In this document: one piece after another, positions 1-64,000 of the stretch
Position numbering within the stretch: the stretch's first letter is position 1
Layout of the letters: each line of letters begins with the position of its first letter
Virus record (IMG/VR): IMGVR_UViG_3300034152_001291
Span: 1-64,000 of that record
DNA: 64,000 nt
Source: a virus
Direction: 5' to 3' (one strand)
Notes under the pieces: model-generated
What the model saw: the letters and a program-made list of their open reading frames with translations, nothing else
Told to the model about the DNA's origin: nothing
Databases searched by the model: none
Translations under genes and position numbers: made by a program

Positions 1-207
1 CTCGAACTTCGTTGCTCTGTCCCAGGCCGCGTTTTCCTCGCCGGTGAGTTCGCTGGGGAGCGGATTGCCTTCGTCGTCCGTCTCGACCTCCTCGACCCAG
101 ACCGCCTCATCGGGGGCGGGTCGGTCAGGGACGCAATCCAGTACGACGACAGGGCCGCCGACTCTCCTCGAGAAGACGATTTTCCTTTTTCGCAGATCTT
201 TCTCCAT
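1..207 (-). CDS. hypothetical protein, 3' end beyond window (MEKDLRKRKIV...)
   Basis: ATG at 207 downstream of groES; open for 69 codons to the window edge; read by hand. Confidence 0.55.
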   Translation of the reverse strand, partial: MEKDLRKRKIVFSRRVGGPVVVLDCVPDRPAPDEAVWVEEVETDDEGNPLPSELTGEENAAWDRATKFE

Positions 208-221
208 CGGTGTCGTCCTTC

Positions 222-560
222 CTATCGTTCCTCGACGGCCAGGATGTCCTCGTCCCTGAAGACCATGAGAACCTGGCCGTCCACCTCGATCTCCATCCCG
301 TGGTAGGAGGAGTAGTAGACGCGATCGCCCGGCTTGACCGACATAGGGGCGCGGATCTTCGAGGCGGTCGCCCGGTCCACGGGTACCTTGGCGTTGACCG
401 CGTGGGGCGTGAGGAGTTTGCCGGGCCCCACGGCCATGACCTCTCCCTTGCTGGTCTTCTTGCGGGCCGTGTCGGGGATGTGGATGCCGCCTTCGGTCTT
501 CGAGGGGCCCATGAGGGGCTGGACGATGACGTGGTCGTGCGTGGGTTTGGGAACCGTCAT
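222..560 (-). CDS. groES: GroES/Cpn10 co-chaperonin
   Basis: KPTHDHVIV, KTEGGIHIPD, GEVMAVGPG, VKPGDRVYY, EDILAV are Cpn10 motifs; AAAGGAG RBS. Confidence 0.92.
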   Translation of the reverse strand: MTVPKPTHDHVIVQPLMGPSKTEGGIHIPDTARKKTSKGEVMAVGPGKLLTPHAVNAKVPVDRATASKIRAPMSVKPGDRVYYSSYHGMEIEVDGQVLMVFRDEDILAVEER

Positions 561-593
561 TGAGCGCTCCTTTCAAGAACTCGATAGAAATCT

Positions 594-762
594 GAAGCGG
601 TAGGCAGGATTCTAACCTGCAATGGGAGACCCGCGCCGCAAGCTACCCCTGGCAGGCGTCGTGCGGGTCCCTCCTGCTTGCGTCCAGGGCGGCCACCACC
701 TCCGGGCCTATCGTCTCGATCTAAGATGATCGGCCGGGATCTTTAGCCGTCTGCTACCGCTC
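594..762 (-). ncRNA. tRNA-like structured RNA (~170 nt) with acceptor-like stem and T-arm, no canonical anticodon arm
   Basis: 5' GAGCGGUAG pairs with 3' CUACCGCUU, stacked on GCAGG-UUAGAAU-CCUGC; internal stems; fills an intergenic gap. Confidence 0.65.
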
Positions 763-767
763 TTTTC

Positions 768-1043
768 CTACAGGTCGCAACGGATGCTGATCTCGTCGAT
801 CCTGTTTATGAGATCCATGACCCGGAAGTGGAGGCCCACGAGACGCTCCGCCACGGGAGAGGACTCGGGCCCGGCACGCTCCTTTTCGTTTTCGGAGTTT
901 TTCGGCACATCCGGGCCCAGGATCGGCGCCAGCTTTTTCTCGAGGTTGTTGATCTTCTCTTGGAGGTGGGAGAGGTCGTTACACAGATTGCCGAACTGAG
1001 TCTCGATCTTGCCCTGTTGCGTGACTTCCTTTTCTTCGCCCAT
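768..1043 (-). CDS. hypothetical coiled-coil protein
   Basis: ORF track; start moved to MGEEK after a purine-rich RBS. Confidence 0.65.
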   Translation of the reverse strand: MGEEKEVTQQGKIETQFGNLCNDLSHLQEKINNLEKKLAPILGPDVPKNSENEKERAGPESSPVAERLVGLHFRVMDLINRIDEISIRCDL

Positions 1044-1078
1044 CCTTTTTCCTTTCAAACGACGATGCCTTCAGGTCT

Positions 1079-1114
1079 CGATCCTAATCCGCTCCGAGAA
1101 AGATTGCAAGCATG
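1079..1114 (-). promoter_or_regulatory. sigma70-like promoter TTGCAA-N17-TAGGAT
   Basis: Minus strand CATGCTTGCAA-N17-TAGGATCG; near-identical flanks at 19961-19996 (+). Confidence 0.55.
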
Positions 1115-1226
1115 CAAGCCTAAAAACGAGACGGTTGCGCGGCGAGGCCAGTCTCGTGCCTCGGGCTGTTCGGGGAGCCGCCCCTTGTTGATAAGATCTC
1201 GGGAATAACATTCCTCCTTTCGTCCT

Positions 1227-1235
1227 TCTTATGAC
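1227..1235 (-). promoter_or_regulatory. GTCATAAGA motif copy 1 (putative phage promoter)
   Basis: Exact 9-mer, one of 7 same-strand copies. Confidence 0.65.
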
Positions 1236-1236
1236 T

Positions 1237-1263
1237 AAAAAGAGGCCCCTTTTAGGGGGCCTC
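1237..1263 (-). terminator. Rho-independent terminator
   Basis: GAGGCCCC/GGGGCCTC hairpin followed by a U-run on the minus strand. Confidence 0.7.
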
Positions 1264-1281
1264 GGGTGGAGCGCCGGAGAG

Positions 1282-1443
1282 CTACCGACGCTCGCGGAGA
1301 AGGGAAAACTCCTTGATCCAGATCCGGCGCCGCTCTCGCGCCAGTCCCGGGTCGAGACTCCGGAGTTGCTTCAGGCGGTCGGTGATCAGTTGACGGGGAC
1401 GTTCCTTCTGGCGGGGGTACTCCCTGCTGAGGTTCTTCGACAT
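1282..1443 (-). CDS. small basic hypothetical protein (MSKNLSRE...)
   Basis: In frame with track ORF 1282..1665; AAGGAGAAGGA RBS. Confidence 0.5.
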   Translation of the reverse strand: MSKNLSREYPRQKERPRQLITDRLKQLRSLDPGLARERRRIWIKEFSLLRERR

Positions 1444-1475
1444 TCCTTCTCCTTTCCTTTGTCTTCGGGCTTGGT

Positions 1476-1835
1476 TCAGAAGCCCGGGTCCAAGATGATG
1501 TACATGACCCTGGAGATGGGATGGTCCATCTGGTGATCGCGGACGGCATTGTTCGTCAGCCATTCCTGGGCCGCGCGTCTCCAGTCCTCCTCCCCGTCCA
1601 TGATCCTCCTCGGAATCCTCACACCTTTCGTCATCCAATGCTTGTCGGAAAAGATGAAGAGGCACGGGACTTCGACCGTGGGATTGAACTCGTCGGGGAG
1701 ATCGGATCTGTCCTCGGCCTTGATCTCATAGACGCCGTCCGGAAAAGGCGTGATCTCGATCCATCGCCCGGCCTTGATCATCTTGCCCGCCGCGTTCAGA
1801 GCGGCGACCTTCTTGACTTTCGCGGTGATGTACAC
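1476..1835 (-). CDS. hypothetical protein
   Basis: ORF track; GAGGAG RBS; fits gene tiling. Confidence 0.6.
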   Translation of the reverse strand: MYITAKVKKVAALNAAGKMIKAGRWIEITPFPDGVYEIKAEDRSDLPDEFNPTVEVPCLFIFSDKHWMTKGVRIPRRIMDGEEDWRRAAQEWLTNNAVRDHQMDHPISRVMYIILDPGF

Positions 1836-1862
1836 GGCTCGTCATCTCCTCGTAGCATGTCC

Positions 1863-2072
1863 TCATGAAGGGCCTCCCCTGAGCATCGTCAGGATCGGGT
1901 AGGCCAACTTCCCGCACCTGGGGCATTCGGCGGCAGGGACCGTGCATCCGGGCTCTACTCGCAAATCGAGGTGCTTGATCTTGTAGAAGGCGTTCGGATC
2001 GAATTCGAAGATGCGGCGGCAGCTGTCGCAGACGGCCACCTCGTCAATGTTGACCACGACGAGTCTTCCCAT
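1863..2072 (-). CDS. hypothetical zinc-ribbon protein
   Basis: CDSC...CPRC. Confidence 0.55.
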   Translation of the reverse strand: MGRLVVVNIDEVAVCDSCRRIFEFDPNAFYKIKHLDLRVEPGCTVPAAECPRCGKLAYPILTMLRGGPS

Positions 2073-2152
2073 CTTTCGATCCTGGATGCGGAATTGGAAT
2101 GATCTCTGGTCGAAGAGGATTTTCAGGGCCTCGTACAGCGCCCCAGAAGTTC

Positions 2153-2533
2153 TCAGTCTTCATCCGGGGGCTCCCCCATGGATTCGTAGAACTCTCTTTC
2201 CTCCCGGCTGTACAGGTGCTCGTCCTCCAGGTACATGCAGTGGGAGAGGATCAGGCGCCGGGCCACGAAATCGGCCGTGACCGTTCCGGGAGGATCGAAC
2301 TGCTTCGTCAGGTCTTCCAGGATCTTTTCGCAGTCGATCCTCTCACCCTCCTCGAAGGCGTCCCCCAGGAGATTTCGCAGGCGGGTCGTTTCCATGATCT
2401 CCCGCATCTCGTCGGCTCCCGTATCGAAGACGTGCGCCGCGCATTTCGGGCAGAGGTTTTGTTTCCGGCAGGCGATGAGGCCAACCCAGTCCCAGCCTCC
2501 GCAGTCGTCGCACCTTCTCTTCTCGATGCTCAT
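2153..2533 (-). CDS. hypothetical CxxC protein
   Basis: CDDC, CPKC; GGAGG RBS. Confidence 0.6.
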   Translation of the reverse strand: MSIEKRRCDDCGGWDWVGLIACRKQNLCPKCAAHVFDTGADEMREIMETTRLRNLLGDAFEEGERIDCEKILEDLTKQFDPPGTVTADFVARRLILSHCMYLEDEHLYSREEREFYESMGEPPDED

Positions 2534-2641
2534 CGTGATCCTCCACGGTCAGGCTTGCGAGTCCCTTATCCCTCGAGGTCTTCCAGGAGGGCCTCGGCCG
2601 CCTTCTGGGCTTCTTCTTTCGTCATCATGGAGTCTGTCCTT

Positions 2642-3184
2642 TCAAAACCAGGACGCGAAGGTGGGTTCGCGCCCCACGGCGACCGCGGCGATGACCAGGG
2701 CGAGCGCCTGCTTGTAGCTCGCCATGTACCCCGTGTGGTAGCGGCGGCTGGCGATCGTCTTCTTGATCTGCTTGGTGGGGTTGCGGTCGTGGCAGGTGTA
2801 GACGTACTCGCACCAGTCCTGCTCGCCTTTCAGGTGGTGGAGCAGCGTGTGGGCCGCGGCCGAGGGCGTGTAGTACCCCAGGGACTCGGCGATCATGTGA
2901 GCCACGAGCGCCGGCCAGCGGGCCATGACGTACTCGGGCGAGAAGGATTCGATCGAACGGCGCCGGTGCTCTTTGCAGGGGGACTTGAGGATCTCGTGGC
3001 AGTCGGAGTCATTGATGGAGAAGACGCGCCCGCAAGCGGGGCAGTGGAAGGCTCCGCTCGGCTTGGACTCCTCCCACACGTGAGCGTGCAGAATCTCGCG
3101 GCGTTTGGTTCTCAGGATCTCCAGGCTTTCCTCGCTGTCGAACTTGACCTTCGGAAAGCCGTCCGGAACGACTCCCTCTTCCAT
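2642..3184 (-). CDS. hypothetical protein (HMIAESLGYYTP motif)
   Basis: ORF track; start overlaps upstream stop. Confidence 0.65.
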   Translation of the reverse strand: MEEGVVPDGFPKVKFDSEESLEILRTKRREILHAHVWEESKPSGAFHCPACGRVFSINDSDCHEILKSPCKEHRRRSIESFSPEYVMARWPALVAHMIAESLGYYTPSAAAHTLLHHLKGEQDWCEYVYTCHDRNPTKQIKKTIASRRYHTGYMASYKQALALVIAAVAVGREPTFASWF

Positions 3185-3510
3185 CAGTCTTCTTCCTCCT
3201 CTTCTTCCTCCTCGTCCTTCTTGTCGGGATCATAGACCCAGACCCACGCCTGGACGTAGCACCCGTCCTCGCACATGACGAGGCGCGCGTTCTCGTCGAT
3301 CTCCACCTCGCCCTCCGAGTTGTGGATCTCGTCCGCGAGTTCCTGGTAGCGCTTCTTCTTTTCCGGGGGCATGTCGTTCTTTTCGAACACGGCGATGACG
3401 GTTCCGCAATCGCACGCGAGCTGAAGGCGCCCATCCTCGCCCTTGATCACCTTCACCTTGTGGCCGACGCCGTGGTGCTGGTAGAGTTGGTCGACTTGGT
3501 CTTCCTTCAT
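3184..3510 (-). CDS. hypothetical protein, paralog of 9263..9472
   Basis: EID...EDGCYVQAWVWV shared with 9263..9472; acidic tail. Confidence 0.65.
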   Translation of the reverse strand: MKEDQVDQLYQHHGVGHKVKVIKGEDGRLQLACDCGTVIAVFEKNDMPPEKKKRYQELADEIHNSEGEVEIDENARLVMCEDGCYVQAWVWVYDPDKKDEEEEEEEED

Positions 3511-4097
3511 GGTTTCTCTTCCTCCTCGATTTCGACGCCCACGAGGACTTGCTTCTCCACGAGAATCGTCTCGGTTACGACCCGGTGAGTCTTGGCGTAC
3601 TCGATGTAGGCCTTGATAGCCCGCTCGCAAGTGGCGTCGAAGTCCTTGACGAGGTCGTACCGCTCCCGGACGTCATCGAGGCCCCATCCGTCCCTGCGCG
3701 AGAACTTTTCCGCCCCGGTGAAGTCTTCGTCCATATCGGTGCCCTTTCCGGGCATGGAGTAGGGCTGGTCGTCTCTCACCCCTCCCTGGTAGAGGACGAG
3801 GTAGCCGCCGGAGCGTCCGTTCGACCCGATCTGCCACCTGTATCTGTGGCGGGCATCGAACTCGCGCAGGATTTTATGAGGAGCCTCGAAGGCTTCCTCG
3901 AGCTGTAGGCAGTCGTACATCCTGTCGATCAGGGCGGAGCGCTCGTCGGGGGAGAGGTCTTTGGGGATGAACTCGTACAGGTCGCAGATCTTGACCCTGA
4001 AGGCGTAGCTCTTGCTTTGGTTCCAGGAGTTGGCGGTCCAGTACCGGAAGTGGTTCGAAAGGTACTCCATCATCTCTCTGCGAGTCGTCCGCGCCAC
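3507..4097 (-). CDS. hypothetical protein, paralog of 9462..10301
   Basis: EYLSNHFRYWTANSWN, NGRSGGYLVLY; GTG start with AGGAGG RBS. Confidence 0.75.
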   Translation of the reverse strand: MARTTRREMMEYLSNHFRYWTANSWNQSKSYAFRVKICDLYEFIPKDLSPDERSALIDRMYDCLQLEEAFEAPHKILREFDARHRYRWQIGSNGRSGGYLVLYQGGVRDDQPYSMPGKGTDMDEDFTGAEKFSRRDGWGLDDVRERYDLVKDFDATCERAIKAYIEYAKTHRVVTETILVEKQVLVGVEIEEEEKP

Positions 4098-4119
4098 GGG
4101 AACCTCCTAAAAACGGGCC

Positions 4120-4159
4120 AAAAGAAAAGTGCAGGTCCGGCGGTAAAGGACCTGCACTT
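4120..4159 (-). terminator. Rho-independent terminator
   Basis: 12-bp stem AAGTGCAGGTCC/GGACCTGCACTT followed by a U-rich tract on the minus strand. Confidence 0.7.
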
Positions 4160-4160
4160 C

Positions 4161-4169
4161 TCTTATGAC
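4161..4169 (-). promoter_or_regulatory. GTCATAAGA motif copy 2
   Basis: Exact 9-mer upstream of 3507..4097. Confidence 0.65.
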
Positions 4170-4191
4170 AGAAATCGGCCCTCCTCTTGGG

Positions 4192-4380
4192 CTACACGCG
4201 CTCCAGGAGGTAGTGCTCGTTGCAGTCCTTGCACCAGCACTTGTCGGAGTCCTTCTCGGGGCTGGCCTCGAAGTCCAGCTCGTACTTGTCCTTGTCGTCG
4301 ATATCGTTGGCATCGACCCACACGGGGAAGCTGAGTTGGACGTTCGATCCCCCGCAGACGCTGCACACGTACTTCTTCAT
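4192..4380 (-). CDS. small zinc-ribbon protein
   Basis: CSVCGGSNV...WCKDC. Confidence 0.6.
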   Translation of the reverse strand: MKKYVCSVCGGSNVQLSFPVWVDANDIDDKDKYELDFEASPEKDSDKCWCKDCNEHYLLERV

Positions 4381-4622
4381 TTGAACGGCTCCTTCTGGAG
4401 GTCGACGTACCGGGCGCTTCCAGGTCCCGACGTATAGGTAACCTGCGCGGGTTCGACCATCTTGACCTCGCACTCGATGGTGTACTGGGACATGCAGCCA
4501 GGGCACTGGCGGAACTCAGGCTCTTTCTGCTTCTTCCGGTGGACGGCTTCCACGATCTCCCGGCCGCAGCACCAGCACGCGAACTTGAGGACGGGCGTTC
4601 TCGGGTTGTCAGCCTCGCTCAT
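4377..4622 (-). CDS. small zinc-ribbon protein
   Basis: CWCC...CPGC. Confidence 0.55.
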   Translation of the reverse strand: MSEADNPRTPVLKFACWCCGREIVEAVHRKKQKEPEFRQCPGCMSQYTIECEVKMVEPAQVTYTSGPGSARYVDLQKEPFK

Positions 4623-5129
4623 CTATTCCTCCTCTTCCGATCTCTCCGGAGGCCCGGGCACCTGCGTGGCCTTCTTCAGCTCGGGGCTGACCTCTTCATG
4701 GATCTTCACGTTCGCGCAGAACGCAGCGAGAATCTCCAGGTTCGGGAAGATGAGCTGGGCCTCGATTTCGTCCTTGAGGACGCCGAGCTTCAGGCCCTTC
4801 GTGGCGGCCTCGAGCAGCCGGATCCTCTCCACGACGTTGCTCTCGAGCCTCTTCCAGTCGGCCTTGGCCAGGTTGGACAGGCTGCGGTGCGCTCGCTTAT
4901 TCAGGTTCTTGGCCGCGTCGTCGAAGGCCTTCTTGACGTCCTCACCCGAGTAGACGCCTTCCGCCTTGGCGCAGCGCTTGCACCAGGTGAACTTCTCGTT
5001 CTGGACCATGACCTCGGTCGCTTCCTCCAAGGAAACGGTGTCGTGGCAGTTCTCGCAGAACGCCTGGTTGTCGCCGGCCTTTCGAGCTTTTCGGATCTCG
5101 TCTCCGTCCATCAGGATGGTCCAGTCCAC
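4623..5129 (-). CDS. hypothetical protein with CxxC pairs
   Basis: CENC, CKRC; GAGGAGG RBS. Confidence 0.6.
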   Translation of the reverse strand: MDWTILMDGDEIRKARKAGDNQAFCENCHDTVSLEEATEVMVQNEKFTWCKRCAKAEGVYSGEDVKKAFDDAAKNLNKRAHRSLSNLAKADWKRLESNVVERIRLLEAATKGLKLGVLKDEIEAQLIFPNLEILAAFCANVKIHEEVSPELKKATQVPGPPERSEEEE

Positions 5130-5425
5130 GATCCCTCCTCGAAGAAAAGAAGCTGCTTGAAGATGGCTTGTGGCGATACGACGTATAGCCGGTCACGACC
5201 CCAGACGGACCGAAGAGTCTCCTCGTCGTATCCGTTGAGCCAGTACTTGTTCCGCGGATTGCCGGGAGCGCAGCACGTGATGTGGATGTGAGGAGGAGAC
5301 GCCGGCGGCTCGGCCATGTTGATCGTGTCGAGATAGCTGGCCCACGTGCAGCCGCGCGTGATGCTCAGGATCTCGTAGGGTCCGGTGTTGTAGTTGGTCC
5401 TGACGTACATTCCTGGTCGGATCAT
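5111..5425 (-). CDS. hypothetical protein
   Basis: ORF track; tiled with neighbours. Confidence 0.55.
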   Translation of the reverse strand: MIRPGMYVRTNYNTGPYEILSITRGCTWASYLDTINMAEPPASPPHIHITCCAPGNPRNKYWLNGYDEETLRSVWGRDRLYVVSPQAIFKQLLFFEEGSWTGPS

Positions 5426-5895
5426 GACTCCTCCTTGTCGATTCCGAAGTAGTCCAGGACCTCGTCCTTGTCCATCACCTCCATACCAGCCTTCTCAGCG
5501 GCTTCGGTGATGACCTCCTCGGCTGTCTTGCCCTCGGGAACCTCGATGTTGATGATGGCGGGGTTCACGACGCCCTCGCCCTCGTGTCCGTAGCCCACGT
5601 TGTGGGCCAGCCTGAATTCCTCCCCCCGGGAGTGACACTGCACCACCATCTGTGTAGCGGCCCCGGCCATGAAGCCCGTGATGCCTCCGGCCTCGATGTC
5701 GTGGTCGGCCTTGCAGATCAGCCCGTGGGGCGTCTGTAGGTCCGGGTGGTAGCCGTGATGGAGCGGACCGGCGTGCTCCTCCATGTCCAGGAGCTCCATG
5801 ACCCGGCGTGCGATGTCCACACAGCACTTGCTGTACGGGTCCTCGCTGTTGACGCGCACGTACTCGTCCCACTTTTCTTGGTCTGTGATTGGCAT
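5422..5895 (-). CDS. hypothetical protein (GITGFMAG...HSRGEEFR)
   Basis: ORF track; AAGGAGG RBS. Confidence 0.7.
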   Translation of the reverse strand: MPITDQEKWDEYVRVNSEDPYSKCCVDIARRVMELLDMEEHAGPLHHGYHPDLQTPHGLICKADHDIEAGGITGFMAGAATQMVVQCHSRGEEFRLAHNVGYGHEGEGVVNPAIINIEVPEGKTAEEVITEAAEKAGMEVMDKDEVLDYFGIDKEES

Positions 5896-6089
5896 CAGTC
5901 CTCCTTGTCGTAGACGACGATGTCGCCCTCCTGGGCCTTGCCCTCACCCACGAAGCCGAAGCCCACCCAGTTCATTCTCTTGCCCAGAATGTTGAAGCGT
6001 CGCTGGCAGTTGTCGATGTCGTGGGTGATGCAGGCGTGTTTCAGGGCCTGGAATTCGATTCTGTCGATGTTCTCCCAGTCAACTGCCAT
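5895..6089 (-). CDS. hypothetical protein (MAVDWEN...)
   Basis: C-terminal part of track ORF 5895..6389; GGAGAGGAG RBS. Confidence 0.55.
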   Translation of the reverse strand: MAVDWENIDRIEFQALKHACITHDIDNCQRRFNILGKRMNWVGFGFVGEGKAQEGDIVVYDKED

Positions 6090-6546
6090 CGGCATTCTCC
6101 TCTCCGGGTACGAATCGGTGGGAGCAGTTCTCACACACGAAGTGGAACGCGTCGGTCTGCCGACAGCCGCCAGAGTTGCACTGCGGGCAGACGGCGGTGG
6201 GGCGCCTCGAGTCGGCGTGGAAGTACCCCTCCTCGCCAGGAGGTGGGCTGTTGTGCTCCTCTTCGCCGTAAAAGTGGCCCTGGTCGGCCGAGTTCCGGCT
6301 CGCCTTCTCGAACTTGGTGGGCTTGCCCGCCTTCTCCCAGCAGATCTTGTGGAAGACCTGGGGCTCGCCGGCGAGATGGATGTCGGCATCCGCGATGCGG
6401 CCGTAGCCGTCGTAGGCGCCCATCAGCATCTCGCCGTTGGGCTTGAGGGCCACCGCGTCGTGCATCCAGGCGTTCTTGTCCTGGATGTTGAAGTGGCAGA
6501 TCAGCGGGTGGCCGCAGTGGTCGCAGTCCCACGAAAACATACCCAT
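6079..6546 (-). CDS. hypothetical Cys/His-rich protein (MGMFSWDC...YDGYG)
   Basis: ORF track; directly downstream of motif copy 3. Confidence 0.7.
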   Translation of the reverse strand: MGMFSWDCDHCGHPLICHFNIQDKNAWMHDAVALKPNGEMLMGAYDGYGRIADADIHLAGEPQVFHKICWEKAGKPTKFEKASRNSADQGHFYGEEEHNSPPPGEEGYFHADSRRPTAVCPQCNSGGCRQTDAFHFVCENCSHRFVPGEENADGS

Positions 6547-6560
6547 AGTTCACACACCTT

Positions 6561-6569
6561 TCTTATGAC
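6561..6569 (-). promoter_or_regulatory. GTCATAAGA motif copy 3
   Basis: Exact 9-mer 14 nt upstream of ATG 6546. Confidence 0.65.
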
Positions 6570-7246
6570 TGATCGTCGTCGGTTTCTGCGTCGGCGAAGA
6601 GGGCCCACAGAGAGGAGATGGGGCCCGACTCCGCCTCCTTGAAGTGCGGGTAGACGTCCACGGAGACACCCTCGTCGGTTCGGACCACGTACACGCTCAG
6701 ATTTCCCACAGTGATCCAGCAGGAGTTGTGGTCTTCCTTGAGGATGTAGTCGGCTCCGTCGCCGGCAGCCAGGTCAAGGATGAGGGCGCCTTTCTCGGCC
6801 GCTTCCTCGTAGACCTCTCGCCGGCAGCGTTCGACCTCGGCTCTGTCGTGGTCGGAAAGCTCGTTGTCGGCTTCAGCGTTGCGGAGCACCCCGTCCTTGA
6901 TGTTCTGCCACGCCGTGCTGGCTCGGCCGAAGAGGGTCATGATCTTTTCGCGGGGGAGGTCCATGGACTCCTCGATGGCCTGCCACTCGGCCTCCTTGAG
7001 CAGTTGCGGGACGCCGACGGCCGCGAGCTCGTCGAGGAGCCTCGGAAACTGAACGGCGTCGAGATTCCATCTCGATGGGACCTCTTCAGGCGTGTTCAGA
7101 GACCTCCGGACGCCCATCTCTCGATCCCACTGGTCCTTCATCCAGACCGTTCCGCACTCTCCTCGACAGTGAACTTCGTCCTCCTCGAGGCCGACGGTTC
7201 CGCTCCCGCACACGGGGCACTCCACTTCGTCGAACTTATCGGTCAT
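6563..7246 (-). CDS. hypothetical protein
   Basis: ORF track; N-terminal zinc ribbon; GGAGG RBS. Confidence 0.7.
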   Translation of the reverse strand: MTDKFDEVECPVCGSGTVGLEEDEVHCRGECGTVWMKDQWDREMGVRRSLNTPEEVPSRWNLDAVQFPRLLDELAAVGVPQLLKEAEWQAIEESMDLPREKIMTLFGRASTAWQNIKDGVLRNAEADNELSDHDRAEVERCRREVYEEAAEKGALILDLAAGDGADYILKEDHNSCWITVGNLSVYVVRTDEGVSVDVYPHFKEAESGPISSLWALFADAETDDDQS

Positions 7247-7452
7247 AGAGACTCCCTCCAGTTGACGACGAGAAGTTTCTCGTCACCGCGGTTGTTGAAG
7301 TAGTCGAATCGCCTGAGATCGATCCCGAGTCGTCCGAGTTTTCGGACAAGCCCGATCTCCGTGGCCTGCGGCTGGACGAGACACTCCCCGCTCAGCCGAT
7401 GAGCGGAGTGCTCCCCGGGTCGATGGACGGTGTAAAATGCCGTCGCCGCCAT
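7243..7452 (-). CDS. hypothetical protein
   Basis: MAATAFY start with GGAGG RBS; tiled. Confidence 0.5.
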   Translation of the reverse strand: MAATAFYTVHRPGEHSAHRLSGECLVQPQATEIGLVRKLGRLGIDLRRFDYFNNRGDEKLLVVNWRESL

Positions 7453-7691
7453 CAGAACACCTCCATGATCGAGTCGGACGTGCCGAAGATGACGATCGTC
7501 CCACTCCCGCCGTCGTTGAAGGAGAAGCATTCCCTGAGCTCCTCCTCGTGCTCCTTGAACCAACCCCGATACTTGGGGGAGATGACGAGGCCGCTCAAGA
7601 TCGTGCCCCGCACGTCGCTGGCCGTCCTGATGGCCAGCAAGGTCCCGTCGGCTTGAAGGCCAACGGCTCGAATCTCATTCGGGTACAGCAC
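7452..7691 (-). CDS. hypothetical protein
   Basis: ORF track; GGAGGAGG RBS. Confidence 0.55.
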   Translation of the reverse strand: MLYPNEIRAVGLQADGTLLAIRTASDVRGTILSGLVISPKYRGWFKEHEEELRECFSFNDGGSGTIVIFGTSDSIMEVF

Positions 7692-7968
7692 CGTCCTCCT
7701 CCTTCGGGGTCATGTCCTTGAGCCACCGCTCGAGCTCGCTGATGTGCGAGAACTCGAAGAGAGGGCTCTCCTTGGAAAAGATGGCACGAAGGAGGCGCTC
7801 GTCCTTTCCAGCGCCCTCCTTGTGCTCGCTCCAGTCGGCATCCACCAAGCCGCTGCCGTCAGCGAAGATCTTCAGGTGGATTTGCTGGATCCTCATGTTG
7901 TCCTTCACGCCCTGCACCATCCGCTTCTCGAGGATGTCGAGGCGCGACAGAATCTCGTTGAAGTCCAT
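7675..7968 (-). CDS. hypothetical protein, paralog of 11577..11849
   Basis: EKRM.GV.DN..IQ...FADGSG...ADWS...ERLL.AIF...LERWL shared. Confidence 0.7.
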   Translation of the reverse strand: MDFNEILSRLDILEKRMVQGVKDNMRIQQIHLKIFADGSGLVDADWSEHKEGAGKDERLLRAIFSKESPLFEFSHISELERWLKDMTPKEEDGAVPE

Positions 7969-8858
7969 TACCCCTCCGTGTACTCATCGCCTTGTTTCCT
8001 GTCTGAGAACGGACAGGTGACGTCCACGCAGTGGCCGTCAGAGTTCAGAGAAGACCCACACCTCTCGCACTTGGGACCGATCACGCCGTCCCACCAGCCG
8101 AGGTTTTCGGCTGTGTTGAGAAGGCAGTCTGTGAGCCAGCCTGACATGTTGAACCGGCCCGAATTGACGCGAATGCTTTCGCGCAGATTGCCGTCTGCGT
8201 GCCGCTCCGATGCGGCCTTCCAGTCCGCGAGCATCTCGATGAGGTCGAGGAGGTTCATCGAGTGAATCCCGCTCTCGAAGTGCTCCGGATGGTGACGGTT
8301 GTGCGTGTAGTGGTGGTCAAGGGCCGGCTTCATGGCAGCGAGGAAGCCCTTGTACTCCTCGCTCCCGTAGGTCGAGTGCTTGAGCTTCGGAATGAACTCG
8401 TCGAAGATCGCCTTCTCGGGATCCTTGAGCTTGCTTGCGTCGTGCTCGCGGCCACGATCAACCAGCTCGGCAGCCACCGTCCCTACGAGCTGGAACACGC
8501 GCTTTCGGTGCTCCATCGTGTCTTGGGTCGAGTCGTAGGGTGCCTCGTCCTTCTCATCCCTCTTGGTCATGAGGGTGCGGATGAGTGCCACGAGGTCCTC
8601 TTCCCGGGTGTCTGGATCGAGGTAGGTCAGGATCTCCTTGTTGTTCATGCCGCTGGCGATGAGTTCGGCGATCCACTCGTCGAAGCCCATCGCACCCTGC
8701 TGGTCGTGTTCGGGGATCACGGCCACGCACTTGGCGTCTCCTGGCTCTCCGAAAGGACACGGCTCGCACTGGCTGGAGTCGTGGATGTTCCACGCCCCGC
8801 AATCACGGTTCGGGAATCTCTTGTTGCACTCCTCCGCCTTGTTGCATTTCACCTTCAT
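7968..8858 (-). CDS. DUF5662-like (HD-type) domain protein
   Basis: RGREHDASKL, HHYTHNRHHPEHF, MNLLDLIEMLADW. Confidence 0.75.
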   Translation of the reverse strand: MKVKCNKAEECNKRFPNRDCGAWNIHDSSQCEPCPFGEPGDAKCVAVIPEHDQQGAMGFDEWIAELIASGMNNKEILTYLDPDTREEDLVALIRTLMTKRDEKDEAPYDSTQDTMEHRKRVFQLVGTVAAELVDRGREHDASKLKDPEKAIFDEFIPKLKHSTYGSEEYKGFLAAMKPALDHHYTHNRHHPEHFESGIHSMNLLDLIEMLADWKAASERHADGNLRESIRVNSGRFNMSGWLTDCLLNTAENLGWWDGVIGPKCERCGSSLNSDGHCVDVTCPFSDRKQGDEYTEG

Positions 8859-9273
8859 CCGGCTTCTCCTCCGATTGGATCATGCCCGTCATCACCATCA
8901 CATCGTGCTCGATGAACATGAAGCGGTGTTTCAAGGCGAACTCCACGATCTTCTCGTCGTCGAATAGGCGACGGAACGCCTCCTCTTTGAGGACGGCCCA
9001 GCCGCCGCTCCTCCACGGGTTGGGCCTCTTCTCCTTTTCCCAGCCTGGTTTGGACTTGGCGGCGTCGATGCCGATCATGATGATGCCCTGCTTCATCCAG
9101 TCGGCGCACTTCTGGCATGGCTCCATGTCGATGACCTTGCCGTCGAGCGGGGCCAGGTCCTTAGTCGGCTGCATGCCTTTCTTGGTCTGGTAGTAGTTCT
9201 TGGCCAGGAGGATGCGGTCGCCCTCCAGGCAGTAAAAGCACTTGGTCAGCGCTACGTGTTGTCTATCTCCCAT
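8803..9273 (-). CDS. hypothetical protein
   Basis: CFYC, EPCQKC, NPWRSG. Confidence 0.65.
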   Translation of the reverse strand: MGDRQHVALTKCFYCLEGDRILLAKNYYQTKKGMQPTKDLAPLDGKVIDMEPCQKCADWMKQGIIMIGIDAAKSKPGWEKEKRPNPWRSGGWAVLKEEAFRRLFDDEKIVEFALKHRFMFIEHDVMVMTGMIQSEEKPDEGEMQQGGGVQQEIPEP

Positions 9274-9472
9274 CGCCCTGCTCTCCTCCTTCCGTGTCTT
9301 CCGATCTCAACGGCACCAGGACCCACGCCTTCACCCAAACACCGTCTTCGCCGACGGAGTACTCGGTGGGGTCGTCGATCTCGAGCATGTCGTCGCTCTT
9401 GTGCGCGTACATCTTCCGCGCTTGCTCGAGGTAGTACCTCTTCTGTTCGTCGGTGAGTTCGTCACTCGCCAT
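9263..9472 (-). CDS. hypothetical protein, paralog of 3184..3510
   Basis: EIDD...EDGVWVKAWVLV. Confidence 0.65.
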   Translation of the reverse strand: MASDELTDEQKRYYLEQARKMYAHKSDDMLEIDDPTEYSVGEDGVWVKAWVLVPLRSEDTEGGEQGDGR

Positions 9473-10301
9473 CCTCTTCTCCTTTCGGCACGGCCACCTG
9501 GACGGTCTTCGGCACCATGATCTGCTTCTCTACCACCTTGTGGTTCTTCACGAAGTCGATGAAGGCCTTGACCACTCTCTCCACGGTCTTGTCGAAATCC
9601 CAGACCACGTTCACGCGCCACCTCAGCGAGTCGATGTCCCAGGACTCGAAGTCCTCCCCGTCGTCGTCCACGCCCTTGTAGGGGTACGTGAAGGTCTGCA
9701 TGTGGGTCTTCGTGAAGTCGTGGAGGGTTCCTTCGGCGTTGCAGCGACCGCATTTGTTGGAGCCCACCTTGCCGTTCTTCTCCACGTCCTTCTTGGCGCG
9801 CCTCACGATCTCCACCACCCGCTCGACGGAGAGACCGAGCTTCACGATCTCGGACTGTGTTGGATAGATGTCTGGGACCCAGTGGTCCTTATCGAGAACG
9901 TAGACGTAGCACGCCCACTCTGCGTCGGTCAGGTCCTCCGGTTTGGCCGGCACGTTCCTGCGGTAGTTGAGTTGACCGCAGTTGTGGCAGTAGCGCTTGT
10001 ACCCGGACGGCTTCATGCCGCCCGTGTACAGCACGAGGTAGCCGCTGGATCGCCCGTTGCTGAAGATCTGCCATTCGTACTTGTGACGCTCCTCGAACTG
10101 CCGAATGATGTCCTTGCCCTCCCTGAAGGCCTCTTCGGTCTGAAGGAAGTCGTAGCCGTCGAGGTCGTCGGACATGATCCGGTGGAGTTTTACGTTGGCG
10201 GCGTAGCTCGTGGACCGATTCCACGAGTTGCCAGTGTAGTAGCGAAAGTGGTTTTCCAGGTACTCAACCATCGCCTTCTTGGTTCTCGGCTTCCTGGCCA
10301 T
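9462..10301 (-). CDS. hypothetical protein, paralog of 3507..4097, with Cys-rich insertion
   Basis: EYLENHFRYYTGNSWN, NGRSSGYLVLY, YCHNCGQLNY; GGAGG RBS. Confidence 0.75.
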   Translation of the reverse strand: MARKPRTKKAMVEYLENHFRYYTGNSWNRSTSYAANVKLHRIMSDDLDGYDFLQTEEAFREGKDIIRQFEERHKYEWQIFSNGRSSGYLVLYTGGMKPSGYKRYCHNCGQLNYRRNVPAKPEDLTDAEWACYVYVLDKDHWVPDIYPTQSEIVKLGLSVERVVEIVRRAKKDVEKNGKVGSNKCGRCNAEGTLHDFTKTHMQTFTYPYKGVDDDGEDFESWDIDSLRWRVNVVWDFDKTVERVVKAFIDFVKNHKVVEKQIMVPKTVQVAVPKGEEDGE

Positions 10302-10462
10302 CACGTCCTCCGATTCGGGCAGCCGTGCTCGTGGCACGCCACGCCATTGATCACGATGGCTTCGCACTGGCTGCACCGCACAACCCACATGCCTTCCGAC
10401 CGGTCGTACTCGGACAGGTCGAATCCGCGGTCTCGCAAGTCTTGCGTCTTGCTCTTGGCCAT
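10301..10462 (-). CDS. small Cys-rich protein
   Basis: RCSQCEAIVINGVACHEHGCPN; AAGGAGG RBS. Confidence 0.65.
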   Translation of the reverse strand: MAKSKTQDLRDRGFDLSEYDRSEGMWVVRCSQCEAIVINGVACHEHGCPNRRT

Positions 10463-10941
10463 CACACCTCCTTGATCAGGTCTTGCATGAACCTCTCTTC
10501 GGGACCGCGAGGCTTGATCCCTCCGAGCCCACATCCTTCGGCCAGGGCGACCCACTTATGGCCTCGAGCGTCGAGGATGTGGACACCGTAGCCCTCGAGA
10601 GCTTCGAGGAGGTCCTCAGAAGCGATGCGGCCTGTGGCCGTGATGCAGGGGAACTTGAGACCGCGGAGTGCGCGGAGAAGGGAGAGCTCCTTTCCGACCT
10701 CGGGGTTCCAGTGGTCCTTCCGGTGACAGAGAGCCGACCCCCTCGCCGAGATGAACGGAGGGAGACCCTCGGGCGTCTCCTCGTTGATGAGCAGGCAGCT
10801 CATCATGAATCGGTGGCGTCCGGGGCCGCGCTTCGGGATGGGTGTGCGGTGGACGAAGAAGTGAACGGCGAGTTCCTTCTTCTTTACCTGGTTCATCAGG
10901 TGGGGGAGCAAAGACCCCACCTTCTTTTTGTCTTCTTTCAT
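10462..10941 (-). CDS. hypothetical protein
   Basis: G.ALCH.KD.WN.EVGKELSL.RAL; AGGAGG RBS. Confidence 0.65.
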   Translation of the reverse strand: MKEDKKKVGSLLPHLMNQVKKKELAVHFFVHRTPIPKRGPGRHRFMMSCLLINEETPEGLPPFISARGSALCHRKDHWNPEVGKELSLLRALRGLKFPCITATGRIASEDLLEALEGYGVHILDARGHKWVALAEGCGLGGIKPRGPEERFMQDLIKEV

Positions 10942-10957
10942 GCGGAAACCTCCTGGA

Positions 10958-11332
10958 TCAGGTTGAACCCTTCTTGATCATCACCATCCCGTTCGGCATG
11001 GGCCCCGCGCCCAGCGTGAAGTAGCCGTGCCAGGGACAGTGGAACACGTTCCAATGGTTCCCGTCCTGGCTGTTGGGCCGCGCCCCGCAGAGCGGACAGC
11101 TGGGCCAGTTGGCTGGGTCGTCGAATCGGTGTGGGTTGGACAAGTGAGAGAGGTCTTCTTCCTGCTTGACCTTCATGTCCAGATGGACATGTCCGTACCG
11201 AAGGTTCTCGATCAGCACGACGAAGTCATGGACCACCTCGTCCTTCTCGTAGTCCATGAGGTAGCTGACGATCTCCTCGCGTGTCTTGCCCTCGTCCATC
11301 CAGCGTTCCAGGTCTTCCAGGAAACCACTCAT
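10958..11332 (-). CDS. hypothetical protein with C-terminal zinc finger
   Basis: CPLC...CPWH. Confidence 0.6.
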   Translation of the reverse strand: MSGFLEDLERWMDEGKTREEIVSYLMDYEKDEVVHDFVVLIENLRYGHVHLDMKVKQEEDLSHLSNPHRFDDPANWPSCPLCGARPNSQDGNHWNVFHCPWHGYFTLGAGPMPNGMVMIKKGST

Positions 11333-11580
11333 TCCTCATCCTCCACATCGTTCCCATGCTCATCGAGCTGGAAGAACTCTGGATCCGAACCCTGCATGAT
11401 GAGCCGCTCGGCCATCTTCTTGCCGTCAATGATCTTGTGCTTGGTGATGTTGTAGTCGCCGGAGCAGTCGCCCTCTGTTATGGCATAGACGATTCCAGAG
11501 AGGCCCATAGCGCTGAGGTCCAGCTCGTCCTCGCTCAGCACCTCGATCCCGGCCACGTACTTCGCTTGTAGGCGTTTCAT
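11329..11580 (-). CDS. hypothetical protein (QGSDPEFF)
   Basis: In frame with track ORF; tiled. Confidence 0.6.
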   Translation of the reverse strand: MKRLQAKYVAGIEVLSEDELDLSAMGLSGIVYAITEGDCSGDYNITKHKIIDGKKMAERLIMQGSDPEFFQLDEHGNDVEDEE

Positions 11581-11849
11581 TCGTTCCCTTCCTTTTCCTC
11601 GAGCCACCTTTCCAAATCCTCGACCCTGTCGAAGGTGAAGATCGGACCATCCCGGGTGAAGATCGCGTTGAGGAGACGCTCCTCTTTGCACATGTCTTCC
11701 CGGTAGTTGCTCCAGTCCGCCTGAATCTCTCCGCTGCCGTCAGCGAAGAGGACCAGGCGTAGCATCTGGATCTTCAGGTTGTCGCGGACGCCTTTCAGCA
11801 TTCGCTTCTCGATGCTTTCCAACCTCTCGCAGAGAGTCCTCAGATTCAT
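11577..11849 (-). CDS. hypothetical protein, paralog of 7675..7968
   Basis: Shared FADGSG/ADWS/LERWL motifs. Confidence 0.7.
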   Translation of the reverse strand: MNLRTLCERLESIEKRMLKGVRDNLKIQMLRLVLFADGSGEIQADWSNYREDMCKEERLLNAIFTRDGPIFTFDRVEDLERWLEEKEGNE

Positions 11850-12493
11850 CAGACCTCTTCCTCCGGCCGCTCGGCCTCTTTGGCGGGATCGAGGGGACTG
11901 AAGATGTCGGGCAGGCCGGGCTCGTCCTTCGCCTCGATCTCGAACATGTCGTTCGGAAGGGGCGTGACCGAGAACCACTTGCTGCGGTGGATCAGCGCTT
12001 CCGTCACCTCGTGAGTAACGTGGCGCTTGACGATGACGGAGACTTTGGCGGGCTTAGATCCTACTCGGCAGGGTGTGCAGACTCCAAGGACGGTGGGGCC
12101 GCCGCACACTGCGCAACGAGGTTCTGGGGGATCCTTCTCGTCCGGAACGATTTCGATATCGCCGCCCGTCCTGGCGAGGATCTTCTCTTGCTCGCTGGCC
12201 GCGCTCTCGGCGATTCGAATCGACCTGCGCTTCATCTGTTCTCCTCCAATGAGTTTCGGGTCTTCTTCGCGAGTCCGCTTGCGGTACTCCCGTGTGATCG
12301 TGTCGATCACGCTCTTCAGCGTGTTTCCGGCCTTCAGGGGCCTGACGCAGAGAAGATTCTCGGCTTTGAATCTACCGACCTGCTTCACGAGTACGTCTCC
12401 ATTCTCGGCGAAACGGTCGATCTCGAAGGCTACGACGTAAGGAAACGGGTGGTGCTTGAAGAAGCCTATCAGCCGTGGTTGCATCGGCATCAC
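11849..12493 (-). CDS. hypothetical protein
   Basis: ORF track; AAAGGAG RBS. Confidence 0.55.
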   Translation of the reverse strand: MMPMQPRLIGFFKHHPFPYVVAFEIDRFAENGDVLVKQVGRFKAENLLCVRPLKAGNTLKSVIDTITREYRKRTREEDPKLIGGEQMKRRSIRIAESAASEQEKILARTGGDIEIVPDEKDPPEPRCAVCGGPTVLGVCTPCRVGSKPAKVSVIVKRHVTHEVTEALIHRSKWFSVTPLPNDMFEIEAKDEPGLPDIFSPLDPAKEAERPEEEV

Positions 12494-12520
12494 TCCTTTT
12501 CATCTGGTTGCTCGTGCGAC

Positions 12521-13060
12521 TCACTCCTCCTCTTCCACGGTCTCGCTCTTGGGGCAGTCGCACTCGCCGCTGCATCTGTAGGCGCAGTCGGGGGCGTGGG
12601 ACCTGTCGGGCCCCCAGCGGGTCTCGCCGGGCATGATGGCGCACAGCATGGTGCCGCAGGAGGTGCAGCGCCCCCCGTCCACGTCTTCCTGGCTGTGATG
12701 CTTTCCGCAGCCGGGACAGTGTTCGCCATCGTCGAGGACGATTTCCTCAACCCATGCCGTCCACGTATCAACGGTGGCCGGCGTATCACCCGTGAATCCG
12801 CCGAAGCCAGACGCCCGGATTGCGAGGTCCGCGAGCAGGTCCTTGAGTTCCGCGATATCGAGACCGCCAGGATTGTATTCCACCTCGATGACGAGGCGGA
12901 GCTTCCGCGGGCGAAACTTCTCATGGCAGTGGAGGCAAACGATGCCCGACTCCCCCTCGTTCGCCGAATCCGCGTTGTATGGGAGCCTGGAGAAGGGGAT
13001 GAAGGCACCGTCCTCGATCTCCAGTCCGCAGTGGTCACAATACCTTGGTTCCTGCGTCAT
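12521..13060 (-). CDS. Cys-rich hypothetical protein
   Basis: Multiple CxxC pairs. Confidence 0.6.
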   Translation of the reverse strand: MTQEPRYCDHCGLEIEDGAFIPFSRLPYNADSANEGESGIVCLHCHEKFRPRKLRLVIEVEYNPGGLDIAELKDLLADLAIRASGFGGFTGDTPATVDTWTAWVEEIVLDDGEHCPGCGKHHSQEDVDGGRCTSCGTMLCAIMPGETRWGPDRSHAPDCAYRCSGECDCPKSETVEEEE

Positions 13061-13064
13061 GACG

Positions 13065-13262
13065 TCACCATCCAATCTTCTTGGAGATTTCCGGACTGAA
13101 CCGGCCGATCTCCTGAAACCTCTTCTCGAAGTATTCGGCGATCTCCGTGCCGATCACGAAGTACGGGTGGCCTGCCGGGGCGAACCGCCACAGGCGGCAC
13201 ATATCCTCCCGGGTCATTGCGTCGATCTTGGCCTTGTGCTCGGCGATTTGTTCAGGTGTCAT
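13065..13262 (-). CDS. hypothetical protein (LWRFAPAGHPYF...FSPEISKKIGW)
   Basis: ORF track; AAAGGAG RBS. Confidence 0.7.
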   Translation of the reverse strand: MTPEQIAEHKAKIDAMTREDMCRLWRFAPAGHPYFVIGTEIAEYFEKRFQEIGRFSPEISKKIGW

Positions 13263-13272
13263 CAGGCTCCTT

Positions 13273-13533
13273 TCAGTGCTTCACGATACGACCGGTCGAG
13301 TTCGCCATTCGGTGTGCGGCCTCCGCGTCGCACCCGACTTCGCACGTCGACGACCAGGTGCTGGAGATTGACAGGGAGCCGTCGTGCTCGACAAAGACCA
13401 TTCCGGCGCTCTCCGGCTTCCGGCCTTTCGGGACGTGACTGACGTGGCTCTCCATGGTGTCGAAGAAGTCGAAGACGCCGTCGACCTCGACGAACTTGTA
13501 CGATTCGTTCCTTTCCAGGTTCTCGTGGTTCAT
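13273..13533 (-). CDS. hypothetical protein
   Basis: MNHENL start with GGAGG RBS. Confidence 0.55.
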   Translation of the reverse strand: MNHENLERNESYKFVEVDGVFDFFDTMESHVSHVPKGRKPESAGMVFVEHDGSLSISSTWSSTCEVGCDAEAAHRMANSTGRIVKH

Positions 13534-13888
13534 CGGTCTCCTCCGGCGAGGTTGGTGGGGAATCCAGGGTCGTAGGGGTCCTTCTCCTCCTCGGGAGGGT
13601 CGCCGCCCCTGGCGAAATACTCGTCGTGGGTGTTCCGTATCTCCAGGTTGTCCACTTCGATCCGGTCCGAGACTCGTTCGCACCACTCCTCGTGGGCGCC
13701 GTTCTCGGGATCGAAGTAGAGGTCGATAGCCTCGTCCATGTCTTCGGGGAAGCCGCCGCACTTTAGTGCGTGCGGAGTGTCACGAACTCGTAGACCTTCT
13801 TCCTGGCCTCCTCGTCCGTCGCGCCCAGGAAGACGTCCGTTCCGTGCCTGTGGTGGACGACGTAGCCGTGGATGATGGCGTAGTTCAT
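13530..13888 (-). pseudogene. hypothetical gene interrupted by a 35-bp insertion
   Basis: MNYAIIHGYVVHHRHG...KKVYEF stops inside the insert; deleting 13749-13783 joins it in frame to PEDMDEAIDLYF... Confidence 0.6.
13749..13783 (+). mobile_element. IS200/IS605-family right-end remnant (hairpin + TCAC)
   Basis: GAAGCCGCCGCAC-TTTA-GTGCGTGCGGAGTGTCAC resembles tnpB-element right ends; exact removal restores the host frame. Confidence 0.6.
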
Positions 13889-13897
13889 GGTCTCCTC

Positions 13898-14119
13898 CTA
13901 CGAGCCCATCCTCTTCTCGTATTCCCGGTCCTCGAGCTCCTGGTCGATGACGTCGGCGTTCCGCTCGATGTACTCCTGGACCAACGGCCACTCTTCGAGC
14001 CAGGTCTGGCCGCGGAGCCAGTCGAGGTAGGTCGCCGGGACGATCTTCATGGCCCGTCCCTTGTACTTCCCGAACGGCATGGGACTGGAATCGGTGAGTC
14101 TGGGTCGTCTCTCGGACAC
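13898..14119 (-). CDS. DUF3820-like small protein
   Basis: MPFGKYKG...VPATYLDWL. Confidence 0.75.
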   Translation of the reverse strand: MSERRPRLTDSSPMPFGKYKGRAMKIVPATYLDWLRGQTWLEEWPLVQEYIERNADVIDQELEDREYEKRMGS

Positions 14120-14225
14120 AGGTGCCTCCTTTCAGCTGATTTCGTAGACCACATAGGTTTTGCATTCCATGCCGTCGAACGGGCTGGACCGCAGGGCGTT
14201 GAAGACTTTTTCCGCGATCGCGGCA

Positions 14226-14678
14226 TCATGCCTCCTCTTCTGCGGCCTGCATGGAGTCCCGAAGACGCTCGGCGTCGCGCCAGACCGGCGCCTCGAATCC
14301 TCCCTGGTTCTTCTCCCATTCCAGGAGCCGGTTCAGGATGTCTACGACGGGATCGGGTTCGGGCGCCGTTCTCTCGGAGGGAGGGATCTTCTTGGCGATG
14401 ACCGGTCGCAGGGAAGCAATCGTCTCGGCCATGAGGTCAAGCTCCTTCCAGATCTCCTTCTCGATGTCTTCCGCGCTGAAGTCTTCGGGAAGATCATCGG
14501 AGTCCCAGATGTTGATGCCGCCGAACAGGATTCGGACGAAGCCGTCTGTCGTTTCCATAACGAGAGAGTAGGACATGCCCCCGCTGGCGTACTGTGCCTC
14601 GGAGATGTCGCTATCGATTCTGGACAAGATCCCCATGATCATGACGGCGAGCGTGTTCGTCGCTTCTCTGTCCATCAT
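14226..14678 (-). CDS. hypothetical protein
   Basis: MMDREAT start with AAAGGAG RBS. Confidence 0.6.
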   Translation of the reverse strand: MMDREATNTLAVMIMGILSRIDSDISEAQYASGGMSYSLVMETTDGFVRILFGGINIWDSDDLPEDFSAEDIEKEIWKELDLMAETIASLRPVIAKKIPPSERTAPEPDPVVDILNRLLEWEKNQGGFEAPVWRDAERLRDSMQAAEEEA

Positions 14679-14695
14679 TGGTTGATGCTCCTTTC

Positions 14696-15064
14696 TCAAA
14701 ATCCCATCCGTCGCGCGTAATCCATCTCTCGTTTGAATTCGGCGTCGGCCCGAATCTTCTCCCAGTACCGATCGAGCGCCTCCTTCTGGTCGTCGGAGAG
14801 ATTCTCTTCCTCGGGGACCAGCACGACTCGCCGGCCGTGGCAGACGGAGCACGGAACGTCGTACCAGCCTTTGTGGTATTGCTCTGCGAAGTCCGGATCC
14901 TCGGCGAAGTCCTCGGCCGTGATCCCGTCGGAGAATGCCTCGTGGTCGTGGACGCCGCGCCCCCGGCACCGCTCGCAGACTTCGTATCTGCCGGGCAGTT
15001 CCTCTTTGTGTTCGCAGCCCTCTTCGTCTTCCCATGTGAACTTGATTGTCATTGACCTTGACAT
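14696..15064 (-). CDS. DnaJ-type zinc-finger-like protein
   Basis: YEVCERCRGRG...YDVPCSVCHGRRV. Confidence 0.65.
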   Translation of the reverse strand: MSRSMTIKFTWEDEEGCEHKEELPGRYEVCERCRGRGVHDHEAFSDGITAEDFAEDPDFAEQYHKGWYDVPCSVCHGRRVVLVPEEENLSDDQKEALDRYWEKIRADAEFKREMDYARRMGF

Positions 15065-15078
15065 ATCTTGTCTCCGTT

Positions 15079-15384
15079 TCAAAGGAGTCGCTCCTTGTCG
15101 ATGTGGCCTCCTCGGAAACAGCCGCCGAATACGGCGAACAGGCTCATGGCGGTCCCGCCTTTCTCGAGATCGAACCACTCGTCGTAGCATTTCGCGCCTT
15201 CCATAACGACCCGGCTGCCGAGAGCCACCGCTTCTTCGTGATCCTTGAGCGGCTTGCTGAGGAGATGGACGTTCTTTCCCTTCACGATCACCTGGGGGCC
15301 GGCGCTGTCAGTGGCCGCGGTGATCTTGTTGCCTTGGGGGTCTTTTCCCAGGTCATCGAACCGGAGCCTCGTTTTTCTGGTCAT
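15079..15384 (-). CDS. hypothetical protein
   Basis: MTRKTRL start with GGAGG RBS. Confidence 0.55.
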   Translation of the reverse strand: MTRKTRLRFDDLGKDPQGNKITAATDSAGPQVIVKGKNVHLLSKPLKDHEEAVALGSRVVMEGAKCYDEWFDLEKGGTAMSLFAVFGGCFRGGHIDKERLL

Positions 15385-15397
15385 GAGCTGTCCTCCG

Positions 15398-15643
15398 CTA
15401 CTGGGGCACGATCGTGATTTCGGTCCTGACCTCCATCTCGAAGGGAACCATCTCGACCCGGAAGAGGTCGTATCTCTGGAGGATCTCGTCACGCGTCGCG
15501 AATCCGTTGCCGATCTCCTCCTCGATAACGCTTCCGATGACCTCCAGCGACCCGGCGACCAGGACGGTTTCAAAACTGTCGTCCTCGGCCATGACGTAGA
15601 GGCCCTCGTCTTTCTTTTTCTTCGCCTTCTTTTTCGTGGCCAT
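15398..15643 (-). CDS. hypothetical protein
   Basis: ORF track; AGGAGG RBS. Confidence 0.6.
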   Translation of the reverse strand: MATKKKAKKKKDEGLYVMAEDDSFETVLVAGSLEVIGSVIEEEIGNGFATRDEILQRYDLFRVEMVPFEMEVRTEITIVPQ

Positions 15644-15683
15644 GACTTTCCTCCTGGTTGGACCGGTTCCCCGGGTCCAAGTC

Positions 15684-16175
15684 TCATTTTTCGCTCAGCC
15701 ATTCGGGAGGATCCTTGGGGTCCCCAAACAGCACGTAGTCGTCCGTCTTCGCCATCTCTTCCGCGGGAAGACACCGGATGGGGACAGTCCAGTAGGGGGC
15801 GCGATCCAGGTACTTGTCGATGTTGGCGAGGAGTAGCGCTCTCTTCTGGCCGGACACGATCTTGACCAGGTCGATCCCCCGGACTACATGGACGTGCTTG
15901 AAGTTCTCGTAGGCGGATTCCATGGTCTCCAGGTAGCGCTGCTTCTTGCGCCGGCCCTTCTTCTGGGGCTTGGTGATCTTTCGCTTGAACCGGACGACCA
16001 CGAACTGCTTCCTCAGGGAGGCGAGGAGCTGGGTCGCGCGGAGCACCACCTGGTAGTGCTGCCAGGAGGAGGACTTGATCTCGTAGATGTCGCCTTCGGA
16101 GATGCCGAAGGCCTCGAGGCAGAATTCTTCCGCCAGGTTCCCGGCCTTCTTTATCCGTCTTGCTTTCGCGCCCAC
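15684..16175 (-). CDS. hypothetical protein, possibly a degenerate PD-(D/E)xK nuclease fold
   Basis: GNLAEEF...GDIYEIKS; weak motif only. Confidence 0.5.
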   Translation of the reverse strand: MGAKARRIKKAGNLAEEFCLEAFGISEGDIYEIKSSSWQHYQVVLRATQLLASLRKQFVVVRFKRKITKPQKKGRRKKQRYLETMESAYENFKHVHVVRGIDLVKIVSGQKRALLLANIDKYLDRAPYWTVPIRCLPAEEMAKTDDYVLFGDPKDPPEWLSEK

Positions 16176-16206
16176 CTCTCCTCCATCACCTTGTCGAGAG
16201 GATCCA

Positions 16207-16413
16207 TCAGATTCTTCCTCCTTCGAGAAGCGCGACGAAATCCGCCACCGACACGGTGGACATGCCCGTCTTCACGAGGTGACCGTACTTCTCCTCGTAA
16301 CTCCAGGTGTTCCAGTCATTCTTGGACTGGGCATAGGCGGCGATCACGGCCTCCCGCGGCGAGCAGCTGAACGTCTGCTCCTCTCCCGTCATCGTGTTCA
16401 AAACCGTGGTCAT
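16207..16413 (-). CDS. hypothetical protein (AVIAAYAQ..NDWNTW.Y)
   Basis: In frame with track ORF; tiled. Confidence 0.6.
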   Translation of the reverse strand: MTTVLNTMTGEEQTFSCSPREAVIAAYAQSKNDWNTWSYEEKYGHLVKTGMSTVSVADFVALLEGGRI

Positions 16414-17054
16414 GCCTGACCCTCCATGATTTCGGCGCGGACCTTCATGAGGATCTTGCCGAGGTGGTCTTCTCCGTTCCCTCGATGGACGCCCCAGAAC
16501 GTGTCGCCCCACCAGTTGGCGTGAATGATGCGGTGGGGGAACGTCTCGACCAGCCTCTCCCCCAGGTACTTGCTGCCGGTGAACTTGACCCGGACGATGT
16601 TCTCCATGATCTGGATCTTCACGTCTTCCCAGTCCGGACGAACCGAGATCTCGCGCCCGTCCCTCTTCGCCGATTTGGCGTCAGGAAGGGCGGCGATGGC
16701 CTCCCGGACCCTGGGATTGAGCGACTTGGCCGCCTGGTAGGCGTGCTCGGCCGAGGGGTAGTTGAGGCCCTCGTAGGGGACGAGGCAGGGGTAGAAGTTG
16801 GACAGGAAGAAGTGCTCGCCCCTGAAGATGTCGATGCTCATGGACTTGCTCTCCGAAACCGGGCGGGGATCTCTCATGGTCTGGCTCTCGTCGAGCTTCG
16901 TCCCGCAGAACATGCAGAACTTGGGCTGGACCAGGAGCGTCGCCCCCTCCCAGTCCTGGATGAAGTCGGCGAGCTCGACGGGCTCGGGGATTTCGGGGTC
17001 GACGTAGATGATTCCGACGTGGAACTTCGCCCTCATGTTGCAGCAATATGCCAT
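16410..17054 (-). CDS. NADAR (YbiA-like) domain protein with N-terminal Cys-rich extension
   Basis: FLSNFY, YPSAEHAYQAAK, DWEDVK, KF, DTFWG, GEDHLGKILMKVR. Confidence 0.88.
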   Translation of the reverse strand: MAYCCNMRAKFHVGIIYVDPEIPEPVELADFIQDWEGATLLVQPKFCMFCGTKLDESQTMRDPRPVSESKSMSIDIFRGEHFFLSNFYPCLVPYEGLNYPSAEHAYQAAKSLNPRVREAIAALPDAKSAKRDGREISVRPDWEDVKIQIMENIVRVKFTGSKYLGERLVETFPHRIIHANWWGDTFWGVHRGNGEDHLGKILMKVRAEIMEGQA

Positions 17055-17176
17055 CAGAGGTCCTCCTCTTCTTCCTCGGTGAAATCTTCCGGCCTGGTAA
17101 GGCGCAGGAGCAGCGCCGCGACGAGTGCCGGCCCGACGGTCAGGATGACGGCGGCCACGATTGAACAGGGCTCCAT
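17054..17176 (-). CDS. small membrane protein
   Basis: One hydrophobic segment plus acidic tail; GGAGG RBS. Confidence 0.5.
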   Translation of the reverse strand: MEPCSIVAAVILTVGPALVAALLLRLTRPEDFTEEEEEDL

Positions 17177-17556
17177 GATTTCTCCTCCAGGAGGCGACGA
17201 ATCACCTCTTCCTTGATGGCGTCGGCGTGGCAGGAGAGCGGCGCGCACCAGCACTCGAGCACGAGCCGGTCGTCCTGCTTGTAGATCTCGACGAGACGGG
17301 CGATCTCCTCGAGGAGCATCTTGTGGCGGGCCGTCTGGAGATTCGGGAGGAGCACCCGGGCCTCGGCCAGGTCCTTCCGGAACAGGTCGATCGCGCCCGT
17401 CCTTCCGTGGTTCTCGGGGTAGTGGGGGTTGCCCAGGCGGGACGGGCGCCCCACGTAGACCTTGAAGGGCTCGTCCTTGTAGAGGTTGTCCCGCGCGTTC
17501 ACGACGACGATGGTGTCGTTGAGGTACCGTTTCAGGGATTCTTTCTCGCCTTCCAT
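17140..17556 (-). CDS. DUF4326 domain protein
   Basis: VYVGRPSRLGNP...LECWCAPLSCHADAI. Confidence 0.8.
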   Translation of the reverse strand: MEGEKESLKRYLNDTIVVVNARDNLYKDEPFKVYVGRPSRLGNPHYPENHGRTGAIDLFRKDLAEARVLLPNLQTARHKMLLEEIARLVEIYKQDDRLVLECWCAPLSCHADAIKEEVIRRLLEEKSWSPVQSWPPSS

Positions 17557-18161
17557 GCCTCGTAGTTCCTCCTCTGGATCTCGGCCTCTTTCTCGCAGAG
17601 GGCCATCATCTCGTGGATGTCGTCCGGGAGGTGGACGAACAGGTTCTTGAGGACCCGGAGGGTCATGACGCAGTCGGCCTCGGTCCGGTGCGCCTCCTCT
17701 TCCGCCACGCCGAGCCGCTCCGCGACCTTCTCGAGCTTGTGGCGCCCCATTCCCTTCCAGTAGCGGCCGATCGAGTCGAACCGCACCACGGTCAGGGTGT
17801 CGAAGTGGGGCTTGGTCATGAGGACCCACTCCCACGCGTCGCCGATCTCTGCCGAGAGAAAGGAGGAGTCGAAGGGCCAATTGTAGGCCGTGAGCGTCGC
17901 GGCCCGGTTGGCGTAGTTGACGAAGTCTTCCGCGATGTCCTCGATCGAGGGGGCGTTCGCGACGTCGGCGTCGGTGATCCCGTGGATCTTCGACACCTCT
18001 TCGGGGATGTGGATGCCGGGGTTGATGAGGCGGCTGTGGCGCTTGACGATCTCCCCCTTGTAGAGGACGGCCACGCCGAGCTCGACGATCTTGTCCTCTC
18101 CCGGCGTGAGCCCCGTGGTCTCGACGTCGATCGCCATGATGGCTCTCTCTTTCCAGGTCAT
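17532..18161 (-). CDS. DEDDh 3'-5' exonuclease (DnaQ/epsilon-like)
   Basis: ExoI DVETTG, IHGIT, ExoII YNWPFD, ExoIII AHRTEADC. Confidence 0.9.
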   Translation of the reverse strand: MTWKERAIMAIDVETTGLTPGEDKIVELGVAVLYKGEIVKRHSRLINPGIHIPEEVSKIHGITDADVANAPSIEDIAEDFVNYANRAATLTAYNWPFDSSFLSAEIGDAWEWVLMTKPHFDTLTVVRFDSIGRYWKGMGRHKLEKVAERLGVAEEEAHRTEADCVMTLRVLKNLFVHLPDDIHEMMALCEKEAEIQRRNYEAWKARKNP

Positions 18162-18313
18162 GGGGTTCCTCCTTGACGGTGGTGATCTACTAAAAGAGAG
18201 GGATACGATCCCTCTCTCTCTCTCGTTTCAATCCTCCCTCCCGCCGACGACTTCTTTTTTTTTTTTCAGACAGCTCCGCTCAGGCCTATGTTACTCGATG
18301 ATCTGGGCCCCCT

Positions 18314-18514
18314 TCATCTCTTGGGCGCGCCGTGCGTGACCATGCGAGAGAACACGCGCTGCTCGCGGTCGGTCAGCGCCTTGCCTGCGGAGACCTTGGC
18401 CCGGATGCGGGCCTTCCTTCTCTTCTTTTTCGCCGTGGTTCTTCTTCCCGGGGCTCTCAGTCCGGAGCCCGTCCGCGGGCGGTCTTCCTTCTGGTTTGCG
18501 GGACGTATCGACAT
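18314..18514 (-). CDS. small basic protein
   Basis: AAAGGAG RBS; Lys/Arg rich; downstream of motif copy 4. Confidence 0.55.
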   Translation of the reverse strand: MSIRPANQKEDRPRTGSGLRAPGRRTTAKKKRRKARIRAKVSAGKALTDREQRVFSRMVTHGAPKR

Positions 18515-18600
18515 TTTCCGAGTCTCCTTTCGATCTCAAAAACCTCGATGACTTGGAAGGAGAACTGCACACAACGGGTGAGTCTCGCAGTTCTCACTTC

Positions 18601-18609
18601 TCTTATGAC
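18601..18609 (-). promoter_or_regulatory. GTCATAAGA motif copy 4
   Basis: Exact 9-mer; followed by hairpin 18560-18595. Confidence 0.65.
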
Positions 18610-18634
18610 CGATAAGGAAGGCTTTTTCGAGGCG

Positions 18635-18829
18635 TCAGTTCCGCTCCGGCCAGAGGTAGGGACAGAGCCCGTGGATGGGATCGCGGGAGTGGCAGAACGG
18701 CTTGTCGACGATGCAGCGGCACTGCTCGGGATCGAAGTCGGGGCAGATCCTTCTCGAGATCACCGTGTACCGCACGGTCCCGGGGCTTGCGATGACCAGC
18801 GTCTCCATTCTCTTCTTCAGCACGTCCAT
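18635..18829 (-). CDS. small Cys-rich protein
   Basis: ORF track; tiled. Confidence 0.5.
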   Translation of the reverse strand: MDVLKKRMETLVIASPGTVRYTVISRRICPDFDPEQCRCIVDKPFCHSRDPIHGLCPYLWPERN

Positions 18830-19530
18830 CAGTCAGGCAGGGGCACGAGGAGCCCCTTCTCGTTGTATCCGGTCTCCCGGATTCTCTTGCCGCCGCAGTC
18901 CTCCGTGTCCTTGAGATCACAGGTCTCGCAACGGTCGAGGCCCCAGATCTGGACCAGCCAGCACTCGTTGGAGAGACTCCTCTGTTTGATCGTTCTCGAC
19001 TGGACTCCCTCTCCCTGGCGCACGGTCCTTTTCTCCTCGAGCTGCGCCTTCGACCTGTGGAGGCCGGCGAGGATGTTCCCCTCGAGAAACTCCCTCCCGG
19101 TCGTTCCGATGCGGTTCACGACCCTGTCGAGGTAGCGGTCGACGGGGTCGTCAAAGTATGCGGGAGCCTCGGAGTCTCGCAAGCATTTCCTCTCGGCCGC
19201 CTTGAGGGTGGAAGCGAACCCTGTGGCGATCTGGATCGCCGTTCCGTGAAGGATCGCGCTCTCTACCCATACCTCGGAGTCCAGCTCGATCCCGGCCTCT
19301 TCGAGCCCCATGCAGGACACGACGCTCTTCTTCAGGTCCTCCGGGGCGATGGAGAGGTCGCAGACGAGAAGAAGATCCGCCACGACGTCGAACTTCTTGT
19401 TGCCGGTCATCTCCTCGATCTCGTCCTCTGCCATGTCCAGGCAGCTGACTCTGAGCGCCCACCAGTAGGGGTGCTCGCCGGCCTTTCTGATCCTCAGGAT
19501 CTCGTCGTCCCTAAGCGTTTTCCAGCTCAT
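18829..19530 (-). CDS. hypothetical protein
   Basis: ORF track; GAGGAGG RBS; C-terminal Cys cluster. Confidence 0.65.
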   Translation of the reverse strand: MSWKTLRDDEILRIRKAGEHPYWWALRVSCLDMAEDEIEEMTGNKKFDVVADLLLVCDLSIAPEDLKKSVVSCMGLEEAGIELDSEVWVESAILHGTAIQIATGFASTLKAAERKCLRDSEAPAYFDDPVDRYLDRVVNRIGTTGREFLEGNILAGLHRSKAQLEEKRTVRQGEGVQSRTIKQRSLSNECWLVQIWGLDRCETCDLKDTEDCGGKRIRETGYNEKGLLVPLPD

Positions 19531-19843
19531 CTGTCCTCCTCGCGGTCAGCTTCCCCGGGTAGTGCCCGATGATCACGGTGAGGCGTGTGTGCGCGATTGT
19601 CTCCGCGTCTTTCTTCGTGCGGGCTTGCACTCGGGTCTCGTTGCCCTCGTCGTCCGCCACCATCCAGTTGCGCATCCTGAGTCTCGACCGGACCTCTATG
19701 GGGCCGCGGATCGACCGCCCGCTGACGTTGCGGTGGGCCTTCCGCACCAGGTACTGCAACTCGTCCGAGATCAGGAAGATCTCGACTTCTTTCGGACTCA
19801 CTCCGAGGGATAGAACTGCGCTTTCGGGTAGCACAATCCTCAT
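19511..19843 (-). CDS. hypothetical protein, first gene of the leftward block
   Basis: GGAGG RBS; downstream of motif copy 5. Confidence 0.6.
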   Translation of the reverse strand: MRIVLPESAVLSLGVSPKEVEIFLISDELQYLVRKAHRNVSGRSIRGPIEVRSRLRMRNWMVADDEGNETRVQARTKKDAETIAHTRLTVIIGHYPGKLTARRTDELENA

Positions 19844-19901
19844 GGTGAGAGCCTCCAAAAACAAAATTTTAGTCCGGCAGCAAACCGGTTCCTTTCACTC
19901 A

Positions 19902-19910
19902 TCTTATGAC
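19902..19910 (-). promoter_or_regulatory. GTCATAAGA motif copy 5
   Basis: Exact 9-mer at the divergent strand switch. Confidence 0.7.
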
Positions 19911-19960
19911 ACCGGAGGGAAGGGTTTTGGACCGTTCCTCGCCGACCTAAAATAAGAAAA

Positions 19961-19996
19961 CATGCTTGCATGATTGCAGGCCCGAAAGTAGGATCG
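19961..19996 (+). promoter_or_regulatory. sigma70-like promoter TTGCAT-N17-TAGGAT
   Basis: CATGCTTGCAT-N17-TAGGATCG, twin of 1079-1114. Confidence 0.55.
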
Positions 19997-20023
19997 TTTC
20001 AGACCCTTTTCGAGGAAAGAGAT

Positions 20024-20425
20024 ATGAAATCGAAGATCCTCAACCTCGCGATCCTGATCTGGCTCACGGGCTGTTCCGCGGGCATCGTCCTCCTGGCGCT
20101 CGGCGTGAAGATTTTCGACGAGCCCACCGAGATGACCTTCGTCCGCCCGGAGGAGGGCCCCGACTTCATGCCCCTGGCCCGGACGATCGTCGCTGGGCGG
20201 GACAAGAGCATTCCCTGGGACGAGGTCGCAGCGGTCTGGCGCTATGAGACCCCCGTCGAGGTTGTCATACTCGCGAAGCACAAGAAGCTCATCTACCCCC
20301 TGATCATTTACGTGAAGAGGTACAACACGGGATGGCTGCCTACTTACGTGCAGACGGGGAAGTATCAGGACGAAGGATACTCGGTGAACCCTCTGTACGC
20401 GCTGACGATCGTGGAGGGAGACTGA
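20024..20425 (+). CDS. membrane-anchored hypothetical protein
   Basis: N-terminal hydrophobic helix; GAGG RBS. Confidence 0.6.
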   Translation: MKSKILNLAILIWLTGCSAGIVLLALGVKIFDEPTEMTFVRPEEGPDFMPLARTIVAGRDKSIPWDEVAAVWRYETPVEVVILAKHKKLIYPLIIYVKRYNTGWLPTYVQTGKYQDEGYSVNPLYALTIVEGD

Positions 20426-20682
20426 TGGAGAGAGTCTACGCCGGAGGGGGCGTGGAGGTGACGCCGTGGATGTGCGGGCCGCCTCCCGCGATCGGGCAAA
20501 AGCAGCAGTTCCCGAGGCGGTTCATCTACAACCTCAAGAAGAACTACCCTCTCGAGGACAAGAGAGTCCTGTCCATGTTCAGCGGAGCCTCGGACATCGG
20601 CGTGACCCTGGACTTCCGGTCCGAGACGCATGCCGACTTCAAGGAGAAGTTCGACCAGACTGGTTTGAGGGCGGAAGTGTGA
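20425..20682 (+). CDS. short protein resembling the N-terminal half of a SAM-dependent DNA methyltransferase
   Basis: RVLSMFSG (motif I-like)...LDFRSE; ends before any DPPY-like motif. Confidence 0.4.
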   Translation: MERVYAGGGVEVTPWMCGPPPAIGQKQQFPRRFIYNLKKNYPLEDKRVLSMFSGASDIGVTLDFRSETHADFKEKFDQTGLRAEV

Positions 20683-21155
20683 TCATTGCGAAGAGACATC
20701 TGACGAGTCCGAGGGACTTTGACGACTTTCTTCTCGCTCTGAATCGGGAGGGTCACTACCTGAGTCCGGGGAGTGAGGTTCCGAGGGGGTACCCCTGCGT
20801 GTGCACGGCCGTGGAATTTCCGTCCCCGCCGTTCACTGCCGCGGTCTACCTCACGTATCCCAACGACTTCTCTTCCAAGTTCAATTCTCTCTACGAGGAG
20901 AGGAACAGGATCGTGGCTCTCGTGGTCTTTCTTGCTCGGCGGCAGGGGTACAAGACCGGGTGCAAAAAGGACCCCGAGGACCCGGAGTACCCGATCGTGT
21001 TCATCGATCTTCCGTGCGGGCAGGTATCCTGGCGCGTTCACGGCTCCGACCTGCGGTACTTCCCGAGCCTCGGGCCATACCCGAAGGAGTGGGACAAGCA
21101 CACGAGCCGGGAGAAGTACGACCGCATCCTGCGCATGGTCAGGGGATTGCTCTGA
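20679..21155 (+). CDS. hypothetical phage protein (IDLPCGQVSW...WDKHT)
   Basis: GTGA overlap with upstream stop; WDGH-like motif. Confidence 0.65.
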   Translation: MIIAKRHLTSPRDFDDFLLALNREGHYLSPGSEVPRGYPCVCTAVEFPSPPFTAAVYLTYPNDFSSKFNSLYEERNRIVALVVFLARRQGYKTGCKKDPEDPEYPIVFIDLPCGQVSWRVHGSDLRYFPSLGPYPKEWDKHTSREKYDRILRMVRGLL

Positions 21156-21174
21156 GGCTCCATTTTTGTACACT
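21147..21174 (+). promoter_or_regulatory. sigma70-like promoter TTGCTC-N16-TACACT
   Basis: Upstream of 21205; same 16-nt spacing as three other sites. Confidence 0.5.
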
Positions 21175-21204
21175 CCTTACGGGAACAGTCCGTGAGGTGT
21201 GGCG

Positions 21205-21426
21205 ATGACTTCCAAGAGCAGATTCGACCAGGGATTCGAGGAGGAGCTGGAGAAGATCTCCATCTTCGGCCTTCCCGGTCGGGGAGGCGTGTCGCCCCGG
21301 AACGTGAAGGACATCGAGGTGAAGAAGCAGGGCGGTTCTTTCACCCTCGTCTATGTCATGACGGACGGGACCCGTCGGGAGATCAAAAACGCGCAGAACC
21401 TGGTATCAGGTTCCATGCAGGCCTGA
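21205..21426 (+). CDS. small putative virion protein with GFEEELEKIS leader
   Basis: GAGGTG RBS; shared leader motif. Confidence 0.65.
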   Translation: MTSKSRFDQGFEEELEKISIFGLPGRGGVSPRNVKDIEVKKQGGSFTLVYVMTDGTRREIKNAQNLVSGSMQA

Positions 21427-21446
21427 GACGCCAGTGTTCCCCTTCC

Positions 21447-21489
21447 GAAAAGGGCGCGCCAGTAGCGAGAGCGAAGACGCGCCCTTTTC
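21447..21489. terminator. hairpin, possible bidirectional terminator
   Basis: GAAAAGGGCGCG/CGCGCCCTTTTC inverted repeat. Confidence 0.45.
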
Positions 21490-21495
21490 TACAGG

Positions 21496-21523
21496 TTGGC
21501 TTCCCCGAAAAGGTCCGTATACT
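21496..21523 (+). promoter_or_regulatory. sigma70-like promoter TTGGCT-N16-TATACT
   Basis: Upstream of 21564. Confidence 0.55.
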
Positions 21524-21563
21524 ATTTGGAAAATCCGTGGTTCCCTGATTTCCAGGAGGACAG

Positions 21564-21974
21564 ATGTTCAACGAACGCATGGCCTTCTCCATGATGCGGG
21601 AGCTGGAGAAGATCGGGATGTGCGGGCCGGGGCACGTGTCAGGGAAGAAGAAGGAGATGGCCAAGAAGGCCTCCATCTTCGACACCGTCCTCGAGAAGAT
21701 CTCCGAGACCGAGACCTCCGAGATCGGGGGAAAGAAGATCAAGGAGAAGGAGGGGAAGCTGACCGAGGACCTCGGCAAGCCCCCATCCGAGGCCAGCGAG
21801 GAGGAGCTGAAGCGCTACATCGAGTCCGGCGGCACCGAGGAGGAGCGCCGCAAGCGCCTCGCTCGGGTCAACCTGGCCCGGGCCCACATGAAGGGCGTCA
21901 AGGCCCAGCACGGGCACGGCCCGAACATGCCGGACGTCGAGGGAGTGGACATCGAGAAGAGCAAAAAGGACTGA
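21564..21974 (+). CDS. putative virion protein with RELEKIG leader
   Basis: AGGAGG RBS; ELEKIG, AKKAS, LEKIS. Confidence 0.7.
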   Translation: MFNERMAFSMMRELEKIGMCGPGHVSGKKKEMAKKASIFDTVLEKISETETSEIGGKKIKEKEGKLTEDLGKPPSEASEEELKRYIESGGTEEERRKRLARVNLARAHMKGVKAQHGHGPNMPDVEGVDIEKSKKD

Positions 21975-21980
21975 CGCGGC

Positions 21981-22352
21981 ATGATCGAGCGCGCCCTCGA
22001 AACTTCCGGATTCAGCGAGGAGATGACCAAGATCTCCCGGTCGCTGAAGGGAAAGGCCAGGGCGGCCGTCATGAGGGCGCTCGCGTCTCTCAGGAAACGG
22101 AAGGGAGGAATCGCCGGGGCCGGGGCCTCCTATCTCGCCACGATGGGTCTGGCGCCTCTGCTGGGATACGGGGCCGGTTCTCTTCTGGCGCCCGGGTCCT
22201 TGCAGAAATCCCGGGAGGAGGTCAAGAAGCCCGAGAGCGTGATCCTTCACTCGATCATGCCCGGCTACAGCGAGTATCTCTACGGGCGAAAGGCCAGGGC
22301 CCGTGAGAAGCTGAGGGAGCACACTCGGAAACGAAACCCGGAGAAGAAGTGA
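21981..22352 (+). CDS. putative virion protein with GFSEEMTKIS leader and Gly-rich hydrophobic segment
   Basis: ORF track; shared leader. Confidence 0.7.
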   Translation: MIERALETSGFSEEMTKISRSLKGKARAAVMRALASLRKRKGGIAGAGASYLATMGLAPLLGYGAGSLLAPGSLQKSREEVKKPESVILHSIMPGYSEYLYGRKARAREKLREHTRKRNPEKK

Positions 22353-22918
22353 TGAAAGAGAAGATACTCGCTTTCTTCAAGAAGAATCCGAAGCCCAGCG
22401 ACGAGGAGTTTCATCGGTAGGCGCAGAGCCAGGGAATCGATCCCGAGAAGGCGGAGGAGGCCGCGTACAGTCTCCTGTCGAAGCGCGTCGGAAAGGAGCC
22501 CTCGAACATGGAAAAGAAAGCGACGGACCTGTTCTTCAGCTCATTCGCCTCCGAGCTGTCTTCCATCTTCAAGGAGGGCGCAACGGGCGCGGAGATCAAG
22601 GCGAAGATTCAGTCGTCGAAGGGCGACACGGGCCCTCCGGGGAAGGGGCTCGAAGATCCCCGGGTCGAGAAGAAGCAGCAGGCGCTCCAGAAGGCAGAAC
22701 GCTCGGTCGACCGGATGCCGGACCTGCCGGGAAAGGGCCTGAAGGATCCCCGCCCGGCCGCCATGCGCCAGGTCGTGAAAGGCGTCAAGACCGGCCTCTC
22801 GAAGACGAGTGAGGTCCGGAAAGAAGGGTCGGGTCTGAGAGGGCTCATGTCCAAGGCTTCGCCCAGGGCCCGGGATTTCATCAAGGCCCTGGCGGAGAAG
22901 ACGAAACGGAAAGTTTGA
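22352..22918 (+). pseudogene. putative virion protein gene with in-frame TAG at 22418-22420 (or a shorter CDS from 22508)
   Basis: ATG overlaps upstream TGA; MKEKILAFFKKNPKPSDEEFHR*AQSQGIDPEKAEEAAYSLL continues in frame into ORF 22508..22918. Confidence 0.6.
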
Positions 22919-22927
22919 GGAGGCCCG

Positions 22928-23191
22928 ATGAACTCTTTCGAGATGGGTTTCCTGAAGGGAGCCCTGGAACTGGAGAAGACGGCGGCGATGCCTCCGGCAG
23001 CCAAGAAGGCGGCGGAGGCGGCGAGAGCCGCAGCGACCAAAGCCGCCGGCGGAGCGGCCAAGGCCGGAGCGGGCGCCGCGAAGGCGGCACCCGAGGCCGT
23101 GAAGAAGCTCATCGAGATGGCCAAGAGACACCCGTTCCTCGCCGGGGGTCTGGGGGGCTATCTCCTCGGAAAATCGAGCTCGAACTCGTAG
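22928..23191 (+). CDS. Ala/Lys-rich small protein with ELEKTA leader and C-terminal glycine zipper
   Basis: GAGGAGG RBS; GFLKGALELEKTAA; LAGGLGGYLLG. Confidence 0.75.
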   Translation: MNSFEMGFLKGALELEKTAAMPPAAKKAAEAARAAATKAAGGAAKAGAGAAKAAPEAVKKLIEMAKRHPFLAGGLGGYLLGKSSSNS

Positions 23192-23218
23192 GAACCCAGC
23201 GTTGAAGGAGTCTCCACC

Positions 23219-24289
23219 ATGGAGAGCAGAAACGCCCTGTTGGACTTCTCGAACCTGGCCCTCAGCGGGTGCGAGGTTCTCTCCTATCTGGAGCCCGAGA
23301 CCGAGGGGATTCCCGCGGCGATCGGCACCAAACCCGATCCCTACGATCCCTTCGACGACGCGACGATCGACACCAGCAAGTGGGCGGTCACGGGCACGGT
23401 CACCGAGCAGGCATTCCTCGGCGTGGACGGCCTGACGATCACGGGTCCCGCCACGCCGGGGTACGATCAGGCCGGGGTGATCTACAAGCCCGCGATCACG
23501 GCGGCCGTCGGAAAGACCGTGCTGTCCCGGTACATCATGAGCCACCCCACGGAGTTCGCGGTCGCCCTCCAGGAGTACGCCTTCACGGTCGACAGCGTGG
23601 TCACGCCGACCACCTGGACCCTGAAGTACCTGACGGCGCCCCAGGACCTCCGGAATTCGATGGGCCTGATCTTCACCCTCTCGGGACTCTTCTTCTTCGA
23701 GGGAGGGGACGCTGGAAACAAGGAGCTCCTCCTGCGGGTCCCGTCCCGGGTGAGCAGGCTCGGCGAGATCAACCCTATCCAGGCGGCTTTCGTCTTCACG
23801 GCCTCCGGGTTCGACATCTACGTCCATCTCCCGGGGTACTGGGACCAGTTCCAGCTCGTGAAGAGCTACGCGCGCCCCGGAGGCTCCCACGCCTCGGACG
23901 GATACTCCCTCTGCGTCAACGCATGGACCGCCGACGACGATCTCCACTTCTACGACCCGGCGAGCTCCTTCAAGTCCAACACCGAGGTCCTGGGGGCCAG
24001 GATCCTGGCGGCCTCGGAGCAGGATCAGGTCGTGATCGGTTCCATGAGCGTCCTGAACGAGATCGGGACGCAGATCGGAGGCCTGGGGTCCGTGGGTGTC
24101 CGGATTCCGGACTACTCCTCGAGTCTTCTCACCCTCGAGGACCTCGCCCAGGTCACCGAGAAGCTGACCGGCAAGAACGTCTACGAGGTCGAGTTCGTCC
24201 TCACGGGAGACGCGGTCCTGAAGTACCCGGTTCGGGTCACGATCGAGGACCAGGCGCTGCCCCTTGAGACGGACGTGACACCTTCCTGA
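23219..24289 (+). CDS. putative structural protein (acidic, beta-rich)
   Basis: AAGGAG RBS; DPFDDATIDTSKW. Confidence 0.7.
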   Translation: MESRNALLDFSNLALSGCEVLSYLEPETEGIPAAIGTKPDPYDPFDDATIDTSKWAVTGTVTEQAFLGVDGLTITGPATPGYDQAGVIYKPAITAAVGKTVLSRYIMSHPTEFAVALQEYAFTVDSVVTPTTWTLKYLTAPQDLRNSMGLIFTLSGLFFFEGGDAGNKELLLRVPSRVSRLGEINPIQAAFVFTASGFDIYVHLPGYWDQFQLVKSYARPGGSHASDGYSLCVNAWTADDDLHFYDPASSFKSNTEVLGARILAASEQDQVVIGSMSVLNEIGTQIGGLGSVGVRIPDYSSSLLTLEDLAQVTEKLTGKNVYEVEFVLTGDAVLKYPVRVTIEDQALPLETDVTPS

Positions 24290-24296
24290 GGCTGCG

Positions 24297-24746
24297 ATGA
24301 AGCGGACAGTACCGAGAACGGGCACAGCAGGCCCTGAGGGGCCCAGAAAGCGGTTCGACGAGGCTTTCGTTCGGGAGCTCGCCAAGATCGGCGCAGGCGT
24401 GCACTGGAGCCCTCTATCGAAGGCCCAGAAGGCCTCGACGGTTAGAGCCGGGTTCAAGCCTGTTCCCAGGCGCACCGAGTCCGGTGTCCCTTTCATGAGC
24501 TCCAAGCCGGTCCATAGCGTCCCCTCCGAGGCTCAGGTCCAGCGGACGGCCCAGAAGATGAAACGCTTGCCCCAGATAGGCCCCAACCCTCTCCTCTCCA
24601 AGACGGGTGCCGAGAACAGGCGGGCGGGGATGTCCCGGGAGGAGATCGAGAAGGCCAGGAAGAGGGCCAAGTATGCCTCCATCGCCAAACGACGGAAGCT
24701 CCAGGAAATGCTCGGTCGCTTGGACCGGACCTCCGGGTCCAAATAG
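24297..24746 (+). CDS. basic putative virion protein with AFVRELAKIG motif
   Basis: ORF track; shared leader. Confidence 0.65.
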   Translation: MKRTVPRTGTAGPEGPRKRFDEAFVRELAKIGAGVHWSPLSKAQKASTVRAGFKPVPRRTESGVPFMSSKPVHSVPSEAQVQRTAQKMKRLPQIGPNPLLSKTGAENRRAGMSREEIEKARKRAKYASIAKRRKLQEMLGRLDRTSGSK

Positions 24747-24755
24747 GTTCGACGT

Positions 24756-25553
24756 GTGGACTCCAAAGACCCCATCGCCCGAGGATTCGAGGGAGAGCTG
24801 AGAAAGATCGCTCTCGACGTGGGGGCTATGGCTGGCCCCGCCAAGCGGATCCTCTCCAGTCCCGGAGTCCAGGCAGCGGCTGTCCCCGCGGTGGCCGGTG
24901 TCGGTTTGGGCGTCCTCAGTCTCTACGACCTCCTCAAGGCCCGTGGGCTGACCCGGGAGCCGATCACGAGCGAGGAACTCCAAGGGATCGGGCCGGGCCG
25001 GAAACAGGTGGACGCGGAGAAGTACATCAAGGAGATGGAGAAGGCTCACCCCACCGAGCGCCCCCTGGTGCCCGTGACGTCCTCCAGGGACGTTTCCAAG
25101 ATGGTCCGCGACCCCTCGGCCAAAAATCCACTCCTGAAGGTCGTCCTGAAGACGAAGGCCAAGAAGGTCCACAAGGACAAGTCGAACGCTTTCATGTTTC
25201 CCGGCAAGGAGAAGGACTACATCGTTGTCCCCGAGAAGGTCAACCCTCGGGTGGTGGAGCACGAGGTGGGTCACGCCTGGGACATCGAGGGGAAGCCCGA
25301 GAAGGGCCTTCTCCACCGCCTGCATCTGGCCCTCGGAAAGCTCTGGAAGCCGGCCTACCAGAAGACGAAGATGGAGCCCGAGGAGCGCGCTTGGGAGGCG
25401 GCCAAGAAGACGCCCAGCCGGGAGAGGGCGCTCAAGAGCTATGAGGCGGCCTTCCACAAGAGCCGGGGACGTCTGGCAGGCCGGATCGCCATACCTGTGG
25501 CCCTCAGGGCTCTCCTCGCCGGTCTCGGAGCAGGAATGGGGGCCTCGCCATGA
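24756..25553 (+). CDS. putative zincin metallopeptidase with GFEGELRKIA leader
   Basis: HEVGH (HExxH) plus downstream EPEERAW; hydrophobic N- and C-terminal segments. Confidence 0.65.
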   Translation: MDSKDPIARGFEGELRKIALDVGAMAGPAKRILSSPGVQAAAVPAVAGVGLGVLSLYDLLKARGLTREPITSEELQGIGPGRKQVDAEKYIKEMEKAHPTERPLVPVTSSRDVSKMVRDPSAKNPLLKVVLKTKAKKVHKDKSNAFMFPGKEKDYIVVPEKVNPRVVEHEVGHAWDIEGKPEKGLLHRLHLALGKLWKPAYQKTKMEPEERAWEAAKKTPSRERALKSYEAAFHKSRGRLAGRIAIPVALRALLAGLGAGMGASP

Positions 25554-26467
25554 GCAATCCCGGATTCGTGGACCTGGATGTCCGGTACGTCTCCTCGTCA
25601 CTGGGGGTGGGGCTCGCCGTCGACTCGATCGAGGGCGAGGTCTATAGCGCCGACGGAGCGCTCATCGACAAGATCGTTCCGGACCCGATCGTGGACTCGT
25701 TCGGAATCAAGTACGTCAAGTCCGACTACGACGTCCGCGACCTCTCCAAGTACGGGGGTCCTCCTTTCGTCACGGTCGTCTGGATCGCCAAGAGAGCCGG
25801 GGTGCTCCTGCCCGATTTCACCAAGCAATACTGGATCGAGCCTGCCGGCCGGGAGTACACCAACCAGACCGTCCTGATGTGGAAGCCCCCGGACCTCACC
25901 GACGGGCCCGTCATCTTCTACGAGGTCTATCGCCGGCGGGGCGAGGAGGATCCGATCTTCGCCGGAAGGAGCATCTACCCCCTCTTCATCGACGAGACGG
26001 TCTTCACGAACGAGTTCGAGGCGAGGTCATACAAGTATTACCTGAACCCGGCCGTTCACGTGGAGGGGGAGTTGCAGGCCGATGGGAGCGATTACGTCGT
26101 CAGGAACTCCCAGATCGTGCCGGACCAGATTTTCAGGACCGGGCTGCCCGTGTGCGTGATCGAGGGCTCCCTCCGGGACCTCTACGGGAGATCGGCCAGA
26201 CAGACCACCAGCCGGGGCGCCGACACCTACGTGGTGTTCAGACAGAACTGGCGTGACCGGTTCCAGCTGAGGGGGGACGTCTTCTTCGCCCCGGAAGACG
26301 TCTACGCATTCGTTCACGAGACCGACGGGAAGTTCGCCGCCCCTCTCGTCCAGGGGGTCGTGACCGAGATCGAGATCCTTTCGTGGAACTACCGGGGACG
26401 TTTCGTCGTGCCCGCTCTTCCGAGAATAGGATTGGGTTCCCTGGACGTTACACTACTCAGAGAATAG
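25550..26467 (+). CDS. putative structural protein with FN3-like segment
   Basis: LMWKPP...FYEVYRR...F.DE...YKYY pattern. Confidence 0.65.
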   Translation: MSNPGFVDLDVRYVSSSLGVGLAVDSIEGEVYSADGALIDKIVPDPIVDSFGIKYVKSDYDVRDLSKYGGPPFVTVVWIAKRAGVLLPDFTKQYWIEPAGREYTNQTVLMWKPPDLTDGPVIFYEVYRRRGEEDPIFAGRSIYPLFIDETVFTNEFEARSYKYYLNPAVHVEGELQADGSDYVVRNSQIVPDQIFRTGLPVCVIEGSLRDLYGRSARQTTSRGADTYVVFRQNWRDRFQLRGDVFFAPEDVYAFVHETDGKFAAPLVQGVVTEIEILSWNYRGRFVVPALPRIGLGSLDVTLLRE

Positions 26468-26482
26468 TCGGGGAGCGCAAGA

Positions 26483-29400
26483 ATGGGTTTCACTCCCAAC
26501 ATCAATCTCGAGACGCCGGCGAACGGCGACTACCTGGACACCTGGGATTCGCCGGTCAATCTCAACTGGGACAAGATCGACGCCTTGTTCGACGCCACCC
26601 GGTCGGACATGGGAGGCTCGGGGCACGTTCACGACGGGACCGCCGGGCAGGGCCCCCAGGTGGACCACGACGAGCTCCTGAACGCCGGCACGGTCAGCCA
26701 CGCCGATCTCGACTCCGAGATCACCCAGGTCCGCGTGACGAGCAACGACGGGACCGTGGACTACATCGGGACGAAGTTGCAGGCCGGCTCGGGGATAACC
26801 CTGACCGAACTCAACGACGGAGGGGACGAAAAGCTCGAGATCGCTTCGACCGGAGGGGCTCCGACGCTCGGGGACGTGAACGATCCGACAGGGCAGTACG
26901 GGTGGCGGACCATGCCCTCGAGCTCAGCGCCGGTCATCTACACCGACAACTTCAACTATCCCGCGAGCAAGACTCTTTCCGACTGCGACTACGCCACGGA
27001 CTCCTTTACGCCCACGGGGGCGCCGTTCGATTTCTACGCCACGGGGAGGTCGATGCGGGTCGACGTGGATCCCCAGCTCCTCGGGTCGGATCTCTACGGG
27101 CAGTACGCGGCTACCGTCGCCTGCCATATCCCGCACGGGCGCGCCCAACGATGCACGCTCTCCATCACGGACGCGGACTTCGAGGATCTCGAGGTCGGGG
27201 ACTCGTTCAACTTCGTCCTCGCGGTCCACTCGACGCATCAGCTCGGGCCCGCCCTTCCCAACCGGTACGGAGTCTTCCTCGAGATTCACCTGGTCCGAGT
27301 CGCGTCGAGCACCTCCGCCGACTTTCAGGTCACGCACCGCATCATCGTGGTCCCCGACGACACGACCCAGGTTCAGATCTTCGAGTGCCACAACCACACG
27401 AGTGGGGACGACATCAAGGGATGCTGGGAGATCAGCCTGGATGCCTGGGGGCACGTCTACCACTACTGGCGCCGGCGTCTGGTCTACAGCAGCCAGACCT
27501 CCCCGCCGAACACGCCGGGCCCGGTCTACTCCTACTTCGGGAATCTCTCGGCCTCGCTGCTGGCGATCTCGGACCCCAAATACGGCGCCATCGGATTCGG
27601 CAGCCAGTACGCTGTCTCGCCGCACGCGAAGTTCTTCATCGAGGCCTCCTGGCTCTCGATCGCGGCCGAGGGGGACATTTACGACGAGGTTCCGGGGTCC
27701 TGCCCGGGCTCGCTTCCTCCGATCGGGATTCCGACCGAGGTCGACATCCCGCTCGTTTTCTACACGGTTCCTCCAGGGGGTCACAATCCTCCCGGCAATC
27801 CGGGCGCCCAGTGCTGCCCGCCCCCGAACGCGGTCGACATCGGGGACGTCCTGGCCACGGATTCATTCGGAAACCCCACGGTGTGGGTCACGGGGTGCAA
27901 CGAACTCATTTCCGAGGAGGTTCCGGAGGGGAAGATCGACGGCTACACCACGAACATCTCGGCTCCCTGGTGCTTCCCCTGCGGCGCGCCCTCGGGGACG
28001 CCGACCTTCTACGACGTCCCGGACGACTGGCCCCAGGAGGGAACCGAGGGCGCCATCATCGTCCACGGCATCGAGCCGCTCCCTCCCTACATCGACGTGA
28101 TTCCGGACACCCCGGGATTCACGGTCGTGGATGCGGTGCCGCTCAACCTCAACGAGTTCCTTCTGAAGTACCAGATCGCCGACGGGTACGCAGGGACGAC
28201 GGTCGGCATCGACATCAACAACCCCTACACCGGGTCGACGCTCCTGACCGTTCCGTCCTTCGTCGAGATCGACGATGCGCCTCCGGTGATCGACACGATC
28301 AACTGGGTGGATCAATGGACGAAGAATCTGACGGTGGCGACGGCCGGCTATCCCTTCGACGTCACCATCAATGGGTCGGGTTTCGATCTGGGCTCGATTG
28401 TCAGTTCCCCCACGGCGGGCGTCACGGTCCTCTCCTACCTCTACGTGAGCCCCTCCCAGATGGTCGCGGAGATCGAGCTGGACTTCCTCACCACGCGGGG
28501 GCAGCTGATCACGATCGAGGTGTCGGACGGGGCAGCGACAGGATCGAAAGAGGTCCTCTCGAACTACCCCATCCCGATCGGGGCGTGGCTCGATATCTCG
28601 GCGACCACCCCGGGGATCGGAAGAACGGGAACGATCTACGGGAACCTCTTCCCGAGCAACGTCGAGGTGACGGCCGTGAACCCCGCGCTCGTCGCCAATC
28701 TCGTCCCGATCTGGGTCGACGAGAACACGGTCAACTTCACCATGGATATCATCGGCTTCGCGGGACAGGTGATCGAGTTCGAGGTGAAGGACCCCGACGG
28801 GGGAGGGACGATCACGATGCCCGTCTGCGAGATCGACGACGCCGCGCCTCCGAGTGTCTCGTCGGCCTCCACGATCCCCGTCAGCGTCTACGAGGCGGCG
28901 CGCGATAAGATCTATGAGGTGACGGCTTTCGGCTCCGGCTTCGGGCCGGCGTCCTACATCTTCATCAACAGCATCCCCGTGGGTCCGCTCTACGGAACCG
29001 AGGGGGACATCCACACCACGGTCCGGGCCCCGACGAGCGTGAAGGGAGAGTTCTGGGTGCCCTGCAGCACCGTCACGGGAGTGGACGTCAGCGTGTTCAA
29101 GCCGGGGGTCGGCTCCGACGCCCTTCCCGCGGCCTTCAACACCCTGGCCGTGCCCGCGACATCCATTACCGCCGGAACGGCGGTCTGGTCGGGCGGACTC
29201 CGTCCCGGCGCCTCGGGGACCGTCACGTTCCCCTTCACCGGGGGTCTCATCCATCTCACGGACATCCAGAGCGTGGTCGGCAGCGACCTCTCGATCGATC
29301 TCGGAACGAGGATCCAGAACCCGGCATCCCTGGACTACGACTACCAGGTGGCGGCCGGCGCCGTTCCCGCGACGACGGTCTCGGTCTTCTTCGCCAACGG

Positions 29401-30625
29401 GGCCTGCGACACCTCTCCCTCCCAGTACGACGTGGAGATCGACTATGACAACCCGGTCATCACTTCCGTGGACCTCGAGCTCTACGAGGACATGACGGGC
29501 GTGACCGGGAAGATCTACGGGTCGGGGTTCTACGACACTCCTCCCGGGACACTCGTCGTGGCCGGAACGGGAAACATCACGGTCGTCTCGAGCAACGTGA
29601 TCAGCGATACCGAGATCGAAGTGACCGTGGATAACGGGTCGCCGGGGGCGGCGGGCTTCTTCGTGACGAACTCGAACGGAGACACGTCCCCCACGTACGC
29701 CCTGACGATCCTCGCCGAGGAGGCGCCCGTCATCTACCACGCGGAACTGGTTCCTTCGGTCACGGGGACCTTCTCGACCCTCTACGTCTACGGAAGAAAC
29801 CTCTACCCGCCCGGAGCGGCTTACGTATTCACGGGATTCAGTTTGACGGCTACTAACAAGACCCTTCCGACCTATCTGGAATTCGAGGGCACCATCACGG
29901 CCGCAGCGGGCAACGACGTATTTCTCGACATCACCTCGACCTCTCACAGCTACCTCAACCTCTACCTCGACACGGCCACGGCTTCGCCCGGCGGGGACGT
30001 CCTCGTCCACGACATCGGGAACCCGAATCCCGTGGAAAACCAGACGAGCGTGCTCGTCACCATCAGCGGGGAGAATCTCGACCAGGTGGCAACGGTGGAG
30101 GCCGAGCCGTTCGACGCGGCCCGGCAGGCCCTGCGGTACGTTCCCGCGGGCGTCGTCGTCCCCGTCTCCGTCTCGATCGCGGAGATTCGCCCGGACAATC
30201 TCGTTCTCAGCGTCGATCTCGAAAAGGGCCTGACGCCCAACGACTACAACTTCCTCCTCTACGACGGGGGGATGTCCCTCTTGACGATCGCCCCGCAGGC
30301 GATCCACGTGGAGCCGTCCCTCAACGCCCCCGTGATCAGCGACCCCGTACGACTTCTTCTCGACGCGGCGATTCCCTCGGGAACCGGCCTGTCGTGGATG
30401 GTGGTCTTTGAGGTCTCCGGACCCACGCCGTGGATGTTCGGGGACCAGATCGTGGGCTACGGATTCACGGTGGACAGCTCGTCCTTCAATCCCTCGACCA
30501 ACGAGTGGACCGTGGAGGGCACGAACGGAGCGCCGGCCTCGGACTGGCAGCTCACGATCGAGCGTCCCGCGATCTCCGGAGTCGAGGAAGGCAACTACAG
30601 GATCCCCGGAGGAGTCGTCACCTAA
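26483..30625 (+). CDS. large tail fibre/surface protein with repeated Ig-like (IPT/TIG-like) domains
   Basis: Fibre-type N-terminus TPNINLETP...W...N.NWDKID; repeated P.I...(I/V).G.(G/N)(F/L) units. Confidence 0.75.
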   Translation: MGFTPNINLETPANGDYLDTWDSPVNLNWDKIDALFDATRSDMGGSGHVHDGTAGQGPQVDHDELLNAGTVSHADLDSEITQVRVTSNDGTVDYIGTKLQAGSGITLTELNDGGDEKLEIASTGGAPTLGDVNDPTGQYGWRTMPSSSAPVIYTDNFNYPASKTLSDCDYATDSFTPTGAPFDFYATGRSMRVDVDPQLLGSDLYGQYAATVACHIPHGRAQRCTLSITDADFEDLEVGDSFNFVLAVHSTHQLGPALPNRYGVFLEIHLVRVASSTSADFQVTHRIIVVPDDTTQVQIFECHNHTSGDDIKGCWEISLDAWGHVYHYWRRRLVYSSQTSPPNTPGPVYSYFGNLSASLLAISDPKYGAIGFGSQYAVSPHAKFFIEASWLSIAAEGDIYDEVPGSCPGSLPPIGIPTEVDIPLVFYTVPPGGHNPPGNPGAQCCPPPNAVDIGDVLATDSFGNPTVWVTGCNELISEEVPEGKIDGYTTNISAPWCFPCGAPSGTPTFYDVPDDWPQEGTEGAIIVHGIEPLPPYIDVIPDTPGFTVVDAVPLNLNEFLLKYQIADGYAGTTVGIDINNPYTGSTLLTVPSFVEIDDAPPVIDTINWVDQWTKNLTVATAGYPFDVTINGSGFDLGSIVSSPTAGVTVLSYLYVSPSQMVAEIELDFLTTRGQLITIEVSDGAATGSKEVLSNYPIPIGAWLDISATTPGIGRTGTIYGNLFPSNVEVTAVNPALVANLVPIWVDENTVNFTMDIIGFAGQVIEFEVKDPDGGGTITMPVCEIDDAAPPSVSSASTIPVSVYEAARDKIYEVTAFGSGFGPASYIFINSIPVGPLYGTEGDIHTTVRAPTSVKGEFWVPCSTVTGVDVSVFKPGVGSDALPAAFNTLAVPATSITAGTAVWSGGLRPGASGTVTFPFTGGLIHLTDIQSVVGSDLSIDLGTRIQNPASLDYDYQVAAGAVPATTVSVFFANGACDTSPSQYDVEIDYDNPVITSVDLELYEDMTGVTGKIYGSGFYDTPPGTLVVAGTGNITVVSSNVISDTEIEVTVDNGSPGAAGFFVTNSNGDTSPTYALTILAEEAPVIYHAELVPSVTGTFSTLYVYGRNLYPPGAAYVFTGFSLTATNKTLPTYLEFEGTITAAAGNDVFLDITSTSHSYLNLYLDTATASPGGDVLVHDIGNPNPVENQTSVLVTISGENLDQVATVEAEPFDAARQALRYVPAGVVVPVSVSIAEIRPDNLVLSVDLEKGLTPNDYNFLLYDGGMSLLTIAPQAIHVEPSLNAPVISDPVRLLLDAAIPSGTGLSWMVVFEVSGPTPWMFGDQIVGYGFTVDSSSFNPSTNEWTVEGTNGAPASDWQLTIERPAISGVEEGNYRIPGGVVT

Positions 30626-30649
30626 AGCCACGCTCAGTCTTCTGAGTGG

Positions 30650-30688
30650 GGACCCGAGAGGACTCGTTCCTCCGGGTCCTTTTTTTTT
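30650..30688 (+). terminator. Rho-independent terminator
   Basis: GGACCCG...CGGGTCC stem + T9. Confidence 0.8.
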
Positions 30689-30691
30689 CAT

Positions 30692-30723
30692 AAAAAAAAA
30701 CCGGGCAGCGCCGACTGCCCGGT
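30692..30723 (-). terminator. Rho-independent terminator (convergent)
   Basis: CCGGGCAG/CTGCCCGG stem preceded by A9 on the plus strand. Confidence 0.8.
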
Positions 30724-30757
30724 ATTCCCGCCACGCCGGGGCGGGTTTGGAGAGGGA

Positions 30758-31243
30758 TCAGCTCTTCTCCTTCTCCTCCTCGAAGACGACCTCCTCGGCG
30801 TCCTCGTCCTCGTCGCCGTCGTCGTTGATGGTGACGAGGATTCTCAGGTCCTTCTCCTTGAAGAAGTCCTCGAAGGACCTCTTCGAGGACCGGTAGAGGA
30901 AGCCCTCCATCCCCTCCCAGGCGTCCAGGACCTCCAACATCTCTGCCGGGGTCATTTCGACGCCGATCTCCTTGAGCAAGGCCAGCCACATCTGAGCCTG
31001 CTGGCTTTTGCTTCTTGCTGCGGAGAGGATGGCGCCCTGGATGTAGGAGACGATCTCGTTCTGGTATCGCCTCTTGATGTCCAGGGCCTTGAGGATCTTC
31101 TCGATCCTGGAGTTGAACCGCCGGACCGGTTCCGACGGTTTCGGGACCTCCAACGAGGGGATCCCGGCTGCGGCGAGGAGGCTCAGTCCCCGCTGCAACC
31201 CCTGGAGGTGGAACCTCCAGTACATCTTGTTCTTCTTCTCCAT
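30758..31243 (-). CDS. hypothetical helical protein with acidic tail
   Basis: AAAGGAG RBS before MEKKNK; downstream of motif copy 6. Confidence 0.7.
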   Translation of the reverse strand: MEKKNKMYWRFHLQGLQRGLSLLAAAGIPSLEVPKPSEPVRRFNSRIEKILKALDIKRRYQNEIVSYIQGAILSAARSKSQQAQMWLALLKEIGVEMTPAEMLEVLDAWEGMEGFLYRSSKRSFEDFFKEKDLRILVTINDDGDEDEDAEEVVFEEEKEKS

Positions 31244-31276
31244 TGGGTCTCCTTTCAAAGAGCTGTCTCTCATCTT

Positions 31277-31285
31277 TCTTATGAC
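31277..31285 (-). promoter_or_regulatory. GTCATAAGA motif copy 6
   Basis: Exact 9-mer. Confidence 0.7.
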
Positions 31286-31295
31286 GCAGAGATCT

Positions 31296-31325
31296 AAAAA
31301 ATTGGGACCCACGAAGGGTCCCAAT
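31296..31325 (-). terminator. Rho-independent terminator
   Basis: ATTGGGACCC/GGGTCCCAAT 10-bp stem with adjacent A-run. Confidence 0.7.
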
Positions 31326-31433
31326 CGAAAGGAGGCCCAGGAGGCTCGCCTCCAAGGCAGTCCCGGGAAGCATCCCGGGTTGGCCGTGGAGTGGCCTACT
31401 CCACGGCGTCCGACCTATCGGACGATCCTCATG

Positions 31434-31535
31434 CTACTTCTTTCGAAGCATCTTCCGGAGCTTCCTGCCCAGGCGTCGCCCGAGAAAGAAAGAGTCCTGG
31501 AAGAGCATGAGGAAGCTGTGGTAATTCTTACGCAC
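31434..31535 (-). CDS. 33-aa basic peptide MRKNYHSFLMLFQDSFFLGRRLGRKLRKMLRKK
   Basis: AAAGGAGG RBS 5 nt before GTG; lies between motif copy 7 and a terminator; below the ORF-track cutoff. Confidence 0.5.
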   Translation of the reverse strand: MRKNYHSFLMLFQDSFFLGRRLGRKLRKMLRKK

Positions 31536-31560
31536 AGCTGCCTCCTTTCTGCCACGGTTC

Positions 31561-31588
31561 TTGATCGCCTCCATGAAGTGTTTACACT
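31561..31588 (+). promoter_or_regulatory. sigma70-like promoter TTGATC-N16-TACACT
   Basis: Upstream of 31651. Confidence 0.55.
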
Positions 31589-31619
31589 ACAGGAGAGCGA
31601 AAAGGCTCCGTGGCATTGT

Positions 31620-31628
31620 TCTTATGAC
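31620..31628 (-). promoter_or_regulatory. GTCATAAGA motif copy 7
   Basis: Exact 9-mer. Confidence 0.6.
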
Positions 31629-31650
31629 AGAATTCGGGAGGTTCTTGGCG

Positions 31651-32235
31651 ATGAGCCGACTCTTGGACCGGATTCAGGGATTCCATCGCAACCTGATCAA
31701 GACGGCTGCGGAGGAATCGGATTCCTACGTCGTCAAGGTAGCCATGGGAATGGGCGAGGGCGGCCTCGAGGCCTTCCTCTCGAATCTCTTGCAGGAAAGC
31801 CCTCCCGCCAACATCCAGGAGATCCGGGACACGGCGGGCGAGCTGCTCCTCCGGAGGATCGAGCGTATGCTCTCCGAGGAGGAGCAGAGGATGACGAGCG
31901 AGCCCCTCGAGGGACAGATCAAGCAGCTCGAGAACCTGTCCGCTCTCCTGTCGAAGAGAATCCAGATCTCGGAACTCCAGAAGAAGTTCATGGAGAAGCA
32001 GAGGGAGATGGGTCTCCTCTCGCCCCCGGCGGGAATGCTTCCCCAGGGGGCTCCGCCGATGCCCATGCCGGCCCCTCCGGCCGGACCGATGCCGGCGCCC
32101 GTGCCGGGAGCCGCGCCCCTGCCGGGAGCAGCGTCCCCGGCGGCACCCGCGCCGCCTCCGCCGCCCCCGCCCTCGCCGGGTCCCGGAGTTCCCGAAAGTC
32201 CCATGGAGGCGGCGTCGCCTCCTCGAAGAATGTAG
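31651..32235 (+). CDS. putative head protein, coiled coil plus Pro-rich tail
   Basis: GGAGG RBS; LIKTAA, VVKVA. Confidence 0.7.
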   Translation: MSRLLDRIQGFHRNLIKTAAEESDSYVVKVAMGMGEGGLEAFLSNLLQESPPANIQEIRDTAGELLLRRIERMLSEEEQRMTSEPLEGQIKQLENLSALLSKRIQISELQKKFMEKQREMGLLSPPAGMLPQGAPPMPMPAPPAGPMPAPVPGAAPLPGAASPAAPAPPPPPPPSPGPGVPESPMEAASPPRRM

Positions 32236-32266
32236 GTTTGGACCCGCACGACGGGACCAAACGGAG

Positions 32267-33436
32267 GTGAGCATGATGTTCAAGATGGCAGGAGCCGTCG
32301 TCGACTTCTACGACGACCCCGACTTCCATTCCTCGTCCCGAGCCCAGGAGTTGATGAAGGAAGGGATGGTCACGCCCGTAGAGGACCTCGATTCCCTTCG
32401 GGACAAGGACTTCGCGGTCAAGATCATCACCAAGGTCGGCCAGCACCGGAAGTTCCCGATCAACACGCCGGCCGCAGCGGCTCTCTCCGGGAGGTACTTC
32501 GAGGAGATCGAGTCCCGCCTTCCTGAAGGAATCCGGAAGGTGGCGGGGTTCTTCCTGAAGAGAGCTCACGACCTCTACGGTCTCGACTTCCCCCCGTCCC
32601 TCCTCGAGCCCTTCGAGCCCGTGCCTCACAACGAGGCCGAGATGGAGCCGGCCGTCCCGCCCCTCCACGCCTCGTCGGACGGAGTGGCCAAGCTCGCTCA
32701 GCACGGTTTCGTCTCGCGGGCGAGGAGCACGCCTCCCCTGGAGAAGGTGGCGAGGGCCCGGGAGGTCGCCCAGATTCTCCAGAAGGTCGGCGAGCCCCTG
32801 ACCGAGCAGGAGGTCTGGGACTACGTCCCGAAGTACGAGTACGGGCCCCATGCCGAGGAGATGCTTCGACAGAGGGTCTCCCTGGCGAAGAACGCGGGCC
32901 TCTCGAAGCAGGCGGCACTGAAGGGAATCCTCAAGGAGGCGGCCAAGATGTCACCCCTGGAGGCTCCCTTCCTGATCCACCAGTACGACAAGACCGCGGG
33001 GCTCGATCTCCGCTACGGGATGGGCGGGGTCGTCGATCCCTTCTTCGGGGCCTGGGGAGGCTTCCCGCTCCCGAAGGCCGCTGGCGTCAAGGAGGACCTC
33101 CTGAAGTACAAGCTGGAGACGATCGCGATCTACGATCAGCTTCTCCGCCGGAACTTCGGGGAGCCCTTCGTCACGAAGTTCACGCAGGACCCCAAGGGAA
33201 CCTACGAGACGGCTGACGAGGCCCACAAGAAGGTTCTCGACTACTTGATGGAGAACATCCCGACCAAGCGCAGCGAGGACGACCAGGACCCCGAGAAGGC
33301 GGGGCGGCAGCACGACAAGATCGAGGGGAGCGTCACCAAGGCCCTCGAGAAGGAGCAGGCGAGGCCGTCCGAGAAACCCCGCGGGAGCGTCTGGAACGCC
33401 AGCAGTCTGTTAGGGGCCACGAATGACGGTCTCTGA
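32267..33436 (+). CDS. putative head/internal protein with many K-x-A motifs
   Basis: FKMAG, IRKVAG, VAKLA, LEKVA, LSKQA, YDKTAG; start may be a few codons downstream. Confidence 0.75.
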   Translation: MSMMFKMAGAVVDFYDDPDFHSSSRAQELMKEGMVTPVEDLDSLRDKDFAVKIITKVGQHRKFPINTPAAAALSGRYFEEIESRLPEGIRKVAGFFLKRAHDLYGLDFPPSLLEPFEPVPHNEAEMEPAVPPLHASSDGVAKLAQHGFVSRARSTPPLEKVARAREVAQILQKVGEPLTEQEVWDYVPKYEYGPHAEEMLRQRVSLAKNAGLSKQAALKGILKEAAKMSPLEAPFLIHQYDKTAGLDLRYGMGGVVDPFFGAWGGFPLPKAAGVKEDLLKYKLETIAIYDQLLRRNFGEPFVTKFTQDPKGTYETADEAHKKVLDYLMENIPTKRSEDDQDPEKAGRQHDKIEGSVTKALEKEQARPSEKPRGSVWNASSLLGATNDGL

Positions 33437-34049
33437 GGTCATTCTTCACGAGGAGGTCCTGCCGAGGACCCTGAAGTCCCTTCTCGACGCGAGGTTTCCG
33501 GAGTGGCACAAGTGGGAGCCGGAGACGCTCGAGACGGAGCTTCGTGACCTCATCGGGGCCCCGGTCCTTCCGGAAGTATTCGAAAGGATCATGGCCCTCC
33601 AGACCTTCCTCAACACGGAGCTGTTCTGGGACGACGTTCTCGTCTTCGAGAACATCTGCCTGGCGTTCAACGGTTCTCACGTGGACCCCGACCTCATCCA
33701 GGGGGCGTCGCCGCGAGAGATCGCCTTCGGCGTCATGGCGGCGAATCAGGTGCGAAAGCATGACAACTACGTCTCCGACATCCTGGAGTACATCCGGCAG
33801 TCTCACAAGACCCACGGGGTGCTCGTCTACCACCCGATCCTCCGGTTCGCGCAGCCCCATTACGACGGCTTCCGCGAGCAGATCGCCAGGTTCGTGAAGA
33901 ACCGGGTTCGGAAGAGCGAGCCTCCCCCGGAAGAGATCGACCAGAAGAGCCCAATCGAAGTCCAGTACATGAAGACCTTCGATTGCATCGCCTACGTCCG
34001 GGAAAAGATGGAACTCGGTGAGCAGGTAGAGCGGCAAACAGGCCGATGA
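33423..34049 (+). CDS. hypothetical virion-module protein (WEPETL)
   Basis: ORF track; tiled. Confidence 0.7.
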   Translation: MTVSEVILHEEVLPRTLKSLLDARFPEWHKWEPETLETELRDLIGAPVLPEVFERIMALQTFLNTELFWDDVLVFENICLAFNGSHVDPDLIQGASPREIAFGVMAANQVRKHDNYVSDILEYIRQSHKTHGVLVYHPILRFAQPHYDGFREQIARFVKNRVRKSEPPPEEIDQKSPIEVQYMKTFDCIAYVREKMELGEQVERQTGR

Positions 34050-34059
34050 GGAGTAAGTC

Positions 34060-35937
34060 TTGTCCACCGCCGATATTCGAGGACAGGTGAGCGATCGCGC
34101 CTACCCGGCGCCGAACTACCGTAGACTCGGTCTGGACATCTACCCGAGTCCGTATTTCGACCCTTCCAGCTGGTACATGCCCCCGACCATCAAGGAGCTG
34201 TTCCGCTGGTGCCTGTTCTTCTACCTGACCAACTCCACGATCGGTCCGATCATCCGGAAGAAGGCCTCCTACCTGATCACGGACCTGATCTACAGCACCA
34301 TGTCCTCGCGGACGAAGGACATCTGGAAGAACCTTCTCGAGAAGAGCCTCAAGATCAAGGAGTTCGAGTTCATCCTGATGATCGACTTCGAGGTGTTCGG
34401 GAACGCCTACGCCTCGATCATCTACCCCTTCGACCGCTTCCTGGTCTGCAAGAGCTGCGGCTTCGAGAACCTCATCGGGTCTTCCAAGTGGGAATACGAC
34501 GGGGCCAACTTCATCGTCAAGTGCAAGGAGTGCCACACGAAGCAGACGGCGAAGGTCAAGGACGTCCCCGTCAGGAACCGGAACCGGGTCCGCCTCCACA
34601 GGTGGTTCCCGATGTACATCGATCCCAAGAAAAACCCGATCACGGGGAAGACCCGGTACATCTACCGGATTCCGGGCTGGATCAAGAACAAGGTCAAGGA
34701 CCAGAAGATCAACAAGATCTACGTGGAGGACACGCCGCTCGAATTCCTCGAGGCGATCAAGAAGAACCAGGTGATCGAGCTGGACCCCGACAACCTCTAC
34801 CACTTCAAGCACGAGTCCGTCTCCATGGACGACGACTCGCTGGGGATTCCGCAGCTCCTCAACGTCATGAAGGACGCCTGGCTCTACTCCACCTACAACA
34901 AGTCCCAGGAGGCGGTGGCACTCGAGCACGTCCTTCCCCTCGACCTCATCTCGCCGGCGCCGGCGGCGGGGGCTCCCGCTCCGCACATGAGCACGGACCT
35001 CGGGACGTGGCGGGGCAGGATACAGAACATCATTTCCAACTGGCGCCGCGACCCCAACGCCCTGTTTCCCGTTCCCTTCCCGGTACAGGTGTCCCGTGTT
35101 CGCGGCGACGCGCAGGCCCTGACGCTTCACAACGACCTCCAGATGGTCCGGCAGCAGATCGCCGGCGGCCTCGACGTCCCTCCGGACTTCGTCTACGGGA
35201 ACATGACCTGGAGCGGAGGAAACGTCACGCTTCGGGTCCTCGAGAACCTCCTGATCAACCGCCTGTCCCGTCTCGAGTTCTTCGTTTCGGAATGGGTCGT
35301 TCCGCGGATGCGGAGATTCTTCCTTCTCCCTGCATGCGAGATCCGCCACCAGGAATTCAAGATGGCGGACGACGTGCAGCAGAAGCGGATCGCCATGGAG
35401 CTGCGCGCGACGAATACCGTGTCCGACAAGACCGTCCTCGAGGAGCTCGGCTTCGACCCGCACAAGGAGGAGGTCCGGAAGAACAAGGAGATGGAGCAGC
35501 GCCTGGCCGACATGAGGAAGCAGCAGATCGCCCAGGCCGAGATCGAGGCCGAGGTCAACATCATCCGGGCGAAGGCGGAGGCCGAGATCAGGAAGGTTCA
35601 GCAGGAGAGCATGGGGCAGCCCGGAATGGAGGGGCAGATGCCCGCGGAGCAGATTCCCACGGAGGTGCAGCCCGCGCAGGCTCCCGCGCCTCAGGCGCCT
35701 GCGCGTCCTCAAGCGCCCCCGCCGGAGGTTCTTGAAGCTCAGGTCATGAACTTCATGAAAAGCGTGCCTCCGGAGCAGCAGGAGTACCAGCTGAACGTGC
35801 TTGCCCAGCAAGATCCCATGTTGGCGAGGGCGATCCGCAGTCACCTGCTCCGGATTCAGAAGGGAAACCGGGAAGCATTTCGACCTCTTCCGGAACAGAA
35901 GCCCCCGGCAAGAGGGCCCGAGACGGCTCTTGTATAA
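34060..35937 (+). CDS. probable portal protein with zinc-ribbon insertion
   Basis: D..VFGNAY, LYHFK...GIP, QIAGGLDVPPDFVYG...WSG, C-terminal coiled coil; size and context fit a portal. Confidence 0.6.
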   Translation: MSTADIRGQVSDRAYPAPNYRRLGLDIYPSPYFDPSSWYMPPTIKELFRWCLFFYLTNSTIGPIIRKKASYLITDLIYSTMSSRTKDIWKNLLEKSLKIKEFEFILMIDFEVFGNAYASIIYPFDRFLVCKSCGFENLIGSSKWEYDGANFIVKCKECHTKQTAKVKDVPVRNRNRVRLHRWFPMYIDPKKNPITGKTRYIYRIPGWIKNKVKDQKINKIYVEDTPLEFLEAIKKNQVIELDPDNLYHFKHESVSMDDDSLGIPQLLNVMKDAWLYSTYNKSQEAVALEHVLPLDLISPAPAAGAPAPHMSTDLGTWRGRIQNIISNWRRDPNALFPVPFPVQVSRVRGDAQALTLHNDLQMVRQQIAGGLDVPPDFVYGNMTWSGGNVTLRVLENLLINRLSRLEFFVSEWVVPRMRRFFLLPACEIRHQEFKMADDVQQKRIAMELRATNTVSDKTVLEELGFDPHKEEVRKNKEMEQRLADMRKQQIAQAEIEAEVNIIRAKAEAEIRKVQQESMGQPGMEGQMPAEQIPTEVQPAQAPAPQAPARPQAPPPEVLEAQVMNFMKSVPPEQQEYQLNVLAQQDPMLARAIRSHLLRIQKGNREAFRPLPEQKPPARGPETALV

Positions 35938-35949
35938 AGGAGAAGCACG

Positions 35950-36078
35950 ATGGGATTCGAGGAGACTTTCGTCCTGAGCCGCGGAACCGTCGTAGGCACC
36001 CGGGGCCTCAAAGGGGCCCTGAAGGGGGCACTCTATGGCGGGGCCGGGGGATTCCTTCTCCGGAAGAAGAGAGACTGA
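35950..36078 (+). CDS. 42-aa Gly-rich peptide (MGFEETF...GALYGGAGGFLLRKKRD)
   Basis: AAAGGAG RBS; read by hand. Confidence 0.45.
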   Translation: MGFEETFVLSRGTVVGTRGLKGALKGALYGGAGGFLLRKKRD

Positions 36079-36084
36079 CGAGCG

Positions 36085-36822
36085 ATGCCGAAACCCACAA
36101 CGGAAAATTTCGACATCCCGAAAGAGATCTTCGGGACGGGAATCGCCGACGCCGAGACCTACAACGACGCTATGGACCGGATCGATGACATCCTTCTCCG
36201 TGGCAAAAATTGGAAGGAGCCCGTCGCGACAATCCTGGATCTCCCTTTATCAGGCAACGATGACGGTGACACTCGCGTGGTCCTGGCCGACGCCGAGATC
36301 TACGTCTGGGTGACCGCCCTCGGCGGCTGGCAATCCTCGACGGTGGGCGGCGATTCGCACTGGAAAGCTCCCGTTACGTCTCCGCTGGCTCTGCCCACCA
36401 CCGGCAACAGCCCTGGCGATGTCCGGGTGGTTCTGAGCGATCTAGCGGCCTACGTCTGGAGCGGTACGGGTTGGCAGTACCTGGTGGCCCTGGACAAGAC
36501 CCACGAGACCTACCCGTTCGCCCGGGCCGCGATTCTGACGAACGGCTTCACCAATGTGGTGGACGCGGTGCCGTCCAACTTGATCGGGTACCCCCAGCGG
36601 ACCAACGGCCTGCTCATTGCCGTGACGGCGGCCTTCTTCCTCCCATCCACCTGCACGGTGAGGATCTGGAACAAGGGCGTGGCCGTGTTGGATTCCCTGA
36701 ACGTGGTGAACACCACCTTCGCCACGAAGGTCAGCAGCGTGGCCATCACGCAGGGAATGGAGTTGTCCTGCGACGTGGTGGGGACGGCGAACGGAATCGT
36801 GGCAACGGCGATCGTGGAGTGA
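36085..36822 (+). CDS. putative fibre/decoration protein
   Basis: Two WK.PV....LP..GN..GD.RVVL repeats. Confidence 0.7.
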   Translation: MPKPTTENFDIPKEIFGTGIADAETYNDAMDRIDDILLRGKNWKEPVATILDLPLSGNDDGDTRVVLADAEIYVWVTALGGWQSSTVGGDSHWKAPVTSPLALPTTGNSPGDVRVVLSDLAAYVWSGTGWQYLVALDKTHETYPFARAAILTNGFTNVVDAVPSNLIGYPQRTNGLLIAVTAAFFLPSTCTVRIWNKGVAVLDSLNVVNTTFATKVSSVAITQGMELSCDVVGTANGIVATAIVE

Positions 36823-36826
36823 TCCA

Positions 36827-38176
36827 ATGGCGCGATCTGTCATCTTCGTGAACAACAGCGGCACCGACTGGGATCTTCCCGGTCTCGGGGGCCGTATCGT
36901 CCCGGCCGCCGGCACTCTCGACGTCACCAACGAGATCACCGACGACGAATTGATCGCCGCGCTCCAGAACCCGCTCGCCGGGATCGTGTTCGCGGCCGAT
37001 CGCTTCCTGCGCGTCAACGGCGTGGACTGGACACAGGCGCAGTCCGAGAACTACGGGAACCAGGCCGACCCTACGGCCACTCCGGCGGCGAACCACGCGC
37101 TGGGGGGCACTCAGCACGAGACCGACACGCTTGCCAACCTCAACGCCAAGATCAGCGACGACGATGTCCAAGGCACCTCTCAGAAAGGAGCGGCGAACGG
37201 TTACGCTTCTCTGGGTGCAGCCGCGGAGGTTCCTAACATCGAACTTCCGGGCCACCCTGACTTCCACGAGGCCGGAGGAAAGGGCGAGATCAGCATCTCT
37301 GGATTGGCGGGCGTGGCTGGAGATCCGCAGGTTCCTCAGGCCCACGCCCCCAATCATGAAGGTGGATCCGACCCCATCTCTCCCGCAGGAATAGGAGCCG
37401 AGTCGGCGTTCTCCAAGAATACGGCCTTCAACAAGAACTTCGGGTCAGGCGCGGGAACGGTGTGTGAAGGGGATGACGCCCGGCTTTCCGACGCTCGCGA
37501 TCCCACGGCTCACCCGCTCGCTTCCGGTGCGGGGCCGCACACGGGCGATCTCCCCTGGAGCGAACTCAACAAGACTGGCTCCAGCCTCGCCGATCTCGCC
37601 ACCCGAGCGCACGCGAACCTCACGGGGGTCGGCGCGGACGATCACCACAACCGGCAGCACGCCCTGGACAGCGGCTCGGATCACACAGGCGCGATTACGG
37701 ATGCCCAGCATGGCTCTCGTGGCGGGAGCGCCCTTCACTCCGCCGCCACTCCGAGCGTCAACGGGTTCATGTCCTCGGCGGACAAGACGAAACTGGACGC
37801 TTTTGGGACGCCCCAGCAGGCCAGCGCCACGAGCAATGCTACCACGTCCAGCGGCGGGGACGTGCTGATGGCCGGGATGACCCTGACGCCCGGCGCGGGC
37901 AACTACATCGTCAACTTCAGCACGTCGCTGAACATCAATGCCAGCAACCAGACCGGGTTCATCTCGGTGTATGTCAACGGCGTTCAGGTGACCCACACGG
38001 AGCGTAGATATGCCAGCCCGGGTTTCGTCGGAGCCCAGCTGATCATCCCGATCTCCGTCTGCGCCTACATCACCGGAGTCGGCGCGGGACAGGCCGTGGA
38101 GATTCGGTGGCGCAGCACCGGCGGCGCGACTCTCACGGTGCCCCAGAGGACCCTCGTTCTTCAGAAGGTGATGTAA
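36827..38176 (+). CDS. tail fibre-like protein
   Basis: KGAANGYASL, GTVCEGDDARLSDAR, GFMSSADKTKLD and His-rich repeats typical of phage fibres. Confidence 0.75.
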   Translation: MARSVIFVNNSGTDWDLPGLGGRIVPAAGTLDVTNEITDDELIAALQNPLAGIVFAADRFLRVNGVDWTQAQSENYGNQADPTATPAANHALGGTQHETDTLANLNAKISDDDVQGTSQKGAANGYASLGAAAEVPNIELPGHPDFHEAGGKGEISISGLAGVAGDPQVPQAHAPNHEGGSDPISPAGIGAESAFSKNTAFNKNFGSGAGTVCEGDDARLSDARDPTAHPLASGAGPHTGDLPWSELNKTGSSLADLATRAHANLTGVGADDHHNRQHALDSGSDHTGAITDAQHGSRGGSALHSAATPSVNGFMSSADKTKLDAFGTPQQASATSNATTSSGGDVLMAGMTLTPGAGNYIVNFSTSLNINASNQTGFISVYVNGVQVTHTERRYASPGFVGAQLIIPISVCAYITGVGAGQAVEIRWRSTGGATLTVPQRTLVLQKVM

Positions 38177-39102
38177 TGACCCTGACCAAGTATGAATACG
38201 CGTACTCGGCCTTCACGGGGCTCACTCCCCCGCACACGAAGCCGAATTCTGGCCGCTTGAAGGACGACATCCGGAAGAGCACGATCGTCACGGCCGAAGA
38301 CTACATCGACACCGATGACGGCACCCAGGCCTGCGACATTTGGTTCAAGGACGCTTTGAGCCAGGATGACCAGACTACGCTGGACGCGGTCGTGGCGGCC
38401 CACAGTGGGATCCCGATGACTCCGGCGCTTCCTGTTCAGCCGGTCAAGGAGATCGACGTTGCCGATCTCGACTCCAACTACGCCAGGACCAAGGTGCAGG
38501 GCGTCAATTTTAGCGCCGATCCCGGGATGTGGACCAAGAAGGTCGAGTCTTGGCCTTATTCCGTCGACATCCTGAACGGGGAGGGATACGCCGGATTTGC
38601 TGATGACGGCGACAAGTCTGCCTTCCGGATTGTGCCCACGTTGGTAGGCGTGGCGGTGGCCCCGGCTTCGCAGGACGCCACACAGATCGTGGTCGACGAT
38701 GGGATCAAGGCTCTGTTTGTCAACAAGACGATCTTTCCGGGCATGTACCTCAAGTTCGAGCGCGGCGGAGACCCCCAGGATCCTCAGGGTCCCGATAATC
38801 CAGATCCGGAGACCGACGAATACGAGATCGTGTCTTTCGATCCCGATACGAACACCGTGACGCTGGGAACCGGGCTGTCGACCGGAATCAGCGCGATGGA
38901 TCTCGTCTACCTGGTGATCTACTACGGGGAGTCGATCGAGCTCCAGCAGGGGGAGAACGTGGATGTCGGGGGGAGGGCCGCCGGTGCCGCTCCGGTTCCT
39001 GCCGATACCGAATTCGAGATCTGGTACTACAACGTCGGAGCGTCACAGAAGAGGGCTCGGCTGCGGCTGAACTACAAGTACGGGCCTTTGAAGGAGGAGT
39101 AG
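38176..39102 (+). CDS. putative structural protein
   Basis: Start MTLTKY overlaps upstream stop; LDAVVAAH.G.P. Confidence 0.7.
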   Translation: MTLTKYEYAYSAFTGLTPPHTKPNSGRLKDDIRKSTIVTAEDYIDTDDGTQACDIWFKDALSQDDQTTLDAVVAAHSGIPMTPALPVQPVKEIDVADLDSNYARTKVQGVNFSADPGMWTKKVESWPYSVDILNGEGYAGFADDGDKSAFRIVPTLVGVAVAPASQDATQIVVDDGIKALFVNKTIFPGMYLKFERGGDPQDPQGPDNPDPETDEYEIVSFDPDTNTVTLGTGLSTGISAMDLVYLVIYYGESIELQQGENVDVGGRAAGAAPVPADTEFEIWYYNVGASQKRARLRLNYKYGPLKEE

Positions 39103-39104
39103 GT

Positions 39105-40160
39105 ATGGGAATCAGTGATCGAGTCAGATTCCCGCAGGCCTTCCCTACGGGTCTGGTCGTGGGGGACGAGTTTTCCGAATTTTCCGAGTCTCTGCTGAGA
39201 TTTCTCAGTCTTTTCGTGAACATGGGCGCATACGTCGTGCACCCTTCGGGGGAGGGGGGTTCGATCGAGACGTTCGCCAAGGTGATGGCCCAGGCTCGAG
39301 AGGTGCCTGAGGGCTGGCCGGTCATCATCAACCTCGTTCCCAACACTGAGTACACCGAAGACCTGGTGGTCCCCCAAGAACTCGCCGAGACTCACGACTT
39401 CTACGTGATGAATCCCTTCGAGGATTACACGGAGTCCGAGCACACCATCAACTTCACCGGCGATATCATCCTTCCCGAGATCCATACCTGGCCGACGCGC
39501 CGCAAGATGTTCAACCTTTTCGGGATTCAGACCCAGAACATCGAGTTCCAGACCGACAGCGGGTGGGACTGCAATGTGCGCCGCGGTCAGCACAGCAATA
39601 TGACGGTCAAGCGCCGCCACCAGGCCGAGGGCTCCAAGATGTGGTTCCACGACTGCATCCTCGACGGGAACTTCACAATGGAGGATCTCGACAACGGGAC
39701 AGCCGGCTCCCACCTCTACATCAGCCACTGCTCGATGATCAATTCGGACAATCCCGAGGCTGCATTCAAACTCCGTGGGAGCTACACCTTCCAGATCATC
39801 GAGAGCTACGTCCAGTGGTTCTTCAGTACCGGAGGCGGGCTGTTCAATTTCAACAGTGGGGCTTTTTTCACCGGCTACGTCAAGCTCACCGGCAACAGCT
39901 TCATCTGCTGGATGTCGGGATCTCCTCTTCTGTTCCGGAACGGGATCAACACCAACATCGAATGGGAAGGCAACAACACCATCCAAAAGAGATCCGGCGG
40001 TGCGTCCTCCTTCGATTTTGGTGCCGTACAGAAGAACACCGGATGGCCCGATTGCCGTCTTGAAGGAATCCTTCCCACGAACCCTCCGAATGGTTGCCGA
40101 GCTTCGGACGACAAGAGCGACTACAAGGACAAGGTCTGGAACGGCACCGCTTGGGGATAG
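39105..40160 (+). CDS. putative beta-rich fibre/spike-associated protein
   Basis: AGGAGG RBS; Asn/Gly/Phe-rich C-terminal half. Confidence 0.65.
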   Translation: MGISDRVRFPQAFPTGLVVGDEFSEFSESLLRFLSLFVNMGAYVVHPSGEGGSIETFAKVMAQAREVPEGWPVIINLVPNTEYTEDLVVPQELAETHDFYVMNPFEDYTESEHTINFTGDIILPEIHTWPTRRKMFNLFGIQTQNIEFQTDSGWDCNVRRGQHSNMTVKRRHQAEGSKMWFHDCILDGNFTMEDLDNGTAGSHLYISHCSMINSDNPEAAFKLRGSYTFQIIESYVQWFFSTGGGLFNFNSGAFFTGYVKLTGNSFICWMSGSPLLFRNGINTNIEWEGNNTIQKRSGGASSFDFGAVQKNTGWPDCRLEGILPTNPPNGCRASDDKSDYKDKVWNGTAWG

Positions 40161-40169
40161 GAGGCCGAG

Positions 40170-40358
40170 ATGCTCACGTACAGGTACCAGGATTTCTGGG
40201 ATGCCGTGGACGGCGGCGTCCTCACGGGCGGCGAGCCTGACGATCTCAAGACCGCGGCCGAGAACGGTACGGTAGCAGTGCTGCTTGCTGACTGGGCCCA
40301 AAACCATGCGGATGAGGATTTCAGGGCCGTCTGCGAGGCCACTCTGGGTCTGTTGTAG
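40170..40358 (+). CDS. small hypothetical protein
   Basis: GGAGG RBS. Confidence 0.55.
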   Translation: MLTYRYQDFWDAVDGGVLTGGEPDDLKTAAENGTVAVLLADWAQNHADEDFRAVCEATLGLL

Positions 40359-40492
40359 GAGCAATGTTGCGGGAGGCCGAACAATGGAATCCGAAGAGCT
40401 GCCGATCGAGAAAATCAGGGAGGACTGTCCGAGCGCGGCGGCCAGTCTGGAGATTGCGAACTCCATTATTCTCAAACTGGAGGAGTTTCTCG

Positions 40493-41047
40493 ATGGCGGG
40501 AGAAACGGACGCAATGTGGGAGGGGTTCGAGCGTCGACTGGCACGGATCGAGCAGCTCGTGACCCAATTACTGGACCGTTTGAGTTCGACTCAAGCAAAC
40601 GTGTCCTCCGTCGAGCGGACCGTCACTGCGGTCCAGAAGGATCTGGTTGACCTTCGGGCCAGGATTCCGAGGGAATGCGAGGACCACAGAAGGAAAGTCA
40701 TCGAGGACATTCACGGGCAGATGGTTTCGTTGGAAAAGAGGATTCTCAGGGAGGTCGAGGACGTCGAGGAAAATTTGTCCGTCACCAAGGACGGGTTGAA
40801 CGGAAAAATGGAGAGAGAAGTCGGAAAAACCGTCGGGTACAAGGTCAGCGGCATCGAGTCGAGGATGAACAACCTGGCGGATGCTTTCGGGAATCTCGTG
40901 ACCAGGATCAAGTATCTCGAGGAGAATCCCCGCATTCCGGTGAAAGAAGAGAAGAAGATCGAGGTGGTTTCTCTTCTTTCTCTCCTGGTGTCCGTGGGAG
41001 TGGCCGTGGCCGCAATCATCTTCGGGATTCTGAACTCGACAGGATGA
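40493..41047 (+). CDS. coiled-coil protein with C-terminal transmembrane helix (holin/XhlA-like architecture)
   Basis: GGAGG RBS; heptads; C-terminal VVSLLSLLVSVGVAVAAIIFGIL. Confidence 0.6.
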   Translation: MAGETDAMWEGFERRLARIEQLVTQLLDRLSSTQANVSSVERTVTAVQKDLVDLRARIPRECEDHRRKVIEDIHGQMVSLEKRILREVEDVEENLSVTKDGLNGKMEREVGKTVGYKVSGIESRMNNLADAFGNLVTRIKYLEENPRIPVKEEKKIEVVSLLSLLVSVGVAVAAIIFGILNSTG

Positions 41048-41051
41048 GAGC

Positions 41052-41285
41052 ATGAATGCCATCGAGCGAGCCTTCCGGGGAGAATTGGCCAAGATCGCCA
41101 AGATGGAGATCGAGGACCTTCGTCCTCCGATTGTGAAGTCCCGCCCCAAGGACCAGGATATCAAACCTCCCAAGAGGAAGGGCCCCGTCGCTCTGATCAT
41201 GGGCCCGAAAGGAGGATCAGAGGCGACGAAGAGCATGGGCAAGGCGATGGCGGCGATGGGCAAGCGCCCGGTGAGGTTCGTATGA
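41052..41285 (+). CDS. small basic protein with AFRGELAKIA leader
   Basis: ORF track; shared leader. Confidence 0.7.
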   Translation: MNAIERAFRGELAKIAKMEIEDLRPPIVKSRPKDQDIKPPKRKGPVALIMGPKGGSEATKSMGKAMAAMGKRPVRFV

Positions 41286-41437
41286 CGGCGCTGGAGAGAG
41301 CGTTCCGGGAAGAGATGGCCAAGATCGCCCGGAAAGAGATTCCGAAGAACAGGGGGGCCGTGAAGACCGACGATGTTCCGGCCAAGACTAAGAAGGGTTT
41401 CGACTTCCTGTACGTCCATAGGAAGACTCGAGAATGA
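41282..41437 (+). CDS. 51-aa basic protein with AFREEMAKIA leader
   Basis: ATGA overlaps at both ends; MTALERAFREEMAKIARK...; not in ORF track. Confidence 0.7.
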   Translation: MTALERAFREEMAKIARKEIPKNRGAVKTDDVPAKTKKGFDFLYVHRKTRE

Positions 41438-42063
41438 ACAAGATCCACTTCGTCTTCACGAGAAACGACGAGTCCTTCGTGAGCCGGGCCATCATGTGGT
41501 TCGAGCAGCGGCGGACCGATAAGGAGCGGCGGACGTCTCACGGCCTGATGAAGTTCTGGCCCGGGGGTCCTGTGTTTTCGGCCCTCCCCGTGTCCTTCGA
41601 GGCCGCGGAGCGCGGAGTCTGGATGGATCTCTACCACAAGTCGATCGGCAAGCAGACGATCGTGGCCGAGTTCGAGCTTCTCCTCGACGACGACTATTCC
41701 CTCTGGGCGGTCCAGGAGTCGCTGCGCCGCTACTCGGACTGGTACTACGACTTCGAGGGCGTGGCGCAGAATGCGGTCTGGATCCTCATGAAGAAGTGGT
41801 TCGGCACGATTCTGAGGTGGACCAAGTTCGTGTGGAAGTTCGAGACGGACGAGAAGTCGCTCTTCTGCACGGGCCTTCTCTACGAAATCGCGAAGCTGGC
41901 CGAGACCGCTTCTCCCGATCCGGGATGGGTCGGCCCCATCGAGAGCGCTCGAGAAGCCACGCCCCGAAAACTCATCGATGTTTGCTACGCGAACCCCAAC
42001 GTGTATAAATTGATAAGGGAGAATGTGGCTCCCGGTTCACCGGAACACCCGTCGACGAAGTAG
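41434..42063 (+). CDS. permuted papain-like NlpC/P60 (YiiX-like) enzyme
   Basis: FVSRAIMW...SHG...FEA...YDF...LFCTGL, His before Cys. Confidence 0.65.
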   Translation: MNKIHFVFTRNDESFVSRAIMWFEQRRTDKERRTSHGLMKFWPGGPVFSALPVSFEAAERGVWMDLYHKSIGKQTIVAEFELLLDDDYSLWAVQESLRRYSDWYYDFEGVAQNAVWILMKKWFGTILRWTKFVWKFETDEKSLFCTGLLYEIAKLAETASPDPGWVGPIESAREATPRKLIDVCYANPNVYKLIRENVAPGSPEHPSTK

Positions 42064-42068
42064 CAGCC

Positions 42069-42521
42069 ATGAAGAACAACCGAAGCTTGGTGAGTTCCGC
42101 CGAGACCCAGACGCTTCTCAGAAATCTCGGGGAGCCCGCCCTCATCGCGGGTAGGATCGATCCCCTCGAGGAAGAAGGGCAGGCTACGATCGTCGAGCTG
42201 GTCCCCTCCATTCCCGAGCACAGGGCGGCGTACGAGGAGATCCACAACAACCCGGACAAGTTCGAGGTCGTGCATGAGACGGACTTCGGAGGGCGGGGCA
42301 AGTGCCACGTGCTGGTGAGATTCGTGAGGAAGGGTCCATGGGACATCAATCTTCCTTCGCCTTCCGGGGATTCGCCGAAGAGATCCAGAAGATCGCCGAC
42401 TGGAGGGAAGAAGTCCTCGGTGATGGGGTTCGGAGCGACGCCCAAGAAGTCCTCCCCGAAGAAGGAGGCGCCCAAGAAAAAATCGCCCGCAAAAAGAAAA
42501 AGGAAGAAGACGGGGCGCTGA
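42069..42521 (+). CDS. hypothetical protein; basic tail overlaps next gene
   Basis: ORF track. Confidence 0.5.
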   Translation: MKNNRSLVSSAETQTLLRNLGEPALIAGRIDPLEEEGQATIVELVPSIPEHRAAYEEIHNNPDKFEVVHETDFGGRGKCHVLVRFVRKGPWDINLPSPSGDSPKRSRRSPTGGKKSSVMGFGATPKKSSPKKEAPKKKSPAKRKRKKTGR

Positions 42522-42790
42522 CGCTCGGCGCGGCGGGCGCCGGGCTGGGGATCGGCGGGGGGCTTGCCTCCCATCTCAGGAAGTACCGGGCTCAGAAGAA
42601 GGAGTGGCTCGCAGGACGGGCCAGTCCTCCCATCCACCCCAAGAGCGTCAAGGTCTGGGATTACCTCAGGCGTCCTTCCATGATCACGCCGAGCCTGGCC
42701 CGTCGCATCATGGGCGGGGCCGCCGCCGGGGCCGGGACCGCTCTCGCCTTGAATGAGATCCTCAAGCGTCTAAAGAAGCGCAAGAAATGA
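42338..42790 (+). CDS. putative virion protein with GFAEEIQKIA leader and two glycine-zipper segments
   Basis: GAGG RBS; LGAAGAGLGIGGGLA, GGAAAGAGTALA; stop overlaps the RNAP start. Confidence 0.7.
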   Translation: MGHQSSFAFRGFAEEIQKIADWREEVLGDGVRSDAQEVLPEEGGAQEKIARKKKKEEDGALTLGAAGAGLGIGGGLASHLRKYRAQKKEWLAGRASPPIHPKSVKVWDYLRRPSMITPSLARRIMGGAAAGAGTALALNEILKRLKKRKK

Positions 42791-45700
42791 TCAACGCCGA
42801 CCAGCAGTTTCCGGAGATGATGAAGCGGGTGGAGAACGCGATCTCCCGCGCTTTTCCCATCGAGTCCAAGCGGCACGTCATGGACGTCCGGAACCTGCGT
42901 TGGAAGAACTTCGGGCCTTCGATCCGGGACAACATCCGGCTTCAGAAAGAGTTCAAGAACAAGGACAAGACCCTCTCCGCCGACCTGGTCGGGGACGTGA
43001 GGATCCGGTCGAGAGCGGGGAGGGTGGTCGACACCAAGCCCGGCATGGTGCTCGTCACCCTCCCTCACATTACCAACCGGGCCTCCTACATCGTCAACGG
43101 CCACGAGGTGCAGACGGTGAACCAGCTCCGGCTGCGCCCGGGCCCCTACTCGAGGTTCACCTCCGACGACAACACGGAGACCTTCATCAATGCGGCGGGC
43201 GGAGGTTATAAGATCATCTTCAACCGCCAGACGGGCGTGCTCCGCTTGAAGTCCGGCTCCTCATTCTTCTACCTCTACCCGATCCTGAAGAGCCTCGGCG
43301 TCACGGACGCGCAAATGAAGTCGGCGTGGGGTGGCGATATCTTCACCGCTAACAAGGCGCACGACAAGAGCGATCAGGTTACGCGCCTCTACCGGAACAT
43401 GCGTCCTTACGCCGAGATCCCGGAGGATCCGGAGGAGCTGTCCACCGCCGTCGACACCTTCTTTCGTTCGAAGCAGCTCGACCCGAAGATCTCCAAGATC
43501 ACGATGGGGAAGGAATACGATCGGATCTCTCCCGACCTTCTTCTCCGGTCCAGCGGGAAGGCGATCGACCTGGCCAAGGGCAGCGTGGAGATGGACGACA
43601 CCGAGTCGCTCGCTTTCAAGTCCATCCACAGCGTCGAGGATTTCATCCCCGAGAGAATCGAGAAGGCCATCCCGAGCGTGAAGCGCGCGATCCAGTTCAA
43701 GATGGACAGGGCCCCCAAGATCTCGAGCCTTCTCTCTCCCGCGTCCTTCTCCAATCCCGTGATCGATTGGTTCATCACGAGCGAGTTCACCCGCTACTCG
43801 GACCAGCAGAATCCCGTGGACATGGCGTCGACGAGCCAGCTAACGACCACCATGGGAGAGGGAGGAATTCGAAGCGCCCACGCCGTGACCGACCAGGTGC
43901 GCATGGTTCACCCCTCCCAGATGGGTTTCTTGGATCCCATTCACAGCCCGGAGGGTGGTCGGATCGGTGTGACGGGGCACCTCACGATCGGAGCGGAGAA
44001 GAAGGGCGACAGCCTCTACACCAAGGTCATCGACGCGAAGACCGGCCGCCAGGTCTCGAAGAGCGCTCAGGACCTCGAGAACGCGGTCATCGCCTTCAAT
44101 GACCAGTACGACCTGACTGGGGACCGGCCACGTCCCTTGAAGCCGAGGGTGGAGGTCCGGGCAAAGGGGAAAATTCAGATTGTTCCAGCGTCGCAGGTCG
44201 AGTACGTCTTCAGGGATCCCAGGTCGTTCTTCTCGGTCACGTCGAACGCGATTCCCTTCCTCCACAACAACAACCCCAACCGCGGGCAGATGGCGGACCG
44301 CCACATCGAGCAGACCGTCCCCCTGACCGATCCGGACAGTCCCGTGGTTCAATCCAAGTTTCAAGGCAAGGAGGGCTTCGACGACTTCTTCGGCCGGAAC
44401 GTGAGCATCCAGTCCCCGGTGGATGGGACGGTCACCCTGGTTCGGAACGACCGGCTCAAGATCCGGGGAGACGACGGAAAGATGTACCTGGCCTACCTTC
44501 ACTACCAGTACCCCCTGAACGGAGGTTCGTTCCTCACGGACAGGCCGACCGTGAAGGCGGGGGACCGCGTCAAGAAAGGGCAGGTCATCGCGGAGAACAA
44601 CTTCTCGAAGGGAGGGGCGCTGGCTCTCGGCAAGACGCTCAGGACAGCTTACGTTCCTTACAAGGGCTACAACTTCGAGGACGGGGTGGTCATCTCCCAG
44701 GCCGCCGCGAGGAAGCTGACTTCCGAGCACCAGTATCAGCTCAGGCTCGACATCGACAGGAACACCAGGGTGGGGCTCGACATCTTCCTCGCGCACTTCC
44801 CGGACGAGATCGTGAACATCGATCGGGCCAAGTACGATCGGGACGGGATAGTCAGGAAGGGAAGCCGGGTCACCAAGGATGAGATCCTGGTCCCGGCCGT
44901 GTCCCAGACCGAGGTCAGCGAAGAATTCGACTACGCCCGTCTTCACAAGTCGCTGAAGAAGCCGTGGCGCAACGCCTCCATCGTGTGGGAGAGCGACTTT
45001 CCGGGTGAGGTCGTGGACGTCGTGAAGACCTCGAAATTCATCAAGGTGTTTCTTCGAACGGAGGAAGCTGCGCAGGTGGGCGACAAGGTCTCCCAGCGAT
45101 CAGGCGGGAAGGGAATCATCGTCAACATACTCCCGGATAATGAGATGCTCCAAGGAGAGGACGGGAAGCCGGTGGATGTCCTCTTCAATCCCGGGGGCGT
45201 CACGGGGCGCGTGAATCCGGGACAGCTCTACGAAGCGAGCATGGGGAAGGTCTCGAGGAAGACCGGCGAGAAGTACCTGGTGGAGAACTTCTCTCCGGAG
45301 TCGTCTCTCGACCGCGTTCAGGCGGAGATGCGAAAAGCGGGCGTCAAGGATACCGAGACGCTCACGGATCCCGGCACGGGGAACAAGATCAACGATATTT
45401 TTACGGGCGACATTCACTTCCTGAAGCTCCAGCATCAGGTTCGGAACAAGTTCAAGGCGAGAGGCCTCGGCAGTTACACGACGGACGAGCAGCCGAGCAA
45501 GGTCGGGAAGGAGTCGGCACAGAACATCGGATCTGGGGAGCTCTACGCTCTTCTCGCCTCGGGAGCCATGCACTTCCTGAAAGACACGACGACACTGAAG
45601 TCGCAGTCGAATCCTGAATACTGGCGCGCCCTTCAGACCGGCCTCCCCACGCCGCCCCCGCAGCAGCCTTTCATTCTCGACAAGTTCGTCACGAGTCTGG

Positions 45701-48700
45701 AGGGGGCCGGCGTCAACCTGGCCCGCGAAGGATCGAAGGTGAAGGCCCTCCCCATGACGGACAAGGACGTGGAGTCCCGGTCCAGGGGAGAGATCAAGAA
45801 CTTCACCGTGGTCCGGGCGTCAGACTTGAAGCCGGAGGCCGGAGGGCTCTTCGACAAGGGGATCACGGGAGGCTACGACGGGGTCCACTGGGCCCATATC
45901 GATCTCGAGACCCCCATGCCGAGCCCGCTCATGGAGAAGGCCCTGATCGCGGTCGCGGGCCTGAAGCCCGCCGAGTACAAGTCGATCATGCGAGGCACGC
46001 TCTTCGTGACGAGGGACGGGCACTTGACGACGGACTCGAAGAAGGGGGCGCCGGCGGGAGAAGGCCTGAAGATTCTCCTCGATAAGGTCAATGTGGAGAG
46101 GGATCTCGAGGATACGATTTCCCAGATCCGGATCGCCCGGGGCAGCAGGCTGGACGACCTGAACAAGAAGCGTCGCTACCTCCAGGCCCTGAAATCGTCG
46201 AAGCTCACGCCCTCCGAGGCCTACATCACAAGCAAGGTCCCCGTGATCCCGCCCAAGTTCAGGCCGGTCTACCCCCTGCCGGACGGGTCTCTGAACGTGG
46301 CCGACCCTAATCACGGGTATCGTGAAGTCCTGATGATCAACAATCAGCTGAAGGCGCTGAGGAATCAGGGTGTCGACAACAGGAATCTCGCTTCCATGCG
46401 GGCGGATCTCTACGGGGCTCTCCAGGGGTTGACGGGCATGACGGAGCCTCTCACCAGGGCCAAGAACTTCAGGGGCTTCGTCTCGACCATCAAGGGGAGG
46501 TCGAACAAGAGAGGGCTGTTCCAGGGAAAGGTGGTGAAGAGGCCCCAGGACCTCTCCGGGCGCTCTACGGTGATCCCCGATCCGAATCTCGGAATCGACG
46601 AGGTGGGTCTTCCGGCCGACATGGCGCTGACCATCTACAAGCCGTTTTTGGTGCGCCGTCTCGTGGGCATGGGCTACAAGCCCACCGAGGCCATGGATCT
46701 CGTCGACAAGAAAGATCCGAAGGTTTTGGACATCCTGAAGGACGAGGCGGCGGAGCGCCCGGTCTGGATGAATCGCGCGCCGAGCCTTCACAAATTCAGC
46801 ATGCTTCCCTTCAGGCCGAGGATCGCTCCCGGCAAGGCGATCCAGGTCAATCCCCTCATCGTGAAGGGGTTCAACATGGACTTCAACGGGGATTCCTGCT
46901 CGCCCGATACCGTCGTTTACGTTCGGCGTGTCTCCGATAGAACATTATTCGTGGGGTCTTTCGATGAATTTGTGAAGAACGAGCTCTTGCCTGGAATCGA
47001 TGACGCCGGTTTGGAGGAGATAGCCGGGGGCGTCACTGGAATTCTTGAGTTCGCTGATTCAGCTTATGAGGTCCTGGGACTTTTCGAGGGGAAAATTGCG
47101 TGGCAGCCTTTGAACCAGATAACGATACACACATCTCACGGGCCATGCTTTGAAGTCTCGTTCAAATCCGGTGACACTTTGATCTGTTCCGAGCACCACA
47201 ATCTATTCGGGGTGGATCCAGATACCCTCGATCTTTTCACTTTCAAAACCGAAAAGCATGAGGAGTATCCCGACGTTGTCGTCCCTATCGTCTCATTGTG
47301 GGATTCCGAACCGGTCGGCAACGCAAGGATTCCGGCCCTGGACTCGGGCAGGCGGCTGGATACTGTCCCTGTCGATGACGATTTGGCCTGGTGGACGGGA
47401 GTCTATGTTGGGGAGGGAAGCCTGACCGGACGGAATGATATCGTATCCTGTTCGTCTTCCGATCCGGAGATGCTTGGCCAGATCAAGATCGCTATGGAAC
47501 GCATTGGGCCCGTGTGGGAAACAGATAACCAGGTGAGGATAACAAGTAAAGATCTCTTCAAGGCTTTTGAGAGTGCTTTCGGAAAGGGAAGCCAGAACAA
47601 GAAGTTTCCGGATTTCGTCTTCGAGATGCCTCCGGCGCTTCGGTTGCAGGCCGTTGTCGGTTTCCTCGACGCGGAAGCACAGGCCGCATTTGATATCAAC
47701 GGTCGTCCATTCTTGACGGTAGAATTGACGAGTCTCCAGGCTCTCCGGCAAGTATCCATGTTGATGAGAAGCGTAGGCATCCGGAGCTCCATAAGAGAAG
47801 GTCGACCGGAAAAAACCGGAAGGAAGAAGACCTGGATTCTTTACGTTGAGAAATCCGGATTCGGGCTTCTTCCAAACTTTCGATCAAAATCGAAAAAAGA
47901 ATGGCAGGCTAAAGTTCGAAACTTTTCTGAAATCTCCAGAAGTCGGATGGATATGGTTCCAATGTTCGATTCGGTCTTCTCGGCTCTCACGAAGAAAGGC
48001 CTGGAGAATAGGACAGAGGATAAAAAGACGCGGGCCGAACGCAGAGCGTGGGCGAAAGAGTATGCTTCCAGCCATGGAGTTCCTTTCGGGCCTGTATCGA
48101 AAAGCGATCTTGTCGGGCATTCTTTGATAACACGTCGAGCCGCGTTCAGAATTGCGGCCTGGTACGGTCCATTCGAGAAGGATTCTCTTCTCGACAAGTG
48201 GAGATCCCTGGTGGAGAACACTTCCGTATCGTACACGGAGATTTCTTGCCGAGAAATCGACCGGCTCCCGATCCTTTACGATTTCAGCGTTCCTCCGAAT
48301 GAAGCCTTTGTTGTCAACTCTGGAATCGTGACGCACAACACCGTCGGCATCCATGTCCCCGTCAGCGAGGAGGCCCGGCAGGAGGCTTTCCAGAAGCTTC
48401 CGTCCAAGCAGCTGCTCTCGGTCCGGGAGCAGTCGGCGGTCCACACTCCGTCGAAGGAATATGTCCTCGGTCTCTACCTCATGACGCATCCCAAAGGAAA
48501 GACTGTCACGGCGAAGTCTCGTACCGACATGATGGCCCAGTATCAGGCCAAGAAGATCAAGGTGAACACGCCCGTGAAGATAGGGTCGGATATCTGGACG
48601 CCGGGCCAGGCTCTGGTCGACGATGTCTTTCCCGTAGGGCTGAAGCCCGGCAACAGGGTGATGGACAAGAGGACGGTGGAGACCCTTCTCTTCGAGGTCG

Positions 48701-50247
48701 CCAGAAAGGAGCCCAACAAGGCCGGTGACGTCATCAGCAGGATCAAGGACCTCGGCGCTCATTTCGTGACCGAGATCGGCTACTCCTTCGGGCTCGAGGA
48801 CCTCAAGTTCGACTACAAGAAACGCGAGCAGATCCTGGATGAGGCCGAGAAGAAAACGCCCAAGATCGGTTTCGAGAAGGCCTACGGGCAGGCTCTTGAC
48901 AAGATGAACAGCGAGATTCGGAAGACGAAAGGGAATCGGGTCGTCGAAGGCAGCATCACTTCGGGAGCTTTCGGCAAGGCCGACATGGTCACGCAGATGA
49001 TTGCCACGCCCGTGGCGGTCCGGGACCACAAGAATGAGATCATCCCGGTCCCTATCAAACGATCGTTTGCGGAAGGGCACGGAATTTCGAGCTACTGGGC
49101 AACGGCGCCGGGGGCTCGCAAGGGTCTGATCGAGAAGGGCCTCGGCACGGCGGAGACGGGAGCGCTGAGCAAGCGCCTGATCAACACCACCGTCACGCAG
49201 ACAATCAGCATGAAGGACTGCGGCACGACCGAGGGAACTCTGATGCCGATCGAGTCCCGCGACGCGCTGGACCACTTCGTCGCCGACGGCCCGTTCAAGA
49301 AGGAGGCGATCACGTCCGAGCTCGTGACACAGATGAAGCGACGCGGCCTGAAGCAGGTGCTCGTTCGGTCTCCGCTGAAGTGCGAGGCTCCCCAGGGAGT
49401 CTGCGCGATGTGCTTCGGCCTGCTGGAAAACGGGAAGGTCCCGCCGATCGGCTACAACGTGGGCGTCCTTTCGGGCCAGGCCGTCTCGGAACCCATGACC
49501 CAGCTCACTCTGAGGGCCTTCCATACGGGCGGAGCAATGGCGCAGAAGGCGGTCGGCTTCGACCGGATCAAACAGATTTTCGAACTCCCGGAGAATCTCC
49601 CTGGACGCGCCCCGCTCGCTCAGACCACGGGCAAGGTCGAATCGATCGACCCGGCTCCCGGCGGGGGTTGGATCGTGGTCATCGGGGGTGTGGACCATTT
49701 CGTGCCTCAGGAGCGCGGGCTCGGGGTGAAGAGAGGCGACAGGGTCTTGGCGGGTCAGCAGATCTCCAAGACCGGGGTCATTCGCCCTCAGGAACTACTC
49801 GCAGCCACGAACGACATCGATAAGGTTCGTGGCCAGATGGTGAAGGATCTCAACAAGGAGTTCGGGACGGGTGGTGTCCATATTCAGCGAAAGCTCCTCG
49901 AGACCGTCGTGCGCCCGATGACTGATCGAGCTGAGGTGACGGACGCCGGCGACGGAGAAAAGAAGGGCTACTTCAAGGGGGACGTCGTCGCCATAAACAA
50001 GCTCGAGAAGACGAACAAGGAGATCCGTAAGGCCGGCGGGAAACCGATCGAATATCAGCCCACTCTTTTGTCCATCCGCGTCGCCCCGTATCATAGCGGC
50101 GACTTCATCGGGAAGCTGATGTTCGAGCGTCCTCACGAGACGATCTCGGCCGCCCCGAGGATCGGCGCCGAGGCGGATGTGGTGAAGGGACACCCGATCA
50201 CGCGCCACACGTTCGGTCGCTACTTTGGAGCTCGGAATAAGAAATGA
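42787..50247 (+). CDS. single-chain DNA-directed RNA polymerase, fused beta + beta' subunits, intein-containing
   Basis: beta: SPEG, IPFL.N...NR, GYNFEDG, GDK...GGKG, NP.GV.GR.N.GQ, KL.H.V; beta': PVIPP.FRP, DLSGRS, NRAPSLH, NMDFNGD, GARKGL, DCGT/RSPLKC/CAMC, EPMTQLTLRAFHTGG. Confidence 0.95.
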   Translation: MINADQQFPEMMKRVENAISRAFPIESKRHVMDVRNLRWKNFGPSIRDNIRLQKEFKNKDKTLSADLVGDVRIRSRAGRVVDTKPGMVLVTLPHITNRASYIVNGHEVQTVNQLRLRPGPYSRFTSDDNTETFINAAGGGYKIIFNRQTGVLRLKSGSSFFYLYPILKSLGVTDAQMKSAWGGDIFTANKAHDKSDQVTRLYRNMRPYAEIPEDPEELSTAVDTFFRSKQLDPKISKITMGKEYDRISPDLLLRSSGKAIDLAKGSVEMDDTESLAFKSIHSVEDFIPERIEKAIPSVKRAIQFKMDRAPKISSLLSPASFSNPVIDWFITSEFTRYSDQQNPVDMASTSQLTTTMGEGGIRSAHAVTDQVRMVHPSQMGFLDPIHSPEGGRIGVTGHLTIGAEKKGDSLYTKVIDAKTGRQVSKSAQDLENAVIAFNDQYDLTGDRPRPLKPRVEVRAKGKIQIVPASQVEYVFRDPRSFFSVTSNAIPFLHNNNPNRGQMADRHIEQTVPLTDPDSPVVQSKFQGKEGFDDFFGRNVSIQSPVDGTVTLVRNDRLKIRGDDGKMYLAYLHYQYPLNGGSFLTDRPTVKAGDRVKKGQVIAENNFSKGGALALGKTLRTAYVPYKGYNFEDGVVISQAAARKLTSEHQYQLRLDIDRNTRVGLDIFLAHFPDEIVNIDRAKYDRDGIVRKGSRVTKDEILVPAVSQTEVSEEFDYARLHKSLKKPWRNASIVWESDFPGEVVDVVKTSKFIKVFLRTEEAAQVGDKVSQRSGGKGIIVNILPDNEMLQGEDGKPVDVLFNPGGVTGRVNPGQLYEASMGKVSRKTGEKYLVENFSPESSLDRVQAEMRKAGVKDTETLTDPGTGNKINDIFTGDIHFLKLQHQVRNKFKARGLGSYTTDEQPSKVGKESAQNIGSGELYALLASGAMHFLKDTTTLKSQSNPEYWRALQTGLPTPPPQQPFILDKFVTSLEGAGVNLAREGSKVKALPMTDKDVESRSRGEIKNFTVVRASDLKPEAGGLFDKGITGGYDGVHWAHIDLETPMPSPLMEKALIAVAGLKPAEYKSIMRGTLFVTRDGHLTTDSKKGAPAGEGLKILLDKVNVERDLEDTISQIRIARGSRLDDLNKKRRYLQALKSSKLTPSEAYITSKVPVIPPKFRPVYPLPDGSLNVADPNHGYREVLMINNQLKALRNQGVDNRNLASMRADLYGALQGLTGMTEPLTRAKNFRGFVSTIKGRSNKRGLFQGKVVKRPQDLSGRSTVIPDPNLGIDEVGLPADMALTIYKPFLVRRLVGMGYKPTEAMDLVDKKDPKVLDILKDEAAERPVWMNRAPSLHKFSMLPFRPRIAPGKAIQVNPLIVKGFNMDFNGDSCSPDTVVYVRRVSDRTLFVGSFDEFVKNELLPGIDDAGLEEIAGGVTGILEFADSAYEVLGLFEGKIAWQPLNQITIHTSHGPCFEVSFKSGDTLICSEHHNLFGVDPDTLDLFTFKTEKHEEYPDVVVPIVSLWDSEPVGNARIPALDSGRRLDTVPVDDDLAWWTGVYVGEGSLTGRNDIVSCSSSDPEMLGQIKIAMERIGPVWETDNQVRITSKDLFKAFESAFGKGSQNKKFPDFVFEMPPALRLQAVVGFLDAEAQAAFDINGRPFLTVELTSLQALRQVSMLMRSVGIRSSIREGRPEKTGRKKTWILYVEKSGFGLLPNFRSKSKKEWQAKVRNFSEISRSRMDMVPMFDSVFSALTKKGLENRTEDKKTRAERRAWAKEYASSHGVPFGPVSKSDLVGHSLITRRAAFRIAAWYGPFEKDSLLDKWRSLVENTSVSYTEISCREIDRLPILYDFSVPPNEAFVVNSGIVTHNTVGIHVPVSEEARQEAFQKLPSKQLLSVREQSAVHTPSKEYVLGLYLMTHPKGKTVTAKSRTDMMAQYQAKKIKVNTPVKIGSDIWTPGQALVDDVFPVGLKPGNRVMDKRTVETLLFEVARKEPNKAGDVISRIKDLGAHFVTEIGYSFGLEDLKFDYKKREQILDEAEKKTPKIGFEKAYGQALDKMNSEIRKTKGNRVVEGSITSGAFGKADMVTQMIATPVAVRDHKNEIIPVPIKRSFAEGHGISSYWATAPGARKGLIEKGLGTAETGALSKRLINTTVTQTISMKDCGTTEGTLMPIESRDALDHFVADGPFKKEAITSELVTQMKRRGLKQVLVRSPLKCEAPQGVCAMCFGLLENGKVPPIGYNVGVLSGQAVSEPMTQLTLRAFHTGGAMAQKAVGFDRIKQIFELPENLPGRAPLAQTTGKVESIDPAPGGGWIVVIGGVDHFVPQERGLGVKRGDRVLAGQQISKTGVIRPQELLAATNDIDKVRGQMVKDLNKEFGTGGVHIQRKLLETVVRPMTDRAEVTDAGDGEKKGYFKGDVVAINKLEKTNKEIRKAGGKPIEYQPTLLSIRVAPYHSGDFIGKLMFERPHETISAAPRIGAEADVVKGHPITRHTFGRYFGARNKK
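46894..48339 (+). mobile_element. intein with LAGLIDADG homing endonuclease (482 aa) in RNAP
   Basis: Starts SCSPDTVV, block B CSEHH, WTGVYVGEG and VVGFLDAEA, ends LYDFSV...IVTHN followed by Thr; visibly lower GC. Confidence 0.92.
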
Positions 50248-51545
50248 TCTCTGTGGGAGAGGTTACGCAGCCCGTCCCCAGCAAGAGAGCCTACCTTGTC
50301 AGCTTCTACAACGGGACCGAGCAGCTCTGCCAGACGGGAAATTTCGGGATCGAGGTCACCTATGATGTAGGAGACCAGGTCGTCTGCGTGACCCCCACCT
50401 CGGGCGTGCGGCAGGGTCCCATCATCCTCTGCCGGATAAATCCGCCCGCCATCCCCAACAAAGACAAGGAGAACCTGGGCAAGAGCGTCTTGCAGCTCCT
50501 CGCCGAGGAGGAAGAGAATCTCATCGCAAACGCCGTTCAGGGGTACCAACCGGACGGCATCCCCGACTGGGGGCGGGTCGAGGACAGGAACCCCCTCTCG
50601 ATCGGTGATATCCAGACGAGGAGCCGGACGTCGGAGGCCTTCAGCCAGATCACACCGGACGGGTCCATCATCAACTTCGTGAACGAGCTCCTACACCTCG
50701 TCCTGGCTTCCAGGAAGAGCGCCGCGATCCTCCGGATGAAAGAGCTGTTCATGGATGTGATCCCGGGCTTCCGCCTGAACGTCGGCGAGGTCTCGGATCC
50801 CGAGATTCAGAAGCCGGACGCCCCCAAGAGGATCGAAGACAAGAAGGTGAGGCTGGAATCTTTCCTGGCTTCGGATCCGGAGGAGCCCAATACGCTGGAT
50901 TTCGGCGCGCTTCTGGGGGCCTTGAATCCGAATGACGACCCCAAGTTCGGGCAGAGTCAGGCCACTCGGGGAAAGAGGTTCAAGAGAGGAGGCAGGATCC
51001 GTCTCGGCGATCTCGGGGTTTTCGAGGTGGACCTGGACCAGAACGAGATCCGCTTCACCCTGAGCCGCAGCGATGCCCCCGGTCTTTACCAGATACGCCT
51101 GAACAAGGAGGAGGCTGTCTTCTCCTGGGGGAGCCAGTTCGTGTCGTTCAGAGACGAGGGCCTTCTGATCAAGGCCGACATGATCGGCCTCGCGGGCCCA
51201 TGGGGGATGTGGTCACCCGAGACCGTGGCCGGCTTCACACACGATGTTCAGCCGGACGAACAGACCTTCCAGCCGATCGCCGAGTGGAAGACTTCGGCGG
51301 GGGAGAGCGGCATCAAGTTCAGCCGGAGCGTATACTTCGGTAGTAAAGAGGAGCCGGCGATCCTGGAGGGATACATTGACACGTTCTTGAAGCCCCAGCT
51401 GGAACTGTTGGGCGCCCACACGCACAATGTGACGGCTGTCGGGGCCCCCACGGGGCCCATGCTGCCGCCGATAACGGTGCTGAACTCCTTGATCCAGGAA
51501 CCGACGGTTGACACGTACCTCAGCCTGGTGAAAATCGCTCTGTAG
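50244..51545 (+). CDS. probable baseplate central spike (gpV/gp138-like)
   Basis: N-terminal OB-fold-like VGDQVVC...PIIL; C-terminal AHTH...GAPTGP apex motif. Confidence 0.55.
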   Translation: MISVGEVTQPVPSKRAYLVSFYNGTEQLCQTGNFGIEVTYDVGDQVVCVTPTSGVRQGPIILCRINPPAIPNKDKENLGKSVLQLLAEEEENLIANAVQGYQPDGIPDWGRVEDRNPLSIGDIQTRSRTSEAFSQITPDGSIINFVNELLHLVLASRKSAAILRMKELFMDVIPGFRLNVGEVSDPEIQKPDAPKRIEDKKVRLESFLASDPEEPNTLDFGALLGALNPNDDPKFGQSQATRGKRFKRGGRIRLGDLGVFEVDLDQNEIRFTLSRSDAPGLYQIRLNKEEAVFSWGSQFVSFRDEGLLIKADMIGLAGPWGMWSPETVAGFTHDVQPDEQTFQPIAEWKTSAGESGIKFSRSVYFGSKEEPAILEGYIDTFLKPQLELLGAHTHNVTAVGAPTGPMLPPITVLNSLIQEPTVDTYLSLVKIAL

Positions 51546-51555
51546 GAGGCATTCG

Positions 51556-53319
51556 ATGACGACGAGTATCGACGGAAAGCCCCTCTTCATCACGAAAGAC
51601 GCCATCGCCGGCGACTTCGAGAAGACGGCGATGTACCGTTTGAGCCGCGACCCCTCCCAGTGGGAGAGGGAGATTCTGACCTTCCTGCACGAGCAGCAGC
51701 CCTTCCTCCAGGACTACGACGTGCGCGTTCACATGAACAAGACCGATCCTGATACTGGGGCCGGGGTGGGCCAAGTCGTCATCGAGGACAAGGTCGCCGT
51801 CCCCGTCATCATCGAGAACTTCAAGCTCTACCCTCTCGACATCTTCTGGCACGAGGACAAGCTGAAGCCCATGACCAAGCCGTCGATCATGTCGGCGCTC
51901 CAGACGATCTCCATCGGCAAGTCGGTGGAGCCGGGGCGGGGCGAGATCAGCGACATGAGCATCTACAACCTGACCCGTGCCCCCTTCTCGGGGAAGTACA
52001 GCTTCGCCGAGGGGCTCACGTACTCGCTCGACGATCTCCAGAGGATGGTCGAGACCCTCGGGGACGAGGGCTTCGAGTACGCGATGCGGTCCAACTTGAT
52101 GTTCAAGGAGGCCTTCGTCTCCTACGTCACGGGGGCGCAGGAAGGTCCCATCGAGAAGACCGCCCAGGACGAGAAGGGAGACGTCAGGGAGGTGGATTTC
52201 ACGCCCTACTACCCCGTCCAGTCAGCGGGCCTCCACGCGGTGGTCCGCGGCGGCCTCGACAAGGCGGCGGCCTTCGTCTTCGACCAGGTCATGGACTGGG
52301 ACGGAAATCTCGAGGAAGGTCGGAAGATGGCTCTCTGCCTGGACGACGGGTCGTACGCGATCCAGGAGTCCTTCGCCGGGCTCCCCATCGAGTCCGATGG
52401 GCTCGAGAAGAACGCGGAGGCCATGGATCCCTCCCGTCCGAGAAAGGGGGATGTGGGATTTTTCTGGCGCGTCAAGGAGGGCAGCGCCGTGGCTATGCGC
52501 CCGGCGGCGGTTCTCTATTCGGGAAGCGGGGAGGACTACGTGCCCTACGTCAAGGTGGCTGCATTGGGGTTCGATGGGAAGGAGAGAAGCATCTACCAGG
52601 GAGAGGCCTACCGGGACGCACTCGTCGTGGGTGAGGGGGTTTTCCTCTCCTCCGACTGGAACTGGACCAAGCTGGGGCGGGCCCGCACGCTCTCCGACCC
52701 TGCGGAGGCCAACCGGTTCGAGTGGCCGGATGGGGTTGCGAGCATTCACCGCCAGGGCTCCGGTCTCCGGGTCGAGGGTCTCGACGGATTTCCCAAGTAC
52801 GCCGAGAGCGAGAAGGTGGTGAAGGGAAAGCTCGAGAAGATCATGGCCCCGGAGATTCTCGGCACACTCCTCAAGAAGGCCAAGGGCGGCGGGAGCGTCT
52901 ACTTCGTCTTCACCAAGAGAGGGGTGGTCAAGGAGGCGTCCGAGCGTAAGCGCGACGCCCTGGTCAAGGTGGCCGGCACCCGGCTTGGACCCGTGAACCT
53001 GGTCCAAGCGGCAGCTCACCTGAAGCCGGCCCGCTATGACTTCTTCAAGCTGGCGGTCGACTTCGACGAGGAGAAGACCAAGAAGACCATCGACTCGGTC
53101 CTGAGCCTGAACTTCATCAATGATGACAACCTCTACAAATTCGTGGAGAATACATCGGATCTGGAGGAGGCAGTCGATGCCCTGGCGAAACTCCTGATCG
53201 GGGCGCGCCTCGGTCTCGACATCGAGGACTCTCCCATTCGGACCGCCCTCTTCTCGATGGACGAGGTGGTCAGGCAGCTGAAGCACTTGGGGTCCCAGGT
53301 GTATGGCGAAGAAAGCTAA
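51556..53319 (+). CDS. putative head/internal protein with many K-x-A motifs
   Basis: AGGAGG RBS; FEKTA, IEKTA, LDKAA, LEKNA, VKEAS, LVKVA, FFKLA. Confidence 0.75.
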   Translation: MTTSIDGKPLFITKDAIAGDFEKTAMYRLSRDPSQWEREILTFLHEQQPFLQDYDVRVHMNKTDPDTGAGVGQVVIEDKVAVPVIIENFKLYPLDIFWHEDKLKPMTKPSIMSALQTISIGKSVEPGRGEISDMSIYNLTRAPFSGKYSFAEGLTYSLDDLQRMVETLGDEGFEYAMRSNLMFKEAFVSYVTGAQEGPIEKTAQDEKGDVREVDFTPYYPVQSAGLHAVVRGGLDKAAAFVFDQVMDWDGNLEEGRKMALCLDDGSYAIQESFAGLPIESDGLEKNAEAMDPSRPRKGDVGFFWRVKEGSAVAMRPAAVLYSGSGEDYVPYVKVAALGFDGKERSIYQGEAYRDALVVGEGVFLSSDWNWTKLGRARTLSDPAEANRFEWPDGVASIHRQGSGLRVEGLDGFPKYAESEKVVKGKLEKIMAPEILGTLLKKAKGGGSVYFVFTKRGVVKEASERKRDALVKVAGTRLGPVNLVQAAAHLKPARYDFFKLAVDFDEEKTKKTIDSVLSLNFINDDNLYKFVENTSDLEEAVDALAKLLIGARLGLDIEDSPIRTALFSMDEVVRQLKHLGSQVYGEES

Positions 53320-54373
53320 GCGAGAAGAACTGTCCAGGGTACGGATTCTGACCAAGTACGACTTGAGTTCGGTATCGCTGGATGTTCTGGAGGGGATGGG
53401 CCTCCTCAAGGGAGACTTCGAGTACAAGAGGGGCAAGGCGTACCTCGAGGTAACCAAGGAGGACGACTTCACGCTTCGCTGCGCCAGGAACGACCTCAGG
53501 AGCTTTCCCGGGACGACACTTCCCTTCCACCGCTTTCTCTGTCTCCGTTTCATCAACACGTCCATCGAGGAGATCCAGGAGGAAATCTTCAGGCTCGATC
53601 TCCTTCCGTCCAGAAAGGTCTTCACGATCGCCGCGCTGAAGAAGATCAAGGCGGAGTTCATGAAGCGGCTTCCCAAGGAGCTGTCGGATCTGGTCAAGAA
53701 AGGGAGAGAGCCCAAAAACAAGACGGAGACTGCGAGGCTCGATCATTTCCTGACGGTCCTCGGGGTGTCCGCCTACTACGCCCGTCCCGACCTCCTGGAG
53801 GATCTGCGGTCCCTCATGCCTCTCAAGAGTACGGTCGATCCATTCCTGACCACGGCCTGCCTCGACCATGAAGTCTCGGAGGCGTTGAGCAAGATCGTCG
53901 GGGAGAAGGTCCCCGATATCGCGGTCTCTTCCTACCGGATCGTCTTTCACGCTGTTGGGGAGATGAACGATCAGGCCTTCGAGAAATACCTGACCTTCGT
54001 CGAGCCTACGAGGGCTCGGATGTTTCGGGAGGCGCGCCGCCTGACGTTCCAGGAGTTCGCCGCGAAGAGGGGCCTCGACGTCGTCGAATATCAGGAAGTC
54101 CTGAAGCGCTTGATGATGGAGAAGCAGAAGCTGATTCTCAACGCCGGGCGTTTCAAGAGCGCGGAAATGGTGCAAGCCCATCGCGCGGCCGTGGACGCCT
54201 ACCTGAAGATCTACAAGGTCCTCGAGGACGCCGGTTCGGTCGGGAAGGAAAGTCGCAAGAAGATCTCGGACATCTTCGGCAAGTTCATTGTGAAGAAAGT
54301 CTCCGGGCAGGGAGACGTCCCTCTCAGGAGGATCACCGACCTCGAGGGGGAAGCGGAAGCTGACGTCGGCTGA
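53303..54373 (+). CDS. hypothetical protein, candidate terminase small subunit
   Basis: Helical; directly upstream of terL; function inferred from position only. Confidence 0.55.
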   Translation: MAKKAKREELSRVRILTKYDLSSVSLDVLEGMGLLKGDFEYKRGKAYLEVTKEDDFTLRCARNDLRSFPGTTLPFHRFLCLRFINTSIEEIQEEIFRLDLLPSRKVFTIAALKKIKAEFMKRLPKELSDLVKKGREPKNKTETARLDHFLTVLGVSAYYARPDLLEDLRSLMPLKSTVDPFLTTACLDHEVSEALSKIVGEKVPDIAVSSYRIVFHAVGEMNDQAFEKYLTFVEPTRARMFREARRLTFQEFAAKRGLDVVEYQEVLKRLMMEKQKLILNAGRFKSAEMVQAHRAAVDAYLKIYKVLEDAGSVGKESRKKISDIFGKFIVKKVSGQGDVPLRRITDLEGEAEADVG

Positions 54374-54378
54374 GGTTC

Positions 54379-56184
54379 ATGAAAATCTCCTACGAAGATC
54401 CCGTCTCCAGCGGAATCCGCCGCGCGATCAATCCGGACAAGTTCCGGGTATGGGACACCCCTTCCTGTTCGGGAGACCTGGTCCAGGAGGGGGTGGTCGA
54501 TGTCGCCAAGGATTTCGAGTTCGAGCAGGCCTTCGAGGATAATGAGATCCTCCTCGAGGGGAAATACTCGGACTTCGCCCAGCACCTCGTGACGATCAAC
54601 CGGAAGCCCTTGTCTCTCGAGGGGCGGGAATACCTGAAGCCGATCTACGACCAGTACGAGGAGTTTCCCCGGGGATCGAAAGACATCGTCCTTGTCGCGG
54701 GAAGGCAGGTCGAGAAGTCCAGCTCGATGGCGTCCATTGCCATCACGCGCTGCTGTGTGATCCCCTCCCATACCGTGCTGGTCATCCAGCCCCGGGACGC
54801 CCAGACCAAGATCTTCAGCCAGCAGCGCTTCGACCCGATGGCCACCGACTCCGAGGTCCTTCAGGAGCTTTTCCTCGGGACCAAGAACGTGTGGCAGGTC
54901 GGCGCCAAGATCTTCAACAACGGTTCGGTCGCCAACTTCAAGTCCTGCTTCTATTCGGCGGACCCCATCCGGGGCATCACGTCGGGCGATCTCTTCATCG
55001 ACGAGTTGCAGGACGTGATATCGGACAACATCCCCGTTCTCGAGGAGTGCCAGTCCCACATCTTCCCCGAGGACCGGTTCAACCTCTACGCCGGGACGCC
55101 GAAGACGACCTCCAACACCCTGAACCTCCACTACAAGGAGACATGCCAGTTCGAGTGGATGGTGAAGTGCCAGGGCTGCAAGCACTACAACTTTCTCGAT
55201 GCGAAGGTCATCGGGAAGCACCACTACATCTGCTCGAGGTGCGGGAAGCAGATCTATCCTCTCCTGCACGGGGAGTGGGTCGCGATGCGCCCGAGCAAGA
55301 TCGACGATCGGTGGGGATTTCGCGTGTCGCAGATCATGGTCCCCTTCATGCGTCACAGCGAGGTCCTCAACAAGATGGAGAACCCGAACATCCCGACACG
55401 GGTTTTCCACAACGAGGTCCTCGGCCTCTCTTACGACGTGGGGCAGCTTCTCCTGACGGAGGGGGACATCCTCCGTCGTTGCGAGCCCAGGGTCCCCGAC
55501 ACGCACGAGACGATTCACAAGAGGAGGGATGTCTTCCTCTGCGCCGGGGTGGATCACGGGACCGGGGACTTCGCGGCAGGGGGCATGACGGATCTGGGTG
55601 TGGCCCGGAAGGCCTCCACCCGCCCCTCGTTCACTGCGATAGCGCTCGGCGGTTTCTGCTCCGACAACAAGTTCAGGATCTTCCGGCTGATCAAGTTCAC
55701 GGGGGAGATGGCGAATCTCGCCCGGCAGCCCGAGTTCATCGACGAGGTCATCCGATCCTATGGGGCGAAGTGGATCATGTCCGACCACGGTTTCGGCGCC
55801 CATACGAACGCCAGACTGGTGTCGGACCATGGCTGGACCCGCGTGGAGGACGAGCTGAATCCCCTTCTCATGGAGTGCGAATACTCGGGGATCCAGAAGA
55901 TTCCCGTGAAGTGGCACTCCCGAGCCTACCGCTACATCGTCCAGCGGAACTTCGCGATCGAGCACACCGTGGACGGGATCAAGAAGGGCGAGATCCTCTT
56001 CTTCAACGAGGGGGAGATGAAGCCCTACCTGGACGACTTCACGACCATGTTCACGGAGTACGATTTCAGGAGCAAGTCGGTTCGTTACGACCACGTCCTG
56101 CCGGACGACTGTTTCCAGGCCGTGGTCTACTGTTATCTGGCCGCCTTGCAGCGGCGGGGGAGGCTCACCCCCAGCTACGGTTAG
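54379..56184 (+). CDS. terL: terminase large subunit
   Basis: Walker A variant AGRQVEKSS, Walker B LFIDE, AGTP, CxxC pairs, nuclease AGVDHG and PDDCFQA. Confidence 0.88.
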   Translation: MKISYEDPVSSGIRRAINPDKFRVWDTPSCSGDLVQEGVVDVAKDFEFEQAFEDNEILLEGKYSDFAQHLVTINRKPLSLEGREYLKPIYDQYEEFPRGSKDIVLVAGRQVEKSSSMASIAITRCCVIPSHTVLVIQPRDAQTKIFSQQRFDPMATDSEVLQELFLGTKNVWQVGAKIFNNGSVANFKSCFYSADPIRGITSGDLFIDELQDVISDNIPVLEECQSHIFPEDRFNLYAGTPKTTSNTLNLHYKETCQFEWMVKCQGCKHYNFLDAKVIGKHHYICSRCGKQIYPLLHGEWVAMRPSKIDDRWGFRVSQIMVPFMRHSEVLNKMENPNIPTRVFHNEVLGLSYDVGQLLLTEGDILRRCEPRVPDTHETIHKRRDVFLCAGVDHGTGDFAAGGMTDLGVARKASTRPSFTAIALGGFCSDNKFRIFRLIKFTGEMANLARQPEFIDEVIRSYGAKWIMSDHGFGAHTNARLVSDHGWTRVEDELNPLLMECEYSGIQKIPVKWHSRAYRYIVQRNFAIEHTVDGIKKGEILFFNEGEMKPYLDDFTTMFTEYDFRSKSVRYDHVLPDDCFQAVVYCYLAALQRRGRLTPSYG

Positions 56185-56186
56185 GA

Positions 56187-56214
56187 TTGACACGGGCGGA
56201 TCGGGGCGTACCCT
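56187..56214 (+). promoter_or_regulatory. sigma70-like promoter TTGACA-N16-TACCCT
   Basis: Perfect -35; intergenic, upstream of 56239. Confidence 0.6.
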
Positions 56215-56238
56215 TTTGATGCTACGAGGAGAAACGCC

Positions 56239-57360
56239 ATGAACATCGATCCCATGAAGCTGGCCGACCTGGCCAAGATCGCGAGCGAGCGGTACCTCTC
56301 GGAAGGGAAGCCCCTGAAGGAGGTGGTCGCCGCCCTGGCGGAGGAGCACGAGCTCTCCCCCATGCAGATTCGCAGGGTCGCGGAGTTCGCCAACCACGAG
56401 ACCAACCTGGCGCTCCTGAAACGCTCCGAGGACAAGAATTACACCTTCGATCTGGCCGATCCCGACCAGATCATCCAGGAGGTCCAGTCGGGGACCGTCA
56501 AGACGGCCTCCGTCACGGAGATGGACCTCCTCTCCGTCCTCGACATCTTCCGTCCCTCCCAGGACATGACGAAGGTCGCCGAGGAGATCGAGGGCGTCCG
56601 GAACGACGCCCCGTGGAACAAGGAGGCCTGTGAGCGGCAGGTCGAAATGCTTCTCGAGGACCTCCTCCGGGAGACCGTGTCCCTCAAGAAGGAGGGGGAG
56701 GCGCGGGGTTTCCAGATCCGTGCGGAGATGGAGGTCTGCTTCGAGAAGATCGCTGGGATGGCGCGGGAGCACCTTCAGCAGAATCGTGGAAAGCTGTCCG
56801 ACCTCCTGAAGTTCGCCTGCTCTTACGATCCCGAGAGTTCGGAGGTCTGGAAAGCGCTCTTCGGAGGGCTGAAGGACGAGCTGATGAAGCTGGGCTCCCC
56901 CGTGGACGCCAGGCTCATCGCCGACGACCTGGAGATTCCGGACGGTACGCTTGAGATCGTGAACGGCGAGCACACGCTCGCCATCCAGCTGGACACCCTG
57001 AAGAACAAGATCAGCGACGAGGACCGCTGCAAGAGGAAGACCGCCGTTCTCGGCACCTTTGGCAACGCGGTCATCGACCAGATGGAAATCCTGAAGACGC
57101 CGGAGGACGTGGACCGGAACATGGCCGAGTCCCTGGAGTACCTCTCGAAGAAGGCTTCCGAGGGGTTCGACGCGTTCACGGACTTCCTCCTGAAGGAATC
57201 GAAGCTTCTCGGTCCCACCGGGAAGATTCTTCTCCTCCTCGGCGGCGCCGGCGCCGTGAAGACGCTCGGCGACATCGAGAAGGAGACGGTGAAGGGAACG
57301 ATCAAGGGCACGGCCCGGGAACGGGACGAGCGTCGGAGGCTCCGCGAACTCACCCGATAG
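56239..57360 (+). CDS. putative head/internal protein with K-x-A motifs
   Basis: GAGGAG RBS; LAKIAS, VKTAS, MTKVA, FEKIA, SKKAS; QIRRVAEFAN. Confidence 0.75.
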   Translation: MNIDPMKLADLAKIASERYLSEGKPLKEVVAALAEEHELSPMQIRRVAEFANHETNLALLKRSEDKNYTFDLADPDQIIQEVQSGTVKTASVTEMDLLSVLDIFRPSQDMTKVAEEIEGVRNDAPWNKEACERQVEMLLEDLLRETVSLKKEGEARGFQIRAEMEVCFEKIAGMAREHLQQNRGKLSDLLKFACSYDPESSEVWKALFGGLKDELMKLGSPVDARLIADDLEIPDGTLEIVNGEHTLAIQLDTLKNKISDEDRCKRKTAVLGTFGNAVIDQMEILKTPEDVDRNMAESLEYLSKKASEGFDAFTDFLLKESKLLGPTGKILLLLGGAGAVKTLGDIEKETVKGTIKGTARERDERRRLRELTR

Positions 57361-57391
57361 CTCGATGGTTCTGCTCGTGAGGAGATGCTGG

Positions 57392-58066
57392 ATGTCTCTT
57401 CTGAAGAAATACTCCTGCCTGTACGGCGATCTCGACTTCACCCCCGAAGAGGAGGCGGATCTCGGGGCGTTCGCCGCGCGCCTGATCAAGGTGGCCGTGG
57501 ACGGAAATCCGGAGGCGCTCGAAGAGTTCTTCCGGAGGGAGTTCGAGGGGGAAATGGACAAGGTGGCGTGCGAGCGCGTCCTGGACTACGGGAACTGGAT
57601 CGTCGAGTTCGACAAGACGGCCGCGCCGCTGGGAGCCGTGATGTCCACCCTCGGGAAGGCATTGGCTCCGCTTTCGCTCGCGCTTGCCGCTGCGCCCCTC
57701 GTTGGACACGGCGTGAAGGCGCTCGGCCGCAAGGGGGGCCTGGAGAAGTCCCTGGAGCAGATCTACAAGCAGAAGCCCCACCTTCGCCAGGACCCCCACA
57801 CGAAGGACTACTTCGAGTCGATCGCATCGTTTGCCCCCGAGGTCGCGAGGAGTCCGCTTCTGGCGGGGAACGTGATCGACCAAATGCACCGGGTCGGTCC
57901 GTCCTACGTGACGCCCCAGCTGATCCGGGAACTGGTGGGGCTCCAGACCCAGACCCAGATGCAGGGTCCGATGGCGACGCCGACGGGGGCGGCGGCCGGC
58001 ATGGCCAAGCCCACCATGGACCTCGCCCAATTTCTCTCGCAGCAGTACGGCAAGGGAGGTCGGTAG
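57392..58066 (+). CDS. putative internal virion protein with K-x-A-rich N-terminus and hydrophobic segment
   Basis: LIKVA, MDKVA, FDKTAA then LGAVMSTLGKALAPLSLALAAAPLV. Confidence 0.7.
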   Translation: MSLLKKYSCLYGDLDFTPEEEADLGAFAARLIKVAVDGNPEALEEFFRREFEGEMDKVACERVLDYGNWIVEFDKTAAPLGAVMSTLGKALAPLSLALAAAPLVGHGVKALGRKGGLEKSLEQIYKQKPHLRQDPHTKDYFESIASFAPEVARSPLLAGNVIDQMHRVGPSYVTPQLIRELVGLQTQTQMQGPMATPTGAAAGMAKPTMDLAQFLSQQYGKGGR

Positions 58067-61000
58067 ATGGGCTACTACCAGGGCCCCCAGATGTACGTGC
58101 TTCCCCGCGAAGAATTGAACCGCCTCTACGACAGGGTCGGCGTGAAAGGGAATCCCCCGTCCAAGGCCGCCCCCGACGTGGAGGATCTGAAGAAGACCGC
58201 GTCGGATCGGTTCGCCAGTTCCTTCGCCGCGCGCCAGATGGGAATGCTGGTGAAGAAGGCCCAGACGCCGGGACGTATTGGGCCGTTGTCGAGAAGAGGG
58301 CTGCCGAAGATGACGCCTGAGTCTCGTGAGGCAGCCCGGAAACGTCTCGCGGAACGAGAACGTCCACCGCGCGGCACCCTTCCCGGCGGCCGCACCCAAG
58401 GTACCAACCCCTTTTCCGAGTGGCCGTCGCCGGGACCTGAGCCGGGGTCGGAACCCGGCGGGAGGACCACGCCTCAACTTGCGCAGCGTGAGGCTGCCCG
58501 AAAGCGTCGTGCGACAAGAATAGGGCGGGAGAAGATCGAAGAGGCCAGGGCGAAGGTCTCGAGGCCGTCCGTGGCGAAAGAGCCCCCGCTTGAGCTTCCC
58601 AGGGCAGCGTTGAAAGGTGTGGGGCGTGGAGTTCGCGCACTCGGAAAAGGGGTTGGTACCTTGGGTGCGGCCGCCGGGAAGGGTGCCGCACGGTACGCCA
58701 AGGGGGTAGCCGGGAAGGGCCTGCCGGCAATGGTCGCGGGTGCGGCTCCCATCGCCCTGGCTCCTTTCAGAGCGGCTTCGTCCGGACTGGCAGCCGTATC
58801 TCCCGGCTACAAGGAGCATATCTACAAGACCGTGCAAAAAGAGAAGGCCGGTCTTCACCCCGGGGTCAGCGGCGTTTTTCAGAGGAGAAGCGCCGAGGGT
58901 CTTCCCGAGAAGATGAAACCCGAGCCCGAAACGATCCCGAAGAAACCTCCGACCACTATGGAATTCGGAGGGAAGAAGGTCACCTACGAGAGGACGCCGG
59001 AGGGCGAACTCCGTCCGGCCAAGCCTCTCCCCGAGCCCGGTCGTCTCGGACGGGTGTTTCAGAAGGTTCCAGGAATGCGCCCCCTCGCGCGCCCCGAGCA
59101 GGCCGAGGCCTACCCGGAGCGTCAGACAAGAGCTCTCCGGGCGGAGAAGGCCGTGAAGGCTCCTTTCGCGGCTATCAGAAGAGTGGTCGGGCGTGGACCC
59201 GAGCGCGCCGCCTGGGGAGAGCTTACGAAAGCATTCGAAGCCCTCCCGGAAAAGGAAAAAGGGAAGGTCCTCGGTCTTCCAGAAAAGGAGCAGCTCGAGT
59301 ATATCAGGAAGAAGATCTCCAAAAAACCAGAGGAACAGCTCCTGAAGGGAAGAATGGGAAAGACGCCCGAAGTGCAGCAGCGCATTCTCGAGGCGGTGGA
59401 GGAGCAGCGCAGGCGCGAGCAGATTCCCCTCCCGGAGAGGGCCAGGGGCATCGCCGAGCGGAAAGAGATCGTGTTTCCCGAGGTCAAGGGGAAAAAGACT
59501 TTTGAGCGCCCCGCGACGGAGGAGGAAGTCCGCCGGTATCTCGAGACCAGAAAGCTCCCGGAGGGCGCAGAGTACAGGGGAAAGCTCAAGGAGATCAAGG
59601 ACATCGAGAAAGCCGTGGCGACCGGTCAGCCCCCGGAGTGGATCAGATCTCGAAAAGGTAAGGTCACCATCACTCCTCCTGGAACGCCTGCCGAGGAGGC
59701 GGCCAAGCAGCGGCTACAGGGAGTCCAGAAGACCAGGGCGGAAGAGCGGCGCCGCGCCAGGATGACGGCGGGCTATCCCGAGGAAAGGGAAGGTCTCGAG
59801 GGACTCCGCCCCGGGAAGGAGAAGGCTCCTCCCGTCGAGAAGCCCGAAGCCAAGAAGCCGGCCGGTGAGCCGAAGCCTCCGCCGCCATCCGGGGCCCCGA
59901 AGGAGGCTCCCGCAGGAGAGAGGCCGACCACCACTGAAGGATTGCGCCGGTGGGCCAACCAGGGGACGCTACATCAGATTCCCAAAGCCGAGATCCAGGC
60001 GATCGTGGCGAAGGAAGGCCTCACCAATCCGGAGGGAATCACGCAGAGTCTCCTGGCCCAGAGCAACCGGATGCGCGAAGCGGGGGCGGCGCAGCGAGGC
60101 CGGCCGCAGGCTGCTCAAGCCGCTCCCAGCGCCGAGGAGATGGCCCAACTGGGGAGGCGGGCGGCGGAGACTTCCCGACCAGGCGACGCCCTCGATCCTG
60201 CTGCTTATATGCTCAACAGGGCGGCAGAGATTCGAGAAATGACACCGAAGGAGATGCAGCCTCTCATCGACCTGGCGAGGAAAATGAGAAACACTCCTCC
60301 GAGGAAGCAGGGCGAAGTTCTTTCCGAGTTCCTCTCCAAAGCTCCCGAAGACAAAAGGGGGTTTTACAGAAGCCTCCTCGAGGAGTACGGGACCGCCTCC
60401 CAGACATCCGGGCGCGTCCGGGTGATGACGGAGGAGGCGGCCCGGGGGAGACTTCCCGAGGTCCAGTTCCGGCCCACGGGATCGCAAGCACAGATGAACG
60501 AGCAGGTCAGCAAGTACAACAAGTGGGCCGAAGAGATGAAGCGCGAGATCCCCGACTTCGATCCGAAAAGGGCGGAGGATGTCGCGGCGGCCCGGCAGCA
60601 CTTCCCGGAGCTTTTCCCCAAGGGTCTCGAGGAAGCGCTCCATGTGACCGAACCGGCCGCGCCTCAGATGCGCCAGGTCGTAGTGGAGTCGGCCCCCCTG
60701 TCTTCCCAGATCACGGCTCCGCAGGCCGAGGCCCGCCAGGCCGCCACGCAGCGCCTGATGGAAAGCGGCTGGACCCCGGAGCAGGCTCAGCAGATGACCG
60801 CGTTCATGGAGGGTCTGGGAGCCTTCCGGTCCACCGGAGTTCCGACCACACCGGCCCAGGGCCCTCCCGCCCCGGGAACTGCGCCCCCGGCCACCGGGGC
60901 CCCCGCTCCGGGGCAGATTCCCGTCGAGGAACTTGGGCAGCTGATCGGAGGGGGAGTGCCTCCCGGGCTTCAGCAGGCATTCGAGCAGGCCGGGGTCCGC

Positions 61001-61270
61001 CAACCCTCGGGGATAATGCGGACCGTTCTCGATATCGCTCCCTACATCGGTCTCCCGATGGCGGCTTCCATGCTCGGGCTGGAGGGAATCGTTCCCCAGC
61101 TCGGAGCCTTCGCGCTCGCTCCCTACGCCGGAGGCCGGCTCCAGTCCATGATGGGGTACGACCCGGCGATGGCGGAGCAGGTCAGGCAGCAGTATGCTCA
61201 ACAGCTCCTTCAGGGATTTCAGCAGGGGATGGGAAGGCAACGGACACTTCCCCCTCCTTCCATGAGTTAG
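58067..61270 (+). CDS. large low-complexity putative internal/ejection protein
   Basis: GGAGG RBS; LKKTAS, LVKKAQ near N-terminus; hydrophobic Gly/Ala segments. Confidence 0.7.
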   Translation: MGYYQGPQMYVLPREELNRLYDRVGVKGNPPSKAAPDVEDLKKTASDRFASSFAARQMGMLVKKAQTPGRIGPLSRRGLPKMTPESREAARKRLAERERPPRGTLPGGRTQGTNPFSEWPSPGPEPGSEPGGRTTPQLAQREAARKRRATRIGREKIEEARAKVSRPSVAKEPPLELPRAALKGVGRGVRALGKGVGTLGAAAGKGAARYAKGVAGKGLPAMVAGAAPIALAPFRAASSGLAAVSPGYKEHIYKTVQKEKAGLHPGVSGVFQRRSAEGLPEKMKPEPETIPKKPPTTMEFGGKKVTYERTPEGELRPAKPLPEPGRLGRVFQKVPGMRPLARPEQAEAYPERQTRALRAEKAVKAPFAAIRRVVGRGPERAAWGELTKAFEALPEKEKGKVLGLPEKEQLEYIRKKISKKPEEQLLKGRMGKTPEVQQRILEAVEEQRRREQIPLPERARGIAERKEIVFPEVKGKKTFERPATEEEVRRYLETRKLPEGAEYRGKLKEIKDIEKAVATGQPPEWIRSRKGKVTITPPGTPAEEAAKQRLQGVQKTRAEERRRARMTAGYPEEREGLEGLRPGKEKAPPVEKPEAKKPAGEPKPPPPSGAPKEAPAGERPTTTEGLRRWANQGTLHQIPKAEIQAIVAKEGLTNPEGITQSLLAQSNRMREAGAAQRGRPQAAQAAPSAEEMAQLGRRAAETSRPGDALDPAAYMLNRAAEIREMTPKEMQPLIDLARKMRNTPPRKQGEVLSEFLSKAPEDKRGFYRSLLEEYGTASQTSGRVRVMTEEAARGRLPEVQFRPTGSQAQMNEQVSKYNKWAEEMKREIPDFDPKRAEDVAAARQHFPELFPKGLEEALHVTEPAAPQMRQVVVESAPLSSQITAPQAEARQAATQRLMESGWTPEQAQQMTAFMEGLGAFRSTGVPTTPAQGPPAPGTAPPATGAPAPGQIPVEELGQLIGGGVPPGLQQAFEQAGVRQPSGIMRTVLDIAPYIGLPMAASMLGLEGIVPQLGAFALAPYAGGRLQSMMGYDPAMAEQVRQQYAQQLLQGFQQGMGRQRTLPPPSMS
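58371..58689. repeat. perfect 52-bp inverted repeat (58371-58422 and 58638-58689)
   Basis: GCGGCACCCTTCCCGGCGGCCGCACCCAAGGTACCAACCCCTTTTCCGAGTG and its exact reverse complement 215 bp apart. Confidence 0.9.
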
Positions 61271-61277
61271 AGGGAAA

Positions 61278-63890
61278 ATGATCACCGACGAAGGTCTTCT
61301 GATCACGCCTCTGGGGATGGACGTTCCCGAGTGGGGCCCGACGGCCATCCCGCTCCACCCCCGCGCCATGGAGAAGATCGCGTCGGGCATCTACATCCCG
61401 GATCGTCTCCTGGAGTTCATGGACCAGGTTCGGCCGAGGGATGACGGCCGCTACGTTCTTTTGCACGCGATCGGGGCGGGAGAGTATTGGGGATGTTTTC
61501 TGCCGGGCTCCCCTGTATTGACGGAAAGCGGTAGGTACCTTCCCATCGAAAAGATCTCTAAGGGGATGCGGGTGATGGGCCGCAGCGGCCTTTTCAGGGA
61601 AGTCCTCACTACATGGGAATACCGTCATCACCGTAGCGGTGTCCGGATCTCGGTGGAAGGTCTTGTCGATGATATAGGAACAACCCCAAACCACGAATTT
61701 CTCTCCCTCTCACATGAGGAGATTCTGTGCGCAAGAGATCGGACTGCGAGGTGTATTCCGGAGACGCAGGGCGCTCAAGGTATCTGCAAACGCCCCCAGT
61801 CGGTCGCTTGCGCCAAGAAGCCCAGGATCCTGACCGGGAAGTGGAGGCGTGCCGATAGCCTTGCCTTGAAGGATTTTCTGCTGTGCTCCATTCCGAAGCA
61901 CGACGCGCCTGCAATCTTCACCGAGGCGGAGGCTCGAGTAGTCGGTCTCTGGGTTGCTGACGGCAATTTCGTGTCGAATGGTGGTAGTGTCGACCTGGAG
62001 TTCTCAGTCTCCGATTCCGAGGCCTATCTGATCGACGACCTTCGGGCTCTCGGGTCTCCCCAGGTTTATAGAGGGCATGGGGCTTGTAAGTCTGTCCGGT
62101 TGAGGAACCACGAATTAGTGTCCAGAATCTATCGGCTGTTCGGCGAGTATTCTCATGGTAAACGGATTCCCGGAGACTTCGCCCGTCAGCCGGAGAACGT
62201 CATACTGGCTTTCCTTTCCGGCTACTTCGACGGCGATGGTTCTCAAAATCTGAAGGATGGCAGCGCCTACGCCCACACTGTCTCGAAGGATCTGGCTCTC
62301 GGAGTTCAGAGGCTTCTTTGGTCCGTCAGGATTCCGTCCACTGTCTGTCCCGCTCCGAAGGCCTATCATGTTCATTTCTCGCTCAGTAGAGGTAGAAGTC
62401 TGGCCGAGAAGTGTCGGAAATTCCGGAGGCACGCTCCGAAAGGACGGCCGCGTTACAGGCAGTTTTTCATCGATGACTACGTTTGTCTTCCGATTCGAAA
62501 GATGGAGAGATTCGAGATCGACGGCCCGGTCTACGATCTCGAAGTGGAAGAAGAGCACACTTATAACGTGGCTCAAGTCGTCTGTCACAACAGCAACAAA
62601 AATTCGGACTACTTCCCCGAGTGGAGTCTGAAGGGCGAGGAGATGCCTCCGGATGTGAAGGAGTACATCCGGGAGCACCGTCTGCCGATTCCGATCGAGT
62701 ACGGGCACAAGACGTTCGAGAGGTACGGGTATCCTTACTTCCATCACAACAACCACGACCCGATCCATTCGATCGGCGAGCGAGTCTGCTGCTCGGCCTA
62801 CAACGACAGGATGCACCGGGTCGAGCTGATCGTTTTCATCCTGAAGAGAAAGGCCCCAGATGTGATTCGAAGGATCGACCGGGGCGAGCCGGTTCCCTGG
62901 TCAATGGGGGCCAAGTTGCCTTTCGACGTGTGCGTGGTTTGCCGCCACCCGGCCCGGAAGAGGAGCGACTACTGTGAGCACCTTCGAAGCATGCTGGGGA
63001 GGATTCTTCCTGACGGTCAGAGGGTTTTCTCCCTGAACTACTTCCCCAGGTTCTTCGACATCAGCGTGGTGAGCGTTCCGGCGGACCGCAGTGCCTACTC
63101 CTTGAAGAAGGTCGCCTCCTATCTCCAGGAAGGGAAGGCCAGGGTGGTCTGGACCCCGGGCATGGACCACGCGTCGGTAGAGCCGGTCCCCGTGGGAGGT
63201 TCAGAAGAGATGGAAAAGTTCGCCGGCATGCTCGACTACCTGGCGAGCGGAGGGGAGAAGTCCGCGGACATCGAGAAAGAGGTTCCGGCCCAGGAGCCCG
63301 CCAAGGACCTCGGAGAGAGTCCGATCCACCCTGATCTCTGGAAGGTCCTCTACGACATGGCGGCCAAGGATCGCGCCGGGACCCCCGAGATGGAGGGCGG
63401 TCTCCTCTCCAGCCTGAGGAGCGAACCCCTGAGAAAGGCCCTGACCGCCCTCACCTCCCTGGGGATCATGTTGAAGCCCAGGGAGGCTGACAGCCTGATC
63501 GGGGATCAGGAAATGCCAGACGGACTTGACGAAGAGGAACCTTCCTCTAAACTGTTAGATGAGTTGACGGGGCTGGTTCCGGAGCGATCCATGGTCGAGC
63601 CTCATTTCTCGATCAGGATCATCCGGATTCGACGTCCGGATTCGTCCCCTTCGGACATCGTCAAGGAAGGGGGCGCCTACGACAGGTACCTGAAGTGGCT
63701 GAGATCGATCGACCTCGAGAAGTTCGCGGAACTGGCGGAGCGTCCCGAGGTCGAGGCCGCGATGGCCGGGAAGGCGCTGAAAGAGAAAAGCCTGAACTTC
63801 CTGGACAAGACGGCCGGAAGGGACTTCGGTCCTTTCCTTCCTTTCGTCGCAGCCATGATGGTCGAGTCGGATCTCCGACCAACCCCGTAG
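61278..63890 (+). CDS. probable prohead (capsid maturation) protease, intein-containing
   Basis: After splicing: EYWG-SNKNSDYF, FHHNN.DP..IG, WSMG, C..C...CEHL, FFDISVVSVPAD. Confidence 0.75.
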   Translation: MITDEGLLITPLGMDVPEWGPTAIPLHPRAMEKIASGIYIPDRLLEFMDQVRPRDDGRYVLLHAIGAGEYWGCFLPGSPVLTESGRYLPIEKISKGMRVMGRSGLFREVLTTWEYRHHRSGVRISVEGLVDDIGTTPNHEFLSLSHEEILCARDRTARCIPETQGAQGICKRPQSVACAKKPRILTGKWRRADSLALKDFLLCSIPKHDAPAIFTEAEARVVGLWVADGNFVSNGGSVDLEFSVSDSEAYLIDDLRALGSPQVYRGHGACKSVRLRNHELVSRIYRLFGEYSHGKRIPGDFARQPENVILAFLSGYFDGDGSQNLKDGSAYAHTVSKDLALGVQRLLWSVRIPSTVCPAPKAYHVHFSLSRGRSLAEKCRKFRRHAPKGRPRYRQFFIDDYVCLPIRKMERFEIDGPVYDLEVEEEHTYNVAQVVCHNSNKNSDYFPEWSLKGEEMPPDVKEYIREHRLPIPIEYGHKTFERYGYPYFHHNNHDPIHSIGERVCCSAYNDRMHRVELIVFILKRKAPDVIRRIDRGEPVPWSMGAKLPFDVCVVCRHPARKRSDYCEHLRSMLGRILPDGQRVFSLNYFPRFFDISVVSVPADRSAYSLKKVASYLQEGKARVVWTPGMDHASVEPVPVGGSEEMEKFAGMLDYLASGGEKSADIEKEVPAQEPAKDLGESPIHPDLWKVLYDMAAKDRAGTPEMEGGLLSSLRSEPLRKALTALTSLGIMLKPREADSLIGDQEMPDGLDEEEPSSKLLDELTGLVPERSMVEPHFSIRIIRIRRPDSSPSDIVKEGGAYDRYLKWLRSIDLEKFAELAERPEVEAAMAGKALKEKSLNFLDKTAGRDFGPFLPFVAAMMVESDLRPTP
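61494..62591 (+). mobile_element. intein with LAGLIDADG homing endonuclease (366 aa) in protease
   Basis: Starts CFLPGSPV, TPNHEF, GLWVADG and FLSGYFDGDG, ends VYDLEV...VCHN followed by Ser. Confidence 0.92.
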
Positions 63891-63930
63891 AACGGAGGTG
63901 AGAAGGTCTCAACCTTCACAAGGAGGACCC

Positions 63931-64000
63931 ATGAAACTGGACTTCGAAAAGCTGATGACCGAGATCAGGACCAAAGGCCTCGACAAGAAGGCCGAGGCCC
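63931..64000 (+). CDS. start of next head gene (scaffold-like position), truncated by window
   Basis: AAGGAGG RBS; MKLDFEKLMTEIRTKGLDKKAEA. Confidence 0.6.
   Translation, partial: MKLDFEKLMTEIRTKGLDKKAEA

What the first reader, a model, noticed from the sequence alone, without database searches (positions are those of the whole stretch)
46873..46893. RNAP catalytic motif reads NMDFNGD instead of NADFDGD
Seen: AAC ATG GAC TTC AAC GGG GAT, so the middle Mg-binding Asp is Asn. The beta lysines, bridge helix and trigger-loop His are retained. Known: the three Asp of DxDGD are near-invariant in two-barrel RNAPs, and Asn-Gly is the fastest-deamidating dipeptide. Inference: the options are a single-base error or mutation (GAC>AAC), a tolerant enzyme, or a pro-enzyme activated by deamidation to DFDGD. 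The motif abuts an intein splice junction, so the change could also relate to homing-site escape or splicing context.
Basis: partly seen in the sequence, partly recalled or inferred. Interest (0 to 1): 0.72.

Follow-up and report, generated by a model that had tools for sequence, protein, structure and literature searches.

The report
Intein-linked Asn in polymerase catalytic loop
A large uncultured phage encodes its RNA polymerase with asparagine in place of a supposedly universal magnesium-binding aspartate, and this change is no error: it always accompanies one family of self-splicing inserts (inteins) placed right next to it.

Summary
Observation confirmed. The codons at 46873-46893 read N-M-D-F-N-G-D in a 2486-aa fused beta-beta' phage RNA polymerase. 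A 482-aa LAGLIDADG intein follows directly (46894-48339).

It is not an error or a dying gene. The protein departs from only 2 of 183 near-invariant family columns. It is the only beta' match in the record.

The Asn marks one intein lineage. All 30 of 30 members found carry D-x-N-G-D: the window, P0105, L017 and the 27 best hits of an exhaustive search. The lineage has Ser1, an invariant H-[TS]-S-H motif, a block-B His-His, a His-Asn end and mostly Thr+1. All 179 loops without such an intein (100 uninterrupted, 79 with other inserts) keep the middle Asp; 12 more with a different intein lose the third.

On an extein tree the Asn tracks the intein, not the polymerase backbone. The intein is the lowest-GC stretch of the window.

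Best reading: the intein and its -3 Asn codon move together and Asn is selected for splicing. Whether the spliced enzyme works with Asn or regains Asp by Asn-Gly deamidation stays open.

This scan had noted the sister case (third Asp to Asn) on other DNA, but never DFNGD.

The parts
42787..50247 (+). Gene for a single-chain (fused beta-beta') phage RNA polymerase precursor, 2486 aa; about 2004 aa after intein removal
   Evidence: ORF and translation. Pfam Rpb2_3, Rpb2_6, Rpb1_1/2/3/5. 453 homologues, mostly about 2000 aa. Keeps 181 of 183 near-invariant columns.
46873..46893 (+). Catalytic Mg-binding loop, read as N-M-D-F-N-G-D (residues 1363-1369)
   Evidence: Aligned with D-x-D-G-D of 118 of 120 homologues.
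46885..46887 (+). AAC codon for Asn1367, the -3 extein residue, in place of the middle catalytic Asp
   Evidence: Asn in 30 of 30 members of this intein lineage and in 0 of 191 other recognisable loops. L017 uses AAT.
46894..48339 (+). Intein, 482 aa (Ser1370 to Asn1851), with a nested LAGLIDADG homing endonuclease
   Evidence: Boundaries from alignment with uninterrupted homologues. Pfam LAGLIDADG_3. PI-PkoII, E 5.8e-10. AlphaFold model pLDDT 85.1, with Foldseek hits to TliVMA, PI-PkoII and PI-PfuI inteins. GC 51.4% against 60.9% in the extein.
46894..46896 (+). Ser1 (TCC), the N-terminal splicing nucleophile
   Evidence: Ser in 29 and Cys in 1 of 30 lineage members. L017 uses AGC.
47128..47139 (+). 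H-T-S-H (residues 1448-1451), the lineage-specific invariant motif
   Evidence: Invariant in 23 of 23 aligned complete inteins. Present in all 30 Asn-bearing proteins and in none of 191 others at this distance from the loop.
47188..47199 (+). Block B, S-E-H-H (residues 1468-1471), equivalent of the T-x-x-H motif
   Evidence: Lineage consensus [ST]-x-H-H-N-F. Aligned with T-S-G-H of PI-PkoII, in a low-scoring stretch.
47383..47421 (+). First LAGLIDADG motif, ending G-E-G-S (about residues 1533-1545)
   Evidence: Positions counted from the print.
47644..47679 (+). Second LAGLIDADG motif, with D-A-E (about residues 1620-1631)
   Evidence: (LAGLIDADG_3 at 1625-1687).
48334..48342 (+). Intein end His1850-Asn1851 and C-extein Thr1852 (+1 nucleophile)
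   Evidence: [TSV]-H-N before T (21), C (1) or S (1) in 23 of 23 complete lineage members.

Best explanation
The Asn is genuinely encoded and kept by selection. It is the -3 residue of the N-extein, and it always comes with one lineage of otherwise canonical class-1 homing inteins inserted directly after the polymerase's Mg-binding loop. That lineage has Ser1, an invariant H-[TS]-S-H motif, a block-B His-His, a His-Asn end, mostly Thr+1, and a nested LAGLIDADG endonuclease.

Shown: the Asn and this intein co-occur without exception. The pair is scattered over unrelated polymerase backbones whose nearest relatives all have Asp. The intein is compositionally foreign DNA in this gene. The rest of the polymerase is intact.

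Inferred: the endonuclease homes into uninterrupted D-x-D-G-D alleles, and repair copies the intein together with the adjoining codons. The Asn codon, 7-9 bases from the junction, therefore travels as part of the mobile element. Asn persists because this intein lineage splices properly only with an uncharged residue at -3; a single transition would restore Asp, yet it is never seen. After splicing the polymerase is left with D-F-N-G-D.

My pick for the last step, weakly held: the enzyme works with the Asn side-chain oxygen as the third Mg ligand. Slow Asn-Gly deamidation may restore Asp as a bonus.
For: Motif and frame.

Lineage link: a phmmer search of the intein plus short flanks against 1.84 billion cluster representatives gave 27 hits at E <= 5.3e-27 (P0121-P0147). 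27 of 27 read D-[FYH]-N-G-D followed by Ser (26) or Cys (1). From the next hit down (E 5.7e-21) no recognisable loop has the middle Asn. P0105 and L017 bring the total to 30 of 30.

Contingency over the 270 proteins and ORFs held, of which 221 have a recognisable loop: DDD uninterrupted 100; DDD with another insert 79; DDN with an insert 12; DND with an insert and H-[TS]-S-H 30; Asn without an insert 0.

The Asn tracks the intein. On a 126-sequence, 610-column extein tree built without the motif columns, the 6 Asn-bearing tips need 6 changes, and each has an Asp-bearing nearest neighbour. The nearest relative, P0002, is 84.9% identical, has no intein and reads DFDGD.

Foreign origin: intein GC 51.4% and GC3 57.9%, against extein 60.9% and 83.8%; it is the lowest of 626 windows of the same length.

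Selection on the residue: AAC here and AAT in L017, with Ser1 as TCC and AGC. The inteins are only 26% identical between P0001 and P0105, so the state is old.

Gene intact: 2 deviations in 183 near-invariant columns. It is the only beta' match in G000 (63% complete) and in L017's record G001 (81% complete).

Canonical intein.

For the tolerance pick: a second intein lineage at the same site replaces the third Asp by Asn, and after splicing that Asn is followed by Thr, a slowly deamidating context.
Against: No experiment shows that this intein splices or that Asp at -3 blocks it.

Other intein lineages at the same site, some also with Ser1, coexist with DFDGD, so the requirement would have to be lineage-specific.

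The 30 cases are not 30 independent events if co-conversion carries the codon.

The test for a co-conversion tract is weak. There are 4 mismatches to P0002 in the 16 residues across the junction against a mean of 2.4. The -1 Asp uses GAT, the codon the intein prefers, but 27% of extein Asp codons are GAT too.

Against the tolerance pick: Asp is absolute in all 179 loops without such an intein. From memory, Asp-to-Ala or Asp-to-Asn changes in polymerase metal sites cost orders of magnitude in activity. No compensating change is shared by the three full-length Asn-bearing polymerases.

Read-level support for this record was not obtainable.
Confidence: 0.55

Rival explanations
1. Same intein linkage, but the polymerase is made as a pro-enzyme. 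After or during splicing, Asn1367 is converted to Asp through the Asn-Gly succinimide route. This could happen spontaneously, for example during storage if the enzyme is packaged in virions, or be assisted by the folded active site or by the intein. The working enzyme then has the normal DFDGD.
For: The substituted Asp is the one followed by Gly, the fastest-deamidating context (general knowledge, recalled). Asp is absolute in all 179 loops without such an intein. No compensating change is shared by the Asn-bearing polymerases, as expected if Asp is restored. The gene lies between a tail-like gene and the large terminase. Earlier notes place it in a virion operon, so there could be time for conversion before use.
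Against: Uncatalysed Asn-Gly deamidation takes about a day and yields mostly isoaspartate (recalled). No isoaspartyl methyltransferase gene was found in the 124.7-kb record, though the record is only 63% complete. The sister lineage leaves Asn before Thr, a slow context, so deamidation cannot be the general answer unless it is catalysed. Virion packaging is not shown.
Confidence: 0.33
2. Pure hitch-hiking. Asn is a mildly harmful passenger mutation that arose once beside the intein. Homing with co-conversion drags it along, and it plays no part in splicing.
For: The codon lies 7-9 bases from the insertion point, well inside a plausible co-conversion tract. The Asn follows the intein across backbones.
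Against: A single A-to-G transition would restore Asp. Yet 30 of 30 members keep Asn, although their inteins have diverged to about 26-35% identity and both Asn codons are in use.
Confidence: 0.08
3. The polymerase is an inactive or decaying copy, so loss of the catalytic Asp does not matter.
For: The catalytic triad is incomplete as encoded.
Against: 181 of 183 near-invariant columns are kept, which is typical for the family (range 0-20 substitutions). The reading frame is intact. It is the only beta' match in two phage records. The same state is seen in 30 diverged polymerases.
Confidence: 0.03
4. Sequencing or assembly error, or a private mutation of this one genome (GAC to AAC).
For: It is a single-base difference, and reads could not be inspected.
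Against: The same substitution occurs in 29 other proteins from independent assemblies and always with the same intein lineage. L017 encodes it with a different codon.
Confidence: 0.01

Closest known systems
Class-1 inteins with a nested LAGLIDADG homing endonuclease (TliVMA 7qss, PI-PkoII 2cw7, PI-PfuI 1dq3, PI-SceI)
   Same: Overall fold (Foldseek E 1.9e-22 to 1e-18, TM up to 0.72 on the target). Sequence match to PI-PkoII. N-terminal Ser nucleophile, block-B His, His-Asn end, Thr+1, two LAGLIDADG motifs. Insertion in a catalytic site of an essential enzyme.
   Different: It has an invariant H-[TS]-S-H motif about 80 residues in, which my regular-expression scan found in none of the other insert-bearing proteins examined. 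It is always accompanied by a substitution of a catalytic residue of the host protein. I found no paper describing this for any intein.
The DFDGN|Cys1 ... [YW]-Asp|Thr intein family at the same polymerase site, noted earlier in this scan on other genomes (e1-1940409, e1-5685898 and others)
   Same: Same insertion point after the Mg loop of phage RNA polymerases. Same principle: one catalytic Asp next to the junction is always encoded as Asn. I saw 12 such cases myself.
   Different: There the third Asp (-1) is replaced, the intein starts with Cys and ends in Asp, and by the earlier notes it lacks the usual histidines. Here the middle Asp (-3) is replaced, the intein is His-rich and ends His-Asn, and intein identity between the groups is only 16-18%. 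DFNGD was in no earlier finding.
Cellular multisubunit RNA polymerase active centre (the NADFDGD loop of bacterial beta'; motif recalled)
   Same: Domain order, beta-part Glu-Asp and lysines, bridge helix and trigger-loop His are all present.
   Different: Beta and beta' are one chain of about 2000 aa. The middle Asp of the triad is encoded as Asn. No cultured phage is closer than about 30% identity.
Intein-extein partnerships in which flanking or remote extein residues tune splicing (Pho RadA, Mtu SufB, Npu DnaE +2)
   Same: Splicing depends on host residues near the junction (PMC4031507, passages read; PMC5790916 and PMC8891592 seen in search listings only).
   Different: In those cases the host keeps its functional residues. 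Here the residue tied to the intein replaces a universally conserved catalytic ligand.

Membership tests
Class-1 intein with LAGLIDADG homing endonuclease | Nucleophile (Cys/Ser/Thr) as first residue | tested here: met
   Ser1370. Ser in 29 and Cys in 1 of 30 lineage members.
Class-1 intein with LAGLIDADG homing endonuclease | Block B T-x-x-H histidine | tested here: met
   S-E-H-H at 1468-1471. The lineage consensus [ST]-x-H-H-N-F is invariant in His-His.
Class-1 intein with LAGLIDADG homing endonuclease | C-terminal His-Asn followed by a +1 Cys/Ser/Thr | tested here: met
   T-H-N before Thr1852. 23 of 23 complete members end H-N before T, C or S.
Class-1 intein with LAGLIDADG homing endonuclease | Removal restores an uninterrupted host protein | tested here: met
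   Uninterrupted homologues run D-x-D-G-D straight into T-x-G-x-H-V-P. Excising 1370-1851 gives the same spacing.
Class-1 intein with LAGLIDADG homing endonuclease | HINT splicing fold plus LAGLIDADG endonuclease fold | tested here: met
   Model pLDDT 85.1, pTM 0.86. Best PDB matches are TliVMA, PI-PkoII and PI-PfuI inteins. Pfam LAGLIDADG_3 scores 31.7 bits, above its cut-off. Pfam Intein_splicing scores only 19.3 bits, below its 35.8-bit cut-off.
Class-1 intein with LAGLIDADG homing endonuclease | Actual protein splicing and DNA homing | not testable with these tools
   Needs expression and assays. Indirect support for mobility: foreign GC and scatter on the extein tree.
Multisubunit (two-barrel) DNA-dependent RNA polymerase, beta/beta' type | Beta and beta' domain set | tested here: met
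   Rpb2_3, Rpb2_6, Rpb1_2 and Rpb1_5 score above their cut-offs; Rpb1_1 and Rpb1_3 score below them.
Multisubunit (two-barrel) DNA-dependent RNA polymerase, beta/beta' type | Three aspartates in the D-x-D-G-D Mg loop | tested here: not met
   As encoded the loop is D-F-N-G-D. Whether the mature protein has Asp is not testable here.
Multisubunit (two-barrel) DNA-dependent RNA polymerase, beta/beta' type | Other active-centre residues (beta Glu-Asp and lysines, bridge helix, trigger-loop His) | tested here: met
   All kept; 181 of 183 near-invariant columns.
DFDGN-linked intein family noted earlier in this scan | Asn at -1, Cys1, C-terminal Asp | tested here: not met
   Here -1 is Asp, residue 1 is Ser and the end is His-Asn. 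Intein identity to that group is 16-18%.

The most novel reading that the evidence does not exclude
The intein itself turns the Asn back into Asp. Its lineage-specific His-rich site (H-[TS]-S-H plus the block-B His-His), close to the N-terminal junction, would hold the N-G-D turn and promote deamidation of Asn-3 in the precursor. Only protein made with the intein would then end up with a working DFDGD loop. The element would have replaced an essential catalytic codon with one that only it can repair, so that clean loss of the intein is lethal. That would be an addiction-type lock and a form of protein-level editing coupled to splicing.
Probability: 0.12. Interest if true: 0.95.

Novelty: new variant of a known kind. 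Interest (0 to 1): 0.75.

Why it matters
The three aspartates of the D-x-D-G-D loop are treated as invariant in all two-barrel RNA polymerases. Here a whole lineage of phage polymerases, at least 28 clusters at 50% identity, encodes Asn at the middle position, and does so only when one particular intein sits beside it.

There are two possible outcomes. Either a multisubunit-type polymerase can run with an Asp-Asn-Asp metal site, which bears on how strict the two-metal chemistry really is. Or maturation regenerates the Asp, which would be a new kind of post-translational activation tied to protein splicing.

It also shows that a homing intein can carry part of its host's active site with it and impose it on each gene it invades. 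With the sister lineage that replaces the third Asp, this is a repeatable way for inteins to cope with, or exploit, an acidic metal-binding loop at the splice junction. The question is directly testable with one expression construct and mass spectrometry.

Tried and rejected
Read support: the look-up of sequencing runs listed no run for 45400-48400, so none was listed and read laying was not used.

I used the invariant-column test instead.

Co-conversion tract: the junction window has 4 mismatches to P0002 in 16 residues against a mean of 2.4. The -1 Asp uses GAT. Both are suggestive but within chance.

Compensating changes: no column other than the Asn itself (and a trivial Gln6) is shared by the three full-length Asn-bearing polymerases and rare in the rest.

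Repair enzyme: no PCMT (PF01135) match in the 124.7-kb record. The record is 63% complete, so this is weak.

Uninterrupted Asn alleles: the IMG/VR pattern D-F-N-G-D-x4-H-x-P gave 5 matches, none an RNAP. It did find one eukaryote-type, intron-bearing gene, present twice as identical DNA (L115, L139). One further regular-expression flag (L071) was a chance match.

Contacts of Asn-3 in the model: structure prediction returns no coordinates, so I could not test whether the H-[TS]-S-H motif touches the N-extein.

Literature: 'intein' with 'NADFDGD' gave 0 papers. 'Intein' with 'DFDGD' gave 3 papers, none about this (listing only). 'DFNGD' gave 7 papers, none on polymerases (listing only). Searches on intein, extein, deamidation and cleavage gave nothing on a catalytic Asp replaced beside an intein. 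PMC7824862 was searched by passages and says nothing on fused phage polymerases with inteins. Supplementary files were not consulted. Statements on Asp-triad mutants, deamidation rates and inteins ending in Asp or Gln are recalled, not read here.

Cultured relatives: tblastn against 50,697 phage records gave 34 records, all below 60% identity; the listed ones are 23.5-33.7% identical.

Tree caveat: 24 of 150 rows were dropped for under 70% occupancy. All 24 were Asn-lineage hits (P0123-P0129 and P0131-P0147) that are fragments or too divergent for the fixed-length alignment.

Sampling caveat: the 270 sequences behind the contingency table are enriched for inteins and for Asn variants by the way they were found.
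Full report
WHAT IS THERE. The window belongs to a 124.7-kb IMG/VR virus record, rated 63% complete. ORF 42787-50247 (+) encodes 2486 residues. Pfam finds RNA polymerase Rpb2 domains 3 and 6 followed by Rpb1 domains 1, 2, 3 and 5, so beta and beta' are fused in one chain. It also finds a LAGLIDADG_3 match. At 46873-46893 the sequence is AAC ATG GAC TTC AAC GGG GAT, which reads N-M-D-F-N-G-D (residues 1363-1369).

THE INTEIN. Uninterrupted homologues run from D-x-D-G-D straight into T-x-G-x-H-V-P. In the window protein 482 residues lie between these two pieces (Ser1370 to Asn1851, 46894-48339). The insert starts S-C-S-P-D-T and ends T-H-N before Thr1852. It has a block-B S-E-H-H and two LAGLIDADG motifs. 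It matches PI-PkoII by sequence (E 5.8e-10). A model built on 12 lineage members (pLDDT 85.1, pTM 0.86) is most similar to the TliVMA, PI-PkoII, PI-PfuI and PI-SceI inteins (E 1.9e-22 to about 1e-10). It is a canonical class-1 homing intein. Its DNA has 51.4% GC (GC3 57.9%) against 60.9% (GC3 83.8%) for the extein. None of 626 same-sized windows is as low, which marks it as a fairly recent foreign arrival.

NOT AN ERROR AND NOT A DEAD GENE. A word-indexed search gave 453 homologues, of which 120 are listed. Most are about 2000-aa fused polymerases from uncultured phages. In their alignment 183 columns are at least 95% conserved. The window protein departs at two of them, D1367N and R2163H, which is typical for the family (range 0-20). 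The beta Glu-Asp pair, the lysines, the bridge-helix glycines and arginine, and the trigger-loop Phe-His are all kept. This gene is the only beta' match in the record. The same is true of the record holding L017, which is 81% complete. Reads could not be inspected, because no run was listed.

THE ASN BELONGS TO ONE INTEIN LINEAGE. Among the 120 homologues the middle residue is Asp in 118. The two Asn are the window protein and P0105, and both are followed by an intein starting S-C and ending T-H-N. A pattern scan of IMG/VR added L017, a 2497-aa fused polymerase with N-A-D-F-N-G-D, Ser-Cys and a 474-aa intein ending T-H-N before Thr.

I then searched the intein with about 14 flanking residues on each side against 1.84 billion cluster representatives. 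The 27 best hits (P0121-P0147, E <= 5.3e-27) all read D-[FYH]-N-G-D followed by Ser (26) or Cys (1). The 20 of them that are complete end [TSV]-H-N before Thr, Cys or Ser. From the next hit down (E 5.7e-21) the inteins belong to other lineages and no recognisable loop has the middle Asn.

All 30 Asn-bearing proteins also carry an H-[TS]-S-H motif about 80 residues into the intein. It is invariant in 23 of 23 aligned complete inteins. It is absent at that place from the other 191 recognisable loops.

The full table covers the 270 sequences held, of which 221 have a recognisable loop:
- three Asp, uninterrupted: 100
- three Asp with another insert: 79
- third Asp replaced by Asn, with an insert: 12
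- middle Asp replaced by Asn, with this intein: 30
- any Asn without an insert: 0

These counts come; two false regular-expression hits were corrected. The sample is enriched by the way it was collected, but the association has no exception.

THE ASN FOLLOWS THE INTEIN, NOT THE POLYMERASE. I built a tree from 610 extein columns, leaving out the motif columns, with 126 sequences. 24 fragmentary or too-divergent Asn-lineage rows were dropped. On it the six Asn-bearing tips need six changes, the maximum possible. Each has an Asp-bearing nearest neighbour, and 1000 of 1000 label shuffles do as well or better. The window protein's closest relative, P0002, is 84.9% identical over 1994 positions, has no intein and reads DFDGD. 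P0105 shares the intein lineage but is only 37% identical in the extein and 26% in the intein.

So the pair 'intein plus Asn' has entered many different polymerase genes, or has been lost together many times. The simplest mechanism is homing. The endonuclease cuts an uninterrupted allele, and repair from the intein-bearing copy converts the adjoining codons too. The Asn codon is 7-9 bases from the junction. This step is inferred. My direct tests for a conversion tract were only weakly positive.

WHY ASN IS KEPT. One transition would give back Asp. Yet none of 30 members has it, although their inteins have diverged to about 26-35% identity. Asn is written AAC here and AAT in L017, and Ser1 is TCC and AGC. 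That points to selection for Asn when this intein is present. The obvious reason is splicing. Flanking extein residues are known to influence the first splicing step (PMC4031507, passages read), and the D-x-D-G-D loop is an acidic, metal-chelating neighbour for a splice junction.

A second, unrelated intein lineage at the same site (Cys1, ending [YW]-Asp) instead replaces the -1 Asp by Asn. I found 12 cases. This scan had already reported that family on at least six other genomes. Other lineages at the same site keep DFDGD. So neutralising one Asp is one of several solutions, and it is specific to the lineage.

WHAT THE MATURE ENZYME DOES IS OPEN. Standard splicing leaves the extein unchanged, so the product starts as D-F-N-G-D.

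- Reading A (my weak preference). The enzyme works with the Asn oxygen as a Mg ligand. The sister lineage favours this reading, because its Asn ends up before Thr, where spontaneous deamidation is slow.
- Reading B. Asn-Gly deamidation restores Asp. Favouring it: the replaced Asp is exactly the one before Gly; Asp is absolute in every loop without such an intein; the Asn-bearing polymerases share no compensating change; and the gene sits in the structural and packaging region, between a tail-like gene and the large terminase (earlier notes), so a packaged enzyme would have time to convert. Against it: the uncatalysed reaction is slow and yields mainly isoaspartate (recalled), and no isoaspartyl methyltransferase gene was found in the incomplete record.
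- Reading C (bold). The intein's own His-rich site promotes the conversion, which would make the intein indispensable.

Sequence analysis cannot decide between these. One expression construct and mass spectrometry can.

COMPARISON AND NOVELTY. The intein is a member of the class-1 LAGLIDADG inteins; every sequence and fold criterion I could test was met. The host is a two-barrel RNA polymerase that, as encoded, fails the 'three aspartates' criterion. No cultured phage is closer than about 30% identity. I found no paper that links an intein to a substituted catalytic Asp of RNA polymerase, or that mentions DFNGD in a polymerase. Within this scan DFNGD had not been reported before. I rate it a new variant of a known kind: an intein-extein partnership that reaches into a universally conserved active site.

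Noticed in passing
window 49273-49275 (residue 2163 of the polymerase): The only other departure of this protein from the 183 near-invariant family columns is His in place of an Arg that 119 of 120 homologues keep. It lies about 18 residues after the D-C-G-T motif of the beta' part. Its meaning is unknown.
   Followed up: no
P0016, P0037, P0045, P0088, P0101, P0177, P0208, P0233; L018, L023, L025, L027: A second intein lineage at the same insertion point starts with Cys and ends [YW]-Asp before Thr. It always comes with the third catalytic Asp encoded as Asn (D-F-D-G-N). I saw 12 cases. Earlier reports of this scan describe the same thing on other genomes.
   Followed up: partly
P0004, P0015, P0055, P0059, P0086, P0096, P0116-P0118 and many hits: A third group of inserts at the same site starts with Gln, Ala or Asp rather than a nucleophile and ends Ser-Asn before Thr. 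These keep DFDGD. The catalytic loop of these phage polymerases is an intein hot spot, with at least three unrelated lineages.
   Followed up: no
L115 9455-9489 and L139 2226-2260 (100% identical DNA over 6.8 kb): A GC-poor (34%), intron-bearing, eukaryote-type largest-subunit gene, Pol III-like by my recollection of that subunit. Its exon reads Y-N-A-D-F-N-G-D-E-M with no intein. It could be a paralogue, a pseudogene or a working enzyme with Asn. It bears on whether Asn can be tolerated.
   Followed up: partly
window 54379-56184: The large terminase subunit (PHROG 675, E 8.5e-57; Pfam GpA_ATPase) lies 4 kb downstream of the polymerase. A protein with weak tail-protein matches lies at 36827-38176. 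The polymerase gene therefore sits inside the structural and packaging region.
   Followed up: partly
I did not examine it.
   Followed up: no
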